Assembly (NCBI GenBank): GCA_029932915.1
Contig: JAOZPE010000003.1
Location: 64,147-128,146, forward strand
DNA length: 64,000 nucleotides
Source of the DNA: Candidatus Krumholzibacteriia bacterium
GTDB taxonomy: Bacteria; Krumholzibacteriota; Krumholzibacteriia; JAJRXK01
Direction of reading: 5' to 3'
The position numbers were made by a program, and so were the translations under genes. Below, in pieces: positions 1 through 64,000 of this stretch (positions are counted from its first letter, which is position 1; each line of letters begins with the position of its first letter). The notes under the pieces are model-generated. The model was not told the origin of the DNA. It saw only the letters and a list, made by a program, of their open reading frames with translations, and did no database searches.

Positions 1-342
1 GGGCGCGGAAGACCTCTTCCTGTAGGGGCCGGGGAGAGAGATCGCGGTAGAAGTCGAGGCCGCACTCACCGATGGCCACGATCCTTCCCTCCGCCGCCAA
101 TCCCTCCAGGAGCTCGCGTCCCCCCTGCTCCCACACCCCCGCGTCATGGGGGTGGATGCCCGCCGCCACCCATTCGTCCACCCGCCCGGCGGCCTGGGCC
201 AGGGCGGCCTCGATCGACGCGGGGTCGTAGCCCACGTGCAGGAAGGCGCGAACGCCGGTGGCCGCGGCGCGGGCCCGTACCTCGTCGCGGTCGCGATCGA
301 ATTCGGGGCGTCCGAGGTGGAGGTGGCTGTCCAGCAGGGCAC

Positions 343-346
<4 letters not shown>
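1..346 (-). CDS. tatD: TatD-family metal-dependent hydrolase/DNase, truncated by the window edge (N-terminal ~115 aa present)
   Basis: Reverse-strand translation from the ATG at 346 reads MSALLDSHLHLGRPEFDRDRDEVRARAAATGVRAFLHVGYD..., which matches the TatD N-terminal DSHxHL metal-binding motif. ATGA overlap with the holB stop codon and holB-tatD synteny as in E. coli tmk-holB-ycfH. Absent from the ORF track because it runs off the window. Confidence 0.6.
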
Positions 347-1494
<1,148 letters not shown>

Positions 1495-1577
1495 GGGATG
1501 GATCCTTGGGAAGGGCGGCCCTGCTTCTCGGTGTCACTTCGGCGATGGAGGCGAGGCTCGCTCCGCCGCGAGCGGGC

Positions 1578-2798
1578 TCAGCGGGAGCCTCCACGCGATG
1601 AACGCACCAGCCAACGCGACGGGTTCACCGGTTCCTTGCCGTGACGGATCTCGAAGTAGAGCTGGTTCCCATCGAGGGAACCGGTATCGCCCACTTCGGC
1701 GATCACGTCGCCGGCCTGCACGGTCGCGCCCACGGCGGGGAAGATCTCCCGCGCGTGCGCGTAGAGGGTGTACCAGCCGTCGCCGTGGCTGAGGATAATG
1801 CACTTGCCATAGCCGGGCAACCAGTTGACGTAGTCGACGGCACCGGCGGCGACGGCGCGGATGGGAGCGCCCGCCGGCGCCGCGATGTTGATGCCCTTGT
1901 TCACCACGACGGTCTTGAAGCGAGGGTGCACGTTCCGGCCGAAGCGCTGGGTGACCCTGCCCTGCACCGGCCAGGGCAGCCGTCCTTTCAGCTGGGCGAA
2001 GCCGGTGGACGGGGCACCGCGATCCTCCAGACGCTTCTTCTCCAGCCGCGCGAGCAGATCCTCCAGGGCCTTGGCCGAGTGCTCCAGTTCCTTGACCGAA
2101 GCCTCCCAGCGGCTCCGTTGCCGGCGTACCGCCTGCAGACTCTTCTTTCGTTCCTCGGCCAGGACGGCGAGCCGCGTGTTCTGTTCGGCGAGCTGTGAAT
2201 GGTTGCGGTACACCTCGGAGAGGGTCGCGTCGAGCTCCTGACGGCGGCGGGCGAGCTCGGCGTGCTCGTCCTTGACCTTCTCCAGGTACGAGCGATCGGC
2301 ACGGGCCAGGGCGGTCATCGCCCGCACGCGGCGAGCCAGGCTCCTCATGTCGTCGGCGCCCTGGAGCCAGACGATGTCCGGCGTCCGGCCCCTCATGTAC
2401 ATGCTGCGCAGGCGGGCGGCCAGATGGGCGCGGCGGGCGGCCATGATCGAGTCGCTCGCCGCCAACTGGGCCTTCAGGGTCTCGACCCGGGCCTGCAGAT
2501 CGCGCTCTTCGTCCTCCAGCCGTTGCAACAGGCGCCGGGTGTCCTTCGCCTCCTGCTCGAGCGCCTGCAGACGGCGCAACTGCTGCTCTTCATCGTCGGC
2601 GAGCGAGGCGGCCCGCCGGCGCGATTCCTCGATCCGCGCGCGAAGCTCGGCCAGCTCGTGCTGACGCTGCTCATAGTCCCCGCCGGCGGAACCCTGGGCG
2701 AAGGAGACGGTCACTTCGCCAACCATCGCCGGAACGAGGGCGGCACCCAGGAGCAGCAGGCCGGTGGCCATGCGAATGAGGAGCGAGCGGCGGATCAT
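1578..2798 (-). CDS. envC: EnvC-like murein hydrolase activator: N-terminal coiled coil plus C-terminal M23/LytM peptidase-family domain
   Basis: Start reassigned to MIRRSLLIRMATGLLLLGAAL (signal/TM) at 2798. Long coiled-coil region rich in E/R/L/Q, then an M23-like C-terminus (GINIAAPAGAPIRAVAAGAV...ILSHGDGWYTLYAHA). Sits directly downstream of ftsEX as in many bacteria. The 772-aa ORF in the track extends the N-terminus through ftsX in another frame and is rejected. Confidence 0.7.
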   Translation of the reverse strand: MIRRSLLIRMATGLLLLGAALVPAMVGEVTVSFAQGSAGGDYEQRQHELAELRARIEESRRRAASLADDEEQQLRRLQALEQEAKDTRRLLQRLEDEERDLQARVETLKAQLAASDSIMAARRAHLAARLRSMYMRGRTPDIVWLQGADDMRSLARRVRAMTALARADRSYLEKVKDEHAELARRRQELDATLSEVYRNHSQLAEQNTRLAVLAEERKKSLQAVRRQRSRWEASVKELEHSAKALEDLLARLEKKRLEDRGAPSTGFAQLKGRLPWPVQGRVTQRFGRNVHPRFKTVVVNKGINIAAPAGAPIRAVAAGAVDYVNWLPGYGKCIILSHGDGWYTLYAHAREIFPAVGATVQAGDVIAEVGDTGSLDGNQLYFEIRHGKEPVNPSRWLVRSSRGGSR

Positions 2799-2803
2799 GG
2801 CGT

Positions 2804-3679
2804 TCAGATGCGGAGGTGACGCCGCAGGGCGGTGGCGCTGCCGACGGCTCCCAGCAGGGTGCTGAGAACGATGAAGCCCACGATCTGGCCGGGTCCGAAG
2901 AAGTAGACCCCGCCCACTTCGTTCTGCAGGACGCGGTGGGCGATCATGAGCAGACCCATGGCCAGGGCTCCGGCCAAAGCCCCCTGCAGAGCGCCGGACA
3001 GGAGGAAGGGCATCCGGATGAACCAGTTGGTCGCCCCCACCTGTTTCATGATGTCGATGCTGCGTGCGCGCTCCTCCACCGTCAATCGCACGGTGTTGGA
3101 GATGACGAAGATCGCCGAGATGAGCACCAGCAAGCCCACCACCAGGTCGACGATGACGAAGACCCGGCCGAGATGGTCGAGGTGGCGGATGAGATCGACC
3201 TGGGAGACGACCTCGTCGACGCCGGGGAAGCGTCCGATCACCCCCAACAGCTCCTCCATCCGGTCGGCGTCGTGGATGACGTCCTTGGCCAGGCGAATGC
3301 GGAAGGAGGCGGGCAGGGGATTCTCGTCGAGAACATCCAGGAGGGAGGCGTCCTCCCCCAGATCGCGGCGGAACTCCTCGATCGCCTGTTTCGGACTGAT
3401 GAAGTAGACCGCATCCACCCCGTCGAGGGAGAGCAGCTCCTGTTGCAGGTTCTGCCGCTGGCCCTCCTCCAGTCCCTCCTCGAGGAAGGCCTCGGCATCG
3501 ACGTTGCCGCGCAGCGACTGCAGGATGGCGTCCAGGTTGATGGTGATGATGCTGAACAGGGCGAGCATGAGCAGGGCCGACCCCATGATGAGAACGGCCA
3601 CGCTTCCACTGATCCGGCGGCGGGCCAGACCCAGGAACGCCTCCCTCACGAGATACCGCATCTGCGTGGCGCCGTACAT
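2804..3679 (-). CDS. ftsX: Cell division permease FtsX
   Basis: 291 aa; four predicted TM segments; periplasmic loop between TM1 and TM2; ATGA overlap with the ftsE stop codon. Confidence 0.85.
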   Translation of the reverse strand: MYGATQMRYLVREAFLGLARRRISGSVAVLIMGSALLMLALFSIITINLDAILQSLRGNVDAEAFLEEGLEEGQRQNLQQELLSLDGVDAVYFISPKQAIEEFRRDLGEDASLLDVLDENPLPASFRIRLAKDVIHDADRMEELLGVIGRFPGVDEVVSQVDLIRHLDHLGRVFVIVDLVVGLLVLISAIFVISNTVRLTVEERARSIDIMKQVGATNWFIRMPFLLSGALQGALAGALAMGLLMIAHRVLQNEVGGVYFFGPGQIVGFIVLSTLLGAVGSATALRRHLRI

Positions 3680-4632
3680 CAGCCTTCCTCCCCACCGTCG
3701 ACGTCGAGGACCGCGCGCTCCCAGCTCTCCGGCTGCCGCCGTTGCGCACCTTCTTCGTGGGGCCGGTAGGCCTTCTCCGCCACCGCCTTCTCCTTGCGCG
3801 AGACCTGCGGACGGTAACGCTGCACGTCGGCGGTGATCCGTCCCTCCTCGAGCTTGACCACCCGTTCGCCGTACTGGCGCACCATGATGTGATCATGGGT
3901 GCACATGATCACCGCCGTCCCCGCGTTGTTGATGCGGAACAGCAGGTCGATCACCTCCTGGCTCACCTCGGGATCGAGGTTGCCGGTGGGCTCGTCGGCC
4001 AACAGGATCTTCGGACTGTTGACGATGGCCCGGGCGATGGCGACACGCTGCTGCTCACCGCCGCTGAGGGTGATGACCTTCTGCTTGCGTTTGTGGTACA
4101 GCCCCACCCAGTTCAAGACCCGGGTGACGTTGCGCTTGATCTCGGCGCTGCCCACTCCCACCACCATCTGGGCGAAGGCGACGTTGTCGAAGACATCGCG
4201 GTCCTCGAGGAGACGGAAGTCCTGGAAGATCACGCCGATCTCACGCCGCAGCAGAGGGATGCGCGATCGCTTCATCCGGCTGGAGACGAAACGGCCGACG
4301 ATGACGCGGCCCTCGGTGGGGAACTCGTCCATGGTCAACAGACGGAGAAGGCTGCTCTTGCCCGCACCCGACGGCCCGACCACGAAGATGAACTCCCCGT
4401 TGGCCACCTGGAGGTTCACGTCGCGCAGGGCGTAGTGGTTCCCGTAGCGCAGATCGACGTGGTAGGCGGAGATGATCGTACGCGGATCCAGCGGCCCCTG
4501 CAGGGGGTCGAAGGTCGTCGGGGACGCGCCCGCCGCCGTGCGGTCCGGATCAGGAACTCGATTCATGGGCTTCTGTCGTCTCGGGGATGGGTGACCCCGG
4601 GCAGTCTTGCAACAAGAAGGCCACCGGTTCAC
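3679..4632 (-). CDS. ftsE: Cell division ATP-binding protein FtsE (ABC ATPase) with an N-terminal extension
   Basis: Walker A GPSGAGKSS, ABC signature LSGGEQQR, Walker B ILLADEPT, H-loop CTHD. The 4632 start overlaps the upstream surA-like stop by ATGA. The alternative start MNRVPDPDR at 4566 still leaves roughly 40-65 aa before the conserved core. Confidence 0.85.
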   Translation of the reverse strand: MNRWPSCCKTARGHPSPRRQKPMNRVPDPDRTAAGASPTTFDPLQGPLDPRTIISAYHVDLRYGNHYALRDVNLQVANGEFIFVVGPSGAGKSSLLRLLTMDEFPTEGRVIVGRFVSSRMKRSRIPLLRREIGVIFQDFRLLEDRDVFDNVAFAQMVVGVGSAEIKRNVTRVLNWVGLYHKRKQKVITLSGGEQQRVAIARAIVNSPKILLADEPTGNLDPEVSQEVIDLLFRINNAGTAVIMCTHDHIMVRQYGERVVKLEEGRITADVQRYRPQVSRKEKAVAEKAYRPHEEGAQRRQPESWERAVLDVDGGEEG

Positions 4633-5951
4633 GCCTTGATGTCGATATAGAACTTCTCTCGCAGACCCTGGAGGAATTTGTCCAGCTCGGCCTGGATCTT
4701 CTGATCCTCCACCATGGCACGCAGCTGGTCGTGGATCTCCTCGTAGGACTTCCGCTGCGGAGGAATCCGCTCATCGAGGCGAAGCACGAAGTATCCCGCC
4801 GTTCCCTTCACCGGAGGAGCCACCTCCCCGGGCTGGAGTCCCTTCAGGGCCCGCCGGAACTCGGGGGTGAGCTTCTCCTCGGGAAAGGTCCCCAGTTTCC
4901 CGCCGTTGTCGCGGCTGGCCGGATCATCCGAATACTTCTCGACCAGCTTGGCGAAATCCTGGCCTGCCCGGGCCTCCTCGTACACCTTCTGGGCCCGGAG
5001 ACGGGCCCGCTCCCAGTCATCGGCGGTGATGGTGACCCGCAGGAGGATCTGGCGAAGGGTCACCTCCTCGTCGGTGCGCGCGGTCACCTGCACCAGATGC
5101 ACTCCCAGCTCCGTGCTCACCGGATCGGAGACCTTCCCCACCGGCAGCGACCAGGCGAGTTCCTCCAGGGCGGGATTGAAGAGATCGCCCCGGGCGAAGG
5201 AGCCCACCAAGCCACCCCGTTTCGCGTTGGGCCCCTCGGAGAAACGCTCGGCGACCTTGCCGAAGTCCTCGCCGGCGGCCAGGGCCTTCTCGATGGCGGC
5301 GATCTTCTCCTGCAATGCCTTCTGCGCGCCGGGCTCCGGCTGGGGAACGACCAGGATGTTGGAGACGCTCACCGACGCCGGGGTGCGGGGAATCTCGTCG
5401 ATGTGTTCCTCGTAGAAGGCACGCACTTCGTCCTCGCGCACCTCGATGAGAGGGCGGATGTGCATGGAGATCATCCGATTGGTGTAGAGCCGATTGCGGA
5501 TGAGATCGCGGTTGCGGGCCTTCAGATCGTCGAAGGTCATGCCGTTGCGGGCGAGTTCCTTCATCAGTTCGGCCTTGGTGCCGAAACGCGAGATCACCTC
5601 GTCGAGCGAACGGGCCACCGCCTGGTCGATCTCGTCGTCGGTGACCTCGATCTCGTCCAGCTTGGCCTGGGCCACCAGCAACTTCACCTCGATGAGACGA
5701 TCGAGCATCTTGCGCCGGATCGTCGCGTCGTCCTCGGTCACGGGCTGGCCACTCTGGCTCTGTTCGAACTTGTACGACTCCACCTCGCGATCGAGATCGC
5801 TCTGGAGGATGGACTCATCGTCCACGACCGCGACGACGCGATCGACCAGCTCGGGACCCTGGGCCGAAGCGCGGGAGAGCCCCCCCAGGAAGAGGGAGAG
5901 CCCCACGACGATCGCCGAAGCCCACGCCCAGCTCGCAGGACGCTGGGTCAT
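4629..5951 (-). CDS. SurA-like periplasmic chaperone/peptidyl-prolyl isomerase (two parvulin-type PPIase domains)
   Basis: Start reassigned to MTQRPASWAWASAIVVGLSLFLGGLSRASAQ (signal peptide) at 5951. SurA N-terminal chaperone region followed by two parvulin-like segments (GGLVGSFARGDLF..., GGKLGTFPEEKL...). Confidence 0.7.
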   Translation of the reverse strand: MTQRPASWAWASAIVVGLSLFLGGLSRASAQGPELVDRVVAVVDDESILQSDLDREVESYKFEQSQSGQPVTEDDATIRRKMLDRLIEVKLLVAQAKLDEIEVTDDEIDQAVARSLDEVISRFGTKAELMKELARNGMTFDDLKARNRDLIRNRLYTNRMISMHIRPLIEVREDEVRAFYEEHIDEIPRTPASVSVSNILVVPQPEPGAQKALQEKIAAIEKALAAGEDFGKVAERFSEGPNAKRGGLVGSFARGDLFNPALEELAWSLPVGKVSDPVSTELGVHLVQVTARTDEEVTLRQILLRVTITADDWERARLRAQKVYEEARAGQDFAKLVEKYSDDPASRDNGGKLGTFPEEKLTPEFRRALKGLQPGEVAPPVKGTAGYFVLRLDERIPPQRKSYEEIHDQLRAMVEDQKIQAELDKFLQGLREKFYIDIKA

Positions 5952-7750
5952 CGGGTCGCGGCCCCCCCGGCGGCCGGCTTCCCCTGCGCCCGCTTCTCCT
6001 GTGTCTGGGGCTGGTAGACGGCGAGGCGGAGGTTCTTCGGATAGGTCTTGATCTCGATCTCGTTGCGCCACTCCTTCATTTTCTCCTGAAAGAGCTTCTC
6101 GGAGATCTGCTTCTCCACCGCCGTCTTCACCTTCACGCTGACTTCCGGCAGATCGGGTTGCACGGAAGGATGGATGGTCTCCAGCCGGCCGATCCCCCAC
6201 GCCCCGTTCTCCAGGCGCTGGGGTTCACACACCTCACCTTCCTTCTCCTGCGCCCACAACAGGGGGGTGAAGAGCTGCTCGTTCTTCTCCCCCACCGGAC
6301 CGAAGTGGGCATCGCCGCCCTTGGGCATCAGCTCGGCATCGGCGAAGTCCTTCACCAATTTGTCCCACGAGTGCTTCCCGCTGCGGGCCCGTTCATAGGC
6401 CTGGGCCACGGCAGCCGAATCGCGGCTGACCAGGATCATGCCCTCACGGGTCTCCGGCTCCCAGTACTTCTCCTTGTTCTGTTCCCAGTACGCTTCGATG
6501 TCCTCCTCGGTGGGATTCACGTCGGCCGAGATGAGCTGTTTGTGCAGTGTCGTGATCATCGCCTGCTGCTTGCGCTCGCGTACCTCGTCGAGCACCTCGG
6601 GACGATCGAAGTAACCGCGCGCGCGGGCCTCGATGGGCATGAGCTGGCGGACCGCGATCTCCTTGAGGTGACGGCGCAACCCTCCGAGACGGTTCTCCCG
6701 GCGCGGCCGGCCCAGCCAGGGGGTCGCCTCGTAGTAGTCATAGAAACGCCGCAGATCCCAGACCTCCCCTTCCTCGCCCTCGGCGCCGTCCCAGCTCATG
6801 AGCACCTTGTCCATGTCCGCGGGCTTGATGTCCAGATGACCCCACTCCTCCTTCGGGGGGACCGGCACGAGTTCACGGTCCTCGGGAAGCGCGTCGTAGG
6901 CGATCTGCAGGACGTCCTCGTCCATGTGGAAATGGTACTTGTCGAGAACCTCGTTGATCTTCTCCACTGTCTTCAACGCCACGTCGCGTTCGTGGATGCT
7001 CTGGACGATCTTGTCCTCCAGCTCCTCGAAGGGCGGAACCTTGCGATCGACGGATTCCCCGTCGAGGCGGATGAGGAAGTAGCCGTAGACGCTCTCGATG
7101 GGCTGGCTGATCTCCCCCACCTGCAATTCGAAGATCGGTTTCTCGACATCGTCGACGATGGTCCCGTAGTGCAACTGCATGGTCCAGTTGTTGGTCGGAC
7201 CGGGATCGCCGGCGTTCATGCGAGCCGCCACATCGGTCCACTTCTCACCGCCTTCCACCAGCTTCCGCGCCTCCTCGGCTTCTTCGCGGTGATCGAACAA
7301 CATGTAGGAGATCTGGAGCACCCGTTTGAGATTCTGGTAGTACTCCTGCGCCTCCTCGGTGGGAATGAAGGAGAGGTCCTTCACCATGTCGTCCTTCATG
7401 AGCTTGACGGCCTTGAACTGGGCCAGTTGCTGCGCGGCGTCTTCGATCGCCTTGTCGCTCCCGTAGCCGAGCTGCTCGGCCTTGATGGCCATCACTTCCT
7501 TGTCGATCATCGTCTCCAGGAGTTTCTGCTTGCCTTCGAAGGTGGCGATGTCGGGGGGAAGATCCTCCGGTTTCATCGAGTTCATCTTCCGTTCGAAGTA
7601 GTCGAGCGTGATCGTGTGGTCGCCGACCTTCGCCACCGGAATCCTGCTCTTGTCCTTCTGGCCGCAGCCTGCGGCCAACAACACGAGCAGGATCACGAGG
7701 AAGGAGCGGTTGCGAATCGGCAGGAAGGTTCTCAGATCGAGCGAAGGCAT
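5948..7750 (-). CDS. PpiD/SurA-family periplasmic chaperone lipoprotein (parvulin-type domain)
   Basis: Start reassigned to MPSLDLRTFLPIRNRSFLVILLVLLAAGCGQ (lipobox LAAGC) at 7750. SurA_N-like region and a parvulin-like segment (ISQPIESVYGYFLIRL). 4-nt overlap with the downstream surA-like gene. Confidence 0.65.
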   Translation of the reverse strand: MPSLDLRTFLPIRNRSFLVILLVLLAAGCGQKDKSRIPVAKVGDHTITLDYFERKMNSMKPEDLPPDIATFEGKQKLLETMIDKEVMAIKAEQLGYGSDKAIEDAAQQLAQFKAVKLMKDDMVKDLSFIPTEEAQEYYQNLKRVLQISYMLFDHREEAEEARKLVEGGEKWTDVAARMNAGDPGPTNNWTMQLHYGTIVDDVEKPIFELQVGEISQPIESVYGYFLIRLDGESVDRKVPPFEELEDKIVQSIHERDVALKTVEKINEVLDKYHFHMDEDVLQIAYDALPEDRELVPVPPKEEWGHLDIKPADMDKVLMSWDGAEGEEGEVWDLRRFYDYYEATPWLGRPRRENRLGGLRRHLKEIAVRQLMPIEARARGYFDRPEVLDEVRERKQQAMITTLHKQLISADVNPTEEDIEAYWEQNKEKYWEPETREGMILVSRDSAAVAQAYERARSGKHSWDKLVKDFADAELMPKGGDAHFGPVGEKNEQLFTPLLWAQEKEGEVCEPQRLENGAWGIGRLETIHPSVQPDLPEVSVKVKTAVEKQISEKLFQEKMKEWRNEIEIKTYPKNLRLAVYQPQTQEKRAQGKPAAGGAATR

Positions 7751-7826
7751 CGTTTCTCCTCGGGGAAACTCCACTGGGAGTGGCTTGGCGGGTGGGGAAC
7801 ATCCCCGCCCGCGGGGATCGATTCGG

Positions 7827-10800
7827 TCATTCGGTCGTGGACCCGGCCCTCCGCCGCGCATCGGCCAGGCGCCCGAGCACGACCAGGCACGCGGTGATCC
7901 ACTCTTCGCGGGGAACCTCGATGGTCATCACCAGACGGTCCACCGCGTTGAACGCCAGGCGGGGAAGCCCGGTTCCCGCCAGACCTTGCAGGATAGTGGC
8001 GTCCGGCTGCCTGTCGCCAGTGAAAATCATCCGGACCCCCTTGCGGCTCCAGCGGATGTCCTCGATTCCGCAGACGAGGGCCCTCAGCTTGATCCGGGTG
8101 ATATCCACCAGATTGCGGGCCACAGGCGGCAGGGGGCCGAAACGGTCCCGCAGCTCCTCGGCCAGGCGGTCCAGCTCCTCCTCGCTGCCCACCCGACCCA
8201 GCTCGCGGTACCAGCGGATCTTCTCCTCGGGCTCGCTGAGGTACTCGTCGGGCAGGTAACTGGCCACCCGCAGATCCACCTTGATGTCGTGCAATCGGGG
8301 CAGGCCCTCGCCCTTGAGGTCGCGGATCTCCTCCTCGAGCAACTTGCAGTACAGGTCGAAGCCGATGGTGGCGATGTGTCCGTGCTGGGCCTCGCCCAGG
8401 ATGTTGCCGGCACCGCGGATCTCCAGATCGCGCATCGCGATGTGATACCCGCTGCCCAGATCGGTGAACTCCTGGATGGCCCGCAGGCGCCGCCGGGCGT
8501 CCGGGGCGATGGCCTGTCCGGGAGGGGTCATCAGGTGGGCGTAGGCCCGATGCCGGCTGCGGCCCACGCGTCCGCGAAGCTGATACAACTGACTGAGCCC
8601 GAGGCGGTCGGCGCGGTCGATGAGGATGGTGTTGACGTTGGGCATGTCCAGACCGCTCTCGATGATCATCGTCGTCACCAGCACGTCGTACTTCTGGTGG
8701 ACGAAGTCGCGCATGATGCTCTCCAGTTGCGATTCCTTCATCTGCCCGTGCGCAACCGCCACCCGCGCCGACGGGACGATGCGGGTGACGATCTTCGCCA
8801 TGGTGTCGATGGTCTCCACCCGGTTGTGCACGAAGAACACCTGACCGCCACGGTGCATCTCCCGCAGGATCGCCTCGGCGATCACGTCCTCGCTGTAGGG
8901 GATGACCTCGGTGTGGATGGGGAGCCGGTCACGGGGAGGCGTGGCGATGATGGACATGTCCCGGGCGCCCATCAGCGACAGGTAGAGGGTACGGGGAATC
9001 GGCGTCGCCGACATCGCCAGCACGTCCACCTGCTTGCGCATCTCCTTCAGACGCTCCTTGTGCCGCACCCCGAAGCGCTGTTCCTCGTCGACGACCAGCA
9101 GGCCCAGGCGGGCGAACTCGACATCCCTTCCCAACAGACGGTGTGTCCCCACGAGGATGTCCACCTCGCCCGCCTTGAGACGGCGCAGGATCTCGCGCTG
9201 TTCCTTGGCGCTCTTGAAGCGGCTCAACACCTCCACGGTGATGGGATATTCCCGCAGCCGCTGGGAGAAGGTCTCCCCGTGCTGCTCGGCCAGGATGGTC
9301 GTCGGACACAGCACCGCCACCTGCCGGTGGTCCATCACCGCCTTGAACGCGGCCCGGATGGCCACCTCGGTCTTGCCGAAACCGACGTCACCGCAGATCA
9401 GGCGGTCCATGGGTCGGGGGCTCTCCATGTCGCGTTTGACGTCCTGCACCGCAGTGAGCTGATCGGGCGTCTCCTCGTGGAGGAAGGAGGCCTCCATCTC
9501 GCGCTGCAGGTGGGTGTCCTCAGCGAAGGCATGACCGGGCAGCGATGCGCGGGCCGCGTACAACGAGAGCAGCTCCTGGGCCATCGCGCGGATCGCCTTG
9601 CGGGCGCGGTTGCGGGTGCGCTCCCACTGGTGTCCACCCAGCTTGTGCAGTTCGGGCTCGCCGCTGTCGGCCACCTCGTAGCGCTCGACCAGCTGCAGTT
9701 TCTCGGTGGGAAGGTAGAGCCGGTCGCCCCCGGCGTATTCGAGCAGCAGATACTCGTTCTCCACGCCTTCGGCGGTGATCTTGCGCAGGCCCAGGAAGCG
9801 GCCGATCCCATGGTCGCTGTGCACCACGAAGTCGCCGGGGCGCAGGGCCTTCGGATCACCGACCTTGCGGCCGCCGAAGGAGCGGCGCCGGCGTTGCGGA
9901 CGGCGGTAGCGATCGAAGAGTTCGTGGTCGGTGAGACAGGCCAGCGAAGCCCCTGGCCACAGGAAGCCGCCGTGCAGCACACCGATCCGCAGATGGGGAT
10001 GGACGGAGTGGGGATCGGCCTCGTCGAAGAGTTCGGCCAGGCGGTCGCGCTGCCCCGCATTGGCGCAGAACAGATGGACCTCCATTCCCTCCTCCCGCCA
10101 GGTGGTGGCATCGCGAAGGAAGGCCTCCACATCGCCGCGGCCCCGTGCCTGCGCACGGGTCTCCACCTGGATGGGATGCAGCTCCGCCGGAGGGGCGAGC
10201 GGAGCCTCGCCGGCGCCGGGCAGGACCATCTCCCCCAGCCAGAGGCGGCCGTGGCCGGCGGACAGGCGATCGAGCTCGTCCAGGGGCGTCATCAGTTCCT
10301 CGGGAAGGGGAACCGGATCACCCCGGCGCAGACGGTCGTCGCGCACGCGCCGGGTCTCCACGTCGAGTTCCTCGTTGCGCCGCACCAGCTCGTCGGGGGA
10401 CACCAGGGCCACCACCGCGTCCTCGCGCAGATAGGACAGAAGGTTGGCCTGCTCGTGGAAGAAGGGAGCCAGGCCTTCGAGTCCCTGGAAGTGCAGGCGG
10501 TCCTGCAGGCGCTCGATGAGATGGGTACGGTCGTCCTCGGAGAATTCCTTCATCGACTCCACCCGTGCCATCGCCGTCAACAGGGTATCGTCGTCCATCA
10601 CCACCGGTCCGGCGGGCAGGATGAGGGCCTCTTCCCGTTCCTCGCGCGAACGTTGGTCGATGGGCTCGAAACCGCGGATGCTCTCGAGTTCGTCGCCGAA
10701 GAATTCCAGCCGCAGGGGCAGCTCGTGGGCCGGGCTGTAGACGTCGATGATGCCGCCCCGCAGCGCCATGTCCCCCGGGAGCTCCACCAGACCCGCCGGG

Positions 10801-11300
10801 TGATAGCCCAAGGTAGCCAGCTTCTCCTGGAGCCAGTCGGTGTCCACCCTCTGGCCCTTGCGCAGCACCAGGCGGTGGCGGCGCAGGACCTCGCGGGCCA
10901 TCACCCGATGGCGCAGACCGTACAGGGTGGTGACGAAGAAACCGCTTCGCCCCTCGTCGAGGGCCTGCAGACCGGCCTGGATCTCGGCCAGGATCTCCCG
11001 GGTGGGCGAGCGGCGATCGAAGGGCAGGATCTCCAGCTCGGGCAGGTAGTGCACCTCCGCCGCGCCGAGGGTCTCCAGGTCGCCCACGATGGCCTCGGCC
11101 TCGGCCAGTCCCGCCGCCACCACCAGCCACTGGGTCGGATGCCGCTCGGCCAGGGTGGACAGGAGCAGGGAGACCGCGCTGCCGGCCAGGCCGGAGACGG
11201 CGGCCCGCAGGCCGGAGGAGACGCCCGCCTCGCCGTCCAGAGCGGACAGGGCCGGGTCCCCCCACACGGATCGAAGATCGACGGAATCGGCGGCAGTCAT
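7827..11300 (-). CDS. mfd: Transcription-repair coupling factor Mfd
   Basis: About 1157 aa from MTAADSVDL at 11300. UvrB-homology N-terminal region, RNAP-interacting domain, superfamily-2 helicase motifs (GDVGFGKTEVA Walker A; VVDEEQRFG DExx box; TATPIPRT) and a C-terminal TRCF domain. The 1252-aa ORF start in the track is a GC-driven upstream extension. Confidence 0.9.
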   Translation of the reverse strand: MTAADSVDLRSVWGDPALSALDGEAGVSSGLRAAVSGLAGSAVSLLLSTLAERHPTQWLVVAAGLAEAEAIVGDLETLGAAEVHYLPELEILPFDRRSPTREILAEIQAGLQALDEGRSGFFVTTLYGLRHRVMAREVLRRHRLVLRKGQRVDTDWLQEKLATLGYHPAGLVELPGDMALRGGIIDVYSPAHELPLRLEFFGDELESIRGFEPIDQRSREEREEALILPAGPVVMDDDTLLTAMARVESMKEFSEDDRTHLIERLQDRLHFQGLEGLAPFFHEQANLLSYLREDAVVALVSPDELVRRNEELDVETRRVRDDRLRRGDPVPLPEELMTPLDELDRLSAGHGRLWLGEMVLPGAGEAPLAPPAELHPIQVETRAQARGRGDVEAFLRDATTWREEGMEVHLFCANAGQRDRLAELFDEADPHSVHPHLRIGVLHGGFLWPGASLACLTDHELFDRYRRPQRRRRSFGGRKVGDPKALRPGDFVVHSDHGIGRFLGLRKITAEGVENEYLLLEYAGGDRLYLPTEKLQLVERYEVADSGEPELHKLGGHQWERTRNRARKAIRAMAQELLSLYAARASLPGHAFAEDTHLQREMEASFLHEETPDQLTAVQDVKRDMESPRPMDRLICGDVGFGKTEVAIRAAFKAVMDHRQVAVLCPTTILAEQHGETFSQRLREYPITVEVLSRFKSAKEQREILRRLKAGEVDILVGTHRLLGRDVEFARLGLLVVDEEQRFGVRHKERLKEMRKQVDVLAMSATPIPRTLYLSLMGARDMSIIATPPRDRLPIHTEVIPYSEDVIAEAILREMHRGGQVFFVHNRVETIDTMAKIVTRIVPSARVAVAHGQMKESQLESIMRDFVHQKYDVLVTTMIIESGLDMPNVNTILIDRADRLGLSQLYQLRGRVGRSRHRAYAHLMTPPGQAIAPDARRRLRAIQEFTDLGSGYHIAMRDLEIRGAGNILGEAQHGHIATIGFDLYCKLLEEEIRDLKGEGLPRLHDIKVDLRVASYLPDEYLSEPEEKIRWYRELGRVGSEEELDRLAEELRDRFGPLPPVARNLVDITRIKLRALVCGIEDIRWSRKGVRMIFTGDRQPDATILQGLAGTGLPRLAFNAVDRLVMTIEVPREEWITACLVVLGRLADARRRAGSTTE

Positions 11301-11370
11301 GGCCGGCACAAGGTAGACCACGGCCCGGGGCAATGCGACCCGGCTCTTCCCGAAGTGGAATGCGGGATCC

Positions 11371-12627
11371 TCAACGCGGCGACTCCTCGTCGACGATCTC
11401 GTCGATCCACTCGGCCGGGACCCTCTCGAAGAGCGGGGCTCCGGAGACGGGATCGCGCTCGCTGCGGAAGCTCCGGCCCGGGGGCTGGCGCTTGAAGGAA
11501 TCGGCCAGGACCACCACCGGGACCCCTCTCTCGTGGGCGGCGCGAGCCAGCGCCGCCGTGCCCACCTTGTTGACCACCGAGCCATCGGGCAGGACCGTGT
11601 CGGCGCCGACCATCACGATCCCCGCCTCGCCCACACGCTCCCGCAGGCGCGGATCGTCCAGGAGGAGGACCTCGTAGCCATCGTCCCGCAGATCGCGGGC
11701 CAGGGCCTCGCCCTCGCCTCCCGGCAGGCTGCGGGCCACCATCACCCGCCGGGGAACGTCCACGTGGCGGCGGGCCCGGCGCAGGGCCTCCCGCACGCTC
11801 TCGGAGAACGAGAAGGTGGCCACCACCGGCCGGCCCACCAGCCGGAGCGCACCGGTCTCGGCCAGTTCGACGGCGGCGCGGTCCAGATGCTCCTCGATCG
11901 CGTCGAGGCGGGTGAGGAGCTCGGCGCGCGCGGCCGCCTCCAGGGGCGCCGCCCACGGCTCCGCCTCCTCGGGGGGGCCGACGGCCGGGCCCATGCCCAC
12001 GAGCCACCGGCGCAGCACCGAGCCCAACGGGGCCATCGCCTCCCGGGTGTCGGCCAGGGTCTGGGCCGCGCGCAACACCTCGCTCCAGAGTCGGAACGAC
12101 GGAAGGAGGCTCCGCAACTCCCCGACCATCCCACGGGCGATGAGGTGCGCTCCGTGCACGGTGTCGCTGCGAAGGCGCGCCGCCGCCGCCTCCACGAGAG
12201 CGGAGGGCGGAGGCTGGAGTTCGGAGAGGGCCTCGGCCAGATGCGGCACGGTCTCGAAGCGGGCCAGCTCGTCGGGATGCACCCACTCGTGGCCGGCGTT
12301 CTCCGCGTTCAGCCGCGGCGGAGCGTCGTCGTGCAACAGGAACAGGAAGGAATGGACCCGCCAGCGCACCGCCCGCTTCGTCTCGACCACTTCGAAGGCC
12401 CGGGCCCGGGCCACCGGATTCGAACCGGACAGATCGTATCCGGTCTCCTCGGCCACTTCCCTCCGGGCCGTGTCCACCGGCCGCTCGCCGGCCTCCACCG
12501 ATCCGCTCACCACCGACCAGCGGCCCGGATAGGAGCGCATCGAGACGTGGCGATGCAACAGGAGGATGCGGCCGTGACGCCACAGGAAGGCCGAGGCGGT
12601 ATCCCGGGTCCGTGAGACTTCTTCCAT
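11371..12627 (-). CDS. Fusion protein: N-terminal NUDIX hydrolase domain plus C-terminal eIF-2B/MtnA-family sugar-phosphate isomerase domain
   Basis: N-terminal Nudix box GSVEAGERPVDTARREVAEETGY fits GX5EX7REUXEEXGU. The C-terminal ~180 aa carry the eIF-2B family signature (MVGADTVLPDGSVVNKVGTAALA, cf. the MtnA GADxxxxNGxxxNKIGT motif). Single uninterrupted 418-aa ORF. Confidence 0.75.
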   Translation of the reverse strand: MEEVSRTRDTASAFLWRHGRILLLHRHVSMRSYPGRWSVVSGSVEAGERPVDTARREVAEETGYDLSGSNPVARARAFEVVETKRAVRWRVHSFLFLLHDDAPPRLNAENAGHEWVHPDELARFETVPHLAEALSELQPPPSALVEAAAARLRSDTVHGAHLIARGMVGELRSLLPSFRLWSEVLRAAQTLADTREAMAPLGSVLRRWLVGMGPAVGPPEEAEPWAAPLEAAARAELLTRLDAIEEHLDRAAVELAETGALRLVGRPVVATFSFSESVREALRRARRHVDVPRRVMVARSLPGGEGEALARDLRDDGYEVLLLDDPRLRERVGEAGIVMVGADTVLPDGSVVNKVGTAALARAAHERGVPVVVLADSFKRQPPGRSFRSERDPVSGAPLFERVPAEWIDEIVDEESPR

Positions 12628-12718
12628 CGGCCGAACCGCCCTCTCATACGAGGGGCCGATCCTGCCGGACCGGCCCCTTCAGTTCAGGCATTTCTCTTCG
12701 CGCGAAGGCGGAATCGAA

Positions 12719-13360
12719 TCAGCGCCGGAAACTCGCCTTCATGTTGCCGAAGCTCGCATCGTCCGTTCCGACGATCTCTTCCTTCGGCTCGACCTTGCCG
12801 TCCCACTGCTCATCGAAGCCCGGCATCACGTCCGCGGGATCGGTGTTGCCCGCCGCGAGGAAGCTCCAGTCGAGCTGGTCGGGCGGTGCCATGTCGTCGA
12901 GCCGGGTGCCGCCGGTCCAGTCCACCGTGCCGTTGACGCTGATGGTCACGGTGTACGGCGGAATCAGCATGGTCGACACCGAACGGGTCAGCGTGCTGAT
13001 CGTTCCGATGAGGATGGCCGTCCCATCGGTGAAGGTCGACAGGTCCGAATAGTCGGCGACGGTGCTGTTGTCCTCGTACAGAACGATGGTTCCGTTCGAG
13101 TAGTACTGCACCGTTCCGTCGGTATCCAGCACCAGGTCGGTCACGACGATGGTGTAGTCGTAGTTGTCGAAGTCCAGGGGAATGGGCGGCACCACGGTGC
13201 TCGACCCCTCCTGGACCGTGCTGTACATGGTCAAGGCTCCGCCGACCGAGGTCGGGATGGCGGCCTGACCGAGGAAGTCGAAGGCCTGCGGCGCCGCCGA
13301 GGCGAGCTGAGGCATCGCGATCAGCAGCACGCAGCCGAGGCCGAGAAGCAATTTCTTCAT
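12719..13360 (-). CDS. Secreted hypothetical protein (signal peptide), paralog A of a tandem pair
   Basis: MKKLLLGLGCVLLIAMPQLASAAP signal peptide; strong RBS (aaggaggagacgac); T/D/G/Y-rich with motifs DYSDLSTFTDGT and YSNGTIVLY; no recognisable domain. Confidence 0.7.
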   Translation of the reverse strand: MKKLLLGLGCVLLIAMPQLASAAPQAFDFLGQAAIPTSVGGALTMYSTVQEGSSTVVPPIPLDFDNYDYTIVVTDLVLDTDGTVQYYSNGTIVLYEDNSTVADYSDLSTFTDGTAILIGTISTLTRSVSTMLIPPYTVTISVNGTVDWTGGTRLDDMAPPDQLDWSFLAAGNTDPADVMPGFDEQWDGKVEPKEEIVGTDDASFGNMKASFRR

Positions 13361-13372
13361 GTCGTCTCCTCC

Positions 13373-14053
13373 TTAGCGATTGCTGCTGTTGTAGGAAGCC
13401 TTCCAGGCACCCCAAGCGCTCTCGCTCTGGGTGCGAACGGCCGGATCGATCTCGAGCACGCCGTCCAGCTGCAGGTCATAGCCGTCGGGGATCTGCGCCC
13501 CTGCATCCTGGGTGAACGCTCCACCCCAGGTGTAGATGCAGCCGGTGCAGGTGGTGATGAGTTCGCCGTCGACCCCATCGGCATTGCCGCCGTAGGTGCC
13601 GGCACCGGTAGGATCGATCTGGACGTAGAAGCTGGTGAAGGTCCCCTTCAACAGAAGGGTCCCATCGGTGAAGGTGGACGGAACGGTTCCGTTGGGGGGG
13701 TAGGTTCCGTAGTCGGCGTTCATGGCCGCATCCCGGTACATCTCGAGCGTGCCGCCCGAGTACAGGATGGTCGTCCAGCCGGCAGCAGGGTTGTCCACGA
13801 GTTCACCCTGACTGACCAGGTCGTAGACGTAGAAGGTGACTTCTTCCTGACTGAGATCGACGCCGAGAAGAGGATCGGCATCGGTGGTGACGCCGACGAA
13901 GCTGAAGACGTCGCCGGCTTCGCTGGGCAGGAATCCACCCGTCTCCCAGGCGAATCCGAGATAGTCGGCGATCTGGACACCTTCGGCCTGCACGGACGGC
14001 ACGAAGGCCACCGCCACGAGCAAGGTCACGAGGATCAGTCGCATGGATTGCAT
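13373..14053 (-). CDS. Secreted hypothetical protein (signal peptide), paralog B of a tandem pair
   Basis: Start reassigned to MQSMRLILVTLLVAVAFVPSVQA at 14053 (RBS GGGAGG). Shares motifs with the downstream gene (NADYGTY.../STFTDGT.../...KASY...) so the two are inferred paralogs. Confidence 0.65.
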   Translation of the reverse strand: MQSMRLILVTLLVAVAFVPSVQAEGVQIADYLGFAWETGGFLPSEAGDVFSFVGVTTDADPLLGVDLSQEEVTFYVYDLVSQGELVDNPAAGWTTILYSGGTLEMYRDAAMNADYGTYPPNGTVPSTFTDGTLLLKGTFTSFYVQIDPTGAGTYGGNADGVDGELITTCTGCIYTWGGAFTQDAGAQIPDGYDLQLDGVLEIDPAVRTQSESAWGAWKASYNSSNR

Positions 14054-14309
14054 ATTGCCTCCCTGATGGTTCGATCGCGGCAAGTACGGAGGGCGTCGTA
14101 CTAGCCTTTGCGGTATCTTCGTCAAACGCGGTCGCAAAGGCCCGGGCGTTGCAATCGGGACAAATGGTGCGCACCGAGAGCACGACGGGAACTTCAGGAG
14201 CACGAATCGAAGCCTGGAGGAGCCCACTGGAGACTAACCCAAAACGGGCCTTCCTTCAAGTCCCCCGAAGGGGTCCATGGCTCCTTCTGGCCGAAAATGC
14301 GGGGATAAC

Positions 14310-16433
14310 TCAGCTTCCCTCGCCAGCCGAGATCCGCCGTCCCAGGAGGCTCTCGGCCGCCAGCAGGAGGGCCGCCAGCAGGAGGAACCAGCGGTGCAGG
14401 GGGCGTCCCCGGCGCGCGCGCTCCAGCGCTTTCTCCACATCTTCGCCTTCGAGCGCCCGCACCCGCGTCGCCCCACCGCGGGCCACGATCTCCTTCAACT
14501 CCTTGGGATCATGGAAGCTGCGGCGTGATTCGCTCGAAGGGACGTTCACCGCCACCGTGGCCCACGGGCGGTCGTCGATCTCGAAGGTGTACAGCCCGGG
14601 CGAGGCGGCCTCTCCTCCCCGCAGACGGGGGGGCAGCGCCTGTCCGTCGAGTTCGACCGTCTGGAAACGCTCGCCGGGGAGGCGCAGACGCAGCCGGGCG
14701 GACGCCTCCAGTCCGGCCGGGGCCGTCACCACCAGGGGCTCGCCCACCTCCACCATCGGAGCGAGACGGCGGCCGGTGGTGGTGGCCAGGTAGGCGGTCA
14801 GCCGCTGGACCAGGGGCAGGAACATGGGCGAGAACGGCAGATCGCCCGAGGCCGCCGTGGGATGGAACGCGCAGACGATCAGCCTTCCCTCGCCGACCTC
14901 GATCTCCTCGACCGCCGCGCCCCCATCCGTCCACCGCAGCAGGGTGCGGCCGGCATCCTCGCTCAGACGGTAGAAGTCGCGCAGCCGCGCCTCCTGCAAG
15001 GTGGCGATCTCCTCCTCGCCGAAGCCGGTGAATGCGGGATGATCGGGAGCCGCCATCACGAGGTGTTCGGAGCCATCCCGTCCCCCACGGAAGGGGCCCA
15101 GGCGTGCGCTCGTCCACTGGGGCAGGAGTTTCTCGTTCGCGTAGGCCCTCTCCCGCGGATCGCCCAGGAAGAGCAGCATCCCGCCTCCACCTCGGAGGTA
15201 GTCGCCGAGAGCGGCCAGACGCGCCGCTCCCAGCTCATAGGGATCCAGCGCGACGACGACCGCACTCTCCTGCAAGGAGGGAATGCTCAGGCGTGCGGCC
15301 TCCTGGACGGTCAGCGCGAAATCACCGCGCCCGTCGGCGCCGGGGTCGAGTGCGGCCCCGACGAAGAGCAGGGGATCGCGGCGGGGCTCGCTCTGGGGCA
15401 GACCCGTCAGCACGAGGACATCGATCCGCCCGGTCACCTCCAGCACGAACCACCGCTGGTCGTCCGGCGGATAGCGGTCGGGACGCAGGCGCACCACTCC
15501 GGTGAGCTCTCCCTCCTCGGGCAGGGTCACGGCGAAGGCATGACGGGCGGAGCCGGCGGGCGGAAGGGAGGACTCGGTCTCCCCCACCTTCGATCCATCC
15601 ACTTCCAGGAAGAGGGGCACGGTGAGCGGGCGATCCCCGTCCTGGCCGACCTCCACCGCCAACTCGACGGTCTCTGTGGGACGCAGACGGGTGGCGGGGC
15701 CCTCGACCGCCTTCACCCGGCGGTTCACGAAGGGCTCGGCCTCGACCCGCCGCAGGAAGAGGTGCAGATCGGGATCTCCACGCAGGCGCAACGCCAGTTC
15801 GGCGGCGGCGAGGCTGTCGATGCCGGTGCGCTGGATGTCGCCGATGAGGTGGATCTCCCGGCGCGTGTGGGAAGCGCGACCCATCCAGTCGAGCGCCTCG
15901 CCGAGCGAGGTGATGGTGTCACTCCTCCTCCATCCACACTCGCGCTCAGCGAGGGCTCCCAGGACCAGGTCGGCGTCCCGGACGAAGTCGTCGAGCAGGG
16001 GGTGCAGGTGATCGCTGAAGGTGGCGATGCACACTTCGTCCCGGTCGGACAGGCCGCGGGCAATCGCGGCCGCCTGCGCCTTGGCCGCGTCGAAGACCGT
16101 ACCGCCGGCGGTCTGCGCGCGCATCGAGGCACTGTCGTCGACCATCAGCAGCACGCTCAACGCGGTTCCCTCCGGAGCGAGCCAGTTCAGGCCGCCGGTG
16201 AGGGTGGGCCGGGCCAGGGCCAACACCACACATACCACCGCCGCCACCCTCAACACGAGCAACAGCAGACGGCGGAAGCGCAGACGGCGGCTCTGCCGCT
16301 GATGGGTCACCTCGAGGAAACGCAGCGGAGCGAAGGGAATGCGATCGAGGCGACGGCGGTGCAGGAAGTGCAGGACGATGGGAATGGCGGCGGCGGCCAG
16401 GCCGAGCAGGAATGCGGGTTGCAGGAACTGCAT
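14310..16433 (-). CDS. batA: BatA-like membrane-anchored von Willebrand factor A (VWA) domain protein
   Basis: 707 aa; N-terminal double-TM MQFLQPAFLLGLAAAAIPIVLHFLHRRR typical of BatA; VWA-like region (LLMVDDSASM, DXSXS-type MIDAS); C-terminal TM; follows moxR-DUF58 in the same operon. Confidence 0.75.
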   Translation of the reverse strand: MQFLQPAFLLGLAAAAIPIVLHFLHRRRLDRIPFAPLRFLEVTHQRQSRRLRFRRLLLLVLRVAAVVCVVLALARPTLTGGLNWLAPEGTALSVLLMVDDSASMRAQTAGGTVFDAAKAQAAAIARGLSDRDEVCIATFSDHLHPLLDDFVRDADLVLGALAERECGWRRSDTITSLGEALDWMGRASHTRREIHLIGDIQRTGIDSLAAAELALRLRGDPDLHLFLRRVEAEPFVNRRVKAVEGPATRLRPTETVELAVEVGQDGDRPLTVPLFLEVDGSKVGETESSLPPAGSARHAFAVTLPEEGELTGVVRLRPDRYPPDDQRWFVLEVTGRIDVLVLTGLPQSEPRRDPLLFVGAALDPGADGRGDFALTVQEAARLSIPSLQESAVVVALDPYELGAARLAALGDYLRGGGGMLLFLGDPRERAYANEKLLPQWTSARLGPFRGGRDGSEHLVMAAPDHPAFTGFGEEEIATLQEARLRDFYRLSEDAGRTLLRWTDGGAAVEEIEVGEGRLIVCAFHPTAASGDLPFSPMFLPLVQRLTAYLATTTGRRLAPMVEVGEPLVVTAPAGLEASARLRLRLPGERFQTVELDGQALPPRLRGGEAASPGLYTFEIDDRPWATVAVNVPSSESRRSFHDPKELKEIVARGGATRVRALEGEDVEKALERARRGRPLHRWFLLLAALLLAAESLLGRRISAGEGS

Positions 16434-16442
16434 GGGAGGCTC

Positions 16443-17348
16443 CTATCCCACGCGCGAGCGTTTGGCCAGATAGGCCAGAAGGGCCACGTCGAAAGGCGTG
16501 GCGGTGCTCAAGGGGACGTAGTCGATCCGGTGCATCCCGCATTCGCGGCTCAGTCTCCTCCGCCACTGCTCGACCTGGCGGACGTAGCCCTCCCTGAGGT
16601 GCCAGGGTTGTGCGGTCACCTCCGGCAGTTCACCCTCGGGATCGACGAAACGGGCCTGGCGATCAAAGCCCAGATCGATCTCCCGCGGATCGAGGACGTG
16701 GAACACCAGCACCTCGTGTTTCCGGTGACGGAAGTGCTTGAGACCCCGCAACACCGTGTCCGGATCGTCGATGAGGTCGCTGATGACCACGATCAATCCC
16801 CGTCTCCACATCCGGTCGGCCATGGACGCCAGCACCGTCCCCACCCGGGTGGGCCTTCCCCCCCGCGCGTGCTCCAGGCGCCCCATCAGGTGCATGAGGT
16901 GACTGCGGCTGCTGCGGGGACGGATCACCTCGAGGGCCTCGCGGTCGAAGGTCACGAGTCCGACCGCGTCCTTCTGCCTCGACAGCAGATAGGCCAGGCC
17001 GGCCGCGAGCATCTTCGCGTAGTGCAGTTTGCTGGGCACACCCGTCGACGGCGGCGTGTCCATCGAGGCCGACACGTCCACGAACAGTCTCGCCAGCAGA
17101 TTGGTCTCCTCCTGGAAGACCTTCACCCAATGGCGGTCACTGCGGGCGTAGACCCTCCAGTCGATGTTGTGGATGTCCTCGCCGGGGATGTAGCGCCGGT
17201 ACTCGGCGAACTCGACGGAGAAGCCGTGGTACGGACTGCGGTGCAATCCCACCAGGAAACCCTCGACGAGGGTGCGGGCGATCAGATCGAGACCGGCGAG
17301 CCTGGACAACTCGCGCGGATCGAGAAGAGCTCGTTCTTGGGTGACCAC
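16443..17348 (-). CDS. DUF58-family protein (MoxR-associated VWA-like)
   Basis: 301 aa; GTG start; conserved DUF58 core (YHGFSVEFAEYRRYIPGEDIHNIDWRVYARSDRHWVKVFQEETN...DVSASM); sits between moxR and batA. Confidence 0.8.
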   Translation of the reverse strand: MVTQERALLDPRELSRLAGLDLIARTLVEGFLVGLHRSPYHGFSVEFAEYRRYIPGEDIHNIDWRVYARSDRHWVKVFQEETNLLARLFVDVSASMDTPPSTGVPSKLHYAKMLAAGLAYLLSRQKDAVGLVTFDREALEVIRPRSSRSHLMHLMGRLEHARGGRPTRVGTVLASMADRMWRRGLIVVISDLIDDPDTVLRGLKHFRHRKHEVLVFHVLDPREIDLGFDRQARFVDPEGELPEVTAQPWHLREGYVRQVEQWRRRLSRECGMHRIDYVPLSTATPFDVALLAYLAKRSRVG

Positions 17349-17386
17349 GGCCGGGATCCTTCCGCTGCGTCGGTGTCCTTTCCTTC

Positions 17387-18358
<972 letters not shown>

Positions 18359-18600
18359 GGTCTCCACATCACCAGTCAAGGTTCCACTCCTTGCATTGCT
18401 TCCGTCGGGCCGCCGAATGCGATTCCCACAAGCAAAGCCCTTTGTCCGGCTGCGCCAGGCAAAGAATCCACGGCGGCGGGATTCGCAGTCGCTTGTACTT
18501 TTCGGCGGCTTTGCTACATCTTTCCCAGCGAGGATTCCACCGACCCGAGCCGCCACCCACGCATCCGGCTCCTTCCCCCCAACTCCACCCGGGTCCTGTC

Positions 18601-19941
18601 ATGTACCGTAGTCTCATCCTTCTGTTGATCGCGTCCAGTCTTCTCTCGCTGTCCTCCTGTGGAGGACCGCACCTCCCCGCCGACGCCGATCCCGCCGAGG
18701 TCTTCGTGCTGGGGATCTCCACCCTCGATCCCGACCACCTCCAGGAGCTGATCGAGCGCGGGGAGCTTCCCCACTTCCGCCGGATCATCGAGCGGGGAAG
18801 CTGGAGCGAATTGCAGGCGATCGACCCCATGAGCACCGCCTCGCTCTGGGCCGACCTGCAGACGGGCAAGAGCCCGCGCTGGCACCGCGTCTTCGGTGAG
18901 CTCGAGACCCTTCCCAACGGACTCATCTATCCTTCCCGCAGCACCTTGCGCAATTCGATGAGTGTGTGGCAGATGCTCTCGGCGACGAACCACACCGTCG
19001 CCGTGGTGGGCCTGCCGGTGAGCTGGCCGGCCGAGGTGGTGCGCGGTCAGATGGTGAGCATGGCCATCGTCCCCAACCGCTGGACCGAGACCAGTGAGGT
19101 CACCTTCCGTCCGCGGCCGAGGCGGCGGCAGACCTATCCCAATTTCCTGGCCGACGAGATCGGCGATCTCCTGCTCGATCCCGACGCGGTCACCCGCGAG
19201 GAACTCTCGCGCTTCTTCGTGCTCAACGAGCAGGAGTTCTCGATGGCCTACGACGAGCCCCTGGGCTCGATCTTCCGCCACGAGAACCCCCTGCGCGACT
19301 TCGTCCTCACCCATCAGGCCGATCTCAGCCACCTGAGGGTGATCGACGGGTTGCGCCGACAGTACCATCCCGAGATCAGCGCGGTCTTCCTGGAGCTGCC
19401 CGCCGTCGTCTCCCCCGTCTACTGGCGCTATCTCGAGCCCCAGGTGTATCCGGGCGACGAGGAGAACCTGCGGCGCTTCTCCATGACCATCGACGAGAGC
19501 TACCGCTGGGTGGACGAACGCCTCGGAGAGATCCTCGACACCTTCGACCCGAAGACGTCCACGCTCGTCGTGGTCAGCGAGAAGGGATACGGCACCGTCT
19601 ACCACGAGGACGCCCAGGGTGTGCGGCGTCCGCACCCGGAGGCCCGGCCCCGGGGACTGATCATCCTCTACGGCCATGGCATCCAGCAGGGACGACGGCT
19701 CCACGGGGCCACGGTCTTCGATCTGACCCCCACCCTGCTCACCCTCTTCGGCGAGGGCATCGGAGAGGACCTGGACGGGCGCTGCCTCAGCGGGGCGTTC
19801 ACCGCCGCCTTCGCCCACACCCATCCTCCCTTCCAACGCACCAGCTACGAGGCGCAGTGGGACCGCTCGGGGCGTTTCGAGAGACTGCCCCCGCTGGCGG
19901 ACACCTCCCTGCCGGACGCCGCCGTGCCGCCCACGCCCTGA
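18601..19941 (+). CDS. Alkaline phosphatase-superfamily lipoprotein (type I phosphodiesterase / nucleotide pyrophosphatase-like)
   Basis: Start reassigned to MYRSLILLLIASSLLSLSSCGG (lipobox) at 18601. N-terminal VLGISTLDPDHL resembles the Phosphodiest ViSiDGlRpD motif; VVSEKGYG near the C-terminus. Family-level call only. Confidence 0.55.
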   Translation: MYRSLILLLIASSLLSLSSCGGPHLPADADPAEVFVLGISTLDPDHLQELIERGELPHFRRIIERGSWSELQAIDPMSTASLWADLQTGKSPRWHRVFGELETLPNGLIYPSRSTLRNSMSVWQMLSATNHTVAVVGLPVSWPAEVVRGQMVSMAIVPNRWTETSEVTFRPRPRRRQTYPNFLADEIGDLLLDPDAVTREELSRFFVLNEQEFSMAYDEPLGSIFRHENPLRDFVLTHQADLSHLRVIDGLRRQYHPEISAVFLELPAVVSPVYWRYLEPQVYPGDEENLRRFSMTIDESYRWVDERLGEILDTFDPKTSTLVVVSEKGYGTVYHEDAQGVRRPHPEARPRGLIILYGHGIQQGRRLHGATVFDLTPTLLTLFGEGIGEDLDGRCLSGAFTAAFAHTHPPFQRTSYEAQWDRSGRFERLPPLADTSLPDAAVPPTP

Positions 19942-19959
19942 GCGAGGAGCGGGCCGGGC

Positions 19960-21699
19960 TCAGAGCAGCCGGCGGTCGCCGCGCAGGCCGAAGATCTCCT
20001 CGCGCAGCAGCGAGATCGGCGGAGCTCCGGCCGAGAGGACCAGGTCGTGGAATTCCCTCAGGTGGAAACGGGAACCCTGGACCTCCCGCAGATCCTCGCG
20101 CAGACGCTGTAGCAGGAGCTTGCCCAGGGTGTAGCCGAGGTATTGCGGATCGAAGGTGCCCCGCTCGGCCTCCCGCCGGGCCTCGGCCTCGCCCAGGAAC
20201 GCCCGGTCGGCGAAGAAGGCCGTCGCCTCCTCCACACTCCATCCCTCCACATGCAGGCCCACGCTGCACAGCAGACGTGCGTCGCGGATGAGGGCCGCCT
20301 TGCTCTGCATGAGGCGGAAGCGGGCCCCGCCGAACCCTCCTTCACTCAGCAACTCCTCGGCGTAGTGCGCCCACCCCTCCCAGAAGTGGTAACTGGTGGC
20401 GAAGAGCCGCAGGGGGCGACTCTCCACCTCCCGCAGATGCAGCGCGTGCAGGTAGTGACCCGGGATCACCTCGTGCCCGGTGATCACCTCCAGGTAGGAA
20501 CGATCGATCCGGGTGTGGGCGCCCGTCTGGGCCGAGGCGGCGGCGTCCTCCGGCGGCGTCAGATAGTAGCGCGGGGCGAGACCGGCGGGAGCGAAGGGCC
20601 CCGGCGCGTCCAGCGCGGCCGTCGCCCAGCGCATCCACGGCGGCATCCGTTCGACCCGAGGCGGTGAGAACGAGGGAAGCCCCACCAGCTCGTGTTCCTG
20701 CACGAAGCGCTGCAGGGCATCGAGGATGTCCCGGGCCTGGGTGAAGACGTCCGCAGCTTCCTCGCTCCCACGGGCAAGCTCGTCCTCGACCTCCCCGGGG
20801 GGAACACCGGGCGCGATCTCGGCGGCCGCTTCCTCGAAGATCCGCCGGTTGCGCCGCAGGTCCTCCTCGCCCGCCCGCACCACATCGTCCACCTCCAGGG
20901 GCAGGCCCTCGCCCTCGCGCAACAACCCCTCCATGCCTTCCCGCCCGAGCGCGAACTCACGGCGGCTGCGGGGCAGAGCCTCCCGCCGCAGGAAGTCCAG
21001 ATGTTCCCGCACCGCGGAGCGGGCCGCCGACAGCGCCGGCCCAAGACCGATGTCGTCCGTCCCATCCCCCTTGCCGACGGACAGCCCGGGCGATCGCTGC
21101 TGGACCTCCGACAGAAGATCCTTCCGCAGGAAACCGTGGAATCCCTCCCAGGCCCCGATGGCCGTGTCCAGCACCGGTCGGGGCAGCTCGGGATCGAGCT
21201 GGGCCCGCAGCTCGGCCAGGAAATCGGGGATCGCCTGCAGGTGCTCGACCAGCTTCTCCAGGCGCTCCTGCCAGGGACGGTCCTCCCCGCGGAAGTAGCA
21301 GGAGGGATCGATCAGGGTGAGGGCGAAGAGGGGATCGCTCTGGTAGCGGCGCTCCACCCGCAGGCGCCACTGCTCGCTGCGCACGGCGTGCTGGAAGAGC
21401 CGGGCCTCCAGACCGACCGGGTTCTCCCCCAGAGCGGCAGTGATCTCCTCGAGGAAGAGCAAGCGGTGACGGCGGGCATCGGGATCGACCGGGCCCAGGC
21501 GGCCGTCGAAGGCGTGCAATCCGAGATCGCGCGCTTCGTCGGGGCGAAAGGCGTGGGTTTCCTCCTCGTAGCGCTTGAGAAGGGCCTGCAACAGGGATGT
21601 CGGCGATGAGGGCAAGGATCCCGCCTCCAAGAACATCAGATCGCCCTTCCACGCCGAGGCGGCGCGGAAGATCGGGGAGGGGAGCCTGGCCATTTCCAC
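19960..21699 (-). CDS. DUF885-family protein (putative metallopeptidase-like)
   Basis: 579 aa; contains the DUF885 hallmark ITGHEVIPGHYLHAL; possible alternative start MFLEAG at 21636. Confidence 0.7.
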   Translation of the reverse strand: MEMARLPSPIFRAASAWKGDLMFLEAGSLPSSPTSLLQALLKRYEEETHAFRPDEARDLGLHAFDGRLGPVDPDARRHRLLFLEEITAALGENPVGLEARLFQHAVRSEQWRLRVERRYQSDPLFALTLIDPSCYFRGEDRPWQERLEKLVEHLQAIPDFLAELRAQLDPELPRPVLDTAIGAWEGFHGFLRKDLLSEVQQRSPGLSVGKGDGTDDIGLGPALSAARSAVREHLDFLRREALPRSRREFALGREGMEGLLREGEGLPLEVDDVVRAGEEDLRRNRRIFEEAAAEIAPGVPPGEVEDELARGSEEAADVFTQARDILDALQRFVQEHELVGLPSFSPPRVERMPPWMRWATAALDAPGPFAPAGLAPRYYLTPPEDAAASAQTGAHTRIDRSYLEVITGHEVIPGHYLHALHLREVESRPLRLFATSYHFWEGWAHYAEELLSEGGFGGARFRLMQSKAALIRDARLLCSVGLHVEGWSVEEATAFFADRAFLGEAEARREAERGTFDPQYLGYTLGKLLLQRLREDLREVQGSRFHLREFHDLVLSAGAPPISLLREEIFGLRGDRRLL

Positions 21700-21800
21700 T
21701 GCGGCCTCGATCTCTCGTGGAGAAGAAGGCCGCCTTGGAGGAAGATTGCCACAGACCGGCCGATACCGTTAGGCTGAATCCACAGCGGAAAGGAATTCCC

Positions 21801-22901
21801 ATGCCAAGCTGTGACATTCTCGTCGTGGGCAACGGCATCGGCGCCTGTACGGCGGCGTTGTCCATGCATGAGCCGGGCCATCGTGAGGTGTGGATCGTCG
21901 CGCCCACCTGGATCGGCGACGACAGCTCGTCGCTCTCACCCGGTCTGTTGCACAGCTACCACGAGCTGACCGCGATGGCCGACCTCTCCTCGCCCGCGCC
22001 GGAGGTCTACCGCGCATGGGCCGAGGAAGCCGGCGAGGACATCGGCCTTCGCAAGACCGGCATGCTGGTGGTGGCCGATGCCGAGCTGGCCCCCCGCGTC
22101 CTGGGCCGGGGACCGCGGCTGCGCCCCTACGGCCTCTCGGCCGAGGAGCTGGACCACGCGGGCCTGGCCCGAAGGGAGGGCCGGGGACGCTACCCGGAGG
22201 GCTCGGCCGGTCTGTGGTTGGAGGATGCCAGCCTTCTCGACCCCCGCCGCACGATCGACGTCCTCACGCGCCTGGCCGTCTCCCGCGGCGTCCGTCTCAT
22301 CCAGGGAGAGAGGACGCTGCGCCTGCTCCGGGATCGGGACCGGGTACTGGGAATCGAGACCAGCAAGGGCGCGATCCACGCCGGCTGGACCATCCTGAGC
22401 TGTGACGAGGCGATCGACCGGCTCATTCCCCAGTTGGTGCGCCACGGGCTCACCGACTGCCAGCGTCCCTACGACCTGCTCCAGCCCCCCGCCGACTTCG
22501 GCGAGGAGATCCCCATCCTCTGGCACGAGCGCACCGGAGTGACCTGGCGTCCCCTGCCCGGCGGCTGGATCCGCCGCAACGGATGGGTGTGGGAAGATGG
22601 AGAGGAGAGCGATCCCCTCCTGCCCGGCCTGGAGCGGGCGACCTCCTGGGGACGAGGCACCTGGCGATGCTATCGCGGCCGCGACTCGCGTCCCCTGGTG
22701 GGACCCCTGCCCGGCGCCGGCGGTGCGCTGGTGAGCTGCGGATTCGGACCCCGCGACTTCGACTTCGCGCCCACGGCGGGGAGCTTCCTGCGCCGTTGGA
22801 CCGAGGGAGAGAGCGCACCGGGCGGCATGGCCCCCGTTCTCGATCCCCGCCGCTTCGTCACCGCGGTCGGCGACGGCGAGGACTTCATCGCCGAGGACTG
22901 A
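21801..22901 (+). CDS. FAD-dependent oxidoreductase (DAO / glycine-D-amino-acid oxidase family)
   Basis: Start reassigned to MPSCDILVVGNGIGACTAAL (GxGxxG FAD-binding fingerprint) at 21801 with RBS aaaggaa; 366 aa. Confidence 0.7.
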   Translation: MPSCDILVVGNGIGACTAALSMHEPGHREVWIVAPTWIGDDSSSLSPGLLHSYHELTAMADLSSPAPEVYRAWAEEAGEDIGLRKTGMLVVADAELAPRVLGRGPRLRPYGLSAEELDHAGLARREGRGRYPEGSAGLWLEDASLLDPRRTIDVLTRLAVSRGVRLIQGERTLRLLRDRDRVLGIETSKGAIHAGWTILSCDEAIDRLIPQLVRHGLTDCQRPYDLLQPPADFGEEIPILWHERTGVTWRPLPGGWIRRNGWVWEDGEESDPLLPGLERATSWGRGTWRCYRGRDSRPLVGPLPGAGGALVSCGFGPRDFDFAPTAGSFLRRWTEGESAPGGMAPVLDPRRFVTAVGDGEDFIAED

Positions 22902-22913
22902 GCCCGCCGGACC

Positions 22914-23552
22914 TCACGAGAGGGCCTTCCCCTGCAGGGCGTAGAGTGTCCAGTCCTCCCATCGGCCGCCGTCGGGAGCGGGAGGAGGGCCCTCGGCCGG
23001 ATGCAACTGCTTCCGCGTGCGCCACTGCACCCGTTCGGGCTCGCTCTGGGAAGCCACCAGCTCGGCGAGGGCTTCCGGGCTGCGGTCGTCCCGGCTGAGG
23101 TCGACCTCGAAGAAGACCCCGAAGTGCACCTGGCTCACCTCTTCCCGCTCCGAATTGATGAAGCCCAGGGGTCGCAGGGCCGACGCTTCCACCTTCAGGC
23201 CCGTCTCCTCCTCGAGTTCCCGCAGCGCGGTGGCCCGCACCAGTCCCACCTCGCCCGTCTCGTCCCGGTCGAAGGGTTCGATGTGCCCGCCGAAACCCAC
23301 CGTCCACAGTCCGCCCAGACGCTGTTCGGTGTGCTTGGCCCTGCGCTGGTAGCAGAGCACCTGGTCGCCCCGGGTGAGGGCGATGTACGGGATGATCTGC
23401 TTGAAGTGGCTGCAGCGCTCCATGTACGCCCGCTCGGCGAAGAAGGCATGGTGCTCCACCCTCTCCAGTTCGACCGCATCGAGCGGAAGGAAGCCCTGGG
23501 GAAAGAGACCGGGGAACAGATGCTTGCGATCGACGACGAGGATGAACTGCAT
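22914..23552 (-). CDS. NUDIX hydrolase
   Basis: 212 aa; Nudix box GGHIEPFDRDETGEVGLVRATALRELEEETGL; immediately downstream of and co-oriented with an SDR epimerase/dehydratase gene. Confidence 0.7.
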   Translation of the reverse strand: MQFILVVDRKHLFPGLFPQGFLPLDAVELERVEHHAFFAERAYMERCSHFKQIIPYIALTRGDQVLCYQRRAKHTEQRLGGLWTVGFGGHIEPFDRDETGEVGLVRATALRELEEETGLKVEASALRPLGFINSEREEVSQVHFGVFFEVDLSRDDRSPEALAELVASQSEPERVQWRTRKQLHPAEGPPPAPDGGRWEDWTLYALQGKALS

Positions 23553-23581
23553 GACGCCTCACCGGGCCAGGGGAAGGGAGA

Positions 23582-24580
23582 CTACCAGTAGTGCTCCCGG
23601 TACTTCTTGTAGTATTCGACGCTGCGGCGAAGCCCCTCCTCCATCTCCACCGTCGGAGTCCATCCCGTCGCCCGGGTGAACTTCGAGTGGTCGGCCACGA
23701 AGTCGCCGGTCTCGATCGACTTGCGCTCGTCGGGCCAGGGAGTCAGTTCGTAGTGTCCACTGCCGGCGGCAGCCAGGACCATCTCGGTGGTCTCCTTGAA
23801 GCTGCGTGGCTCGTCGCCTCCCAGATGGAAGGCCTCACCGACGGTCGTCTCCGGATGGGATCCGCACAGCAGGAAGGCCTCGGTGACGTCGTCCACGTAG
23901 TTGTAGTCGCGCTTCTGCGCGCCATCGCCGTACAGCGAGATGGTCGCGTCGTCCAGCGCCAGGCGGAGGAACCAGTTCAGGATGCCGTACTTGCCGTGCT
24001 TCATCTGATGGCGCGGCCCGTAGGTGTTGCTGATCCTCAGACTGGTGAAGCGCATGCCGTGTGCGCGGGCGTAGACGAATCCGTAGAGTTCGGCCGCCAC
24101 CTTGTTGACCCCGTAGATGTCGGTCGGAAGCATGCAGTGCTCCTCGGTGACCGGTGTCTCCCGCAGCACCCCGTACTGACCGCGCGTGCCGGCGTAGATG
24201 ACGTGGCAGTCGGGGGCATGATGGCGCACCGCCTCGTAGACGATCATGTTCCCGCGGCAGTTGATGTCGATGTCCCACAGCGGATCGCTCATCGAGTCGA
24301 TGTGGCTGGTCTGCATGCCGATGTGGAAGAGCAGATCCTGCCCCTTCACCACTTCGTCCATGAGTTCGGCGTCGCGGATGTCCCCGATGTGCACCTCGAC
24401 CTCGTCGCCGATGGGATCGATGTTGAAGCGGTTGCCGCCGAAGAGAGGGATCATGGCGTCGACGAGGGTCACCCGGGCCCCGGCCTTCACCAGGGCGATG
24501 GCCAGATTGCTGCCCAAGAAACCCAGTCCTCCGGTGATCAGCACCTTCTTGCCCGCATAGAAACGGTGATCCTCGCTCAT
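23582..24580 (-). CDS. NAD-dependent epimerase/dehydratase (extended SDR family; nucleotide-sugar 4,6-dehydratase/decarboxylase-like)
   Basis: Start reassigned to MSEDHRFYAGKKVLITGGLGFLGSNL (Rossmann GxxGxxG) at 24580. Also NTYGP and YGDGAQKRDYNYVDDV motifs typical of dTDP-glucose dehydratase/UDP-xylose synthase relatives. Confidence 0.8.
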   Translation of the reverse strand: MSEDHRFYAGKKVLITGGLGFLGSNLAIALVKAGARVTLVDAMIPLFGGNRFNIDPIGDEVEVHIGDIRDAELMDEVVKGQDLLFHIGMQTSHIDSMSDPLWDIDINCRGNMIVYEAVRHHAPDCHVIYAGTRGQYGVLRETPVTEEHCMLPTDIYGVNKVAAELYGFVYARAHGMRFTSLRISNTYGPRHQMKHGKYGILNWFLRLALDDATISLYGDGAQKRDYNYVDDVTEAFLLCGSHPETTVGEAFHLGGDEPRSFKETTEMVLAAAGSGHYELTPWPDERKSIETGDFVADHSKFTRATGWTPTVEMEEGLRRSVEYYKKYREHYW

Positions 24581-24798
24581 CCTCTTCTCCTGGCGTTGGG
24601 GGGACGAGGCAGTGTAGAGCCAGCCGCCGCGGGGAACAAGGATCCAGGGCAAGTCCGCCGTCCACCCTCGCGCGAGTCGACCCCCGATCTGCTTCCCCTG
24701 GAAGCGCGGGCCGGAAGACCGTACATTGTCAGCCGACACGGCCTCTTGTTCCACCCCTTCCCGTCCGGCCCGATTCCCCAGAGGAGGAAGCACACATC

Positions 24799-25230
24799 AT
24801 GGACGTTCGGCGCGACGGCGATCGCATCCTGGTCCGCCTCCACCGAGGCGAAGAACTCGTCTCCTCGCTGCACCGACTCGCCCGCCAGGAGGAGATCCGG
24901 CACGCCCTGGTGGTGGGCATCGGAGCCCTCGACGATCTGGAACTGGGTTACCGCAACCCCGAGCGGGAGGACTACGACCACCGCGAATTCTCCGGCTCGC
25001 ACGAGTTGTTGAGTCTGTCGGGGAATCTGGGCTGGGCCGACGGCGAACCCTTCCTGCACGCCCACGTGGTCCTGGGAGCGAGCGATTTCAGCATCGTCGG
25101 CGGACACCTCTTCCGGGGCACCGTCAGTGCGACGGCCGAGATCTTCCTCCTGCCCGGCCGCTTCGCCCTGCAGAGGAAGTGGGAGGACGCGATGAAGATG
25201 AAGCTGTGGCACCTGGGAGACATCGATTGA
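24799..25230 (+). CDS. PPC/DUF296-domain protein (predicted DNA-binding fold)
   Basis: 143 aa; RBS gaggaggaag; matches the DUF296 pattern (GxxELxSLxGNL...GEPxLHAHVVLG...GGHL). Confidence 0.6.
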   Translation: MDVRRDGDRILVRLHRGEELVSSLHRLARQEEIRHALVVGIGALDDLELGYRNPEREDYDHREFSGSHELLSLSGNLGWADGEPFLHAHVVLGASDFSIVGGHLFRGTVSATAEIFLLPGRFALQRKWEDAMKMKLWHLGDID

Positions 25231-25241
25231 GGAAGGAGACG

Positions 25242-26084
25242 ATGCACCCTCGCCGGTCCTACCCCGCGACGGCCCTGCTGTGGACTGTCCTGGCGCTGTT
25301 GCTCAGCGCCTCCTCCTGCGACAATTCGCTCGAAGGAGAAGGAGAGCCTCCGCTGCCCACCCAACTGCGGGTCGTGGACAGCTATCCGGCGACGCCCACC
25401 CTCGAGGATCCCGACTACGTGCCCTTCGATCCCGACTGGCCCGTCTCCTTGCGTCTGGGCCTGAACCAGATCGCCCAGCCCTCCGATCTGGTCTTCTCCT
25501 TCTTCCCTGCGCCCCTGCCCGGTTGGACGACGCGGGCCAGCCAGGCCAGCCCGCTCTACTGGATCGACAACTTCCAGCCCGACAGCAACACCGTCCTGCA
25601 GACCATCGTCGTCGACGGACCGCGCTTCGATCACCCATGGCTGTGGGAGTTCTGGGTCGTGAAAGAACCAGGCGTGGGCTACACCTACATCGACGCCAAC
25701 GTCATCCAGCGGCACCAGATGGGACCTTCACCGCAGTACGCCGTCTTCCTGTTCTACCCGCAGGAAGTGGCCAGTGGAGTGCAGTCCCCGGCCGAACTCT
25801 TCGAGTGCCCGGCGGTGAGGGCCGCCCTGCCCGTGCTCGACCTGTCCGGCCCGAGCGAAGCGCATTTCCAGCGTCTGGTCGACGGCCTGCACGAAGACAC
25901 CTACTACACCATGGCGGTGATCCTGGACACCGACGGAGACGGGGTCTACGACCCCCACCTGGACTGGTGGGGCACAGCCCACGTCAATCCCAGCGGGAAG
26001 TGGCTTCCCTGTTATGCCCAGCCCCAGCCTGCCCCGGATAGCCCGAGCCTCGAGGCCGAGCTGCTGCCGCCGCCGGTGGAGTGA
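25242..26084 (+). CDS. Hypothetical lipoprotein
   Basis: Start reassigned to MHPRRSYPATALLWTVLALLLSASSCDNS (lipobox) at 25242 with RBS ggaaggagac; 280 aa; no recognised domain; 12 nt after the DUF296 gene. Confidence 0.6.
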   Translation: MHPRRSYPATALLWTVLALLLSASSCDNSLEGEGEPPLPTQLRVVDSYPATPTLEDPDYVPFDPDWPVSLRLGLNQIAQPSDLVFSFFPAPLPGWTTRASQASPLYWIDNFQPDSNTVLQTIVVDGPRFDHPWLWEFWVVKEPGVGYTYIDANVIQRHQMGPSPQYAVFLFYPQEVASGVQSPAELFECPAVRAALPVLDLSGPSEAHFQRLVDGLHEDTYYTMAVILDTDGDGVYDPHLDWWGTAHVNPSGKWLPCYAQPQPAPDSPSLEAELLPPPVE

Positions 26085-26130
26085 GCCGGGTTCTCGGAGC
26101 GCCCCGCCGCCGGTGGATCGGATCCGGCCC

Positions 26131-27123
26131 TCAGAGCACCCCGCCGCCGGGGGGCAAGCCCTGCCCCTCTTCTTCTTCCATCTGGGCCAGGCGCCTCCGC
26201 TTGCGCCAGTAACTGCGGGCGGCGCCGACGAGGAAGAGCAGGGTCATCAGGGTGAAGATCGAGGCCACCTGCGAGAGGGCGGCGATCCACCCGTAGCGGC
26301 CCTGGATGCGCGCGTCGAAGTCCAGGGCGAAGCGGTGTACGGTCTGCCCGGTCAACTCCAGGAAGGCCTGGTCGAAGCGCCCGCAGCGAACGGTCCCGTC
26401 GATCAGGGCCTTCCACCCCCCTTGCGCGCGCAGACGGTCCTGCAGCTCGAGGACCGCGGCCAGGCTCAGTGCGTAGGCCCGGGCCGCCGCGGCGCCGCCC
26501 TCGGGAAAGGCCTTGCCGATGCGCTCCAACGCGGGCAGCGATCCGGCCGAGGCTCCGCGCAACAGGGCGAAGCGCTCGTGCCATCGCCACTCGCCCGACT
26601 GGGCCTGGGCCACGCCCTCGACGAACCAGCGCGGCAGACCGGCCCGGGCGCCCACCCGCTGCCCCAGGTAGACGTGGCTGAGTTCGTGGCGGAGGATCCG
26701 CGACAGACCCTGGTCGCCGCGCAGCACCGCATCCATGTCCAGGACGATCGGACCGGTGGGCCAGTTGGCGAATCCCACCCCCCATTCGGGAATGAGCCCG
26801 CGGGCCCAGGGGCGGAAGGTCCTCCCGCGCAGAAGGACGATCTCCACCGGCGCGGGGTGTTCCAGACCCACGCCCGCGGCGATCGATGGAGAGACGGTGG
26901 GCCACAGGGCGGCGACCGCGTCGACCGAAGCCTCCATGCCCGCCTCGGCCCGCAGAAGGGCCCAGGGAGGGCCCACCTTCCGGTGCAGGGGTGTGCGGTC
27001 GACCGCCGAGAAGGCCGGCCTGGGCGCCAGGGTGACGACGAACGCGAGAAGGAGAAGGATCAGCCCTGCGCGGGCTGTTTCCCTTCCAGGGCGTTCCACA
27101 GGAATTCGAGGATCTCTCGCCAC
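26131..27123 (-). CDS. Putative membrane-anchored zinc metallopeptidase (HEXXH motif, MA-clan-like)
   Basis: 330 aa; N-terminal TM/signal (AGLILLLLAFVVTLAP); HELSHVY zinc-binding motif plus downstream E (FVEGVAQAQ); C-terminal TM plus basic tail. The 5' end overlaps the upstream gene by about 64 nt, so the true start may lie further in. Confidence 0.5.
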   Translation of the reverse strand: MARDPRIPVERPGRETARAGLILLLLAFVVTLAPRPAFSAVDRTPLHRKVGPPWALLRAEAGMEASVDAVAALWPTVSPSIAAGVGLEHPAPVEIVLLRGRTFRPWARGLIPEWGVGFANWPTGPIVLDMDAVLRGDQGLSRILRHELSHVYLGQRVGARAGLPRWFVEGVAQAQSGEWRWHERFALLRGASAGSLPALERIGKAFPEGGAAAARAYALSLAAVLELQDRLRAQGGWKALIDGTVRCGRFDQAFLELTGQTVHRFALDFDARIQGRYGWIAALSQVASIFTLMTLLFLVGAARSYWRKRRRLAQMEEEEGQGLPPGGGVL

Positions 27124-28136
27124 GCCTGCTCCGTCTCGGCCAGCTCGGAGGGTGAATGCCGTTCGGGATCGTCCCAGAAGAGGAAGCCGTGCCCTCCGTG
27201 CGGATAGATCCTCAGGAGGTCGCCCCGCCGGCCGGCGGCTCGAAGCGCATCGAACATGCCCCGGGCCTGATCGGCCGGGACGATCCGATCCCTCTCTCCC
27301 TGCACGAGGAGGATGGGGGCGGGACCGAGCTTCTCCACCAGGGCCATCGCATTGCGGCGGGCGAAGGCACGGGGGCGGTCCTGCGGACCGTGGCCGTACA
27401 CCCTCACACTCAGTGGGTCGCTCACATCGAAGCCGTTGTCCACGAGGTACTGGTACCAGCGGTAGATGTCCATCACCCCGTAGGCCGCGACCACCCCCTT
27501 CAACAACTGCTTTCCGAGCGGCCGCTCCAGGGCCATCACCGACACGAGAGCCCCATGGCTGGTGCCGATCATCACGAACTCTTCGTCGCGCACGCCGGGG
27601 TGGTGGCGCAGGATCCGCATCGCCGCCAGCACGTCGTCGACCTCCCCGTCGGCCACTTCGACCTCGCCCTCGCCGCCGTCCTCACCGCGGTAGCTCGGGG
27701 CGAAGACCAGGAAGCCCTGGCGGGCCAGCCAGCGGCAGCGCTGCTTCACCGCCTCGCTCACCCCGTCGACGCCGCCGTGGTTGAAGATGAGACAGGGCTC
27801 GACGTCCTGCTCGCTGAAGGGGTCGATGAAGAGATAGCCGGTGACCTTCAGTTCTCCACTGCGGTAGCCCAGCAGGGCCTCCTCCACGCTGTCCTGCATC
27901 GCGTGCGAGAGCAGGGAGAAGCCCTCCTCCTCGTCCGGGGCCACCCCTTCGCCTTCCTCCTGCCGGCCCTCGCCCGGCTGAAGCCGGGCGCCGCTGCCGG
28001 AAGCGGCCGCATCGCCATGGTCCTCTTGCCGATCCCCACCGCAGCCCGCCACGAGCGGAAGCAACAGGAGAAGCGAGAGGAACGCCCATCCCTTTACGCC
28101 CGCGCCCCAGCGCCCTAGGCTGAGGACGTGATGCAT
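27060..28136 (-). CDS. Alpha/beta-hydrolase lipoprotein (S9 prolyl-oligopeptidase / dienelactone-hydrolase-like)
   Basis: Start reassigned to MHHVLSLGRWGAGVKGWAFLSLLLLLPLVAGCGG (lipobox) at 28136. Nucleophile elbow GTSHG; Asp and His (PHGGHGF) of the catalytic triad near the C-terminus. Confidence 0.65.
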   Translation of the reverse strand: MHHVLSLGRWGAGVKGWAFLSLLLLLPLVAGCGGDRQEDHGDAAASGSGARLQPGEGRQEEGEGVAPDEEEGFSLLSHAMQDSVEEALLGYRSGELKVTGYLFIDPFSEQDVEPCLIFNHGGVDGVSEAVKQRCRWLARQGFLVFAPSYRGEDGGEGEVEVADGEVDDVLAAMRILRHHPGVRDEEFVMIGTSHGALVSVMALERPLGKQLLKGVVAAYGVMDIYRWYQYLVDNGFDVSDPLSVRVYGHGPQDRPRAFARRNAMALVEKLGPAPILLVQGERDRIVPADQARGMFDALRAAGRRGDLLRIYPHGGHGFLFWDDPERHSPSELAETEQAWREILEFLWNALEGKQPAQG

Positions 28137-28901
28137 CTTCGCGAGTCCGAATCCCATGATCGACTGCTCCGGCTGTTGACTCCGCAGGCCCGGGTGGTCG
28201 CCCTCACCGGGGCGGGGATCTCCGCCGCCAGCGGGATCCCGACCTTCCGGGGCAAGGGGGGCCTGTACAAGAACCTCCACGCCCAGGATCTGGCCACTCC
28301 AGAGGCCTTCGCCCGTGATCCAGCCACCGTGTGGGAGTGGTACGGCTGGAGGCGCGATCTCGTCCGGCGCGCCCGGCCCAACGCGGCCCATCGGGCGCTG
28401 CGTGAACTCTCCGAGTTGGTCGGGCGGCTGGACATCATAACCCAGAACGTCGACGGGCTCCATGAGCAGACGGGCCTGGCCGGGGAAGGGGGGATCGTGC
28501 GGTTGCACGGATCGCTCTGGAGGATGCGCTGCACCCGCTGTGGGCGGGAGGTCGAGGACCGATCGGCGGGTCCCTACCCTCCCGATCTGCCCCATTGCTC
28601 CTGTGGAGGGCTCATGCGGCCGGCCGTCGTCTGGTTCGGCGAGCAACTTGCATCGGAGGATCTCGATGAGGCCGGCGCCCTCACCCGCCACGCGGATGTC
28701 TTCCTGGTGGTGGGAACCAGCGCCGTCGTCTATCCCGCCGCGGGCTTTCTCGGCCTCGCCTCCCAGCAGGGGGCCTTCGTGGCCGAATTCAACCTCGAGG
28801 CGGCCGCTTCCGGGCCGGAAATCGGCCTGAGGGTGACCGGTCCCAGCGAGGAGACGCTTCCGGCCCTGGTCGATGCCGTGCGGAAGCGAAGGAAGGTCTG
28901 A
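28131..28901 (+). CDS. cobB: NAD-dependent protein deacylase, Sir2/CobB family
   Basis: TGAGISAASGIPTFRG NAD-binding motif; QNVDGLH; Cys4 zinc ribbon (CTRCG...CSCGG); about 255 aa. ATG at 28131, or GTG at 28128 as in the ORF track. Confidence 0.8.
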   Translation: MHLRESESHDRLLRLLTPQARVVALTGAGISAASGIPTFRGKGGLYKNLHAQDLATPEAFARDPATVWEWYGWRRDLVRRARPNAAHRALRELSELVGRLDIITQNVDGLHEQTGLAGEGGIVRLHGSLWRMRCTRCGREVEDRSAGPYPPDLPHCSCGGLMRPAVVWFGEQLASEDLDEAGALTRHADVFLVVGTSAVVYPAAGFLGLASQQGAFVAEFNLEAAASGPEIGLRVTGPSEETLPALVDAVRKRRKV

Positions 28902-28936
28902 GAGAGACCCGGGGCACAGCGCGAAGGCCGATCCGC

Positions 28937-30307
28937 ATGCGCCGTCTCGTTCCAGTACTGCTGATCCTCGCTGTTTTCCTGCCGCAGGGAAACGCCATGG
29001 CCCAGGGCTACGATGCCAGGGGCATGGCCATGGGCGGGGTGAGCCTCAGCCAGAATTCCGGCCGGCTGTACCGGGTCAATCCCGCCTACAAGGCGGTTCC
29101 CCCCCGGGTGGCCGAGCACTCGATCTCCATTCCCATTCCGCTGGGTCTCATCCAGTTCATCCAGGACTTCCCCGAGCTGGATCCCGACAGCGAGGACTTC
29201 AGCGCCATCGGGATCATCAACTTCATCTCGAACATCCCGTGGGCCTGGGAATTCAAGCGGCCGCGCGATCCCAAGGAGGGAATGGAGATCTGGCTGGGGC
29301 AGGACCACCTGGTCATCGACCTCAAGGATGCCCAGGAGATCATCCCCCGCGAGGGCTACACCATCGGGGGCATGGGCCATCCCTTCGACCTGGGATTCAA
29401 GATCCCGCTGGGAACGGCCGGACTGGTCCACTTCAGTCTCTTCCGCCCCTTCCTGTCCACCGAGATCGACTTCGGCTTGAATGACGAACTGGTCGGGGTG
29501 CTGGCCGACGCCGACTCGATCGCCCCCTCCACGGACTACGCCGCCTCATCCGACGCGCTCATGCAGGCGGGCGTGACCAGCGGCGTCACCTGGGCCCTGC
29601 CCCTGTGGCTCGACGGCAACGGCGGCACCAACGGACAGGGCGGAGGTTTCTGGGTGGGTGCCGGCTTCCGGCACTACTTCGGTGGAGGCTATGTGCGCCT
29701 GGACGGCGATCTGGTGCTGCACAGCGGCGATCCGATCTTCGCCACCGCCGGAGCGGACACCTTCGACGCCGAATTCCACGCCGACTACTATCGGGCCTGG
29801 CCCAACGACCTGGCCACCGTCGGCTACGGGAACGCGCTCGACCTGGGTGCGGTCTTCCGCCGTGGCCGTCTGGAACTCGGCGCGGGCGTGGCCGACATCT
29901 TCGCCGACATCACCTGGAACAACACCCAGCTCGACCACTCCTACCTCGACCCCGATTTCAACGAGATCATCACCGAGAACGTGGCCGAGCACTTCACCAC
30001 CACCACCGACATCCCGGTGAGCTGGTTGCTCAACGTCATCTGGCATGGTGACCGTCTGGTGCTCGCGGCCAACGCAATCGATCAGCCCGGTGGTTTCAGC
30101 ATGCATGGCGGCGCCGAGTTCTGGGCCATCCCATGGCTCGCCCTGCGCGGCGGGGCCTCGATGGACCAGCGCAACCGCGCGCAGGCCGGGTGGGGCGTGG
30201 GCGTGAAGGTGGGCTCCTTCGGAATCGACCTGGGCTTCCAGACCCACAACCTCGGACTCACCGACGAACGCGGCGTCTCCATGGGACTCGCCGTCACTCT
30301 CTACTAG
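28937..30307 (+). CDS. Putative outer-membrane beta-barrel protein (signal peptide, C-terminal aromatic residue)
   Basis: 456 aa; signal peptide MRRLVPVLLILAVFLPQGNAMAQG; glycine/aromatic-rich alternating pattern; ends ...GLAVTLY (terminal Tyr as in OMP beta-signals). Confidence 0.6.
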   Translation: MRRLVPVLLILAVFLPQGNAMAQGYDARGMAMGGVSLSQNSGRLYRVNPAYKAVPPRVAEHSISIPIPLGLIQFIQDFPELDPDSEDFSAIGIINFISNIPWAWEFKRPRDPKEGMEIWLGQDHLVIDLKDAQEIIPREGYTIGGMGHPFDLGFKIPLGTAGLVHFSLFRPFLSTEIDFGLNDELVGVLADADSIAPSTDYAASSDALMQAGVTSGVTWALPLWLDGNGGTNGQGGGFWVGAGFRHYFGGGYVRLDGDLVLHSGDPIFATAGADTFDAEFHADYYRAWPNDLATVGYGNALDLGAVFRRGRLELGAGVADIFADITWNNTQLDHSYLDPDFNEIITENVAEHFTTTTDIPVSWLLNVIWHGDRLVLAANAIDQPGGFSMHGGAEFWAIPWLALRGGASMDQRNRAQAGWGVGVKVGSFGIDLGFQTHNLGLTDERGVSMGLAVTLY

Positions 30308-30317
30308 GGGGAAGGCC

Positions 30318-30917
30318 ATGGGAAGCTCGATGCAAACCTTCCACCGCTGGAGCCGACGCCTCGCGCTCGTCCTGGTCCTGTCGCTGGCCGCCTGCGCCGG
30401 CGGACAGATCATCCTCAACCTGGACATCCTCAGTTTCCTCGACGAGGAGGACCTCGACGCCCATTACGAGGCCGAGTTCCCGGTGACCGGCATCTGGCTG
30501 CCCCTGGCCGGACTGGTGCCGCCGACCGAGGTCAAACTGATGGAGGGTCTGGGAACGGCCAGCATCCTCCAGGAGGGGGTCCTCACCGTCGAGGGCATCT
30601 TCGACAACGAGCTGGGACAGGCGAGCACCCGCATCGAGGTGTACCTGGGGGAGACCGCCGAAGAGGTGAGCGCCAGTCTCCAGCCGGTGGTCACCGTCTA
30701 CGCCGATCTGCAGGATTCGACGGTGACCCCCTTCTCCGCCTCGGCCGATCTGGATGAGGAAGCCCTCGATCTGTTCGGCAACAACCAGGTCTGGGTGCGC
30801 CTGGACGTCTTCGCCCGCGTCGATGGAAGCACCCCTCCCGTCCAGGTTGCCGGCGACGTCGCCCTCACCACCCTGAAGGCCCGGTTGCTTTCGGAAGAGG
30901 ACCTGATCCGCAAGTGA
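30318..30917 (+). CDS. Hypothetical lipoprotein (partner of the upstream OMP gene)
   Basis: 199 aa; lipobox LSLAACAG; acidic; 11 nt downstream of the OMP gene. Confidence 0.55.
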   Translation: MGSSMQTFHRWSRRLALVLVLSLAACAGGQIILNLDILSFLDEEDLDAHYEAEFPVTGIWLPLAGLVPPTEVKLMEGLGTASILQEGVLTVEGIFDNELGQASTRIEVYLGETAEEVSASLQPVVTVYADLQDSTVTPFSASADLDEEALDLFGNNQVWVRLDVFARVDGSTPPVQVAGDVALTTLKARLLSEEDLIRK

Positions 30918-31062
30918 TCCCCCGCGCTGCCACCTGGACCACCCCCTCCCGGACCCGCTCCGGCCCGACCCCGCCGGCGGACGGAGCTGGACCGGATCGT
31001 CCCCCCATGGACAACGAGGCTTAGGGGGGGACGCCGGCCGGCTGCGGGGTTACAGTGGGGAC

Positions 31063-32637
31063 ATGGAAACCATTGCGGTCGACTACCGTATCCGATCCGC
31101 CGAGCTGAACGAGGCGCGGCGGCTCGCCCGGGCCATCGCCGTCGAGCAGACCGTCGAGGTCCCCGAGGAGCTCATCACACCCTCGATCGAGCGCGAGGTG
31201 GTGGGAACGATCGAGGAGCTGCGGCCGGACGGACCGGCGGCCCACATCGCCCGGATCCGCTATCCCGCCCATCTGGTCGCGGGCGAGTTGCCGCGGCTGT
31301 TGAACCTCATCCACGGCAACACCTCGATGCAGCCGGGCATCCGGATCGTCGATCTGCGTCTGCCCACCTCCGTGCTCGAGGCCTTCGCCGGCCCGCGCTT
31401 CGGCATCGAGGGGGTCCGCCGGCTGCTGGGCGTGTACGGGCGGCCCCTGCTGGTCTCCGCCCTGAAACCCAATGGCTCGCCGGTGGACGAGCTGGCCGCC
31501 ATCGCCCGGGCTTTCGCCCTCGGCGGCGGGGACATCATCAAGGACGACCAGAACCTGTGGGATCGCGATCTCCGTGCGTGGCGCGAGAGGGTGAGCCGCT
31601 GCCAGGAGGCGGTGGAGGAGGGGAACGCGCGCAGTGGGCGCCGTTGCCTCTACTTCCCCTACCTCAGCGGAAACATCGAAGAAGCGGACGAACGCCTGGA
31701 GATCCTCCACCGCCTCGGGGTCAGGGGCGTCCTCGTCGCGCCCTTCCTGCTGGGCCTGGAGGCCACCCGCTCGCTCGCCCGCCGGCACCCCCTGGTCATG
31801 ATGGCCCATCCCTCGTGGTCGGGTTCCCACTACCTCTCCAGGGACGAGGGCATGGAGGCCGATCTGGTGCTGGGCACCCTGATGCGCCTGATCGGGATGG
31901 ACATCTCCATCTTCGTCAACGCCGGCGGACGCTTCTCCTTCGATCGTGAGTCCTGCCGGGCCATCGCCCGTCGTCTGCGGGAACCCCTGGGAGAGCTGCG
32001 GCCCGCCCTGCCCTCACCGGCCGGCGGGATGCGGCTGGACAATCTCGACCAGATGGCTGCCGACTACGGCAGCGATGCCTGCCTGCTCATCGGCGGCGCA
32101 CTGCTCTCCCATTCGGACGATCTGGCCGCAAGCACGCGTCATTTCCTGGCGGCCATCGGTGAGCACTTCAGCGAGAGGCTCGAGGAACCCGACGATTCCC
32201 CCATGGAGCGTTCCCATGGGTGGCCAACGCCGGCCGTCACCCACCGCCTGTTGCACGAACTCGTGCACCGGGGCGACTTCAGCTGGGAGGGACGCCGTTT
32301 CGTCGCCTACAAGACCGACGAGAGCCTTCCCTTCGCCGGAGTGCGCCGGCTCGAGTTGATCGGCCCGGCGGGGGAGCACACCGCCTTCGAACTGCGCTAT
32401 TTCGAGCTCGAGCCGGGAGGCTTCACCAGCCTGGAGAAACACCACCACACCCACGTCCTCATCGGAGTCCGTGGGCGTGGGGTGCTCGTCCGGGGCGAGG
32501 AGAGAAGCGAGCTGCTGCCGCTGGACATCGCCTACGTCGACCGCCTCATCGTGCACCAGTTGCGCAACGAGAATGACGAGCCCTTCGGGGTCTTCTGTAT
32601 CGTCGACCGCGAGCGCGACCGGCCCCTGCCACCCTGA
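31063..32637 (+). CDS. Fusion protein: RuBisCO-like protein (form IV-like RuBisCO large-subunit homolog) plus C-terminal cupin domain
   Basis: 524 aa. The N-terminal ~410 aa carry RuBisCO large-chain landmarks: GRPLLVSALKPNGS (cf. GRPLLGCTIKPKLG, K175 kept), GGGDIIKDDQNL (cf. GGLDFTKDDEN; K201/D203 kept, E204 replaced by Q), PSPAGGM (cf. PIISGGM) and IGGALLSH glycine loop. The C-terminal ~110 aa form a cupin barrel with metal ligands (EKHHHTHVLIGVRGRGVLV and PLDIAYVDRLIVHQLRN, i.e. H-x-H...H(x3)N). Confidence 0.8.
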   Translation: METIAVDYRIRSAELNEARRLARAIAVEQTVEVPEELITPSIEREVVGTIEELRPDGPAAHIARIRYPAHLVAGELPRLLNLIHGNTSMQPGIRIVDLRLPTSVLEAFAGPRFGIEGVRRLLGVYGRPLLVSALKPNGSPVDELAAIARAFALGGGDIIKDDQNLWDRDLRAWRERVSRCQEAVEEGNARSGRRCLYFPYLSGNIEEADERLEILHRLGVRGVLVAPFLLGLEATRSLARRHPLVMMAHPSWSGSHYLSRDEGMEADLVLGTLMRLIGMDISIFVNAGGRFSFDRESCRAIARRLREPLGELRPALPSPAGGMRLDNLDQMAADYGSDACLLIGGALLSHSDDLAASTRHFLAAIGEHFSERLEEPDDSPMERSHGWPTPAVTHRLLHELVHRGDFSWEGRRFVAYKTDESLPFAGVRRLELIGPAGEHTAFELRYFELEPGGFTSLEKHHHTHVLIGVRGRGVLVRGEERSELLPLDIAYVDRLIVHQLRNENDEPFGVFCIVDRERDRPLPP

Positions 32638-32680
32638 TCGACGGCGGCCGGAGAGACCATGTCCGCGCCCATGGGCGGCG

Positions 32681-33316
32681 TCACTCCGAGTCGTCGGTCG
32701 AATCGGCCGGCGACGCTTCCTCGATCTCCTCGAGCGCGGGGATGTCGAAGTGCTCTCCGAGCTTGCTCAACTGGGAGAAGTCGAGCTGCCCGACGACGTT
32801 GACGAAGATGGCCTCCAGGTCACTTCCCTCCTGGTAACGGATGTCGCTGTCCTCGCCTCCGATGCCGACCAGGACCAGACCGTTCAGGACGGGAGCCTCC
32901 TGCTCTCCTCTCTTCTCATCCATCTTCACCAGGATGTTCCACACTCCGTCCTCGTCATTCACCTTCACCACGCGCGACCAATTCTCCTTCATCAGGGTTG
33001 CGGCGACCTTGTCGACGTAGCTCCCCAGACTCTTCGCCTGCTCCGCCGGGAACGAGAAGACGTTCACCCTGAGGAGTTGAAGGTTCCCCAGCACCTCGGC
33101 CAGGTCGGGGTCGTCCTTGATCATCGCCCAGCGCGCCGCGCTCAGCAGGGGTTGGGTGAGGTAGACCTCCACCACTTCCTTGCCCTTCTGCAGATCACCG
33201 AAGCGCTGGAGATCGACGTATCCGGGTTCCTTGGAGAATTCCTGTCCGCCGCCCTGGGCGGACGCGGTCGCCGCCCACACCAGCACGAGTGCCGCGCTCA
33301 TCATCCATCGGCGCAT
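32681..33316 (-). CDS. DUF4252-family secreted protein
   Basis: 211 aa; signal peptide MRRWMMSAALVLVWAATASAQ; DUF4252-like acidic protein; downstream of the ECF sigma/anti-sigma pair, as is typical in Bacteroidota-like genomes. Confidence 0.6.
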   Translation of the reverse strand: MRRWMMSAALVLVWAATASAQGGGQEFSKEPGYVDLQRFGDLQKGKEVVEVYLTQPLLSAARWAMIKDDPDLAEVLGNLQLLRVNVFSFPAEQAKSLGSYVDKVAATLMKENWSRVVKVNDEDGVWNILVKMDEKRGEQEAPVLNGLVLVGIGGEDSDIRYQEGSDLEAIFVNVVGQLDFSQLSKLGEHFDIPALEEIEEASPADSTDDSE

Positions 33317-33350
33317 GTCTTCGCCTCCCTGTCGGTTGCGGCGGCCGGTG

Positions 33351-33929
33351 TCAGCCGCCCTGATGTGAGGCGGGATCCTGCTTCACGAAACGATCGAAGC
33401 CGGTTCCCAGACCCCTTCGGATTGCATTCGAGAAACGGTCACGGGTCTGACGGCCGACGACGTCCTCGGTGGAATCGACGGCCCGTCCCACCAGCGTGAG
33501 CGCCAGACGGATCTCCTGGGCCGCGGCGCAGATGGTCGCGTCGTCGTAGGCCAGGGTCGAGCGATCGACGCCCAGGCGGCGGAAGATCGCCTCGAGCTCG
33601 CGGGCGCAGGGATCAGTCGAATCCGACGGGGCGCTCACCACCGGCGTGGGCGGCACGGCCCCGCGCTCCGGCCCCCCCGGGGAGGACACCAGCAGGAAGA
33701 CCACGAGAGCCAGGGTCGCGGCCGGTACCAGCAGATGTGCTCGCCACGACGACAGCGCCCGAAGCCAGCCGCCGGAGACGGCCGGGCTCCGCTCCGCTTC
33801 CTCCTCGGCCTGCACGCGGGCCAGGATCCCGTCCACCACCCGCTGAGGACAGGGCGGCGTTCGATACGAGCGCAGCCGTTCGCGAAGGAAGCGATCTTCA
33901 TCCGGATGGGTCACGCCCGGGCCTCCCAT
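33351..33929 (-). CDS. Putative anti-sigma factor (single-pass membrane protein)
   Basis: About 190 aa; one central TM (LLVPAATLALVVFLLVS); sits between the ECF sigma gene and the DUF4252 gene. Likely true start is the GTG at 33914, which overlaps the sigma stop as GTGA. Confidence 0.45.
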   Translation of the reverse strand: MGGPGVTHPDEDRFLRERLRSYRTPPCPQRVVDGILARVQAEEEAERSPAVSGGWLRALSSWRAHLLVPAATLALVVFLLVSSPGGPERGAVPPTPVVSAPSDSTDPCARELEAIFRRLGVDRSTLAYDDATICAAAQEIRLALTLVGRAVDSTEDVVGRQTRDRFSNAIRRGLGTGFDRFVKQDPASHQGG

Positions 33930-34486
33930 GGTTGCTCCAAGCGCCGCCGGACGCTCTTGCGTGCGCGGTGCAAGGTGATCTTCACCGAGGACAGGGAGAG
34001 GCCGGTCACTTCGGCGATCTCCTCGTAGGAGAGATGGTGCAGTTCCCTCAGCATGATGACCGAGCGATGGGGTTCGTCCAGATCACCCATGGCCTGCACC
34101 ACTTCATGGACCTCCACTTCCCTCTCGATATGCCGGGCTCCGGCTCCCCCATCGCTGAGATCGACCGAACCCTCGATCGCCGTGCCTTCCTCCCCCGGCG
34201 CCGGAGCATGAAGGCCGTGGGTCGTCGTGAGCGGGTCGTCGCGGTGCCGCGAGCGCACCCGGCGGCGGCGCAGACGATCGAGACAGGCGTTCCGGCAGAC
34301 CCGCATCAGCCACACCCCGCAGGAGGCCGCCTCCACCCGCTCTCCCTGCCTCCACAACTTCAGGAAGACGTCCTGGACCACGTCCTCGGCCTCTTCACGG
34401 CTGCGAAGAAGATGGACCGCCAGCCCGTAGACCGCGTCCTTGTGCTCGTACAGGAGCCGGGTGAATGCGGGTCGATCCATCTTCAT
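33911..34486 (-). CDS. RNA polymerase ECF-type sigma-70 factor (sigma-24 family)
   Basis: 191 aa; region 2 (DAVYGLAVHLLRSREEAEDVVQDVFLKLW) and region 4 HTH (LSYEEIAEVTGLSLSSVKITLHRARKSVRRRL). Confidence 0.8.
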   Translation of the reverse strand: MKMDRPAFTRLLYEHKDAVYGLAVHLLRSREEAEDVVQDVFLKLWRQGERVEAASCGVWLMRVCRNACLDRLRRRRVRSRHRDDPLTTTHGLHAPAPGEEGTAIEGSVDLSDGGAGARHIEREVEVHEVVQAMGDLDEPHRSVIMLRELHHLSYEEIAEVTGLSLSSVKITLHRARKSVRRRLEQPWEARA

Positions 34487-34668
34487 CGCTCATTCAAGGG
34501 AAGGACGCGCGGCGAGGCCGGAAAGTTACCGCCCCCAACATCTCTTTCCTTCCCCCATCCTCTCTGTTAGAATGCCTGCATACCAGAAACGATCTCAGCG
34601 CGCGCGCATCTCCATCCCACTTCCGATGCCCGCTGCTCCGCTCGCGCCACCAGATACGGGGTCGATCC

Positions 34669-35649
34669 ATGAAGCCTCTTCCCCAAAGAGCTTTCGAGTT
34701 CCTCGACCTTGCGCCGGGTGTGGGCGACCTCCTCGAGGAAGTGCAGGAAGGTCTGCGATCGACCCCGAAGTACCTTCCTTCCAAGTACTTCTACGATAAA
34801 CGGGGAAGCGAACTCTTCGAGCGCATCACCGAGTTGCCCGGCTATTATCTGACCCGCAGCGAGCTGGACATCCTCCAGGACTTCGCCCCCGCCATCACCA
34901 AGGCCATGGGCCGGCAATGCTATCTGGTCGAGCTGGGAAGCGGCAACTGCATGAAGACGCGCTTCCTCCTCGATACCCTCGAGGATCCGGTGGCCTACGC
35001 CCCGGTGGACATCTGCGCAAGCACCCTGCGGAACGCGGCCGCCACCCTGCACCGGGAGTACCCCCGGCTGGAACTGCTGCCGGTGTGCGCCGACTTCACC
35101 CGCCCCTTCCCCCTTCCCAAGCCCCATGTGAGCCCCCGGCGCACGGTCATCTACTTCGGCGGTTCCACCGTGGGCAACTTCACCCCGCGGCAGACCGTCC
35201 CCCTGCTGGAGATCATGGCCAGCGCCCTGGGCCAGGGCGGAGTGCTGCTGGTGGGAATCGACCTGAAGAAGGATCCCCGCATCCTGCACCGGGCCTACAA
35301 TGACGCCCGCGGCATCACCGCCGCCTTCAACCTGAATCTCCTGGTACGGATCAACCGCGAACTCGATGCCGACTTCCAACTCGACTGCTTCCGGCACTAC
35401 GCCTTCTACAACCCCACCAAGAGCCGGGTGGAGATGCACCTGGTCTCCACCCGGGACCAGAGCGTGACCATCGACGGCGAGAGCTTCTCCTTCCACCGCG
35501 GGGAGAGCATCCTCACCGAGTACTCCTGCAAGTACCGTATGGACGACTTCGTCCAGCTCGCCCAGGACGCCGGCTTCCAACTCCGTGAACGCTGGACCGA
35601 CCGCCGCGGCCATTTCGGGCTGCTCTATCTCGAGGTGGCCGAGAACTGA
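34669..35649 (+). CDS. EgtD-like SAM-dependent methyltransferase (histidine N-alpha-methyltransferase family)
   Basis: Start reassigned to MKPLPQRAFEFLDL at 34669. Hallmark N-terminal block LPSKYFYDKRGSELFERITELPGYYLTRSELDIL and SAM-binding LVELGSGNCMKT; 326 aa. Confidence 0.75.
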   Translation: MKPLPQRAFEFLDLAPGVGDLLEEVQEGLRSTPKYLPSKYFYDKRGSELFERITELPGYYLTRSELDILQDFAPAITKAMGRQCYLVELGSGNCMKTRFLLDTLEDPVAYAPVDICASTLRNAAATLHREYPRLELLPVCADFTRPFPLPKPHVSPRRTVIYFGGSTVGNFTPRQTVPLLEIMASALGQGGVLLVGIDLKKDPRILHRAYNDARGITAAFNLNLLVRINRELDADFQLDCFRHYAFYNPTKSRVEMHLVSTRDQSVTIDGESFSFHRGESILTEYSCKYRMDDFVQLAQDAGFQLRERWTDRRGHFGLLYLEVAEN

Positions 35650-35675
35650 TTCCCCTGCAAGGAAACACGAACTCC

Positions 35676-37532
35676 ATGAACACCTTCCATCTTCCGCAGC
35701 TCGCCGGAGGCGCACTCGAGCGCTCGGACATCGACCTCCGCTACCGTTGGAATCTCGAGGACATCTACGAGGACTTCGATGCGTGGCAGAAGGGCATGGA
35801 CCGGCTCGAGGGCCTGATCGAAGAGATGGTCACCCTCAAGGGCACGCTGGGCAAGGGGCCCGAGCACCTGTTGAGGGCACTCCGGCTCAACGACGAGATC
35901 GATCAGCTCGCCTACCGGGTGTACAACTACGCTTCACTGAAATTCGACGAGGACGTGCGCCGAAACGACATCGAGGCGCGGCACCAGCAGGTCACCCTTC
36001 TCTTCGCCCGGGCGGCCACGCAGACCTCGTGGTTCCACCCGGAGATCCTCGCCATCGGCCGTGAAACCATCGACCGCTGGCTGGATGAGAACGAAGACCT
36101 CGCCCTGTACCGCTACGTTCTGCGGGTCCTGTTCCGGCAACAGGAGCACGTCCTGGACGAGGACAAGGAGAAACTCCTCAGCTACGGCGCATCGTTCAAC
36201 GCATCTCCGTCGGAGATCTACTCGATGCTCTCCACCGCCGACATCCGCTACCCCGTGTTGACCCTCAGCAACGGCGAGCAGGTCCAACTCACTTACGGGC
36301 GCTACTACGTCATCCTCTCCCGCGAGCGCAACCAGGAGGACCGGGCCAAGGCCTTCCGCGGCCTGTACGAGGCCTTCGCCGCCAGCCGGAACACCTATGC
36401 GGCCCTGTACAACGCCACCTGCCAGAGGGATTGGGCCAACGCCCGGGCCCGCAACTACGAATCCTGCCTGCAGGCGGTGCTGCACGGCGACGCCATCCCC
36501 GAGTCGGTGGTGGAGAATCTCATCACGACCACCCGGGAAGGGGTGGCTCCCCTGCACCGTTACTATGCGCTGCGCAAGAAGGTCCTTCAGCTCGACGAGA
36601 TCCACCTCTACGACGGCACCCTGTCGCTGGTTCCCAGCGAGAAGCGATACAGCTATGAAGAGGCGGTCGAACTGGTGCTGGAATCGGTCCGACCCCTGGG
36701 CGAGGAATACCAACGCAAGGTCCAGACGGCGTTCTCCGAGAGATGGATCGACGTCTTCGAGACCGAAGGCAAACGCACCGGGGCCTACTCGACCTCGGTC
36801 TACGGGGTCCACCCCTACATCCTCCTGAACTACAACGACACCCTGGACAACGTCTTCACCATCGCCCATGAGATGGGACACACGATCCACACCGTCCTGG
36901 CCAACGAGAGTCAGCCCTTCTGCTACTCGGACTACACCATCTTCGTGGCCGAAGTGGCATCCACGCTGAACGAGCGGCTTCTGCTCGATCACATGCTCAA
37001 GGGCAGTTCCGATCCGCGGGAGCGCATCCTGCTCCTCCAGCATGCCATCGACAGCATCGTGGGAACCTTCTACAGCCAGGTCCTCTTCGCCGGATTCGAG
37101 CTGGAAGCCCACCGCCGCGTGGAACGGGGTGAGCCGGTCACCGCCGAGGTGCTCGAGGAGATCTACGGTTCGATGCAGGAGGAGTGGTACGGCGACGAGG
37201 TCGACTACGACGATCTGTACCGCTTGACCTGGGCGCGGATCCCCCACCTCTATCGCAGTCCGTTCTATGTGTACCAGTACGCCACGTGTTTCGCCTCATC
37301 GGCGCACATCTTCTCGCGCATCATCCAGAGTGAGGGCAAGGAGCGGGAAGAGGCGGTCACCAACTATCTCGATCTGCTGCGCGCCGGCGGCAGCGACGAT
37401 TCCATGGAATTGCTGAAGCGGGCCGGAGTCGACCTGAATCGCCCGGAGGTCGTGCGGGAGATCATCGAGCAGTTCGACGCGCTGGTCGACCGCCTCCAGA
37501 GGGAATTCGACGCGCTCGAACAGCTCGCCTAG
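35676..37532 (+). CDS. pepF: Oligoendopeptidase F (M3B family)
   Basis: 618 aa; zinc motif HEMGHTIH plus downstream E; overall M3B architecture. Confidence 0.85.
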   Translation: MNTFHLPQLAGGALERSDIDLRYRWNLEDIYEDFDAWQKGMDRLEGLIEEMVTLKGTLGKGPEHLLRALRLNDEIDQLAYRVYNYASLKFDEDVRRNDIEARHQQVTLLFARAATQTSWFHPEILAIGRETIDRWLDENEDLALYRYVLRVLFRQQEHVLDEDKEKLLSYGASFNASPSEIYSMLSTADIRYPVLTLSNGEQVQLTYGRYYVILSRERNQEDRAKAFRGLYEAFAASRNTYAALYNATCQRDWANARARNYESCLQAVLHGDAIPESVVENLITTTREGVAPLHRYYALRKKVLQLDEIHLYDGTLSLVPSEKRYSYEEAVELVLESVRPLGEEYQRKVQTAFSERWIDVFETEGKRTGAYSTSVYGVHPYILLNYNDTLDNVFTIAHEMGHTIHTVLANESQPFCYSDYTIFVAEVASTLNERLLLDHMLKGSSDPRERILLLQHAIDSIVGTFYSQVLFAGFELEAHRRVERGEPVTAEVLEEIYGSMQEEWYGDEVDYDDLYRLTWARIPHLYRSPFYVYQYATCFASSAHIFSRIIQSEGKEREEAVTNYLDLLRAGGSDDSMELLKRAGVDLNRPEVVREIIEQFDALVDRLQREFDALEQLA

Positions 37533-37592
37533 GCAGCGCCCCCCGGCGGATCAAGCGGCCCAGGCGAAGGACCTTCCATCCGGACGCCACCG

Positions 37593-39323
37593 TCAAGGCC
37601 AGAGCCGGACGCCCCCCTCGCCGTCGGGCAGACCCAGATGGAAGGGGAAGGCCACCGAATCGGGCCGGCTGATCTGTCCCAGATCGCCGATCGTGGTGGT
37701 CAGCTCCATGGACGGATCGGGGACGAGCTGGAGGTACCAGGTGAAGGTCTGCATCCGGGAGGTGTTCCGCGCCCACCCCAGCAGGTGGACGGCGCCGAGC
37801 TGGGCGCGCAGGAACGCCCCCACGCCACAGTAGTCCAGCTCACCAGGCCCTCCACAACTGCCCTCCTCGAAGTACTCCGGATGGAGCCAGAAGATCGCGG
37901 GCACGAAGATCTCCACCGCGTCCTCCCCCTCCAGACGGTACTCGTTGGGGGAAGTGGCATCGGAGAAGACGGTGGAATCATCGGCTCCGCCGCCGTCATG
38001 GATCCGGTTGTCCGGATCCCCTTCACTCCTCCACTCGTAGGAGAAGGCCCGGGCCTGACCGTAGGCGCCGGACGCCGGCTGGCGGGGATCACCCGTCCCC
38101 TGAAGCACCATGGGGATGCGGAAGAGCCGCCCGAACCAAAGTTCCTCGTCGCTCACCTGATAGGCGACGAATCGCGCGCCGGTCCAGTAGAGCGTGGTGT
38201 CCGCCGACACCTCGTAGTCGACCGTGTTCTGCGGCCACCGGCTGCCATCAGGGTCGCTCAGCAGAATTTCGTCTTCAGAGCTCGGAAAGAGCGAAGACAT
38301 GCGCGGACCGAATCCGGCGGTGAAGGTGAAGCTCACCGGGGTGGGATCGACGGCGCGCAGACGGTCGACGGCGCGACCGAAGAAGGTGTAGTCGAAGGGG
38401 CCGGTGACGAAGGCGATGGTGTCCGCCTCGGCCGGAGGGCTGTAGTTGGTCTGGAGTTGCCGGGTCGAGCCGTCGCGGCCCTGCATGACCGTCCGGCCCT
38501 GGAAGCGGACCCGCGGGAGGACCGCCTGTTTCAGCACCGGCGGGTCGGGGTCGTCACCGCTGAGGCGGAAGACCGCGGTGACCCCGGCCGGGATGGTGTC
38601 GCCTTCGGCGAAGTGCACGTCCTGGTATCCACCCATCCCGTCGGGGAGGCGATAGTAGGGAAAGGTGGCGTCGAGAACCAACTCGGTGGTCGGAGGCAGG
38701 TTCACGATCTCCCACTGCAACTGGGCCTCGTCGAGCGGTGTCTCCTGCCCGTCGGTGGTCGAAGCGAAGACCCAGATGGAATGGGGAAGATCGGAGCTCC
38801 ACATCAGGATCTCCGGGCAGTCGCCACCGGTGTCACAGCGGGAGGTGATCCACTCCTGCGGAGTGCTGTTGGCATAGTCGAAGGAGTCCCGGTCGCTCCA
38901 GTAGGGATGATCCTCGCTATCGCGGGGCATGCGCCGGTCGCCTTCGGCGGGATCGTTGGTCACCCGGTACTGGAAGCCGCGGATGGGCACGGTGGGATCG
39001 CTCAGTTCCCACCGGATCCGGAAGGGCTCGGCGCCGGGAATGCGCGGCATCGCGGTCTGCTGGGGGGAATCCCCGTCCGGTCCGGCGGCCGTTCCCTTCC
39101 ACAACAGGCGGGGGGCGCCAAAGAGCAGGTCGCCGTCGCCCAGGTGGTAGACGAGGAAACGAATGCCCAGATCGGCCCCGGCCGGAGGCGGGGGTGGAGG
39201 CGGCGCCTCTCCCCCATCCCCGTCGTCCGAGGAGCACGCGGCCACGCTCAGCAGAAGAAGGAGGAACAGCGGCAAGAGCCACGAATGGACGACCTTGCGG
39301 CCCCGGCGATTCGCTCTTCGCAT
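37593..39323 (-). CDS. Large hypothetical lipoprotein with poly-proline linker
   Basis: Start reassigned to MRRANRRGRKVVHSWLLPLFLLLLLSVAACSSDD at 39323. PPPPPPP linker after the lipobox; W/Y/D-rich ~570-aa body with no recognised domain. The antisense 720-aa ORF (+) is rejected. Confidence 0.6.
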   Translation of the reverse strand: MRRANRRGRKVVHSWLLPLFLLLLLSVAACSSDDGDGGEAPPPPPPPAGADLGIRFLVYHLGDGDLLFGAPRLLWKGTAAGPDGDSPQQTAMPRIPGAEPFRIRWELSDPTVPIRGFQYRVTNDPAEGDRRMPRDSEDHPYWSDRDSFDYANSTPQEWITSRCDTGGDCPEILMWSSDLPHSIWVFASTTDGQETPLDEAQLQWEIVNLPPTTELVLDATFPYYRLPDGMGGYQDVHFAEGDTIPAGVTAVFRLSGDDPDPPVLKQAVLPRVRFQGRTVMQGRDGSTRQLQTNYSPPAEADTIAFVTGPFDYTFFGRAVDRLRAVDPTPVSFTFTAGFGPRMSSLFPSSEDEILLSDPDGSRWPQNTVDYEVSADTTLYWTGARFVAYQVSDEELWFGRLFRIPMVLQGTGDPRQPASGAYGQARAFSYEWRSEGDPDNRIHDGGGADDSTVFSDATSPNEYRLEGEDAVEIFVPAIFWLHPEYFEEGSCGGPGELDYCGVGAFLRAQLGAVHLLGWARNTSRMQTFTWYLQLVPDPSMELTTTIGDLGQISRPDSVAFPFHLGLPDGEGGVRLWP

Positions 39324-39487
39324 CGGTGGATACTCCTGGACGGGGGAACGACGGGCCACCGGGGTCCCACGACCACCCCTCGGAAGCGGCAGAAATCAAC
39401 TGGGGCGGCCGGGCCCACTCGGCTAGAATGTCCGAAGAGGCGGCCGCCGCGTCAAGTCGCCGGGGCGCTCATCCCGGAGGGGATTCC

Positions 39488-40153
39488 ATGTCAAGATCCA
39501 TCGCACTGTTCCTCTTGCTGCTCATCCTGCCTGCTGCGACCGCCTGGGGAGGACAACCCCTCAACACGATCGTGCTCAAGGGAGGCGCCTACAACGGCAC
39601 GCAGGACTACGACTTCGGCGGCGAACAGCTCTTCGATCCCAGCGCCTGCTGGACCGCAACCGGTGGGCTGGGTTTCGAATGGAAATTCGGCCGTCACTCG
39701 AATTTCCGTCTCCTCACCGAGTTCATGTACGTATCCAAGAACATCGAGGAAGAAGTGCCCGAACTCGACGAACTCGGGCAACCCACGGGAAACATCCTGA
39801 AGGTCCAGGGCGGCTTCGACTACCTGTCCATTCCGGTGTTGGCGAAACTGCAGACCGCCGACCAGCCATCGAGTCTGTACTTCCTGGTGGGTCTGAGCGG
39901 GGATCTCATCCTCCAGCGGGACGTCACCCTGACCATCTTCGAGGACTTCAAGGATTTCGTGGTATCGGCGCAGGTGGGCGTGGGCATCGAGAACGCCTTC
40001 AGCCGGTACTGGGGATGGCTCCTGGAGTTCAGCTACATCCAGAACATCTACAGCGCCTATGGAGGAGACGATCTCGGAGAGGAGATCCGTTTGAACTCGG
40101 TGCGGCAACGCGGCATCACCATCCAGGCCGGACTGCGCTTCCTCCTGGGTTGA
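39488..40153 (+). CDS. Outer-membrane beta-barrel protein (OmpA-like / OMP_b-brl family porin-like)
   Basis: Start reassigned to MSRSIALFLLLLILPAATAWG at 39488. About 221 aa with alternating hydrophobic beta-strand pattern; ends ...AGLRFLLG. Confidence 0.6.
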   Translation: MSRSIALFLLLLILPAATAWGGQPLNTIVLKGGAYNGTQDYDFGGEQLFDPSACWTATGGLGFEWKFGRHSNFRLLTEFMYVSKNIEEEVPELDELGQPTGNILKVQGGFDYLSIPVLAKLQTADQPSSLYFLVGLSGDLILQRDVTLTIFEDFKDFVVSAQVGVGIENAFSRYWGWLLEFSYIQNIYSAYGGDDLGEEIRLNSVRQRGITIQAGLRFLLG

Positions 40154-40193
40154 GCGTATGGTCCCGCGTGTGCCGTCACCGCCCGGTGGCCGG

Positions 40194-40829
40194 ATGAAGG
40201 CCCGACCAGGGCGCGGCCGCCGCTTCCTGCTTCCGCTCATCCTGTTCCTTCTCCTGGTCCCGGTGAGCGCCCACAGCCAGAGTCGACCCATGCCCCCCAT
40301 GCCCCCACGGGTGGAGGAGGGCAACAAGAGGATCTGGGTGGTCCACGTGGAGTTCGCCTTGCCGGAGGAGATGGTCGGAGCGGCGGTCCACTACGTCCCT
40401 CCCCGGGGGTACGGCGGCTACGGCTCGCTGTGGATCGCAACCCAGCTCATCCGTGACGACGCCTGGTACTACGACGAACTCGACCCCGGGAGGGTCGAGG
40501 ATCTCCTCGGAGGCCACCTGGTATCGAAGGAGAGCCAATGGGGAGGTGGAAGGGTCGGCCTCACCCGCCGTCTCTCCCGTGAATTCTACGCCTTCGGCGG
40601 ACTCGGCCTCATGCGCTCGCACAACTACCTGCGCTACGAAGGGGTGAATCTCCCCATCGCCGGGCCGAACGGGAGCATCTGGATCGACGATCCCGACCGC
40701 GACACCCTTCGCTTCATCCTCGAGGCCGGCCTGGTCTACTACACCGAGGGAGGCATCGCCTTCCTCCTGGGGCTGGGCCTGCCCCCGGCCGGGGTTTCGA
40801 TCGGCATGGGTTTCGGCACCCGGCTCTGA
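40194..40829 (+). CDS. Secreted hypothetical protein (possible beta-barrel), partner of the upstream OMP gene
   Basis: Start reassigned to MKARPGRGRRFLLPLILFLLLVPVSAHSQ at 40194; G/Y-rich; ends ...GMGFGTRL. Confidence 0.5.
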   Translation: MKARPGRGRRFLLPLILFLLLVPVSAHSQSRPMPPMPPRVEEGNKRIWVVHVEFALPEEMVGAAVHYVPPRGYGGYGSLWIATQLIRDDAWYYDELDPGRVEDLLGGHLVSKESQWGGGRVGLTRRLSREFYAFGGLGLMRSHNYLRYEGVNLPIAGPNGSIWIDDPDRDTLRFILEAGLVYYTEGGIAFLLGLGLPPAGVSIGMGFGTRL

Positions 40830-40911
40830 CCGATCCCGCTGCCACTCCCCTTCGGATGGCTCCCCCTGGCGGGGCAAGCCCCGGTGAACGGTGGCGCAAA
40901 CGCCGGTGGAC

Positions 40912-41565
40912 TCAGCCCTGCCGCCGCGGACCCTCGTACATCCCGACCAGACGCGCCACCAGCGTGGCCATGTAGAGGACGCCGAGGGTCGCCTCCAGCA
41001 GGGCCGAGGAGCGAGCGATCGCGGTGACCGGGGTGATCTCCCCGTAACCCAGCGTGGTCAAGGTGACGAAGGAATAGTAGATGAGATCGGCGGCGTGGTC
41101 GCCCTGGCCAGTGAGTTGTCCCTGGAAGCTGCCCGGAGACAGGCTCTCGAGGGTGAGATAGAGCAGGCCCCAACTGAGACCGATGAGGAAATAGACGGAG
41201 ATGGCCCCGGCGATGCGATCGAGGGTGATGGCCCCGGGCGAGAAGACCTGACCGAGCAGGCTGAACGCCACCACCATCATGAAGAGCATCTCGGCCACGG
41301 CCACGTAGGGCAGGGCCGCGGCCGAATAGCGCTCGGCCAGGAAATAGCCCAGGAAGAGCAGTGAACCGGTCAGAACCGCGACCAGACGGACCCGCCCGTG
41401 GTGGCGGGCGGCGGACAGGGCCCCCGAGAGGAGCACCGCCAGCAACAGGACGTGCAGGACCACCTGCATCCGGTGCCCGGAAGCCAGGGGGGCGAAGGCG
41501 ATCACCGCGACGAGGGTGATCAGCAGGACGTGATTGCGGTCTCCCTTCTCTCTGTGAAGAAACAT
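40912..41565 (-). CDS. Two-TM ion channel (potassium-channel-like pore with TLGYGE filter-like motif)
   Basis: 217 aa; several TM helices; pore-helix and filter-like VTLTTLGYGEITP resembles the K+ channel TxGYG signature. Confidence 0.6.
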   Translation of the reverse strand: MFLHREKGDRNHVLLITLVAVIAFAPLASGHRMQVVLHVLLLAVLLSGALSAARHHGRVRLVAVLTGSLLFLGYFLAERYSAAALPYVAVAEMLFMMVVAFSLLGQVFSPGAITLDRIAGAISVYFLIGLSWGLLYLTLESLSPGSFQGQLTGQGDHAADLIYYSFVTLTTLGYGEITPVTAIARSSALLEATLGVLYMATLVARLVGMYEGPRRQG

Positions 41566-41670
41566 CCTTCCTCCATCAGATCGACCATCCCCCAGGCCCG
41601 TCGGGGAGGAGTCCTCCCCGACGACGGGAGCCGTCCTCCGGCCGGCAGCGCGCGCCGGTGGACGGAGGTG

Positions 41671-41708
41671 AAAAACCGAGCCCGGTGGAGCCAGGCTCCA
41701 CCGGGCCG
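41671..41708 (-). terminator. Rho-independent terminator downstream of the ferredoxin gene
   Basis: On the minus strand, a perfect 12-bp stem (GGCCCGGTGGAGCC/GGCTCCACCGGG around a 2-3 nt loop) is followed by a TTTTT run, about 40 nt after the fdxA stop codon. Confidence 0.55.
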
Positions 41709-41746
41709 GTCAAAGAAGGTTCCCGGGAAAGAACCAGCACGAGGGC

Positions 41747-42094
41747 TCAGGCCGGATCTTCGATGTCCCAACCCTTCGCCTTCTCCTCCTCGTGGATCTG
41801 CTCGAGGGTCTTGGCTCCCTCCAGGGGTCCGATGACCTCGGTGAGATTCTCTCCGGACTCGAACAGCTCGCGGTTCTTGTCCGCCCACTCGGCATATTCC
41901 TCCGGGAGGTCGTCCTCGGCCCAGATGGCCTTGATGGGACAGGCCTCGACGCAAAGGGCGCAGTCGATGCACGTGTCGGGATCGATCACCAGCATGTGTG
42001 GATCCTGGATCTCGTAGAAGCAATCGACTGGGCAATTCTCGACACAGTCGGTATAGCGGCAATCAACACAACGTGCGGTTACGACGTGAGCCAT
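41747..42094 (-). CDS. fdxA: Ferredoxin (7Fe-type: [3Fe-4S][4Fe-4S])
   Basis: Start reassigned to MAHVVTARCVDCRYTDCVENCPVDCFYE at 42094. Second cluster CIDCALCVEACP; about 115 aa. Confidence 0.8.
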   Translation of the reverse strand: MAHVVTARCVDCRYTDCVENCPVDCFYEIQDPHMLVIDPDTCIDCALCVEACPIKAIWAEDDLPEEYAEWADKNRELFESGENLTEVIGPLEGAKTLEQIHEEEKAKGWDIEDPA

Positions 42095-42295
42095 GGAACG
42101 ATCCTCCTTGGCGCGATTCGGATGTCCCCGGGAACATCCCCAGGGTAGAGTGGATGAGGCTACGCCCTCCTCCACCGTCCGTCAACCGTCGGATCGGCCG
42201 CCCTTGTCACCGGCGGCGGCGATGGGGTACAGTGCCGTCAACCCTTCGACCCCCCACTTCCATCGGCCCCCTGAGCGCCCGCGAAAGGACACCCC

Positions 42296-43090
42296 TTGCG
42301 AGCCTATCTCGACCTGCTGCAGAAGATCCTCGACGAAGGCGTGGACAAGCCCGACCGCACCGGCACGGGCACCCGCAGTCTCTTCGGCCAGCAGATGCGC
42401 TTCGACCTGGCCGAGGGCTTCCCCCTGCTGACCACCAAGAAGCTGCACGTGCGCAGCATCCTCCACGAGTTGCTCTGGTTCCTGCGGGGGGACACGAACG
42501 TGGCCTACCTGCACGAGAACGGGGTGACCATCTGGGACGAATGGGCGGACGAGAACGGCGATCTGGGCCCCATCTACGGCTACCAGTGGCGAAGCTGGCC
42601 GACGCCGGACGGCGGGCACATCGACCAGATCTCCCGCCTCGTCGACGGCCTGCGCCACAACCCCCACGGCCGCCGCCATCTGGTCTGCGCCTGGAACGTC
42701 GGCATGATCGACGAGATGGCGTTGCCGCCCTGCCACTGTCTCTTCCAATTCTACGTGGCCCGGGGCAAGCTCTCCTGCCAGCTCTACCAGCGCAGCGCGG
42801 ACATCTTCCTCGGCGTGCCCTTCAACATCGCCAGCTACGCCACCCTCCTGTTGATGATGGCCCAGGTCACCGGGCTCGAGCCGGGCGAGTTCATCCACAC
42901 CTTCGGCGACGTCCACCTCTACTCGAACCATTTCGAGCAGGCCCATACCCAACTGCAGCGGGAGCCGCGTCCGCTGCCCCGCATGGTGCTCAATCCCGAG
43001 CGCCAGGAGCTCTTCGACTTCGTCTACGAGGATTTCCACCTCGAGGACTACCACCCCCACCCCCACATCGCCGCTCCGGTGGCGGTGTAG
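42296..43090 (+). CDS. thyA: Thymidylate synthase
   Basis: 264 aa; near-identical to the ThyA consensus (RAYLDLL..., PDRTGTGT, active-site PPCH); apparent TTG start. Confidence 0.9.
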
Positions 43091-43096
43091 CCGCTC

Positions 43097-43624
43097 ATGA
43101 GGATCTCCATCATCGTCGCCGCGGCGGAGAACGGAATCATCGGCCGTGAGGGTGGCCTGCCCTGGCACCTGTCCGCCGACCTGCGCCGCTTCAAGAGGCT
43201 GACCATGGGTCACACCCTCCTGGTAGGGCGGCGCACCTGGGAATCGATCGGCCGTCCCCTGCCCGGCCGGAGGATGATGGTGCTCAGCCGGAGCGGGCAG
43301 CCGGGGATCGAGGGCGCGGAGGTCTTCGGCGACTTCGACGAGGCGATCGAGTCCGCCCGCCAGAGAGGCGAGAGCGAACTCTTCGTCGCCGGAGGCGGAG
43401 AGATCTACCGGCTCGCCCTGCCCTATGCCCAACGCATCTACCTCACGCGCGTCCACCTGGCCGCCGACGGTGACGTGGACTTCCCCGAGCTGGATCCCGA
43501 AGGGTGGAGCTTGACCTGGGAGGAAGAGCACCAGGAGGAAGACCCGGGATTCACCTTCCAGATCTTCGAACGCCGCAGCAACCGGCGTTCTCGCAACGAC
43601 GTAGCAGAAGGAACAGAGGAATGA
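43097..43624 (+). CDS. folA: Dihydrofolate reductase
   Basis: MRISIIVAAAENGIIGREGGLPW...LVGRRTWESIG; thyA-folA gene pair. Confidence 0.85.
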   Translation: MRISIIVAAAENGIIGREGGLPWHLSADLRRFKRLTMGHTLLVGRRTWESIGRPLPGRRMMVLSRSGQPGIEGAEVFGDFDEAIESARQRGESELFVAGGGEIYRLALPYAQRIYLTRVHLAADGDVDFPELDPEGWSLTWEEEHQEEDPGFTFQIFERRSNRRSRNDVAEGTEE

Positions 43625-43636
43625 GGAAGTGATCCC

Positions 43637-43975
43637 ATGGATCTGACCCGCCGGAAACAGGATGAAGTCGTGATCTTCGACCTTCGCGGCGAGCTGCGGG
43701 GAGGCCCTTCCGACGAGGCGGTCTTCAAGGGCGCCGTCCAGGAGGCCATCGAAGAGGGAGCGAGGAAGATCCTCCTGAACCTGGCCGAACTCAAGTGGGT
43801 CAATTCCACCGGCCTGGGATTCATCGTCGCCCTCTACCACTCGATGAAGGAATCCGGAGGAACGCTGAAGATGTGCTCACCGAACGAGCGGATCGCACAC
43901 GTCCTCCACACGACCCGTTTCGACCGGGTCATCGAGATCTTCGACGACGAGGAAGAGGCGCTGGCCAGCTTCTGA
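43637..43975 (+). CDS. STAS-domain protein (anti-sigma-factor antagonist, SpoIIAA-like)
   Basis: 112 aa; STAS fold pattern (VVIFDLRGEL...LNLAELKWVNSTGLGFIV). Confidence 0.7.
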   Translation: MDLTRRKQDEVVIFDLRGELRGGPSDEAVFKGAVQEAIEEGARKILLNLAELKWVNSTGLGFIVALYHSMKESGGTLKMCSPNERIAHVLHTTRFDRVIEIFDDEEEALASF

Positions 43976-43990
43976 CATCGATGGGAAGAA

Positions 43991-44434
43991 CTAGATTCCC
44001 AGGACGCCGGCCGCGCGCTCGTAGTCTTCGGGCCGGACGTACAGCAGGTAGCCGAAGCGTCCCACCCCATCGGTGACTCCCGATGAAGCGAAGACATTGA
44101 TCTTCGCATCGTAGAGTTTCCGGTGCACCTCACCCAACGCCCCCACTTCATCCTCGCCTTGGACCAGGAAAGCGCGCTGAGGCTCGGACAGACTCAGGCC
44201 CAGCTTGGGAGCAGTGCGAAGCAGGCGATCGTTGTCCACCGGGAACAGCGTCAACTGGGCCCGGCTGGGACCCACCGGGATCGCGCTGAACGCAAGCAAC
44301 TGCACACCCGCATTGGCCATGGCCTGAAGGAGTTGATAGGTGGCACCGGGGCGATCCTCTGTGCTCGCGTAGTAATATTCCACCCGCGAGATCTTCACGG
44401 ACATGAGAGGCCTCCTCCCCTGGGGGATGTTCAC
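43991..44434 (-). CDS. Hypothetical small protein (possible ACT-like regulatory domain)
   Basis: Up to 147 aa; likely start MSVKISRVEYYY near 44404; weak similarity pattern only. Confidence 0.4.
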   Translation of the reverse strand: MNIPQGRRPLMSVKISRVEYYYASTEDRPGATYQLLQAMANAGVQLLAFSAIPVGPSRAQLTLFPVDNDRLLRTAPKLGLSLSEPQRAFLVQGEDEVGALGEVHRKLYDAKINVFASSGVTDGVGRFGYLLYVRPEDYERAAGVLGI

Positions 44435-44527
44435 CCCGATTCAAGACGGGCCCGGCGGGAAGGTCAAGGGGAGATGACCGTTCACAAGATGTAAACGAGC
44501 CATCTCCCCTCGGAGGCGCATGCCCGA

Positions 44528-45988
44528 TCAGGGACGGCCGTCCGGTGTCCCCGTCTGCGGAGGAACCTCGCGTCTCAGCGATTCCTTGTTGAGCACCTTG
44601 AATTCGACGCGGCGGTTGCGGCGGCGGCCTTCGGCGGTGTCGTTGCCCGCGATGGGTTGGCTCTCTCCGTAGCCGCGGATGACGTATTGATCGGGACGGA
44701 TCTGGGGGAAGTGCTCGAGCAGCCAGTCGAAGACCGCGCGGGCCCGGGCCTCGCTCAACTTCTGGTTGAACTCGGCCGCTCCTTGGCTGTCGGTGTGACC
44801 GCCGATCTCGATGCGCAGACTGGGCCACTTCACGAGGATCTCGCCGACTTCCCGCAGGGCCGGATACGACTCGGGCGAGATCTGGGCCCGACCGCTCGCG
44901 AAGTTGACGTCGTCCAGACGCAACAGGCCGATGTCGAGCAGTTCGATCTCCCGCGCCGACTGGGGAACCGGGCATCCCCGTTCGTCGACCGCCACCTTCG
45001 GCGGGGTCCCCGGACAGCGGTCGATGCGGTCGGGTACGCCGTCGTCGTCCGAGTCGACCTCACAACCCCATTCGTCCACCGCTTCGCCCTCGGGCGTGTC
45101 CGGACAGCGGTCGATCTCGTCGGCCACGCCGTCGTGGTCGCTGTCCAGCGGGCAGCCATACGCATCGACACTGACTCCGGCCGCAGTGTCCGGGCAGCGG
45201 TCGATGCCGTCGTTGACCCCGTCGTGGTCGCTGTCGGCAGGACAGCCCCTGCTGTCCACCTTCGACCCCACCGGCGTGTCGGGGCACTCGTCGAGACCGT
45301 CGAAGACGCCGTCGTTGTCGCTGTCGGTGGGACAACCGTAGCTGTCCACCGATGCTCCGCGCGGGGTGTCCGGGCACTTGTCCTGGCGGTCGGAGACTCC
45401 GTCCTCGTCGCCATCGCGGGCATTGCCGCCCACCGCCAGTTCCAGACCGGCGGTGAGGATCCAGTTGGTGGGGAAGTTGTCATCGCCGGGGCCGGCGTTC
45501 TTCCACTCCACCACCGTCCGCCGGACGTCCAGGCGGAGGTCGACCCGCCGGCCCTCGGCCTGGAGCAACGCGATCTTGAGACCGAGGCCCGCCTCCCAGC
45601 CGTTCCAGCTCTCCCATCCCCCCGTCGAGCGTACCACGTGTTCGCGGGTCAGACCCGCGGTGAGGTAGGGATTGAAGCGGTTGAAGGGCAGGAAATCGTA
45701 GATCAGGTTGGCGCTGAGGTGGTTCATCCGGAGCGCCTGGCCATCGAAGTCGTTGGTCGGATGGATCTCGACGGTACCCTCCAGTCCGAAGTTCGACCAC
45801 GGCATCAGGGCGAGACGCCCGCCGTAGATGAGGTCGTTCTCCATGGGACGGCCGCCGGTCCAGATGACGCCTCCCCCCTGCAAGGAGAATCCCAGGTGGG
45901 GACCCTCCACTCCGTTGGCCGAGACCGGAGAGGTCCAGGCGACGACGATCACCAGGATGACGATGAGTACCCCTCGTTTGCTGTCCAT
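44528..45988 (-). CDS. OmpA-family outer-membrane protein: N-terminal beta-barrel, four thrombospondin type-3 (TSP3) calcium-binding repeats, C-terminal OmpA peptidoglycan-binding domain
   Basis: 486 aa; signal peptide MDSKRGVLIVILVIVVAWTSPVSA; repeated DxDxDGVxDxxDxCPDTP units; OmpA_C motifs (FASGRAQISPESYPAL..., TDSQGAAEFNQKLSEARARAV, RRVEF). Confidence 0.8.
   Translation of the reverse strand: MDSKRGVLIVILVIVVAWTSPVSANGVEGPHLGFSLQGGGVIWTGGRPMENDLIYGGRLALMPWSNFGLEGTVEIHPTNDFDGQALRMNHLSANLIYDFLPFNRFNPYLTAGLTREHVVRSTGGWESWNGWEAGLGLKIALLQAEGRRVDLRLDVRRTVVEWKNAGPGDDNFPTNWILTAGLELAVGGNARDGDEDGVSDRQDKCPDTPRGASVDSYGCPTDSDNDGVFDGLDECPDTPVGSKVDSRGCPADSDHDGVNDGIDRCPDTAAGVSVDAYGCPLDSDHDGVADEIDRCPDTPEGEAVDEWGCEVDSDDDGVPDRIDRCPGTPPKVAVDERGCPVPQSAREIELLDIGLLRLDDVNFASGRAQISPESYPALREVGEILVKWPSLRIEIGGHTDSQGAAEFNQKLSEARARAVFDWLLEHFPQIRPDQYVIRGYGESQPIAGNDTAEGRRRNRRVEFKVLNKESLRREVPPQTGTPDGRP
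44970..45412 (-). repeat. Tandem imperfect ~108-bp coding repeats (four TSP3 units) inside the OmpA-family gene
   Basis: Protein repeats VDSYGCPTDSDNDGVFDGLDECPDTP / VDSRGCPADSDHDGVNDGIDRCPDTA / VDAYGCPLDSDHDGVADEIDRCPDTP / VDEWGCEVDSDDDGVPDRIDRCPGTP; the DNA shows recurring gtcgtc...gtccgggcagcggtcgat segments. Confidence 0.6.
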
Positions 45989-46266
45989 GATCCCTCCAGG
46001 GATGAAGCGCCCAACTACGCCGTCGAGAATGCAGAGACCAGGAGGTGATGGCGCGAAAGTGACGTGACTTCCCGTACTTTGGCGGCATTCAGGCCAGGGT
46101 CAAGTGAAAAAGCGGTGAATGGAGAGGCCATGGAACTTCTTTCATGCCAAAGACTTGCCAAGGGCTTCAGCCTTGACAGCAGAGCCGCCGAAGTGCTTGA
46201 ATCGAAGCCTCGCAGTTCCGTATGGAATCCAGACACGTTCTCTCGCCTCTGGAGGAGGTTCTCTTG

Positions 46267-47376
46267 ATGCTTAGGAATCGACGAGGCCTGGGCGGAATCC
46301 TCGCTGTTCTGCTCGTGGTCTCACTCTTCTGGGTCGGTTGTTCCAGCGACACGGTCACCGGCCCCCAGGCTCCCAACAGCGGCGACCCGGTGCTCGTGTA
46401 CGGTCGCGGCAACCCTGCCGTCCAGGCCGCCATGGACATCCAGCTCCGCAACACGCCGGTGCTCATGGCCATCGACCGCGTGGTGGGAACCGCCACCGGT
46501 CTGGACGACAAGGGCGCCCCGGTGATCCTCGTGCTCTCCGAGTCGGCTCTGCCCTCGGGAACGCTTCCCTCTCGCATCGACGGCCTGAAGGTGCGGGAGA
46601 TGGTGGTCGGCCGCATCGTGGCCATGAAGGGTCGGCCGAGCAAGATCGACCACAAGGCCCTGCAGGATCCTCCCATCCAGCTGGGCACCTCCGGCGGTTG
46701 GGGCTATGACCTGGCCAACGGCTACTGCTGCGGCGGCACATTGGGCTCGCTGATCCAGATCGGCAGCAAGCAGTACGTGCTCTCGAATTACCACGTGCTC
46801 GAGTCCGATATCGTCAGCGGCGGCAACAATCGCGTGGCCAGCAACGGCGATCCGGTCATCCAGCCCGGGCTCATCGACGTCAGCTGCAACGCGGCGTCGG
46901 CCCAGGAAGTGGCCACTCTCGTGCTCAAGCACTCGCTGCCCGACCACAACGTCGATTGCGCCGTGGGCGAGGTCATCTCGGGCATGGTCCGCAGCGACGG
47001 AGCCATCCTGGAGATCGGCACTCTCAGCGCCCAGACCGTGGATGCGTATGTGAAGCAGGATGTGAAGAAGAGTGGCCGTACCTCTGGCTTGACTCGTTCT
47101 TCGGTGACCGGCCTCAACGCAACCGTCAGCGTGAGCTACGAAAACGAGTGCGCCGGCAGTACCGCTTTCACCAAGACCTTCACTGGCCAGATCCTCGTCA
47201 AGAACAAGGGGTCTCGTTTCCTCAACAGCGGCGACAGCGGTTCGTTGCTGGTCGAGGACGTCGACACCAACCCGCGCGCGGTGGGCCTGCTCTTCGCCGG
47301 CAGCTCCTCCATCGCCGTGGCCAACCCCATCGACGAGGTGTTGGGCTTCCTGAACGCCTCGATGGTGGGCAACTGA
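46267..47376 (+). CDS. Putative S1-family (chymotrypsin/alpha-lytic-like) serine protease lipoprotein
   Basis: Start reassigned to MLRNRRGLGGILAVLLVVSLFWVGCSSD (lipobox) at 46267. GDSGSLLV resembles the catalytic GDSGGP; His candidate in LSNYHVLE; about 370 aa. Confidence 0.55.
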   Translation: MLRNRRGLGGILAVLLVVSLFWVGCSSDTVTGPQAPNSGDPVLVYGRGNPAVQAAMDIQLRNTPVLMAIDRVVGTATGLDDKGAPVILVLSESALPSGTLPSRIDGLKVREMVVGRIVAMKGRPSKIDHKALQDPPIQLGTSGGWGYDLANGYCCGGTLGSLIQIGSKQYVLSNYHVLESDIVSGGNNRVASNGDPVIQPGLIDVSCNAASAQEVATLVLKHSLPDHNVDCAVGEVISGMVRSDGAILEIGTLSAQTVDAYVKQDVKKSGRTSGLTRSSVTGLNATVSVSYENECAGSTAFTKTFTGQILVKNKGSRFLNSGDSGSLLVEDVDTNPRAVGLLFAGSSSIAVANPIDEVLGFLNASMVGN

Positions 47377-47527
47377 TCCCAAATCAACGGGGTCCCGGGC
47401 CCTGGTCCGGGACTGTCGACACGAACGCCCGCTCCCGCCGGAGCGGGCGTTCTGCTATGCTGGCCCAGGGCCGGCACGGCGGACGGCGACGAGTCCGCCG
47501 GCTTCCTCTCGACCGGGAGGTTCCCAG

Positions 47528-47884
47528 ATGGTGAAACCGTACCGCCCGTTCCCTCTCATCGTTCTCATCGTCTCGTGTGTCGCGGCCCTGAGCGCCTGCC
47601 AACGACAGGCGGTCCCGGAGAGCTCCCCCCCAGCCCAGGAGCAGAGAATGGCTCCCACCCGACCCATCGACGAGGTCCTCGCCGACCACGACGAGGAGAT
47701 CCTGGCCATCCCCGGCGTCACCGTGATCTACGTGGGCGTCGACGAGCAGGGGAAGCCCTGCCTGAAAGTGGGAGTGGAGACGGCCACTCCCGAAATCGAA
47801 GAGCGCATTCCCCGGATGATCGAAGGGTGGCCGGTGGTGGTGGAGGAAACGGGCAGGATCGAACCCATGGGCGAAGGCGGCTAG
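47528..47884 (+). CDS. Small hypothetical lipoprotein
   Basis: 118 aa; lipobox LSACQRQ; RBS gggaggttcc. Confidence 0.5.
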   Translation: MVKPYRPFPLIVLIVSCVAALSACQRQAVPESSPPAQEQRMAPTRPIDEVLADHDEEILAIPGVTVIYVGVDEQGKPCLKVGVETATPEIEERIPRMIEGWPVVVEETGRIEPMGEGG

Positions 47885-49446
47885 CGCAGCGCCGGATCGT
47901 CTCCGAAGGTCTCCCGGAGCTGGACCCGTGCCTGGCGGTTCACCGCATCGGACCACAGCTCGATGCGGTTGCGATCGTCGGTGAGCACTTCGGCCCGGGC
48001 CAGGGCGGCCGGATCGAAACGGTTGTCCCAGCCGTGGTTCATCTGGATGACCCGCCAGTGTTCGTAGTCGTCGTAGAGAACGTCGATGGGACGGGGCAGG
48101 CGCTCTTCATCGAAGTGGAGGGCGGGATCGACACCCGCCACCAGGACCACGTTCCCCAGCACGTTGCGTGGTTCCTGGGTGGGAAGCGCCCACACCACCG
48201 GGAAGTCCTGCCGCAGGGTCTTGCCGATCGACGCCACCACCGGGTCGTACCACTGCCGGGCCTCCACGTTCATCGCCAGGACACCGTTCGGGAGCAGGTG
48301 TTCTCTCACCAGGGCGAAGAACTCCTCGGTCACCAGGTGAAAGGGGATGGACGAGGAGCCGAAGGCATCGACGAGGATGAGATCCCAGCGTTTGGGAGTC
48401 TCCAGGAGGAAGCGGCGGGCGTCACCGAGGTGGACCCGCGCCTGGGCCGGCTTGAGGTCGAAGAAACGGCGGGCCACATCGACCACCATCGGATCGATCT
48501 CCACCGCATCGACCTCCCATCCGGCCAGATGGTAGTCCACCGCCACGACCCCTCCCCCGAGGCCGAGCAAGAGCATTCGGCCTGGCTCATCGAAAAGGTA
48601 TTCGAGCGACTCGAAGACCGGCACGTATCGATGATGGCTCTCCCCCTGCCCGAAGCCTTCGACGGTGTGCACCCCGCCGTCGAGCAGGAGGTAGCGGCCG
48701 TCCTCGTGTTGCAGCACCCTCACTTCCGAATAAGGAGAATCACACTTGAAGAGAAGGCTGCGAGGCGGTACCTCGGCCCGGACGACTCCATAGCCGGCGG
48801 CGGCGGCCATCAGGAAGAAGAGCAACGCGGCCGACGACGCTACACGGCGGTTCTCAGAGCCTGTCCGCCGCACACCCCAGAAGGCCAGCGCCGAGCCGAC
48901 AAGCAGGACAACCCCCACGAAGAGGGTGAGACGCAGGACACCCAGCGAGGGAAGCAACCAGAAACCAGTGGCCAATGCAGCAACCACGCTTGCGATGGTC
49001 GATGCGGCGTAGAGATTGCCCGCATCGCGCCCCACGTGATCGACCGAGGTGGCCTTCAGGCGCAGAGCATAGGGGGTGATCATGCCCAGCAAGGTCAGCG
49101 GAACGGCGAAGAGCACGACAGCAGAGACGAGGACCGCGGACCGCAGACCCATTCCCCCGATGAGCTGCAACAGGGGATGCTTGATCCAGGGGATGATCAG
49201 CACCCACAGGCCGGCAGCAGCGAAGAGAGCTCCCAGCCGTGACAGAAGCGGCCTGCGATCCGCCCAACGCCCACCCAGGGCGTACCCGGCGGCCAGCGAA
49301 GCCAGGGTGACGGTGATCAGAGCCGACCACAGGTAGAGCGAAACCCCGAAGAAAGGGCCGAGCAGGCGGGTTCCGAGGATCTCCAAGGCCAGGACCGCCG
49401 CGCCGGAGATCGAGACCAGGACGTAGAGAAGGATCAGAAGGTTCAT
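47881..49446 (-). CDS. Spermidine-synthase-like aminopropyltransferase fused to an N-terminal multi-TM membrane domain
   Basis: 521 aa; about 7 N-terminal TM helices; C-terminal SpeE-like domain (RMLLLGLGGGVVAV...VDAVEIDP...DLILVDAF). Confidence 0.75.
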   Translation of the reverse strand: MNLLILLYVLVSISGAAVLALEILGTRLLGPFFGVSLYLWSALITVTLASLAAGYALGGRWADRRPLLSRLGALFAAAGLWVLIIPWIKHPLLQLIGGMGLRSAVLVSAVVLFAVPLTLLGMITPYALRLKATSVDHVGRDAGNLYAASTIASVVAALATGFWLLPSLGVLRLTLFVGVVLLVGSALAFWGVRRTGSENRRVASSAALLFFLMAAAAGYGVVRAEVPPRSLLFKCDSPYSEVRVLQHEDGRYLLLDGGVHTVEGFGQGESHHRYVPVFESLEYLFDEPGRMLLLGLGGGVVAVDYHLAGWEVDAVEIDPMVVDVARRFFDLKPAQARVHLGDARRFLLETPKRWDLILVDAFGSSSIPFHLVTEEFFALVREHLLPNGVLAMNVEARQWYDPVVASIGKTLRQDFPVVWALPTQEPRNVLGNVVLVAGVDPALHFDEERLPRPIDVLYDDYEHWRVIQMNHGWDNRFDPAALARAEVLTDDRNRIELWSDAVNRQARVQLRETFGDDPALR

Positions 49447-49561
49447 GCATGAGAGGATGCCACAGCCCTCCGGGAGGGAGCAACCGCTGGATCGGCGTCA
49501 AACTCCCCCGAATGGCCATTCCCCACTTGATCCAGCCCGGCGAGGATGCTCAGATGCTGCC

Positions 49562-50266
49562 ATGTTCTCGTTCCGGTCTTTTCCCCTGATGGCCGTGGCG
49601 GCGGTCCTGCTGGCCGGTGCCCATCTCGGCTCCGCCGATGCATCCGCCCATACCCTGGTCACCGACATGGTGACGGAGGACCGGCCGCCGCCGGCCCTGT
49701 GCTCGCCCGAGTTGAGCAGCCGCCTGGCCCAGCGATGCATGATCGTGCGCAGCTACGCCGAGGAAGTGCTCCGTTTCTGGTGGGTCCGCGATCTGGATTC
49801 GAGACCCGCACCACAGCGGGAGTCGCGCCTGGCCTATCCGGAGATCCATCCGGCCGCACTGCTGGGGGTGGTCGAGGTCATGACCACCTGGTTCGACTAT
49901 CTCGACCAGCCCATCGACCACGGGGTCTATACCCTGCGCTACCTGCCCGCCCCACCCGACCCGCTGCACCACAGTCTCCTGCGCTGGAGGGATACCCTCG
50001 TGCTGGTGCCGGTCCTGGACGACGAGATTCCCGGGCGGGCATGGGAGGCCCCGCGCCTGCAGGCCGCTGCGACCGACAGCAGTCGCAGCCGCCACCCCCG
50101 ATCGATGGCCATCTTCCCCACCCCCATGCGTCAGGGCCCCCGCCGTCAGGATCCTCCCCGGCTGGTGGCCAACGAGTTCGATCAGGTGATGCTGGCCTTC
50201 TGGCTGGAGACGATCCCCATGAGCGTGGTGGTCTCCGGGTCGGCCCTGCCCTCCACGCACGAGTGA
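49562..50266 (+). CDS. Secreted hypothetical protein
   Basis: Start reassigned to MFSFRSFPLMAVAAVLLAGAHLGSADASA at 49562; about 235 aa; no recognised domain. Confidence 0.5.
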   Translation: MFSFRSFPLMAVAAVLLAGAHLGSADASAHTLVTDMVTEDRPPPALCSPELSSRLAQRCMIVRSYAEEVLRFWWVRDLDSRPAPQRESRLAYPEIHPAALLGVVEVMTTWFDYLDQPIDHGVYTLRYLPAPPDPLHHSLLRWRDTLVLVPVLDDEIPGRAWEAPRLQAAATDSSRSRHPRSMAIFPTPMRQGPRRQDPPRLVANEFDQVMLAFWLETIPMSVVVSGSALPSTHE

Positions 50267-50628
50267 GGAAGGCGCCGGATCGGTCGGGAAGGCACGGGAA
50301 ACGCCCTCTTGTGGTCCATGAGTGGACCACCATTCCGCATCGGGGGACCCGGATGGGCCGGGCCGGGCATGGACAGCGCCCCGTCCTGCCGGTATGAAGA
50401 AAGGCGCCCCCCGGAGAATCCAGTATCCTGGATTCCGTCCGGAGAGCGCCGACACGACTCAGCATCACCGCCGTTGGTGCGAGGCAACGTGGCTCCCAAA
50501 CCGTGCCTCACCGGCGGTTCGCCAGCTGGCGTGCAGGACGATTCTGCTGCGTTCCCTCGCCCGCCGGCGAGGAAAAGAACGGGCAAGTGCTGGCAAATCG
50601 ACAGGATTCCCCGGCCCAGGAGAATCTC

Positions 50629-51756
50629 GTGTGTGGTCTCTTCGCTCTTCTACTGGGAATCACGGTGTTTCCGCCATCGGAGGCGGCGAAGCCCCTCCTT
50701 CTGGAGCTTCCACCACCCACCGGGGCCGAGCGCCCTCTCCTCGGTGAGATCGTCTACGACGACGGGGGATCGCACGTCCTCGACCAGGCGGTCGACGAGG
50801 TGGTGTGGGTGGATGAGTCAACCACGCTGACCCTCATCGACGGAGCCGAGCTCTCCCCGTCGATCAACGCCACCGCCCTGCAGGGCCGGGGTGGGGCGAC
50901 CTTGATCCTCCAGGGCGGATGGATCGAGGGCACCGGCGGCCCGATGGCTGCCGGTGGGGTCTTCACCGAATCGTGCCAACTGGAGATCTCCGGGACGGTC
51001 CAGATCCGGGCGCCCTACTGCGAGGTGAACGCAGGCTCCAGCGCCCTGTACTTCCTCGCCGGGGCATCGGGCCGTTCCTGCCGCATCGACGGCGGTACCA
51101 TCGTCGGGGGCGGCACTCCCCGGGACGGCAGCGTGGGGGCCTACGTGCGGGGCGACCTGCAGATGAGCGGAGGCCACATCGAGGGCGGTGCGGCCGCCTC
51201 CGGGATCGGAGGCTTCGCTCTGGAGTGCATCGGCGGCACCGTGGACATCTCCGGCGGCTCGGTCCAGGGAGGTGAAGGCATCCGCAGGGGTGGCGACGCC
51301 CTCTGGATCGCCCAGGCCACCGCGACGATCACCGGTGGCTCGTTCACCGGTGGGGCCTGCACGGCGGGAGCCTCCGGTGGCCACGCGCTTCTCGCCGACG
51401 AGGACACCGGGATCGAGATCCTCGGCGGTACCTTCACCGGCGGCGCCTCGACGGGAGTGCCGGTCAGCGTCCTTGCGATCTCCAATGCCCACCTGACGAT
51501 CCACGGGGGAAGCTGGGAAGGCGCGTTCATGTTGACCTCCCGTTCACTGACGACGGTCATGGGCTATCACCTGCAATTGGACGAGTCCACCGCCTTGGAT
51601 GGAGAAAAGAGGCTGACGGGGACACTCAGCGATGGAACCCCCATCGACGTGCAGGTGGTCCTGTCCGACCAGGCCCGGCTCCAACTCGTCCTGCTCGTGG
51701 AGAGCGAGGAGATGTCCGTGGGCAGGTGGAAGGGCGGGTATGTCCCGGCTCCCTAG
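50629..51756 (+). CDS. Secreted glycine-rich repeat protein (predicted right-handed beta-helix)
   Basis: GTG start at 50629 with RBS caggag 6 nt upstream. Signal-like VCGLFALLLGITVFPPSEAA. At least six ~20-aa repeats of form I-x-GG-x-hydrophobic-x-GG (IDGGTIVGGG, MSGGHIEGGA, ISGGSVQGGE, ITGGSFTGGA, ILGGTFTGGA, IHGGSWEGA). Confidence 0.55.
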   Translation: MCGLFALLLGITVFPPSEAAKPLLLELPPPTGAERPLLGEIVYDDGGSHVLDQAVDEVVWVDESTTLTLIDGAELSPSINATALQGRGGATLILQGGWIEGTGGPMAAGGVFTESCQLEISGTVQIRAPYCEVNAGSSALYFLAGASGRSCRIDGGTIVGGGTPRDGSVGAYVRGDLQMSGGHIEGGAAASGIGGFALECIGGTVDISGGSVQGGEGIRRGGDALWIAQATATITGGSFTGGACTAGASGGHALLADEDTGIEILGGTFTGGASTGVPVSVLAISNAHLTIHGGSWEGAFMLTSRSLTTVMGYHLQLDESTALDGEKRLTGTLSDGTPIDVQVVLSDQARLQLVLLVESEEMSVGRWKGGYVPAP

Positions 51757-51887
51757 CTCCCCCGGGCCGGAGCTGCCACGGCGCCCTTCACGAGTGGATC
51801 CCCCCTCCAAGGTCCCTTGCGACTGGACCCGCTCTTCACCTCGGGTTAGTTTTCCACTTGCCGTCGAACCCCATGCTGGAGGGACCC

Positions 51888-53471
51888 ATGTCACCCAACG
51901 ATATCCTCCCCGGCGGAGGATTCCGCACCGCTCTCGCGTGGCTCCTGGTCCTGGTCATCGCCGCGGCGGTCGTCGACATGGCCTTCCTCCACTGGAGCCA
52001 CGAATACACCCCGGCGACGGACTCCCGTTCGACCGGGCTTCCTTCCCCGTCCGACGCAGCTGCCTCCGCGCGGCAGGTCCTGCTCACCCAGATCTCCGAC
52101 ATGGACTGGATCCTCGAGACGATGACCGTCGACGGGAACCCCATCCCACTCGCCGAGGGTGTGACCACGACCCTGCGTTTCGACGAGAACGGCCACGTGG
52201 CGGGCCACGCCGGCTGCAACCGCTACTTCAGCGAGACCTTCATCGACCCCGACGCCCATCGCATCCGCTTCGGGCCGATCGGATCGACCCGCCGCAGTTG
52301 CCCGCCCCCTCACGAGCAGCAGGAGCGGAACTTCCTGACCGCCCTGGAACAGGTCGATCGCTTCGAACTGGTCAAACACTCCCTGACCCTCATGAACGCA
52401 TCGGGAACGACCTCCCTCAGCTTCCAGCTCGACATCCCCGAGACCCTCCACATCAGTCCCCATGCAGCTTCGTCGGGGAAGGCGGCCCGCGCCCGGCTCA
52501 TCTATCGCGGAACGTTCGAACGAGATGGCGATCATCTCGTCTTCACCGCCTGTGGGATGTCCACCGCCGTCGACGTCGAAGACCGCCGTGGCTTCATCCT
52601 TCCTCTGCTGGAGAGCCTGCCGGGCGCACCCGGACGCGGTCTGTACACCGAGTTCCACGGGACACTGAGGATCGAACCGTCCCCGACTCCACCCCACGGT
52701 GGGACTTCGCCAAAGCCCCATTCCCCGTCGCAAACGGCCCCGAGCTTGAAACTCTACGTCAACGATCTCCTCTTCGTGGGCACCGAGGGCGGCTCCTGCG
52801 CATCTCCACCACCGGTCTGCACTCTCCTGGCCGGCGGGAACGAACCGTCCTGGCAATTGCTCATCGAGAGCAGCCGATCGGTGTTCTCCCGCCCCGGCCG
52901 GCGATGGGAACTCGTGGGAGGAATGAGTCCGGACGATGCCTTCTTCTCCACCCGCTCGGGCACGACGCGCCTCGAGTTGAACGAATCCACAGGAGAGTTC
53001 TCCCTGTCGGTGCAGATCGAACGCAAACCGTGCCGGGATACGATGGCGGACAACTGGTCGGCCTACACGGTCCACCTCGCCGATGGCGAGAACGGCTTCG
53101 ACGGCTGCGCACGGCCCGGGCGTTTCCTCCCCTCCGCCGCGGGTCTCTACCGTTACGCGCTGACCGAGGGCAGCCGATCCGCTCCGCAGATCGAACTGCT
53201 GCTGGCGGACAACGGGCGGGCCCGACTTCGTCAGCTCCACCCGAGCGAGACATCCGCGACCGTCACGGAAGGACTGTGGCAGAGCACGCAGCCCGGTGGG
53301 GTCGAGCTGTTCCTTCTCCGGCGCAATGGCAAGCCCGCGTTGGAGCACCTCGTCTTCGCCGAAGAGGGCACAGAGCTGCGCATCCTTCACTACGACCGGG
53401 AGATCTGGGAAGGCGGCCGCTTCCTGCGCATCGGCGAAGTCGAGGGGATCGACGCCGGATCGCGGCGGTGA
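51888..53471 (+). CDS. Membrane-anchored multi-domain META (HslJ/DUF306-like) protein
   Basis: Start MSPNDILPGGGFRTALAWLLVLVIAAAVV (TM anchor) at 51888, or MLEGP at 51873. META hallmarks GHAGCNRYFSETF and FDGCARPGRF in two separate domains, plus an NlpE-N-like segment (LIYRGTFERDGDHLVFTACG). The antisense 499-aa ORF is rejected. Confidence 0.65.
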   Translation: MSPNDILPGGGFRTALAWLLVLVIAAAVVDMAFLHWSHEYTPATDSRSTGLPSPSDAAASARQVLLTQISDMDWILETMTVDGNPIPLAEGVTTTLRFDENGHVAGHAGCNRYFSETFIDPDAHRIRFGPIGSTRRSCPPPHEQQERNFLTALEQVDRFELVKHSLTLMNASGTTSLSFQLDIPETLHISPHAASSGKAARARLIYRGTFERDGDHLVFTACGMSTAVDVEDRRGFILPLLESLPGAPGRGLYTEFHGTLRIEPSPTPPHGGTSPKPHSPSQTAPSLKLYVNDLLFVGTEGGSCASPPPVCTLLAGGNEPSWQLLIESSRSVFSRPGRRWELVGGMSPDDAFFSTRSGTTRLELNESTGEFSLSVQIERKPCRDTMADNWSAYTVHLADGENGFDGCARPGRFLPSAAGLYRYALTEGSRSAPQIELLLADNGRARLRQLHPSETSATVTEGLWQSTQPGGVELFLLRRNGKPALEHLVFAEEGTELRILHYDREIWEGGRFLRIGEVEGIDAGSRR

Positions 53472-54896
53472 TCAACAGTCGGGTGAGGCGCTGGCCATCG
53501 ATTCCCCGTTCATCAGTTCCGCCAGACTTCGGTCGCGGACCCGCGCCTGCAACTCGTTGTAGAGTTCATTCACCACCACCCATGCCTCATGCGAGCCGGC
53601 GGCTCCGCGCAGAGGCATCAGCTTCTCCCCGGCCGACAATACATCCGCCGCGCTGATCTCATCGGCCGGACGCGCCAGGGCATAACCCATCCGCCTCCCC
53701 TCGTGCACCTCGTGCACGAGGTTCGCGCGCTGCAGGACCTTCACCAGACGCATGACCGCCGAAGGGGGCAGACGCAACGATTGCGTCAAGACGGCGACGG
53801 TCGCGAGCTTGCCTTCGCGGAAACACTCCGCGATCCGGGTGGCCAGGGGCAGGACCAGGGTCCGGTCGATGACGATCAGGTCGCCCTCGTAGAAACGGCG
53901 CCACTCGAAGCGGCCTTCCCGCATCGCCTGCAACGCATACGCCAATTCGAGGCCGAAGAGCACGACGATCCATGTGATCCACAGCCACAACAGGAAGAGC
54001 GGGAGAAGACCCAGGGCCCCATACAGGGTGGAGATGGCGGCACGCTTCACGTACAGCGCGAAGCCCTGTGCGCCGACCCACCACAGGACGGCTGCCACCG
54101 CCGCGCCGATGGCCACCGGCCGCGCCCGCACCTCGGTGTTGGGCAGGAACTTGTAGACGAAGGCCAGCACCATCCATACCGAGAGCACCGGGGTGATCAC
54201 CGCGAGAACGGAGAGAATGGTGGAACCGAAACTCAGCGCCCCGATGTGCTGGAGGATCTTGCTCTGTGTGACCTGCCCGATGAACAACACCAATGGACCC
54301 AGGGTGATGACCGTATAGTACATGGGAAGGCGCAGATAGGGTGGTCGACCGGGTCCGGCCTTGTAGATGTGATTGAAGGAGCTCTCCACCGTCGACAGCA
54401 ACCCGGTGGCCGCCCATACGAAGATGAGGATCCCCACCAACCCCACACCGCGGAAATCGACCGTCTCCAGATGGGTCAGCAACCTCTCCACCTGGATGGC
54501 CAGGGTCTTGCGCACGGCCTCGAAGTTCTCCGAGCGCCGCAGACTCTCTCCCTGGAGGTTCCGGTGAGGCGAGGGAATACCGTGGATGATCTCCTCCTGT
54601 TGGAGGGGTTGCAGCATCCAGTTCACGATTCCCTCGCGGTATTCGGCCATGTCCTCCGGACCGACGAAGGCGTGCATCACCACCAAACTCAGCACCAGGG
54701 TCGGCATGAGGGAGAAGATGGTGTGGTAGGTCAGGGCCGCCGCCATCGTGGAGGCGCGGTCTCGCCTCAATTCCGAAGCGCAGTGTCGGGACAGATCGAA
54801 CCACCAACGGAGAGTCCGCTCACGACCCCGCAGATCCTGTTCGGGTTTGCGCATCCACCGCCGCACACTGGCGATCGTTCGCTTGACCTTCCACAT
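53472..54896 (-). CDS. YihY/BrkB-family inner-membrane protein with C-terminal cytoplasmic extension
   Basis: Start reassigned to MWKVKRTIASVRRW at 54896. YihY core (ALTYHTIFSLMPTLVL..., six TM) plus ~150-aa C-terminal soluble domain. Confidence 0.75.
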   Translation of the reverse strand: MWKVKRTIASVRRWMRKPEQDLRGRERTLRWWFDLSRHCASELRRDRASTMAAALTYHTIFSLMPTLVLSLVVMHAFVGPEDMAEYREGIVNWMLQPLQQEEIIHGIPSPHRNLQGESLRRSENFEAVRKTLAIQVERLLTHLETVDFRGVGLVGILIFVWAATGLLSTVESSFNHIYKAGPGRPPYLRLPMYYTVITLGPLVLFIGQVTQSKILQHIGALSFGSTILSVLAVITPVLSVWMVLAFVYKFLPNTEVRARPVAIGAAVAAVLWWVGAQGFALYVKRAAISTLYGALGLLPLFLLWLWITWIVVLFGLELAYALQAMREGRFEWRRFYEGDLIVIDRTLVLPLATRIAECFREGKLATVAVLTQSLRLPPSAVMRLVKVLQRANLVHEVHEGRRMGYALARPADEISAADVLSAGEKLMPLRGAAGSHEAWVVVNELYNELQARVRDRSLAELMNGESMASASPDC

Positions 54897-55082
54897 GGCC
54901 TCTCCACCATTCGGATTTCCGATCGGGCCCGAGACTAGACCACCCCCGCTCAAAGGCCAAGGATTGAGTGCAAGACCCCTCTTTCCGGTGGCGGAGAAGC
55001 CCTTGTCTCCTCATAGTGTGAGGGAGTCCCTTCCCCGATTCACTCGACTCGGTTTGGATCCCCATGGTAGAGGAGCATCCCG

Positions 55083-55523
55083 ATGAAATCTCCCGTGTTC
55101 ATTCTCTTCGCCGTCCTGTTCGCGTTCTCCGCCTGTTCCGGCGGCGCTTCGTCCGACCAGAACAGCCAGAGTGCAGAGAGCGCGGTCCACGACACTTCGG
55201 CCGAGCAGGGAAACAGCACAGCCAAGTCTGCCATCGATGAGGCCAAGGCCGCCGTCGCCCGGACTGAACAGGCCCAGTTGCCCGAGGGAGGAGAGATCAC
55301 GATCACTGGTATCCTCGGTTGCGGCCACTGCACCTATCACGTGACCGATACCTGCAAGGCGGCCGTCCGGACGGCCGACGGCTCGGTGTTCATCCTGGAC
55401 GTGGCCCAGGATTCTCCCTGGTTCCAGAATCGCTACAGCGGCGCCCGGCTCGAGATCACCGGCAAGGTCCACCACGACGGCAAGCTGGTCGTCCTGCAGA
55501 GTACCAGCATCACCGAGCTGTAG
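55083..55523 (+). CDS. Hypothetical lipoprotein with CGHC motif
   Basis: 146 aa; lipobox FAFSACSGG; Q/S/A-rich linker; C-terminal domain with ITGILGCGHCTYHVTDTCK (CxxC plus a third Cys and His). Confidence 0.55.
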   Translation: MKSPVFILFAVLFAFSACSGGASSDQNSQSAESAVHDTSAEQGNSTAKSAIDEAKAAVARTEQAQLPEGGEITITGILGCGHCTYHVTDTCKAAVRTADGSVFILDVAQDSPWFQNRYSGARLEITGKVHHDGKLVVLQSTSITEL

Positions 55524-55549
55524 GATCCGGGAAGGGCCGAGCTCTCCGC

Positions 55550-56572
55550 ATGCCTACGTACGCGGCCATCGACATCGGGACCAATTCCATGAAACTGCTC
55601 GTGGGCTCCATCGAGCCTGCGGCGTCGGAAGGTTCCGGGTACACCATCACGACGATGGCGGAAGAACTGGTGGTCACCCGTCTCGGTGAGGGTCTGGCCG
55701 CGACGGGCCGGCTCTCACCGGAGGCGATCGACCGCAACGTCAGTCAACTCGCCGCCATGGCGGAGAAGGCGCGGGCGATGGGTGCGGCCGCCATCGCGGT
55801 CGTCGGTACGATGGCCTTGCGGGAGGCGGCCAACGCCGACACCTTCTTGCGGTTGGCCCGCAGCCGTTGCCAGCTCGAAGTGGAGATCATCAGCGGCGAG
55901 GAAGAAGGACGTCTGGCCTTCCTGGGCGCCCTATCCGGCCTCCATGCCACTGCGGACACCGTCTTCTGCGTCTTCGACACCGGCGGAGGCAGCACTGAAT
56001 TCATGCTCGGCGAAGCCGGCCGGCTCCGCGAGCACTTCAGCATCACTCTGGGCGTGCGCGAGATGACCGAACGATACCTGCACCACGACCCTCCTCTGCC
56101 GGAGGAGATCCGCGCGCTGCAGGGTGCCATCGTGAAGAGGTTGGCCGACGCCGGGGATCGGATCGCCGTGTGCCACGAGGGGTCCGCGGCCGGACCGGAC
56201 GCCTCCACGGACCGAAACGGCGCCAGCTCCTCCGCCGGCGGATTCCGTCTGGTGGGCATGGGAGGAACCGTCACCACCCTGGCGGCGGTTCGAAGGGGCA
56301 TGAAGCACTACGACCCCCGTGTCATCGCCGGCACGATCCTCGACCGCCGGGAGATCCACCGCCAGATGCAGCTCTACTCGAGCCTGCCGCTCTCCCGCCG
56401 CAAGGAGATCGACGGATTGGAGCCGGACCGCGCTGATGTTATGCTCGCCGGAGCAGCCATCGTGGCGGCGGTCATCGACCGCCTTGGATGTGACGAGCTC
56501 GAGGTCAACGACCGTGGATTGCGCCACGGCCTGTTCCTCGATCGATTCGCCCCAGGGTCCGGGCGCCCATGA
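55550..56572 (+). CDS. ppx: Ppx/GppA-family phosphatase (exopolyphosphatase / pppGpp phosphohydrolase)
   Basis: Start reassigned to MPTYAAIDIGTNSMKLLVG at 55550. ASKHA-fold motifs (DTGGGSTEF, LVGMGGTVTTLA); about 340 aa. Confidence 0.8.
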   Translation: MPTYAAIDIGTNSMKLLVGSIEPAASEGSGYTITTMAEELVVTRLGEGLAATGRLSPEAIDRNVSQLAAMAEKARAMGAAAIAVVGTMALREAANADTFLRLARSRCQLEVEIISGEEEGRLAFLGALSGLHATADTVFCVFDTGGGSTEFMLGEAGRLREHFSITLGVREMTERYLHHDPPLPEEIRALQGAIVKRLADAGDRIAVCHEGSAAGPDASTDRNGASSSAGGFRLVGMGGTVTTLAAVRRGMKHYDPRVIAGTILDRREIHRQMQLYSSLPLSRRKEIDGLEPDRADVMLAGAAIVAAVIDRLGCDELEVNDRGLRHGLFLDRFAPGSGRP

Positions 56573-56608
56573 CGCTCTCGACCCTCCTATTCGTTCAGGG
56601 GGATCCCC

Positions 56609-57253
56609 ATGGAAATCCTGTTTCGGCGCACGCGTGAACTCGAGAGGCAGATCGACGAGTATCTCGATCTGGTCGTACAGGGCAGCCTCGTCTATCGCTC
56701 GGCCATCGAACACTATCTGCAGAAACGAACCGATGACTTCAGCGAGCGCCTGGCCGAACTCGAATCGATCGAGAGCAAGGCGGACGAGCTGCGAAGGGAG
56801 ATCGAGACCCGCTTGTACATGGAGACCCTCTTGCCCGAATCACGGGGCGACGTCCTTGGCCTCCTGGAGAGCATCGACCGCGTACTCAACCGCTGCGAAG
56901 AGAGCCTGCAGGACTTCTCAGTGGAACATCCCGAGTTCATGGCCGAATTGATCGAGGACTTCCATGAACTCGTCGTGGAGACCATCAGCTGCGTCGATCA
57001 CATGGTGATGGCCGCCCGCTCGTACTTCCGGGATCCCAAGGCGGTCCGCGACCACATCGCGCACGCCCGCTATCACGAACACGAGAGCGACAAGATCGGC
57101 GAGCGCATCCGGAGAATGGTCTTCGCTTCGAAGATGGAACTCGCGGCGAAACTCCATCACCGTGACTTCGCCATGCGCATCGACCATATCGCCGACGCAG
57201 CCGAGGATGTCTGCGACCGCATCGCCATCGCCAACATCAAACGCTCCTTGTAA
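56609..57253 (+). CDS. DUF47-family protein (PhoU-like, PiT-associated phosphate-transport regulator-related)
   Basis: 214 aa; helical repeat protein with DUF47/TIGR00153 pattern (MEILFRRTRELERQIDEYLD...); immediately upstream of a PiT transporter gene, the canonical pairing. Confidence 0.75.
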   Translation: MEILFRRTRELERQIDEYLDLVVQGSLVYRSAIEHYLQKRTDDFSERLAELESIESKADELRREIETRLYMETLLPESRGDVLGLLESIDRVLNRCEESLQDFSVEHPEFMAELIEDFHELVVETISCVDHMVMAARSYFRDPKAVRDHIAHARYHEHESDKIGERIRRMVFASKMELAAKLHHRDFAMRIDHIADAAEDVCDRIAIANIKRSL

Positions 57254-57271
57254 TCCAGGATCGGTCTCACC

Positions 57272-58783
57272 TTGCTGTGGTTGTATCTGCTGAGCGGTCT
57301 CTTCCTCGGGTGGTCATTGGGTGCCAATGATGCGGCCAATGTGTTCGGCACCGCCGTGGGAACCCGCATGGTCCGTTTCCGCACCGCCGCATTGGTCGCG
57401 AGTATCTTCGTGCTCCTCGGAGCGGTGATCGGCGGCGCGGGAACCACGCATACCCTGGGCAAACTGGGCGCGGTGAACGCGCTCGCCGGATCGTTCACCG
57501 TGGCTCTGTCGGCCGCGATCACCGTGACCTGGATGACCCGGCTCAGCCTGCCCGTCTCCACTTCCCAGGCGATCGTCGGCGCCATCATCGGCTGGAACCT
57601 CTTCACCGGAACCCCCACCGATTTCACCTCACTGGCGGCGATCGTCGGCACCTGGGTGATCTGTCCGGTCCTGGCCGGCTTCTTCGCCATCGTGCTCTTC
57701 CTGGCGGCACGCATGTGGGTCGCCAGCACGCACACCCACCTGCTGATGATCGACGTGCGCACGCGGATCGGTCTGATCATCGCCGGCGCGCTCGGCTCAT
57801 GGGCCCTGGGCGCCAACAACATCGCCAACGTCATGGGGGTCTTCGTCCCCGCGTTCTCGGTGAGGAAGGCGACCCTGCTCCCCGGTCTGCATCTGGACAC
57901 CGCACAGCAGTTGTTCATGCTGGGCGCCTTGGCCATCGGGGTGGGCATCTTCACCTATTCGCGCCGCACCATGCAGACCCTCGGACGCAACATCTTCAAA
58001 CTGACTCCGCTCGCCGCCCTGATCGTCGTCCTTTCGGAGACCCTCGTCCTCTTCCTCTTCGCATCGGAGGGGCTGGAACACTGGCTGGCCCTCCATGGCC
58101 TGCCCACCCTCCCCCTGGTCCCGATCTCCTCCTCCCAGGCTGCGGTCGGTGCTGTCCTGGGCATCGGGATCGCGAAGGGTGCCCGAGGCGTCAATCTGAA
58201 GGTGCTTCGGGGAATTGCGGTCGGCTGGTTGACCACGCCCCTGGTCGCCGCGGTCGTCTGCTACGTGTCCCTCTTCTTCGTCCAGAACGTCTTCGAACAG
58301 CAGGTCGCCCACCCCGAACGTTTCGAGGTCTCCCCCGCGGTCATCGAACACCTGAGGGAAGAGGGGGTCGACCCCATGAACCTCCCGGCTCTGATGGGCA
58401 AGGAGTTCGACAGCGTCCGCGACTTCAGGGCCGCGATCTTCAGCCACCAGGGACTGCGAGCCGAGGGCAGCATGCACAAGATCTTCGCCGCAGCGAGGAT
58501 CCATCCGACCCGGGTCGATTCGACCCTGGCCCGTGCCACCCTTCCCGGCGAGGGCTACACCCCAGCCGAACTGCAGGCCGTCCTCTCCCTTCACGGCCGG
58601 CTCTTCCTCCACGATTGGCAGATGGACGAGGCCCTGGCCGCGGCCTCGCCCGCTTGGCGGCCCCGGACCGGCCGCGGAGCGGAAGTGCTGAACAAGAGTC
58701 TGCGGCGGAAGGCGGCGCGGCTGCATCATCTCTTCGAGCTGCGGGAGAAGATCGAACCGGCCTTCCAGAGGAGAGATCCCTGA
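57272..58783 (+). CDS. pit: Inorganic phosphate transporter, PiT (PHO4) family, with a ~170-aa C-terminal soluble extension
   Basis: Duplicated PHO4 signature GANDAANVFGTAVGT and GANNIANVMGVFVP; multiple TM helices; C-terminal extension from about residue 335. Confidence 0.8.
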   Translation: MLWLYLLSGLFLGWSLGANDAANVFGTAVGTRMVRFRTAALVASIFVLLGAVIGGAGTTHTLGKLGAVNALAGSFTVALSAAITVTWMTRLSLPVSTSQAIVGAIIGWNLFTGTPTDFTSLAAIVGTWVICPVLAGFFAIVLFLAARMWVASTHTHLLMIDVRTRIGLIIAGALGSWALGANNIANVMGVFVPAFSVRKATLLPGLHLDTAQQLFMLGALAIGVGIFTYSRRTMQTLGRNIFKLTPLAALIVVLSETLVLFLFASEGLEHWLALHGLPTLPLVPISSSQAAVGAVLGIGIAKGARGVNLKVLRGIAVGWLTTPLVAAVVCYVSLFFVQNVFEQQVAHPERFEVSPAVIEHLREEGVDPMNLPALMGKEFDSVRDFRAAIFSHQGLRAEGSMHKIFAAARIHPTRVDSTLARATLPGEGYTPAELQAVLSLHGRLFLHDWQMDEALAAASPAWRPRTGRGAEVLNKSLRRKAARLHHLFELREKIEPAFQRRDP

Positions 58784-58784
58784 T

Positions 58785-59801
58785 TCAGCCGCCCAGTTGG
58801 ATCATGCGCAACTTGGCTTGCCCGGGCAACTCGCCGATTCGACCGCTTGCGATGGCCTTCAGCCGTTCCTCGCTATAGCGATCATCGCGGTTCGACCATG
58901 TACTGGCGATCCGCTGGCGCAGATCGGCGTCGTCCCTTCCCTCTCGCATGGGCGTGCGCAGGTCGTGGCCGTCGTGGGCGAAGAGACAGGTGACGAAACG
59001 CCCGTCCGCGGTCAGCCGCCCTCGCGAGCATCCCGAACAGAACGGATCACTGACCGAGGAAACCACCCCGAACCGCCCTCCCTCATCCGCCAGGGGATAC
59101 TCGCGCGCCGGAGCGTCCCGGCGGGAACGCCCCTCCCGGTCGAAGTCGACATGCGCGGCGAGACGCTCGAGGATCTCCCGGCGGGTGACCGTCCGCTCCA
59201 GGCTCCATTCCTGCGCCCCGCCGACATCCATGTACTCGATGAAGCGGATCTGATGTCCCTCGCGGCGGGCGAACTCGAAGAGGTCGACGATCTCGTCGTC
59301 GTTCACCCCCCGGATCACCACCATGTTCAACTTGATGGGCTGCAGACCGGCTTCCCGGGCAGCATCGATGCCGGACAGGACGGCCCCCAGTTCCCCCCAC
59401 CGGGTCATACGGCGGAATCGCTCCGGGCGCAGACTGTCCAGGCTCACGTTCACCCGCTTCAGTCCCGCGCGTTTCAACTCCCTCGCCCGGCTCACGCTGA
59501 GCAGGGTCCCATTGGTCGTCAGGCTCAGGTCCTCGAGCTCGGTGATCAGTGCGAGCATCTCCACCAGCCGGAAGAGATCGTGGCGCAGCAGCGGTTCACC
59601 CCCGGTCAGGTGGATCCGTCTCACTCCCAGCGATACGAAGATCCCGGCCAATCGCGCGATCTCCTCGTAACGCAGGATCTCCTCTCTCGGCGACCATTCG
59701 TAGTCGTCGTGCGGCATACAGTACGAGCAACGGAAATTGCACCGGTCGGTGACGGAGATCCTCAGATCCCGCAGGACTCGTTGAAGGCGGTCACGCAACA
59801 T
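58785..59801 (-). CDS. moaA: GTP 3',8-cyclase (molybdenum cofactor biosynthesis protein A)
   Basis: 338 aa; radical-SAM CNFRCSYC; GGEPLL; C-terminal second-cluster cysteines (CSGCSRGRLTADG...C). Confidence 0.9.
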   Translation of the reverse strand: MLRDRLQRVLRDLRISVTDRCNFRCSYCMPHDDYEWSPREEILRYEEIARLAGIFVSLGVRRIHLTGGEPLLRHDLFRLVEMLALITELEDLSLTTNGTLLSVSRARELKRAGLKRVNVSLDSLRPERFRRMTRWGELGAVLSGIDAAREAGLQPIKLNMVVIRGVNDDEIVDLFEFARREGHQIRFIEYMDVGGAQEWSLERTVTRREILERLAAHVDFDREGRSRRDAPAREYPLADEGGRFGVVSSVSDPFCSGCSRGRLTADGRFVTCLFAHDGHDLRTPMREGRDDADLRQRIASTWSNRDDRYSEERLKAIASGRIGELPGQAKLRMIQLGG

Positions 59802-59986
59802 GGAGGGATGCTACTCGAAACGCGCGGCACCCGGCAAGCGCCGTGGCGGTGATGCTCTCCGACGAGAACGGGTATCGCGTGGTATGGGTGTCTTCCACGT
59901 CTTCCTCCGGGTTCAACGACGAGAGAGGGGGCCCGATGAAGGCCCCCTCTCCTCTGCAATCAGCCACGGTCGCATCGCTGCCGTGC

Positions 59987-60499
59987 CTACTCCTGGGTCG
60001 GCGCCTCCGTCGGCAGGCTCAGGTGCTGAACCAGGGGAAGCTCCGAGAAGATCTGCAGGTCGACCAGAGAATTGATGACGCGATCCACCTGATAGAAGCG
60101 CGCGGCGACGACCGCCCCGAGCTCTTTCTTGATCTTCTTGTAGTACTCCTGACGCAGGGAGTACCTGTCCTTCTCCACCTTGAACACGTTCTTCATGATG
60201 CTCTCGGCCCTCTCATCGTTTATCGAATTGTAGTTGGCCGCATAGTCCTTGATCAGAGCGATGCGCTGATCGCCGATCTTGCTCACCTGGTTCTGGAAGT
60301 CGCGGAAGATGGGCCAGAACACTTCGCCCTGGGCATCGGTCAGTTCCATGGCCTCGGTGAAAACGGCAGTGACATTCGACCGCAGATCCTGGCGCATGAG
60401 TTCAAGATACTGTTCGGCCGTCTGGTCCTGGGCCAGGACCGGGCTCACGAACGAAACGATCAAGGCGACGCCCAGCAGGGCCAGCGCAAACTTCTTCAT
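59987..60499 (-). CDS. Periplasmic LTXXQ-motif protein (Spy/CpxP-family-like)
   Basis: Start reassigned to MKKFALALLGVALIVSFVSPVLAQ at 60499 with strong RBS (ggaggagagg). Helical, K/E/Q-rich; MELTDAQGEVFW contains LTxxQ; visibly lower GC than its neighbours. The 276-aa ORF-track start is an upstream extension. Confidence 0.6.
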   Translation of the reverse strand: MKKFALALLGVALIVSFVSPVLAQDQTAEQYLELMRQDLRSNVTAVFTEAMELTDAQGEVFWPIFRDFQNQVSKIGDQRIALIKDYAANYNSINDERAESIMKNVFKVEKDRYSLRQEYYKKIKKELGAVVAARFYQVDRVINSLVDLQIFSELPLVQHLSLPTEAPTQE

Positions 60500-60735
60500 G
60501 AAAAACCTCTCCTCCTGAGGATCGTCCACCCCTCGCGTCGAGAGGCGGTGTTCGTCAATGACACGGACCTGAAGATAGCGCGAAGCGTGGAATGCGCAAG
60601 AAGAGGGCAGGAAGGGCCCTGGAGAAGCTTTTTCGCTCTCTCGACCCTGCCCGGACACGCGGGCATCGACCCGAGACAAGAGACGATCGGCGGGTGGGTG
60701 AAGGGAGAGGGGCCGAACCCACCCACCCGCGTTCC

Positions 60736-61484
60736 CTAGCTCACTCCACTCAACTTCGAGCGGGTGATCTCCCGGTTGAGCATGGCGATGAAGTCGATGC
60801 TGATCCCCTTGGGGCACACCGCCTCACACTCGGTGTGGTTGGTGCACGCCCCGAAGCCCTCGGCGTCCATCTGGGCCACCATCTTGTCAACCCGTATCAT
60901 CCGTTCCGGTTGCCCCTGGGGAAGCAAAGCGAGATGACTGACCTTGGCCGCGACGAAGAGCATCGCACTGGCGTTGGGGCACGAGGCGATGCAGGCTCCG
61001 CAACCGATGCACGCCGAAGCGTCCATGGCCCGCTCAGCGTCATCCTTCGACACGGGGATGGTGTTGGCATCCTGGGGGTTCCCCGTCGCCACCGAGATGT
61101 ATCCGCCCGCTTGCAGGACACGATCCATCGCGCTGCGGTCGACGACGAGGTCCTTGACCACCGGGAACGCCTTCGCGCGGAACGGCTCGATGGTGATGGT
61201 GTCGCCGTCCTTGTAGGCCCTCATGTGCAACTGACAGGTGGTGGTCTCATCCCACGGACCGTGCGGGCGGCCGTTGAGGACGAGACTGCACATCCCGCAG
61301 ATCCCCTCGCGGCAGTCGTGATCGAAGGCGATGGGATCCTCACCCTCGTGGATGAGACGCACGTTGAGATCGTCGAGCATCTCCAGGAACGACTGGTCGG
61401 GGTGGACGTCCTTCACCTCGTAGGTGACGAAGCCTCCCTTGTCCTCGGGGCCCTTCTGACGCCAGATTTTCAGCTTGAGATCCA

Positions 61485-61485
<1 letters not shown>
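60736..61485 (-). CDS. sdhB: Succinate dehydrogenase / fumarate reductase iron-sulfur subunit
   Basis: Start reassigned to [12 protein letters not shown] at 61485. [2Fe-2S] CREGICGMC, [4Fe-4S] [12 protein letters not shown], [3Fe-4S] [12 protein letters not shown]. Confidence 0.85.
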
Positions 61486-63395
<1,910 letters not shown>

Positions 63396-63407
63396 GACGG
63401 CTTCCTC

Positions 63408-64000
63408 CTAATGCACTTTCCCCATGAGGATCGCCAGGGGAATGGCAATGTTCCCGGCGGTGACGAGGATGGCGACGAACCAGGCCAGGCCGCGCCGCCA
63501 CGAGTTGTACTTGGGATTGGAGACGCCGAGGGTCTGGAACGCGCTCCACACCCCATGATACAGATGCAATCCCAGAAACAGCATGGCGATGACATAGAAC
63601 GCGGTGACCCACCACACACTGAAATTCGCCAGCATGTTGTCATGGACCGCGCCGTGTTCGAACTGACCGCCGGGGAAGATGTCGCCCGTGGTGAGATTCA
63701 ACATATGGAAGATGATGAACACGGCGATGACCACACCGCCGATGCGCATGGTTCTCGAAGCGAGAGTCGAAGCCACCGGCTCGACGACCTTGTACTTGAT
63801 GGGTCGGGCCGAACGGCTCATGAGCCAGGTGACGATCGCCGACCAGATGTGGAACAGCGCCAGACCGATCAGGGTGATCCGGAAGATCCACAGAACCTGG
63901 CCGCGCGCGAAGACCGGATAGCCGACCGTGCGGAGGAACTCCCCGTAGACGTCGATCTTGTAGACGCCTTCATGGGCGGGATAGAAGATCTTGAGGTTGC
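63408..64000 (-). CDS. sdhC: Succinate dehydrogenase cytochrome b subunit (b558-type), N-terminus beyond the window edge
   Basis: The frame stays open to the window end upstream of the listed 137-aa ORF (...NLKIFYPAHEGVYKIDVYGEFLRTVGYPVFARGQVLWIFRITLIGLALFHIWSAIVTWLMSRSARP...); multiple TM helices with conserved His residues; 13 nt upstream of sdhA. Confidence 0.7.
   Translation of the reverse strand, partial: NLKIFYPAHEGVYKIDVYGEFLRTVGYPVFARGQVLWIFRITLIGLALFHIWSAIVTWLMSRSARPIKYKVVEPVASTLASRTMRIGGVVIAVFIIFHMLNLTTGDIFPGGQFEHGAVHDNMLANFSVWWVTAFYVIAMLFLGLHLYHGVWSAFQTLGVSNPKYNSWRRGLAWFVAILVTAGNIAIPLAILMGKVH

Follow-up and report, generated by a model that had tools for sequence, protein, structure and literature searches.

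A Krumholzibacteria member of the NUDIX/IF-2B fusion proteins with a cysteine-less eIF2B-family domain

The combination of a Nudix domain and an IF-2B domain in a single protein is an already annotated architecture. One example is HVO_1934 of Haloferax volcanii, which is likened to the protein described here by its annotated two-domain architecture and similar size (43 kDa), whose deletion produced no phenotype in 12 conditions (PMC3828320), and for which one or two interaction partners and no aIF2B complex were found (PMC8576121). More recently, a fungal NUDIX 'subfamily B' of the same architecture by description was delineated in 2025; most of its members carry IF-2B (PF01008), archaeal and bacterial members are included, and its Nudix-box residues are DHNTPase-like, although the subfamily has been characterised in silico only (PMC12210691). 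Our literature search found no characterised function for the fusion family, turning up only this deletion and interaction work in H. volcanii and the fungal survey.

The relatives of the IF-2B part are better known. Ribose-1,5-bisphosphate isomerase (R15PI; T. kodakarensis TK0185, P. horikoshii PH0208) contacts the 1-phosphate of its ligand through Arg22, Arg65, Gln166 and Lys215, and the C135S variant of PH0208 binds R15P while being catalytically dead (PMC5789824). Archaeal aIF2Bs of the PH0440 type, which unlike the fusion stand alone without a Nudix domain, are described in passages citing Dev 2009 as binding aIF2-alpha in vitro (PMC4787765; PMC8576121). In eIF2B-alpha, the catalytic Cys position is occupied by Ala or Gly (PMC5789824), and this Cys-less protein binds AMP/GMP and sugar phosphates (PMC4787765; PMC8187479; Kuhle 2015, Hao 2021). 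The question of the ligand and role of aIF2B-type proteins dates from the late 1990s. Meanwhile eIF2B-alpha has come to be recognised as a sugar-phosphate sensor; a simple bacterial protein of just two domains could bring the ancestral ligand within experimental reach.

The gene considered here lies in a 64,000-nucleotide stretch of contig JAOZPE010000003.1 (Candidatus Krumholzibacteriia bacterium), hereafter the window, in which it is the sole gene of the eIF2B family. A Nudix pyrophosphatase domain and an eIF2B/MtnA-family domain are joined in this one bacterial gene, a complete Nudix domain (aa 8-134) being followed by a complete eIF-2B-family domain (aa ~143-418), and the protein is a Krumholzibacteria member of the architecture annotated in HVO_1934 and fungal subfamily B. 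Its value is that of a lead within that known architecture. The coding features are as follows.

11371..12627, minus strand: open reading frame of the NUDIX/IF-2B fusion, complete, 418 aa plus stop
12226..12606, minus strand: Nudix domain, aa 8-134, a small Nudix fold of MutT/NudI/NudB-like type (Pfam PF00293)
12436..12504, minus strand: Nudix box, aa 42-64, GSVEAGERPVDTARREVAEETGY, read from the sequence
11845..12201, minus strand: N-terminal helix bundle of the eIF2B-family domain, aa 143-261, from AF2 helices and Foldseek matches to 1vb5, 5yfs and 3vm6
11938..12000, minus strand: clade-specific insertion, aa 210-230, GMGPAVGPPEEAEPWAAPLEA, from the family alignment
11374..11844, minus strand: C-terminal Rossmann-like domain of the eIF2B-family part, aa 262-418, from Pfam, AF2, Foldseek and the alignment

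The reading frame has the codon-position GC of real genes of the same genome (GC1/2/3 = 0.78/0.51/0.90), and the frames overlapping it have antisense-type values. An identical protein is encoded on contigs of two independent ENA assemblies, a near-identical copy is present in JGI, and full-length homologs form at least 150 clusters at 50% identity, matching profile positions ~1-419 at E<=1e-88. An assembly artefact, named in a prior reading of the window from its letters (the sequence-only reading) as something that would undo the fusion, is ruled out by these independent assemblies and homologs. Homologs occur in Krumholzibacteria, Halobacteria, other archaea and several bacterial phyla, and those listed as P0002-P0029 share 32-59% identity with the window protein across 93-99% of its length. 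Alignments with haloarchaeal members cover 95-98% of the window protein at 32-37% identity; these members differ from it in a Nudix box shorter by 2 residues, a C-terminal extension of ~25 aa and the lack of the aa 210-230 insertion, which is confined to Krumholzibacteria-type members (alignment columns 300-345).

PF00293 matches the Nudix domain at aa 8-134 with E 1.9e-18 (67.2 bits against a cut-off of 21.1). Every position of the Nudix box fits GX5EX7REUXEEXGU (G42-x5-E48-x7-R56-E57-V-A-E60-E61-T-G63-Y64), an exact consensus fit that bears out the intact box of the sequence-only reading, and the AF2 model of this part has the alpha/beta/alpha fold of the Nudix superfamily, with strands 6-17, 20-26 and 40-43, the Nudix helix at 50-62 and strands 78-116. 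Conservation of R26, Y33, G42, E45, E57, E60, E61, W89 and E109 at 85-100% across the 105 Nudix-intact members points to a genuine substrate that they have in common. The best profile matches are small Nudix NTP/X-PP hydrolases, namely NudI, NudB (DHNTPase), NudG and MutT, with which the window protein shares a complete Nudix box and a downstream Glu (E109); the profile of the family's Nudix domains found NudI at 3e-13 as well as MutT-related proteins, RppH, NudG and a CTPase, NudB also being among the closest matches. No Nudix equivalog cut-off was reached (best NudB, 37.7 bits versus 103), the MutT equivalog models included. Identity as an ADP-ribose pyrophosphatase found no support (NF008003, 14.1 versus 248; TIGR00052, 14.3 versus 79.6), the ADP-ribose pyrophosphatases of the PDB being matched by the same family profile only at 5e-5. 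A Pro ~16 residues past the Nudix box is reportedly the marker of those enzymes, as Dunn and colleagues are said to have described in 1999; the corresponding residue 80 of the fusion protein, ~16 after the box, is Val. With regard to anti-phage defence, only a generic Nudix match was obtained (PDC-S07, 30 bits).

The assignment of the C-terminal half to the eIF-2B/MtnA family, also made from the letters, stands: Pfam IF-2B (PF01008) matches aa 165-380 (E 9.1e-23; 81.3 bits against a cut-off of 22.4; profile positions 10-220 of 280), the second motif quoted in that reading, VGADTVLPDGSVVNKVGTAALA, lies at aa 340-361, and Foldseek matches agree. The two-domain AF2 model is, as a prediction, confident and rigid (pLDDT 94.4, pTM 0.89), and it contains both subdomains of the PF01008 fold, a helix bundle and a Rossmann-like domain. 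Foldseek aligned 284 columns to the 274-residue, non-catalytic aIF2B PH0440 (1vb5) at TM 0.81 and reached TM 0.71 with the R15PI structures 5yfs/3vm6; the order is the same by sequence, for which 1vb5 is the best solved-structure match (1.3e-19), ahead of R15PI. The bundle consists of helices 143-153, 160-177, 181-192, 199-209 and 231-261 and includes the ligand loop D155..H158-G159 and R195. An MtnA-type N-terminal subdomain had been thought to be missing, and the protein had been suspected on that ground to be a 'divergent or regulatory paralog'; the hedge was right, but the ground was wrong, as the bundle is in place at aa 143-261. The C-terminus is short, lacking the alpha12 helix of R15PI and eIF2B-alpha as PH0440 does. 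Further features shared with PH0440 are Ser at the Cys position (THSFSS in PH0440) and Glu at the Gln position (YEG in PH0440), such that the whole PH0440-type signature (TxSxS, EG, no alpha12, closest structure) is found in the fusion, which scores 75.5 bits on NF006210 (archaeal aIF2B, PH0440 type), below the cut-off of 339.

To read the pocket, residues were mapped onto the published PH0208 ligand contacts (PMC5789824) and their conservation was counted in 149 family representatives.

12151..12156, minus strand: H158-G159, replacing Arg22-Gly23 of R15PI, from alignments
11797..11817, minus strand: motif T271-F-S273-F-S275-E-S277, equivalent to T-H-C-H-S-K-A of R15PI, from alignments to 5yfs/3vm6 and Haloferax R15PI
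11710..11715, minus strand: E305-G306, replacing Gln166-Gly of R15PI, from alignments
11557..11607, minus strand: G341-A-D343 ... N353-K354-V-G-T357, the catalytic-Asp equivalent and the sugar-binding Asn/Lys
11491..11493, minus strand: K379, equivalent to the 5-phosphate ligand Lys240 of PH0208

Ser273 occupies the catalytic Cys position (Cys135 in PH0208, Cys133 in Tk), which is Ser in 146 of the 149 representatives and Cys in none, whereas the other catalytic residue that the sequence-only reading had proposed to check, the Asp, is present as Asp343 in all 149 (Ph Asp204 / Tk Asp202). The 5-phosphate site is likewise invariant (149/149 for both Ser275, equivalent to PH0208 Ser137, and Lys379), and Asn353 (Asn214 of PH0208; 148/149) and Lys354 (Lys215; 146/149) are nearly so. 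Among the 1-phosphate ligands, Arg65 and Lys215 are kept, the former as Arg195, and two are changed, Arg22 to His158 (His in 117/149, or 79%, followed by Gly159 in 148/149) and Gln166 to Glu305 (Glu in 148/149). The fusion has the fold of R15PI and conserves its Asp204, Asn214, Lys215, Ser137, Lys240 and Arg65, and differs from it in Ser for Cys, His for Arg22, Glu for Gln166 and the lack of an AMP phosphorylase or RuBisCO neighbour. Stand-alone relatives carry THSxS and EG, true R15PIs THCHS and QG. The GAD...NK.GT motif is also common to the fusion and MtnA, which belongs to the same Pfam family; human eIF2B-alpha has GAE instead of GAD.

The Nudix catalytic motif is kept in the window protein and lost in ~26% of the family (38-44/149), where its active-site residues disappear together. 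The pocket is retained whole in these Nudix-dead members, which argues that the C-domain functions independently of Nudix catalysis. When pocket residues were tested for association with Nudix integrity, none emerged for the seven invariant ones, which vary too little for such a test; His158 and Arg195 did not rank among the associated positions, and those of the eIF2B domain that did (e.g., 164, 204, 207 and 248) look like clade markers. An invariant pocket, a catalytic position that is never Cys and the loss of the Nudix motif in about a quarter of the family together indicate that the conserved functional core of these proteins is their eIF2B-like pocket, which is at work in organisms that have no eIF2.

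These residues bear directly on the bifunctional enzyme proposed in the sequence-only reading, wherein Nudix cleavage of an NDP-sugar, ADP-ribose or PRPP-like compound would release an aldose phosphate, and isomerisation by the eIF2B-like domain would turn this into a ketose phosphate for an RLP/pentose-bisphosphate or methylthioribose module. Some Nudix enzymes turn PRPP into ribose-1,5-bisphosphate, both domains of the fusion are present and intact-looking, conservation extends to the Asp204 equivalent and to every sugar and 5-phosphate ligand, and an RLP-cupin gene does lie in the same window. Nevertheless, the Cys whose change to Ser inactivates R15PI is missing from all 149 family representatives, and the His and Glu substitutions affect two 1-phosphate ligands. 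The family models agree: the fusion scores 78.7 bits on TIGR00511 (R15PI, EC 5.3.1.29; cut-off 314.1), or 25% of the cut-off, and 28.2 bits on TIGR00512 (MtnA; cut-off 279), or 10%, over aa 334-375 only, versus 497.2 bits on TIGR00511 (158%) for a genuine Haloferax R15PI used as a positive control, the gene of which adjoins AMP phosphorylase.

Gene context points the same way. Neither the flanks in the window nor ~12 related loci from 8 lineages contain pentose-bisphosphate or methylthioribose genes, and AMP phosphorylase, RuBisCO/RLP and MtnK/P/B are absent from the ~12 fusion contexts. The RLP-cupin gene (31063-32637) is real, as had been stated, yet the salvage module that was to link it to the fusion is unsupported: the two lie 18 kb apart, with unrelated genes between them (peptidase S9, Sir2 and hypotheticals), none of the best 120 of 823 RLP-cupin homologs is on the fusion-relative contigs of 150,802, 227,807 and 199,482 bp, and a metagenome scan with the RLP-cupin protein gave no match. 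Loss of catalytic residues together with a lack of linkage to sugar-phosphate genes in relatives had been named beforehand as what would speak against the isomerase, and this is what was found; the domain assignments of the sequence-only reading are upheld, its two-step isomerase route with RLP-cupin is not, and we regard that route as very improbable. Identity as R15PI was rejected on the Cys-to-Ser, Arg22-to-His and Gln166-to-Glu changes, the TIGR00511 score and the absence of pathway neighbours, and identity as MtnA on the TIGR00512 score, Ser at the Cys position and the absence of methionine-salvage genes nearby.

As the catalytic Cys needed by every known isomerase of the family is absent, the most likely role of the C-domain is that of a module binding sugar or nucleotide phosphates, and not of a partner in a new two-step sugar pathway. 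The explanation that we prefer, and judge about equally liable to hold or to fail, is that an active NTP/NDP-X pyrophosphohydrolase is joined to a non-isomerising, phosphosugar/nucleotide-binding domain of aIF2B type. As one component of that explanation, the Nudix domain would be a catalytically competent small pyrophosphohydrolase; its closest kin (NudI, NudB, NudG, MutT-like) hydrolyse nucleoside triphosphates or 'X-PP' compounds. The C-domain, of the Cys-less aIF2B (PH0440) type, is proposed not to isomerise because Ser273 replaces Cys and His158 and Glu305 replace 1-phosphate ligands; it would hold a pentose and its 5-phosphate via Ser275, Lys379, Asn353, Lys354, Asp343 and Arg195. We infer that what it binds is a sugar 5-phosphate or a nucleoside 5'-phosphate moiety; this could belong to the substrate of the Nudix domain, come from the NMP or sugar-phosphate product of the Nudix reaction, or act as an effector. 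The C-domain would probably also add the canonical dimer interface of the eIF2B family and may couple Nudix activity to a phospho-metabolite. A functional analogy is proposed with eIF2B-alpha, which is similarly Cys-less with its ligand pocket retained, but which is a subunit of a eukaryotic decamer and is not fused to a hydrolase. Some observations run against the preferred explanation, in that the deletion of HVO_1934 had no phenotype, the gene neighbourhoods offer no hint of a ligand, about a quarter of the family keeps the pocket after losing Nudix catalysis, and the pocket is conserved more strictly than simple binding might require.

On this last point, an invariant Ser273 (and not Ala/Gly), like the invariant Asp343 and Glu305, would also be compatible with a catalytic role that has escaped notice. 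The C-domain might be an enzyme of different chemistry that uses Glu305, Asp343 and Ser273, with or without His158, on a substrate supplied or bound by the Nudix domain, for example in a Glu/His-type aldose-ketose isomerisation or another change of a pentose 5-phosphate or nucleotide lacking a 1-phosphate. Aldose-ketose isomerases classically rely on Glu and His as their catalytic pair, and the Arg-to-His and Gln-to-Glu changes fall exactly at the sugar C1/O1 site; catalytic-site positions are 98-100% conserved even in Nudix-dead members, and Ser273 has not drifted to Ala or Gly as in the pseudo-enzyme eIF2B-alpha. We nonetheless consider such an enzyme unlikely, given that His158 is conserved at only 79%, that a specific ligand sensor would also be expected to be strictly conserved, that no pathway context indicates a reaction and that Cys-less members (PH0440-type aIF2Bs, eIF2B alpha/beta/delta) have no known activity (PMC4787765).

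A translation-associated factor that binds aIF2-alpha like archaeal aIF2B, with the Nudix domain incidental, is scarcely credible. The reported in vitro binding of aIF2-alpha by PH0440-type aIF2Bs (Dev 2009, in the passages of PMC4787765 and PMC8576121 that cite it) and the location of the fusion 2 kb upstream of the aIF2-alpha gene in one Nitrososphaerales contig would fit such a factor, but the host is a bacterium (Krumholzibacteria), in a domain without a/eIF2, the fusion is found in several bacterial phyla, and HVO_1934, with its one or two partners, is outside any aIF2B complex and dispensable without phenotype.

The gene immediately downstream of the fusion raises a further possibility.

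7827..11333, minus strand: mfd (transcription-repair coupling factor), from gene calls and Pfam domains, 37 nt downstream of the fusion

Since the 37-nt same-strand gap holds no terminator-like site in a scan of its sequence, the fusion gene and mfd are probably co-transcribed. The order in Krumholzibacteria is BatA operon, two hypotheticals, fusion, (aminotransferase class V) and mfd. Haloarchaeal fusion genes are oriented divergently from CofE and a luciferase-like oxidoreductase, the bacterial contexts are all different, and across ~12 contexts from 8 lineages no conserved neighbourhood was found, only lineage-specific synteny. A MutT-like nucleotide-pool sanitiser working with DNA repair could be envisaged from the probable co-transcription with mfd, the NTPase type of the Nudix domain, AlkA directly upstream in a Ktedonobacterales locus and MutS-MutL 3-7 kb away in one haloarchaeon. 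It is, in our estimation, quite unlikely, because the two closest relatives have the aminotransferase gene between fusion and mfd, most other contexts lack repair genes and no MutT equivalog model was reached.

The invariance of Ser273, Ser275, Glu305, Asp343, Asn353, Lys354 and Lys379 may also be read more broadly, with the C-domain not a passive remnant but either an enzyme acting by new chemistry on the 5'-phosphate of a pentose or nucleoside, or a dedicated metabolite sensor gating the Nudix hydrolase; we consider this reading unlikely. If the sensor case were true, the sugar-phosphate sensing that eIF2B regulatory subunits came to use later would have a prokaryotic relative in this family, which includes bacterial members, and the family would offer a tractable system for finding the ancestral ligand of aIF2B/eIF2B-alpha.

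Lastly, the residue result guards against misannotation of the fusion family as isomerases. Some members are labelled 'ribose 1,5-bisphosphate isomerase' or 'methylthioribose-1-phosphate isomerase' in JGI, and these labels are contradicted by the residue evidence.

The gene at window positions 11371..12627 (-) encodes a 418-residue protein in which Pfam places both a NUDIX and an IF-2B domain far above gathering score, bearing out the sequence-only reading that a NUDIX domain is fused to one of the eIF-2B/MtnA family. Its sequence and predicted structure resolve as follows.

Features of the fusion protein
aa 8-134, NUDIX (Pfam, E 1.9e-18)
aa 42-64, Nudix box, all positions satisfying GX5EX7REUXEEXGU
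aa 165-380, IF-2B (Pfam, E 9.1e-23)
aa 341-357, GAD...NKVGT motif, read from the sequence
aa 6-137, Nudix fold (AlphaFold2 model), followed by a five-residue interdomain linker (same model)
aa 143-261, helix bundle (AlphaFold2 model)
aa 262-418, Rossmann-like domain (AlphaFold2 model)

The GC content at codon positions 1/2/3 (0.78/0.51/0.90) matches that of real genes of this ~66% GC window, and ORFs overlapping the gene display antisense patterns. Because contigs of two independent ENA assemblies encode an identical protein (a near-identical one is in JGI) and at least 150 clusters of full-length two-domain homologs (E<=1e-88) emerged when 1.84 billion representative proteins were searched with a profile, the fusion is real and defines a family; an assembly artefact is ruled out. 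The nearest relatives (47-59% identity) come from Candidatus Krumholzibacteria/Krumholzibacteriota MAGs and are named 'NUDIX domain-containing protein' at NCBI, and at 30-37% identity the full-length homologs extend to many Halobacteria, Bathyarchaeia, Nitrososphaerales, Rhodothermales, Planctomycetota, and Ktedonobacterales. The protein is a new bacterial member of an architecture already present in databases and in the Haloferax volcanii literature, yet uncharacterised. Deletion of HVO_1934, singly or combined with HVO_2706, had no phenotypic effect under 12 conditions (PMC3828320), and a 2025 survey describes a fungal Nudix 'subfamily B' in which an IF-2B domain is present in most members and which also includes archaeal and bacterial proteins (PMC12210691).

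The AlphaFold2 model, built from a 20-sequence family alignment, reached a pLDDT of 94.4 and a pTM of 0.89, a confidence that implies a fixed mutual arrangement of the two domains. The eIF2B-like part had been thought to lack its N-terminal subdomain; this was mistaken, as the modelled helix bundle and the Foldseek alignment demonstrate. The top PDB match is the Pyrococcus horikoshii aIF2B PH0440 (1vb5; TM 0.81 on target, 284 columns), followed by the ribose-1,5-bisphosphate isomerases (R15PIs) 5yfs, 3vm6, and 3a11 and by eIF2B beta/delta/alpha, and sequence searching ranks the structures in the same order. The C-terminal alpha12 helix is absent, including in the pairwise BLASTP alignment to the Haloferax R15PI, as it is in PH0440 (PMC4787765); residues 210-230 form an insertion private to the Krumholzibacteria clade in the family alignment.

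Residues of the P. horikoshii R15PI, PH0208, whose roles were established crystallographically (PMC5789824), were mapped by aligning the window protein to 5yfs and 3vm6 with HMMER and to the genuine Haloferax R15PI with BLASTP.

PH0208 residue and role, window residue, and conservation among 149 fusion-family representatives
Cys135, catalytic: Ser273, changed (Ser 146, Thr 2, Gly 1, Cys 0)
Arg22, 1-phosphate: His158, changed (117)
Gln166, 1-phosphate: Glu305, changed (148)
Arg65, 1-phosphate: Arg195, kept (136)
Lys215, 1-phosphate and sugar: Lys354, kept (146)
Asp204, catalytic and sugar: Asp343, kept (149)
Asn214, sugar: Asn353, kept (148)
Ser137, 5-phosphate: Ser275, kept (149)
Lys240, 5-phosphate: Lys379, kept (149)

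Of the expected isomerase catalytic pair, therefore, the Asp stands and the Cys does not. The same THSxS/EG signature occurs in stand-alone relatives of 280-380 aa, and true R15PIs carry THCHS, RPxxQG, and RGA instead. The fusion protein scores 78.7 bits on the NCBIfam R15PI equivalog (cut-off 314) and 28.2 bits on the MtnA model (cut-off 279); the positive control, an R15PI from Haloferax denitrificans (THCHS, RPRNQG) encoded directly downstream of an AMP phosphorylase (618 bits; contig L027, 6203-8702), reached 497 bits on the R15PI model. Every available test places the C-terminal domain on the family's Cys-less aIF2B branch; it cannot isomerise through the established Cys/Asp mechanism. 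Some members are named 'ribose 1,5-bisphosphate isomerase' or 'methylthioribose-1-phosphate isomerase' in JGI (e.g., P0010 and P0041); since P0041 has THSAS and EEG and no catalytic Cys, these names are probably over-annotations. R15PI or MtnA identity is ruled out by the Ser at the Cys position, the sub-cut-off scores, and the lack of pathway neighbours, and the same findings render the earlier two-step proposal, in which Nudix hydrolysis feeds a sugar-phosphate isomerase, highly unlikely despite the retained Asp343. The proposal falls by the criterion set for it beforehand, missing isomerase catalytic residues combined with no conserved link to sugar-phosphate genes.

The Nudix domain of the window protein has a complete catalytic apparatus. 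Where ExxEE is intact (105 family members), R26, Y33, G42, E45, W89, and E109 are conserved at 85-100%, which points to an active enzyme whose substrate is common to the family. Closest to a profile of 21 such intact Nudix domains are NudI (3e-13), a MutT-related protein, BdRppH, CTP pyrophosphohydrolase, and MutT; the suggested 'ADP-ribose-like' substrate gains no specific support, ADP-ribose pyrophosphatases matching only at 5e-5. NudB (dihydroneopterin triphosphate diphosphatase) is the best NCBIfam model for 15 of the 21 domains, far below cut-off. At least one catalytic Glu is lost in 44 of the 149 representatives, and 38 have no ExxEE-like motif within the first 170 residues. These Nudix-defective members (~26-30% of the family) lose R26, Y33, G42, E45, W89, and E109 in concert, yet the S-S-E-D-N-K-K pocket is complete in all of them save for one conservative Lys-to-Arg change; on this conservation, the eIF2B-like pocket, not Nudix catalysis, is the family's invariant core. 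Haloarchaeal-type consensus residues are common to the defective members, which may accordingly form a paralogous clade with a pseudo-Nudix domain.

We propose, with confidence evenly balanced for the scheme as a whole, that an active Nudix pyrophosphohydrolase of NTP or 'X-diphosphate' type is rigidly joined to a non-isomerising aIF2B-type domain whose pocket would still bind a pentose (or similar) 5-phosphate, its 1-phosphate corner remodelled by His/Glu in place of Arg/Gln and its catalytic Cys lost. The ligand of this domain would be a phosphosugar or a nucleoside 5'-phosphate, whether part of the substrate, the NMP/sugar-phosphate product, or an effector, and the domain probably also dimerises via the canonical eIF2B-family interface. 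Its proposed analogue is eIF2B-alpha, which is Cys-less yet binds AMP/GMP and sugar phosphates (PMC4787765, PMC8187479), and a further precedent is the PH0208 C135S mutant, which binds substrate without turnover (PMC5789824). Of this scheme, the domain identities, the fold, the substitutions with their conservation, and the missing pathway linkage are shown, whereas the class of ligand, any coupling between the domains, and the oligomeric state are inferred. New catalytic chemistry in the pocket, using the invariant Glu305, Asp343, and Ser273, is unlikely; in its favour, conservation at these positions is stricter than in the pseudo-enzyme eIF2B-alpha and persists in members with a dead Nudix domain. 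The invariant Ser replacing Cys, the invariant pocket, and the dispensability of Nudix catalysis in a quarter of members provide modest but useful family-level leads on an old question, namely what aIF2B-type proteins bind.

Genes of the window referred to below
12719-13360 (-), conserved hypothetical 1, 213 aa, signal-peptide-like start
13373-14227 (-), conserved hypothetical 2, about 226-284 aa
14310-18556 (-), MoxR-type AAA / DUF58 / VWA-BatA operon, preceding the two hypotheticals
28128-28901 (+), Sir2/CobB NAD-dependent protein deacylase, 255.8 bits (cut-off 243), 15.5 kb from the fusion
31063-32637 (+), RLP-cupin fusion, RuBisCO_large 1.8e-18 and Cupin_2 9e-8
34465-35649 (+), EgtD-like histidine-specific SAM methyltransferase, Methyltransf_33, E 1.4e-107, then M3 oligopeptidase F

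The RLP-cupin gene is real; the pentose-bisphosphate or methylthio-pentose module built upon it is not supported, as the gene lies 18 kb from the NUDIX/IF-2B fusion with unrelated genes between, and none of its best 120 of 823 homologs falls on the three long contigs carrying NUDIX/IF-2B relatives. The 823 homologs (E<=1e-20), of which almost all have the two Pfam domains, extend to Elusimicrobiota, Planctomycetota, Gammaproteobacteria, and others, and the best NCBIfam model is MtnW-like (211 bits, under the cut-off of 409). The motif reads KDDQ versus the KDDE of RuBisCO. In the Rhodospirillum MTA-isoprenoid shunt, consecutive steps are carried out by an RLP and a cupin, so the protein may, by analogy, be a fused version of the two.

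Placed between the fusion gene and the BatA operon, both hypotheticals are syntenic in 3/3 Krumholzibacteria-type contigs; Pfam and PADLOC yielded no family for either, and in NCBIfam the first had no match and the second no more than a faint one, PEP-CTERM PepA-like (21 bits). Past the stop codon of the first lies a GC-rich hairpin, GGGGCCGgtccggcaggatCGGCCCC (~12651-12677). Downstream, mfd begins 37 nt past the fusion gene, with no terminator-like site found by scanning the gap, and is followed by SurA-like genes, ftsE, ftsX, and an M23 peptidase. Two relatives (about 47-54% identity) keep this order, except that an aminotransferase class V gene absent from the window precedes mfd, overlapping or abutting both neighbours. 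This arrangement could suggest that the protein acts as a MutT-like sanitiser in association with mfd or DNA repair; with context support weak and inconsistent across loci, it is distinctly unlikely.

Loci in relatives
L003 11280-12458 and L004 11226-12464 (two closest relatives): aminotransferase class V (PF00266, 263 bits)
L085 13055-14907 (Rhodothermales) and L090 1-3533 (haloarchaeal): MoxR/DUF58/BatA (or TgpA) operon
L086, L088, L090 (haloarchaeal): fusion divergently adjacent to CofE (F420-0:gamma-glutamyl ligase, PF01996) and a luciferase-like oxidoreductase
Rhodothermales: aldo-keto reductase, glycosyltransferases
Planctomycetota: PGI, glycosyltransferases
One further bacterial locus: EF-G
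Another contig: AraC regulator, DsbH
Bathyarchaeia: PALP, OTCase, HAD, Usp
Ktedonobacterales: GT4, AlkA, fusion, ROK, Ser/Thr kinase, in that order
L008 3460-4257 (+) (Nitrososphaerales MAG): aIF2-alpha (S1 and EIF_2_alpha domains), 2 kb downstream of the fusion

Pentose-bisphosphate, methionine-salvage, and RuBisCO/RLP genes are absent both from the flanks of the fusion gene in the window and from about 12 related loci, those listed among them. The MoxR-type operon lies 2-6 kb from the fusion gene in three lineages (Krumholzibacteria, Rhodothermales, and one haloarchaeal contig); operons of this kind are commonplace. The haloarchaeal oxidoreductase is of the F420-dependent type, with a small GTPase downstream, and its adjacency with CofE may reflect vertical synteny or a lineage-specific functional link. 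The aIF2-alpha neighbour, seen once, on a contig of 5.4 kb, is of note since work cited in PMC4787765 and PMC8576121 reported binding of aIF2-alpha by PH0440-type aIF2Bs; a translation-factor role is, for a bacterium, exceedingly improbable.

In Rhodothermales, 6.6 kb separate a SIR2 gene (L085 14936-15326) from the fusion. O-acyl-ADP-ribose, the product of Sir2, belongs to a known class of Nudix substrates; as the remaining contexts have no SIR2 within 10 kb, the proximity of the two genes is probably coincidental. The EgtD-like methyltransferase gene is unrelated to the fusion.

Follow-up and report, generated by a model that had tools for sequence, protein, structure and literature searches.

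The window analysed here, a stretch of DNA of 64,000 nucleotides (64 kb), contains an open reading frame in which a RuBisCO-like protein (RLP) is followed by a cupin, and the locus raises the question of whether one gene encodes both proteins and, if so, which reactions the two domains would catalyze. The 524-aa ORF was found exactly where an earlier note, made from the letters alone, had placed it (31063-32637, plus strand, ATG start), and the profile check of both halves proposed there returned Pfam RuBisCO_large for the first and Cupin_2 for the second, each above its cutoff. The features to which we refer below are as follows.

31063-32637, plus strand: complete fusion gene (RLP, linker and cupin), ATG start, 524 codons and stop (ORF listing).
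31063-32178, plus strand: RLP domain, aa 1-372, DeepYkr type, predicted 5-methylthioribulose-1-P 1,3-isomerase (phmmer, Foldseek, Pfam and motifs).
31318-31320, plus strand: Asn86 (HGN86), invariant in the fusion family; also Asn in 3qfw, Lys in MtnW-type 4nas (alignments).
31465-31467, plus strand: Lys135 in RPLLVSALKPNG (RPLLVSALK135PNG), the K175 equivalent, invariant in 120 fusions.
31540-31551, plus strand: K160-D161-D162-Q163 (GGGDIIK160DDQ163N), equivalents of K201/D202/D203/E204 (alignments).
31924-31935, plus strand: G288-G289-R290-F291 (GGRF), with G289, R290 and F291 invariant; motif common to 3qfw, YGSV in 4nas.
32179-32268, plus strand: inter-domain linker, aa 373-402 (AF2 model and motif census).
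32269-32634, plus strand: cupin domain, aa 403-524, Rru_A2000 family, predicted 1-methylthioxylulose-5-P methylsulfurylase (phmmer and Pfam).
32440-32454, plus strand: H460-H-H462-T-H464, cupin motif 1, whose clustered His residues are presumed to bind the metal (invariance).
32554-32568, plus strand: H498-Q499-L-R-N502, cupin motif 2 (conservation).
32596-32598, plus strand: Cys512 in a G(F/V)(F/L)C(I/V)V strand, invariant in 120 fusions, 3ibm, 3jzv and 3kgz.

The 524-aa ORF is a real gene, neither a chance ORF nor a product of frameshift or misassembly. A single frame ran through RLP, linker and cupin, with stop codons breaking both other frames, and the GC contents at codon positions 1/2/3 were 0.72/0.47/0.88 for the RLP, 0.77/0.43/0.80 for the linker and 0.73/0.41/0.88 for the cupin. 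Four contigs that had been assembled independently (ENA, JGI and Logan) encoded the identical protein. AF2 modelled each domain, and the position of one relative to the other, with confidence (pLDDT 93.7, pTM 0.84); pLDDT fell below 50 only at residues 383-385 and 387-393, and residues 383-393 of the linker are predicted to be disordered. A scan for promoters and terminators around the gene gave nothing beyond shuffled expectation, and neither the window nor 19 related loci gave an Rfam match to a SAM/methionine riboswitch upstream of the fusion gene.

The first domain belongs to the RuBisCO large-subunit superfamily, as indicated by the PF00016 profile (RuBisCO_large; residues 114-358, E 1.8e-18, 67 bits vs a cutoff of 30) and by an N-domain/TIM-barrel fold that aligned in Foldseek with RLPs and RuBisCOs at TM scores of 0.77-0.94 on target. 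A bona fide RuBisCO (forms I-III) was rejected by the NCBIfam scores (133 bits vs 497 for type III; 128 vs 438 and 28 vs 489 for form I/II) and by the catalytic residues: in what we take to be the correct mapping of RuBisCO positions onto the window protein, K177 is replaced by Asn137, E204 by Gln163, R295 by Pro250, H327 by Ile283, K334 by Arg290 and S379 by Ala320. Lys135 is presumably the equivalent of K175, judging from the RuBisCO motif RPLLGCTIKPK, and a gapless motif count would put Arg290 at the loop 6 position of K334. K160, D161 and D162 were invariant in the fusion family, in which position 163 was Q or H. The earlier description of the active site, in which the K175 and K201 equivalents are kept and KDDE reads KDDQ, was therefore borne out by K135, K160, D162 and Q163, all of which are present.

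Within the superfamily, the closest relatives were DeepYkr RLPs. The best PDB match of the domain was 3qfw both in phmmer (E 9.5e-73, compared with 2.4e-46 for the best MtnW-type chain) and, using the predicted fold, in Foldseek (TM 0.94 on target, rmsd 1.7 Å), and GN86, KDD(Q/H), NxGGRF and PAGG were common to the window RLP and 3qfw and absent from MtnW-type 4nas. The tetrad is KDDH in 3qfw and KDDE in 4nas, and the position of Asn86 is, we assume, that of RuBisCO N123 and of the catalytic lysine of MtnW. In a neighbor-joining (NJ) tree, which carries no support values, the window RLP was nested in the DeepYkr clade. Closest relative, clade motifs and short length all assigned the domain to this clade, and the association with a Rru_A2000-type cupin took the form of an in-frame fusion. 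Compared with Rru_A1998 of Rhodospirillum rubrum and RLP1 of Rhodopseudomonas palustris (RPA2169, 3qfw), the window protein has a similarly short RLP (~370 aa) and also shares the motifs ALKP(N/Q)G and LIGG; however, identity is ~38%, Q and not H follows KDD, a linker of ~30 aa ties RLP and cupin together whereas the known RLPs are separate polypeptides, and the host is of an uncultured lineage close to Gemmatimonadota/Eiseniibacteriota, not an alphaproteobacterium. Work in vivo and in vitro has established RLP1 of R. palustris as the MTRu-1-P 1,3-isomerase (PMC5893883).

The second domain matched Cupin_2 at residues 446-513 (E 9e-8, 32 bits vs a cutoff of 27). Its only strong phmmer matches in the PDB were 3ibm from Halorhodospira (1.3e-29), 3jzv (2.5e-21) and 3kgz (1e-17), with identities of 48, 38 and 34%, respectively, over the whole domain; the next cupin (1.5e-5) was 12 orders of magnitude weaker than this trio. 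3jzv is Rru_A2000, the MTXu-5-P methylsulfurylase of R. rubrum (PMC4958253, PMC4334135). Between the window cupin and the three standalone cupins, 29 columns were invariant, including W..G, YK, RYFE, LE(K/R)HxHxH with the three His, HQ, G..C.V with Cys512, and the RDxP tail (RD.P). H460, H462 and H464 were invariant in 120 fusions and in the three solved structures, as were H498 and Q499, while N502 was nearly invariant in the fusions only; the metal-ligand motifs that had been read from the sequence earlier are thus present as H460/H462/H464 and H498-QLR-N502. Homology well above that to generic cupins, together with retention of the family-invariant residues, places the domain in the Rru_A2000 family, although it is a C-terminal domain here and the known members are free proteins of ~130-165 aa.

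Taken together, we consider it probable (roughly 0.7) that the product of this gene is bifunctional and belongs to an MTA-isoprenoid shunt of the R. rubrum type, with a DeepYkr RLP isomerase joined to a Rru_A2000-type methylsulfurylase. The earlier note had already proposed a pairing of this type, and it agrees with 3qfw as the top match of the RLP and with the specificity of the cupin for the Rru_A2000 family. In R. rubrum and R. palustris, the RLP and cupin enzymes act consecutively, and the rlp and cupin genes are separate but organized together in these bacteria (RPA2169/RPA2170 in R. palustris) and in Meiothermus, Nitrococcus and Halorhodospira (PMC5893883, PMC4958253). A precedent for consecutive steps of methionine salvage in one polypeptide is the fused enzyme MtnBD of Tetrahymena (PMC3698126); the folds are, however, unrelated, since MtnBD consists of a class II aldolase-type dehydratase and an ARD dioxygenase and belongs to the O2-dependent canonical pathway of a eukaryote.

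From these relationships we infer both activities, the substrate and the need for a thiol partner. Methylthioadenosine (MTA), a by-product of SAM-dependent reactions, would be converted into 5-methylthioribulose-1-phosphate by MtnP (or MtnN/MtnK) and MtnA, encoded elsewhere in the genome. The RLP domain, with a divalent metal on carbamylated Lys160 and Asp162, would then shift the carbonyl by enolization chemistry (1,3-isomerization) to give 1-methylthioxylulose-5-phosphate. The RLP gives its products as a 3:1 mixture, and the cupin reportedly uses one of them. In the cupin, with its metal on His460/462/464/498, a thiol may attack the methylthio sulfur, releasing DXP (1-deoxy-D-xylulose-5-phosphate), a precursor of isoprenoids, thiamine and pyridoxal, and a methyl-disulfide adduct, from which methanethiol would be freed and possibly recaptured into methionine. 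In R. rubrum, the thiol partner of the methylsulfurylase is glutathione (PMC4334135). Loss of the stop codon that had separated neighboring rlp and cupin genes is the likeliest origin of the fusion, which guarantees 1:1 expression and probably passes the intermediate on locally; substrate channelling between RLP and cupin is plausible.

The fusion recurs widely. More than 120 homologous protein clusters (48-74% identity) had the same two-domain architecture over the full length, and full-length fusions were found in at least 80 species-level genomes, a figure that represents the best 80 of at least 580 species-genome matches, all 80 being full-length fusions. A scan of reference genomes gave no match with the single sequence and recovered fusions with an alignment. 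The carriers include Planctomycetota (among them anammox Scalindua), Acidobacteriota, Nitrospirota, Gammaproteobacteria, KSB1 and Hydrogenedentes, and the RLP preceded the cupin in all 149 fusions examined for domain order. One carrier, Schlesneria paludicola DSM 18645 (locus L030), is cultured, and complete genomes with the fusion include OY282378.1, OZ241844.1 and OZ219815.1. No description of an RLP-cupin fusion was found in the literature searched, a search that did not reach some primary RLP studies, and public names were generic only; the earlier claim of an undescribed architecture agrees with the papers searched, but the implied rarity does not hold, as the fusion is abundant across many phyla in public data. 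Two further architectures were seen among RLPs of the same clade, P0127 with an IMPase-like N-terminal extension and P0263 with a transketolase-like C-terminal extension.

The surroundings of the gene were less informative. None of MtnP, MtnK, MtnN, MtnB, MtnX, MtnA and O-acetylhomoserine sulfhydrylase was found among the genes scanned in the 64-kb window, in line with the earlier statement that MtnP, MtnK, MtnB and MtnX are absent. That note had also taken a gene 19 kb away (11371-12627, minus strand) as a sign of a salvage context. Its NUDIX and IF-2B domains are present as described, but it is not MtnA (28-38 bits vs NCBIfam cutoffs of 186-279; tblastn with a true MtnA was also negative), and its best NCBIfam match, ribose-1,5-bisphosphate isomerase, was far below cutoff. 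It provides no real pathway context, and the window as a whole gives none. When ORFs were called and clustered in 80 related loci, a conserved operon was not recovered: no family occurred in more than 7 loci, MtnA alone stood out, and the 145 immediate neighbors counted by Pfam family were heterogeneous. In 8 of the 80 loci, a true MtnA (434 and 407 bits vs a cutoff of 279) shared the strand of the fusion and lay no more than 3.5 kb from it; in one of these (L013), it overlapped the stop codon of the fusion by 4 bp. MtnA was the only metabolic neighbor that recurred in more than one phylum. The other 72 loci had no methionine-salvage neighbor, and their flanking genes were heterogeneous.

These data bear on a different reading, in which the pair of folds is the same but the substrate is a different 5-substituted ribulose-1-phosphate or a keto-sugar phosphate of an unrelated kind (for example, 5-deoxyribulose-1-P from the radical-SAM by-product 5'-deoxyadenosine) and the cupin isomerizes, epimerizes or cleaves differently. 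In favor of such a substrate, and in part against the shunt, identity to the characterized enzymes is only ~38% for each domain, a level at which function changes are known in the RLP superfamily; the fusion family has either Q or H at the E204 position, mtn neighbors are missing from most loci, and the clade contains the further architectures of P0127 and P0263. Fused and standalone RLPs were, in addition, interleaved in the NJ tree, and the closest standalone RLP (P0122, 49% identity) has an SDR and an Ldh_2 dehydrogenase as neighbors and no separate cupin gene next to it, a hint that functions in the clade may differ. The lack of MtnP, MtnA and O-acetylhomoserine sulfhydrylase in the window and the negative riboswitch scans also count against the shunt. 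On the other hand, the cupin is related specifically to the Rru_A2000 family and retains every family-invariant residue, and the product of MtnA, the sole recurrent metabolic neighbor in more than one phylum, is the very substrate proposed for the shunt. A plain 5-deoxy substrate, moreover, needs no C-S cleaving partner and would leave the conserved fusion unexplained. We regard another substrate as possible, yet unlikely.

Far less probable is a Bacillus-type arrangement, also raised in the earlier note, with the RLP as MtnW (2,3-diketo-5-methylthiopentyl-1-P enolase) and the cupin as a MtnD-like acireductone dioxygenase. MtnW models did top the NCBIfam list by E-value (2e-62 and 1.3e-45) and MtnD is a cupin, but the corresponding 211 and 156 bits fall far short of the equivalog cutoffs for MtnW (409 and 514), and the window RLP has Asn86 for the lysine of MtnW-type 4nas (FGK motif), KDDQ for KDDE and GGRF for YGSV. 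The cupin matched only generic Cupin_2 and the Rru_A2000 family: no ARD-type profile was hit, a mannose-6-P-isomerase match was sub-threshold, and no NCBIfam family covered this part. MtnW and MtnD are, furthermore, not consecutive, as the phosphatase MtnX works between them. On the cutoffs and residues, this pairing was rejected. The window RLP and MtnW/YkrW (2oek, 2zvi and 4nas) have in common their superfamily, the general fold (TM 0.83-0.87 on target) and, on the shunt reading, a place in methionine salvage, but differ in reaction and in pathway partners. Finally, an artificial joining by frameshift, for which the earlier note had allowed, or by a lost stop codon or chimeric assembly, is conceivable in that rlp and cupin are adjacent in R. 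palustris and one error could in principle join such genes, but it can be dismissed given four independent contigs with the same 524-aa protein, a one-frame GC pattern unbroken over the junction, a confident AF2 model, and an architecture that recurs, at a conserved linker length (median 31 aa), in more than 120 full-length clusters and 80 species genomes.

In a motif census of the linker in 149 fusions, xCE was found in 72, and 56 had no linker Cys, the window protein among them; an extra S-x-C-E motif occurs in the linkers of about half of the homologs. We tentatively suggest, as a rather doubtful extension, that the fusion is a stand-alone converter of 5-methylthioribulose-1-P into DXP and methanethiol, in which the S-x-C-E cysteine replaces glutathione as the methylthio acceptor in about half of the family, the window protein being an external-thiol variant. 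If true, an O2-independent and Dxs-independent route to DXP, together with sulfur salvage, would be common in many uncultured phyla.

Two alphaproteobacteria have so far been shown to use the MTA-isoprenoid shunt, and its presence has been inferred in a few other bacteria. We rate the fusion as a joined variant of this known enzyme pair; it is no new kind of biochemistry. The covalent fusion of both signature enzymes provides independent support at the genome level for their working as a pair, and its spread suggests that the shunt may be far commoner than reported, which would bear on microbial methanethiol production and on Dxs-independent supply of DXP. The fused enzyme is a handy single-polypeptide model for the passage of an intermediate between active sites and could help to settle which thiol is used in the methylsulfurylase step, and its gene could serve as a one-gene marker of the shunt in genomes and metagenomes.

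The RuBisCO-like protein (RLP) and the cupin are encoded by one open reading frame:

31063-32637, + strand, RLP-cupin fusion of 524 residues (RLP 1-372, linker 373-402, cupin 403-524)

In Pfam, residues 114-358 matched the catalytic domain of the RuBisCO large chain and residues 446-513 matched Cupin_2, both above the gathering score, consistent with the two parts that the earlier note had read from this ORF. The motifs it had quoted (K175 and K201 equivalents, KDDQ, and the cupin histidines) were all located: RPLLVSALK135PNG and GGGDIIK160-D-D-Q163-N in the RLP part, and H460-H-H462-T-H464 and H498-QLR-N502 in the cupin part. GC contents at codon positions 1/2/3 were 0.72/0.47/0.88 (RLP), 0.77/0.43/0.80 (linker), and 0.73/0.41/0.88 (cupin). 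Since one frame carried this signal through all three parts and the other two contained stop codons, the fusion is a genuine gene. Furthermore, an identical protein is encoded by four contigs assembled independently (ENA, JGI, and Logan), so that the joining of two genes by sequencing or assembly, for which the note had allowed, was ruled out.

In a PDB sequence search, residues 6-368 matched 3qfw (E = 9.5e-73), titled as a RuBisCO-like protein from Rhodopseudomonas palustris, followed by MtnW-type RLP chains (2.4e-46 and weaker). The AlphaFold2 model, built from 120 homologs, was confident (mean pLDDT 93.7, pTM 0.84), with disorder confined to residues 383-393. Its top Foldseek match was also 3qfw (TM 0.94 on the target, rmsd 1.7 Å), and no solved chain spanning both domains was found by Foldseek (TM on the query ≤0.65 throughout). 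The top-ranked NCBIfam models were those of MtnW, at 211 and 156 bits versus equivalog cutoffs of 409 and 514, and the score was far under the cutoff for every bona fide RuBisCO model.

Motifs in the three-way alignment of the window fusion, 3qfw (RLP1), and 4nas (MtnW type), in this order
Site of the MtnW lysine: G-N86; G-N; G-K
Following the metal-site lysine: KDDQ; KDDH; KDDE
Loop-6 region: NAGGRF; NYGGRF; SMYGSV
Phosphate-site motif: PAGG; PAGG; PSAG

Among the residues that we take to be equivalent to those of RuBisCO, K175, K201, D203, and H294 were kept (K135, K160, D162, and H249), and K177, E204, R295, H327, K334, and S379 were presumably replaced by N137, Q163, P250, I283, R290, and A320, respectively. 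Because of these scores, the motif alignment, and the residue mapping, the RLP half was rejected both as a carboxylase, which had already been considered unlikely from KDDQ in place of KDDE, and as an MtnW enolase. It was assigned to the DeepYkr type, the clade in which experiments showed R. palustris RLP1 (RPA2169) and Rhodospirillum rubrum Rru_A1998 to be 5-methylthioribulose-1-P 1,3-isomerases (PMC5893883, PMC4958253).

When the C-terminal 138 residues were used as the query, PDB matches were 3ibm (1.3e-29), 3jzv ("uncharacterized protein Rru_A2000"; 2.5e-21), and 3kgz (1e-17), with the next cupin at only 1.5e-5; identities of the cupin domain were 48, 38, and 34%, respectively. Alignment of these four revealed 29 invariant columns, many of them far from generic cupin motifs; the invariant positions include W408, G410, Y416, K417, R445-Y-F-E448, L457-E458, H460/H462/H464, H498-Q499, C512, and R518-D519-x-P521. 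Rru_A2000 is a 1-methylthio-D-xylulose-5-P methylsulfurylase, for which glutathione is the in vivo thiol, yielding a glutathione-SCH3 adduct (PMC4334135, PMC4958253). Neither Pfam nor NCBIfam gave an acireductone-dioxygenase signal in the fusion. Between the two pathways that had been proposed, the R. rubrum-type pair was retained, with 3qfw and 3jzv among the closest matches, and MtnW/MtnD was abandoned.

The genes for the R. rubrum pair (Rru_A1998 and Rru_A2000) are neighbours, those for the R. palustris pair (RPA2169 and RPA2170) are adjacent, and the enzymes act consecutively; RLP and cupin homologs are similarly organised in Meiothermus, Nitrococcus, and Halorhodospira (PMC5893883, PMC4958253). 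Whereas these pairs are encoded by two separate genes, the window carries the counterparts of both enzymes in one polypeptide. We consider it probable (approximately 0.7) that the fusion acts as a bifunctional enzyme, in which the RLP domain would isomerise 5-methylthioribulose-1-P to 1-methylthioxylulose-5-P, from which the cupin domain, with a thiol, would remove the methylthio group to yield DXP (1-deoxy-D-xylulose-5-phosphate) and a methyl-disulfide adduct, and methanethiol would be released from the latter. Channelling between the domains is plausible: their order is fixed, the linker joining them is short, and the model reached a pTM of 0.84.

Among 5.8 billion proteins searched, more than 120 clusters matched the fusion at 48-74% identity, all at full length. 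Both Pfam domains are on record in 119 of the 120 clusters listed, and source names, where given, are generic (e.g. "cupin domain-containing protein" and "ribulose-bisphosphate carboxylase large chain"). In a scan of GTDB species-representative genomes, relatives were encoded at no fewer than 580 loci; all of the top-scoring 80 encode full-length fusions, carried by:

Planctomycetota: Schlesneria (including a MAG labelled S. paludicola DSM 18645), Planctomicrobium, Scalindua, Phycisphaerae
Gammaproteobacteria: Lysobacterales, Rhodanobacteraceae, Thiotrichales
Acidobacteriota
Nitrospirota
KSB1, Hydrogenedentes, Sumerlaeaceae, FCPU426, and one Salibacteraceae MAG

The RLP preceded the cupin in all 149 fusions examined (median linker, 31 residues). 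In 120 fusion sequences, K135, K160, D161, D162, H249, and R290 on the RLP side and H460, H462, H464, H498, Q499, and C512 on the cupin side were invariant; constraint acts on both halves. When the RLP domain alone was used in an exhaustive search, 295 representatives of 50% identity clusters had E < 1e-30, and the best 150 of these included 28 RLP-cupin fusions and ~119 plain RLPs of 365-400 aa; truncated gene calls may account for some of the "standalone" entries. Since fused and unfused forms interleaved (~23 parsimony changes) in a neighbour-joining tree with 4nas as its root and no support values, with 3qfw nested among them, repeated fusion or fission in this clade is suggested. Other architectures in the same clade were an inositol-monophosphatase-like N-terminal domain (WVVDPIDGT) with an RLP (P0127), an RLP with a transketolase/DXS-like C-terminal region (P0263), and those of P0206, P0248, P0196, P0231, and P0242. 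Several long RLP-domain relatives with low-complexity repeats (MFASSPxxLKKMR) look eukaryotic.

The otherwise variable linker contained an S-(A/S)-C-E-x-P motif in 72 of the 149 fusions (approximately half; homologs P0002-P0120 were among those compared), plus a few S-x-C-D variants, exactly on the segment disordered in the AlphaFold2 model (aa 383-393; window 32209-32241). In P0196 and P0231, long repeat-rich RLP-cupin proteins, GSACEW(K/R/T)P was found at the extreme C-terminus. The motif may serve the methylsulfurylase step as a tethered thiol; however, the idea is not directly applicable to the window fusion, which reads ERSHGWP at this position and lacks any cysteine in the linker.

The fusion gene stands alone in the window. 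Upstream are two unannotated, probably envelope, proteins; downstream are a convergent gene for a DUF4252 protein, a gene pair for an unannotated protein and an ECF sigma factor, and, farther on, an EgtD-like methyltransferase and an M3 peptidase. A 74%-identical relative (L004) keeps this gene order. Other genes of the window are:

34465-35649, + strand, EgtD-like SAM-dependent histidine-specific methyltransferase (PF10017, E = 1e-107), 2 kb downstream of the fusion
47881-49446, - strand, 521-aa protein with a spermidine/spermine-synthase domain (E = 7e-9), 15 kb from the fusion
53472-54953, - strand, single ORF with a BrkB/YihY-family membrane domain and a C-terminal Rrf2-type transcriptional-regulator domain
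11371-12627, - strand, 418-aa protein with an N-terminal NUDIX hydrolase followed by an IF-2B-family domain

Housekeeping genes make up the remainder: mfd, surA, ftsEX, thyA, folA, ppx, a phosphate transporter, moaA, and sdhAB. The window Mfd has relatives at 64-84% identity, and the closest that carry a name are from Gemmatimonadales (50%), Ca. Eiseniibacteriota (47%), and Latescibacterota (44%); the source is an uncultured lineage close to these groups. Because EgtD produces the ergothioneine precursor, a link to a low-molecular-weight thiol is conceivable, if speculative. Enzymes of the spermidine/spermine-synthase family produce methylthioadenosine (MTA), from which the proposed pathway would start, but this gene is only weakly linked to the fusion. 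The NUDIX and IF-2B domains, which the earlier note had taken as an MtnA-type context, are present in an unusual architecture, but the best NCBIfam model was ribose-1,5-bisphosphate isomerase (79 bits versus a cutoff of 314), MtnA models gave 28-38 bits (cutoffs, 186-279), and tblastn with genuine MtnA at 1e-5 found none in the window. This protein was rejected as MtnA, and its gene is unusable as pathway context. No Mtn genes were found within the 64 kb, in line with the reported absence of MtnP, MtnK, MtnB, and MtnX.

Around the best 80 loci, no neighbour family recurred in more than 7, and the 145 genes immediately flanking fusions were heterogeneous. The sole informative exception was mtnA: in 8 of the 80, a genuine MtnA (434 and 407 bits on TIGR00512 versus a cutoff of 279) is encoded no more than 3.5 kb from the fusion gene and on its strand. 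In a gammaproteobacterial MAG (L013; 551-3315), there is a 4-bp overlap of the mtnA start with the fusion stop codon; in seven Acidobacteriota loci (L064, L067, L069, L076, L077, L083, and L086), mtnA lies upstream within ~3.5 kb, and the intervening genes, where identified, are a FitA/PIN toxin-antitoxin pair and tsaD. The MtnA product is exactly the substrate proposed for the fusion. No SAM/methionine riboswitch was found before the fusion gene in the window or 19 related loci.

The closest standalone RLP (P0122; locus L087, 846-3870), 49% identical to the window RLP domain, is encoded 19 bp downstream of a short-chain dehydrogenase (SDR) gene; an Ldh_2-family dehydrogenase is encoded nearby, the locus has no cupin gene, and this RLP may belong to a different pathway within the same clade. 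This SDR/Ldh_2 context, the identity of just ~38% to characterised enzymes, the functional plasticity of the RLP superfamily, and the absence of mtn neighbours at most fusion loci speak for the main rival, in which a divergent fusion family works on another sugar phosphate; we regard it as unlikely.

Both enzymes and the MTA-isoprenoid shunt are already known, and the mechanism proposed for the bifunctional fusion is what would be predicted. The view that the architecture was undescribed held in that no description was found in the literature searched, which excluded Erb 2012 and Warlick 2012; on the other hand, the fusion is abundant in databases (>120 clusters) and has probably been noticed by specialists using genome-neighbourhood tools. 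The Scalindua profunda genome paper reported an RLP with kinship to its counterparts in Planctomyces and Magnetobacterium, with no cupin mentioned; in the present data, the fusion occurs in lineages related to this organism. In a 2023 MEP-pathway survey, each of the two enzymes was scored as an ortholog of its own. The finding is solid, the fusion is a useful pathway marker, and its distribution shows that this shunt may be widespread phylogenetically.
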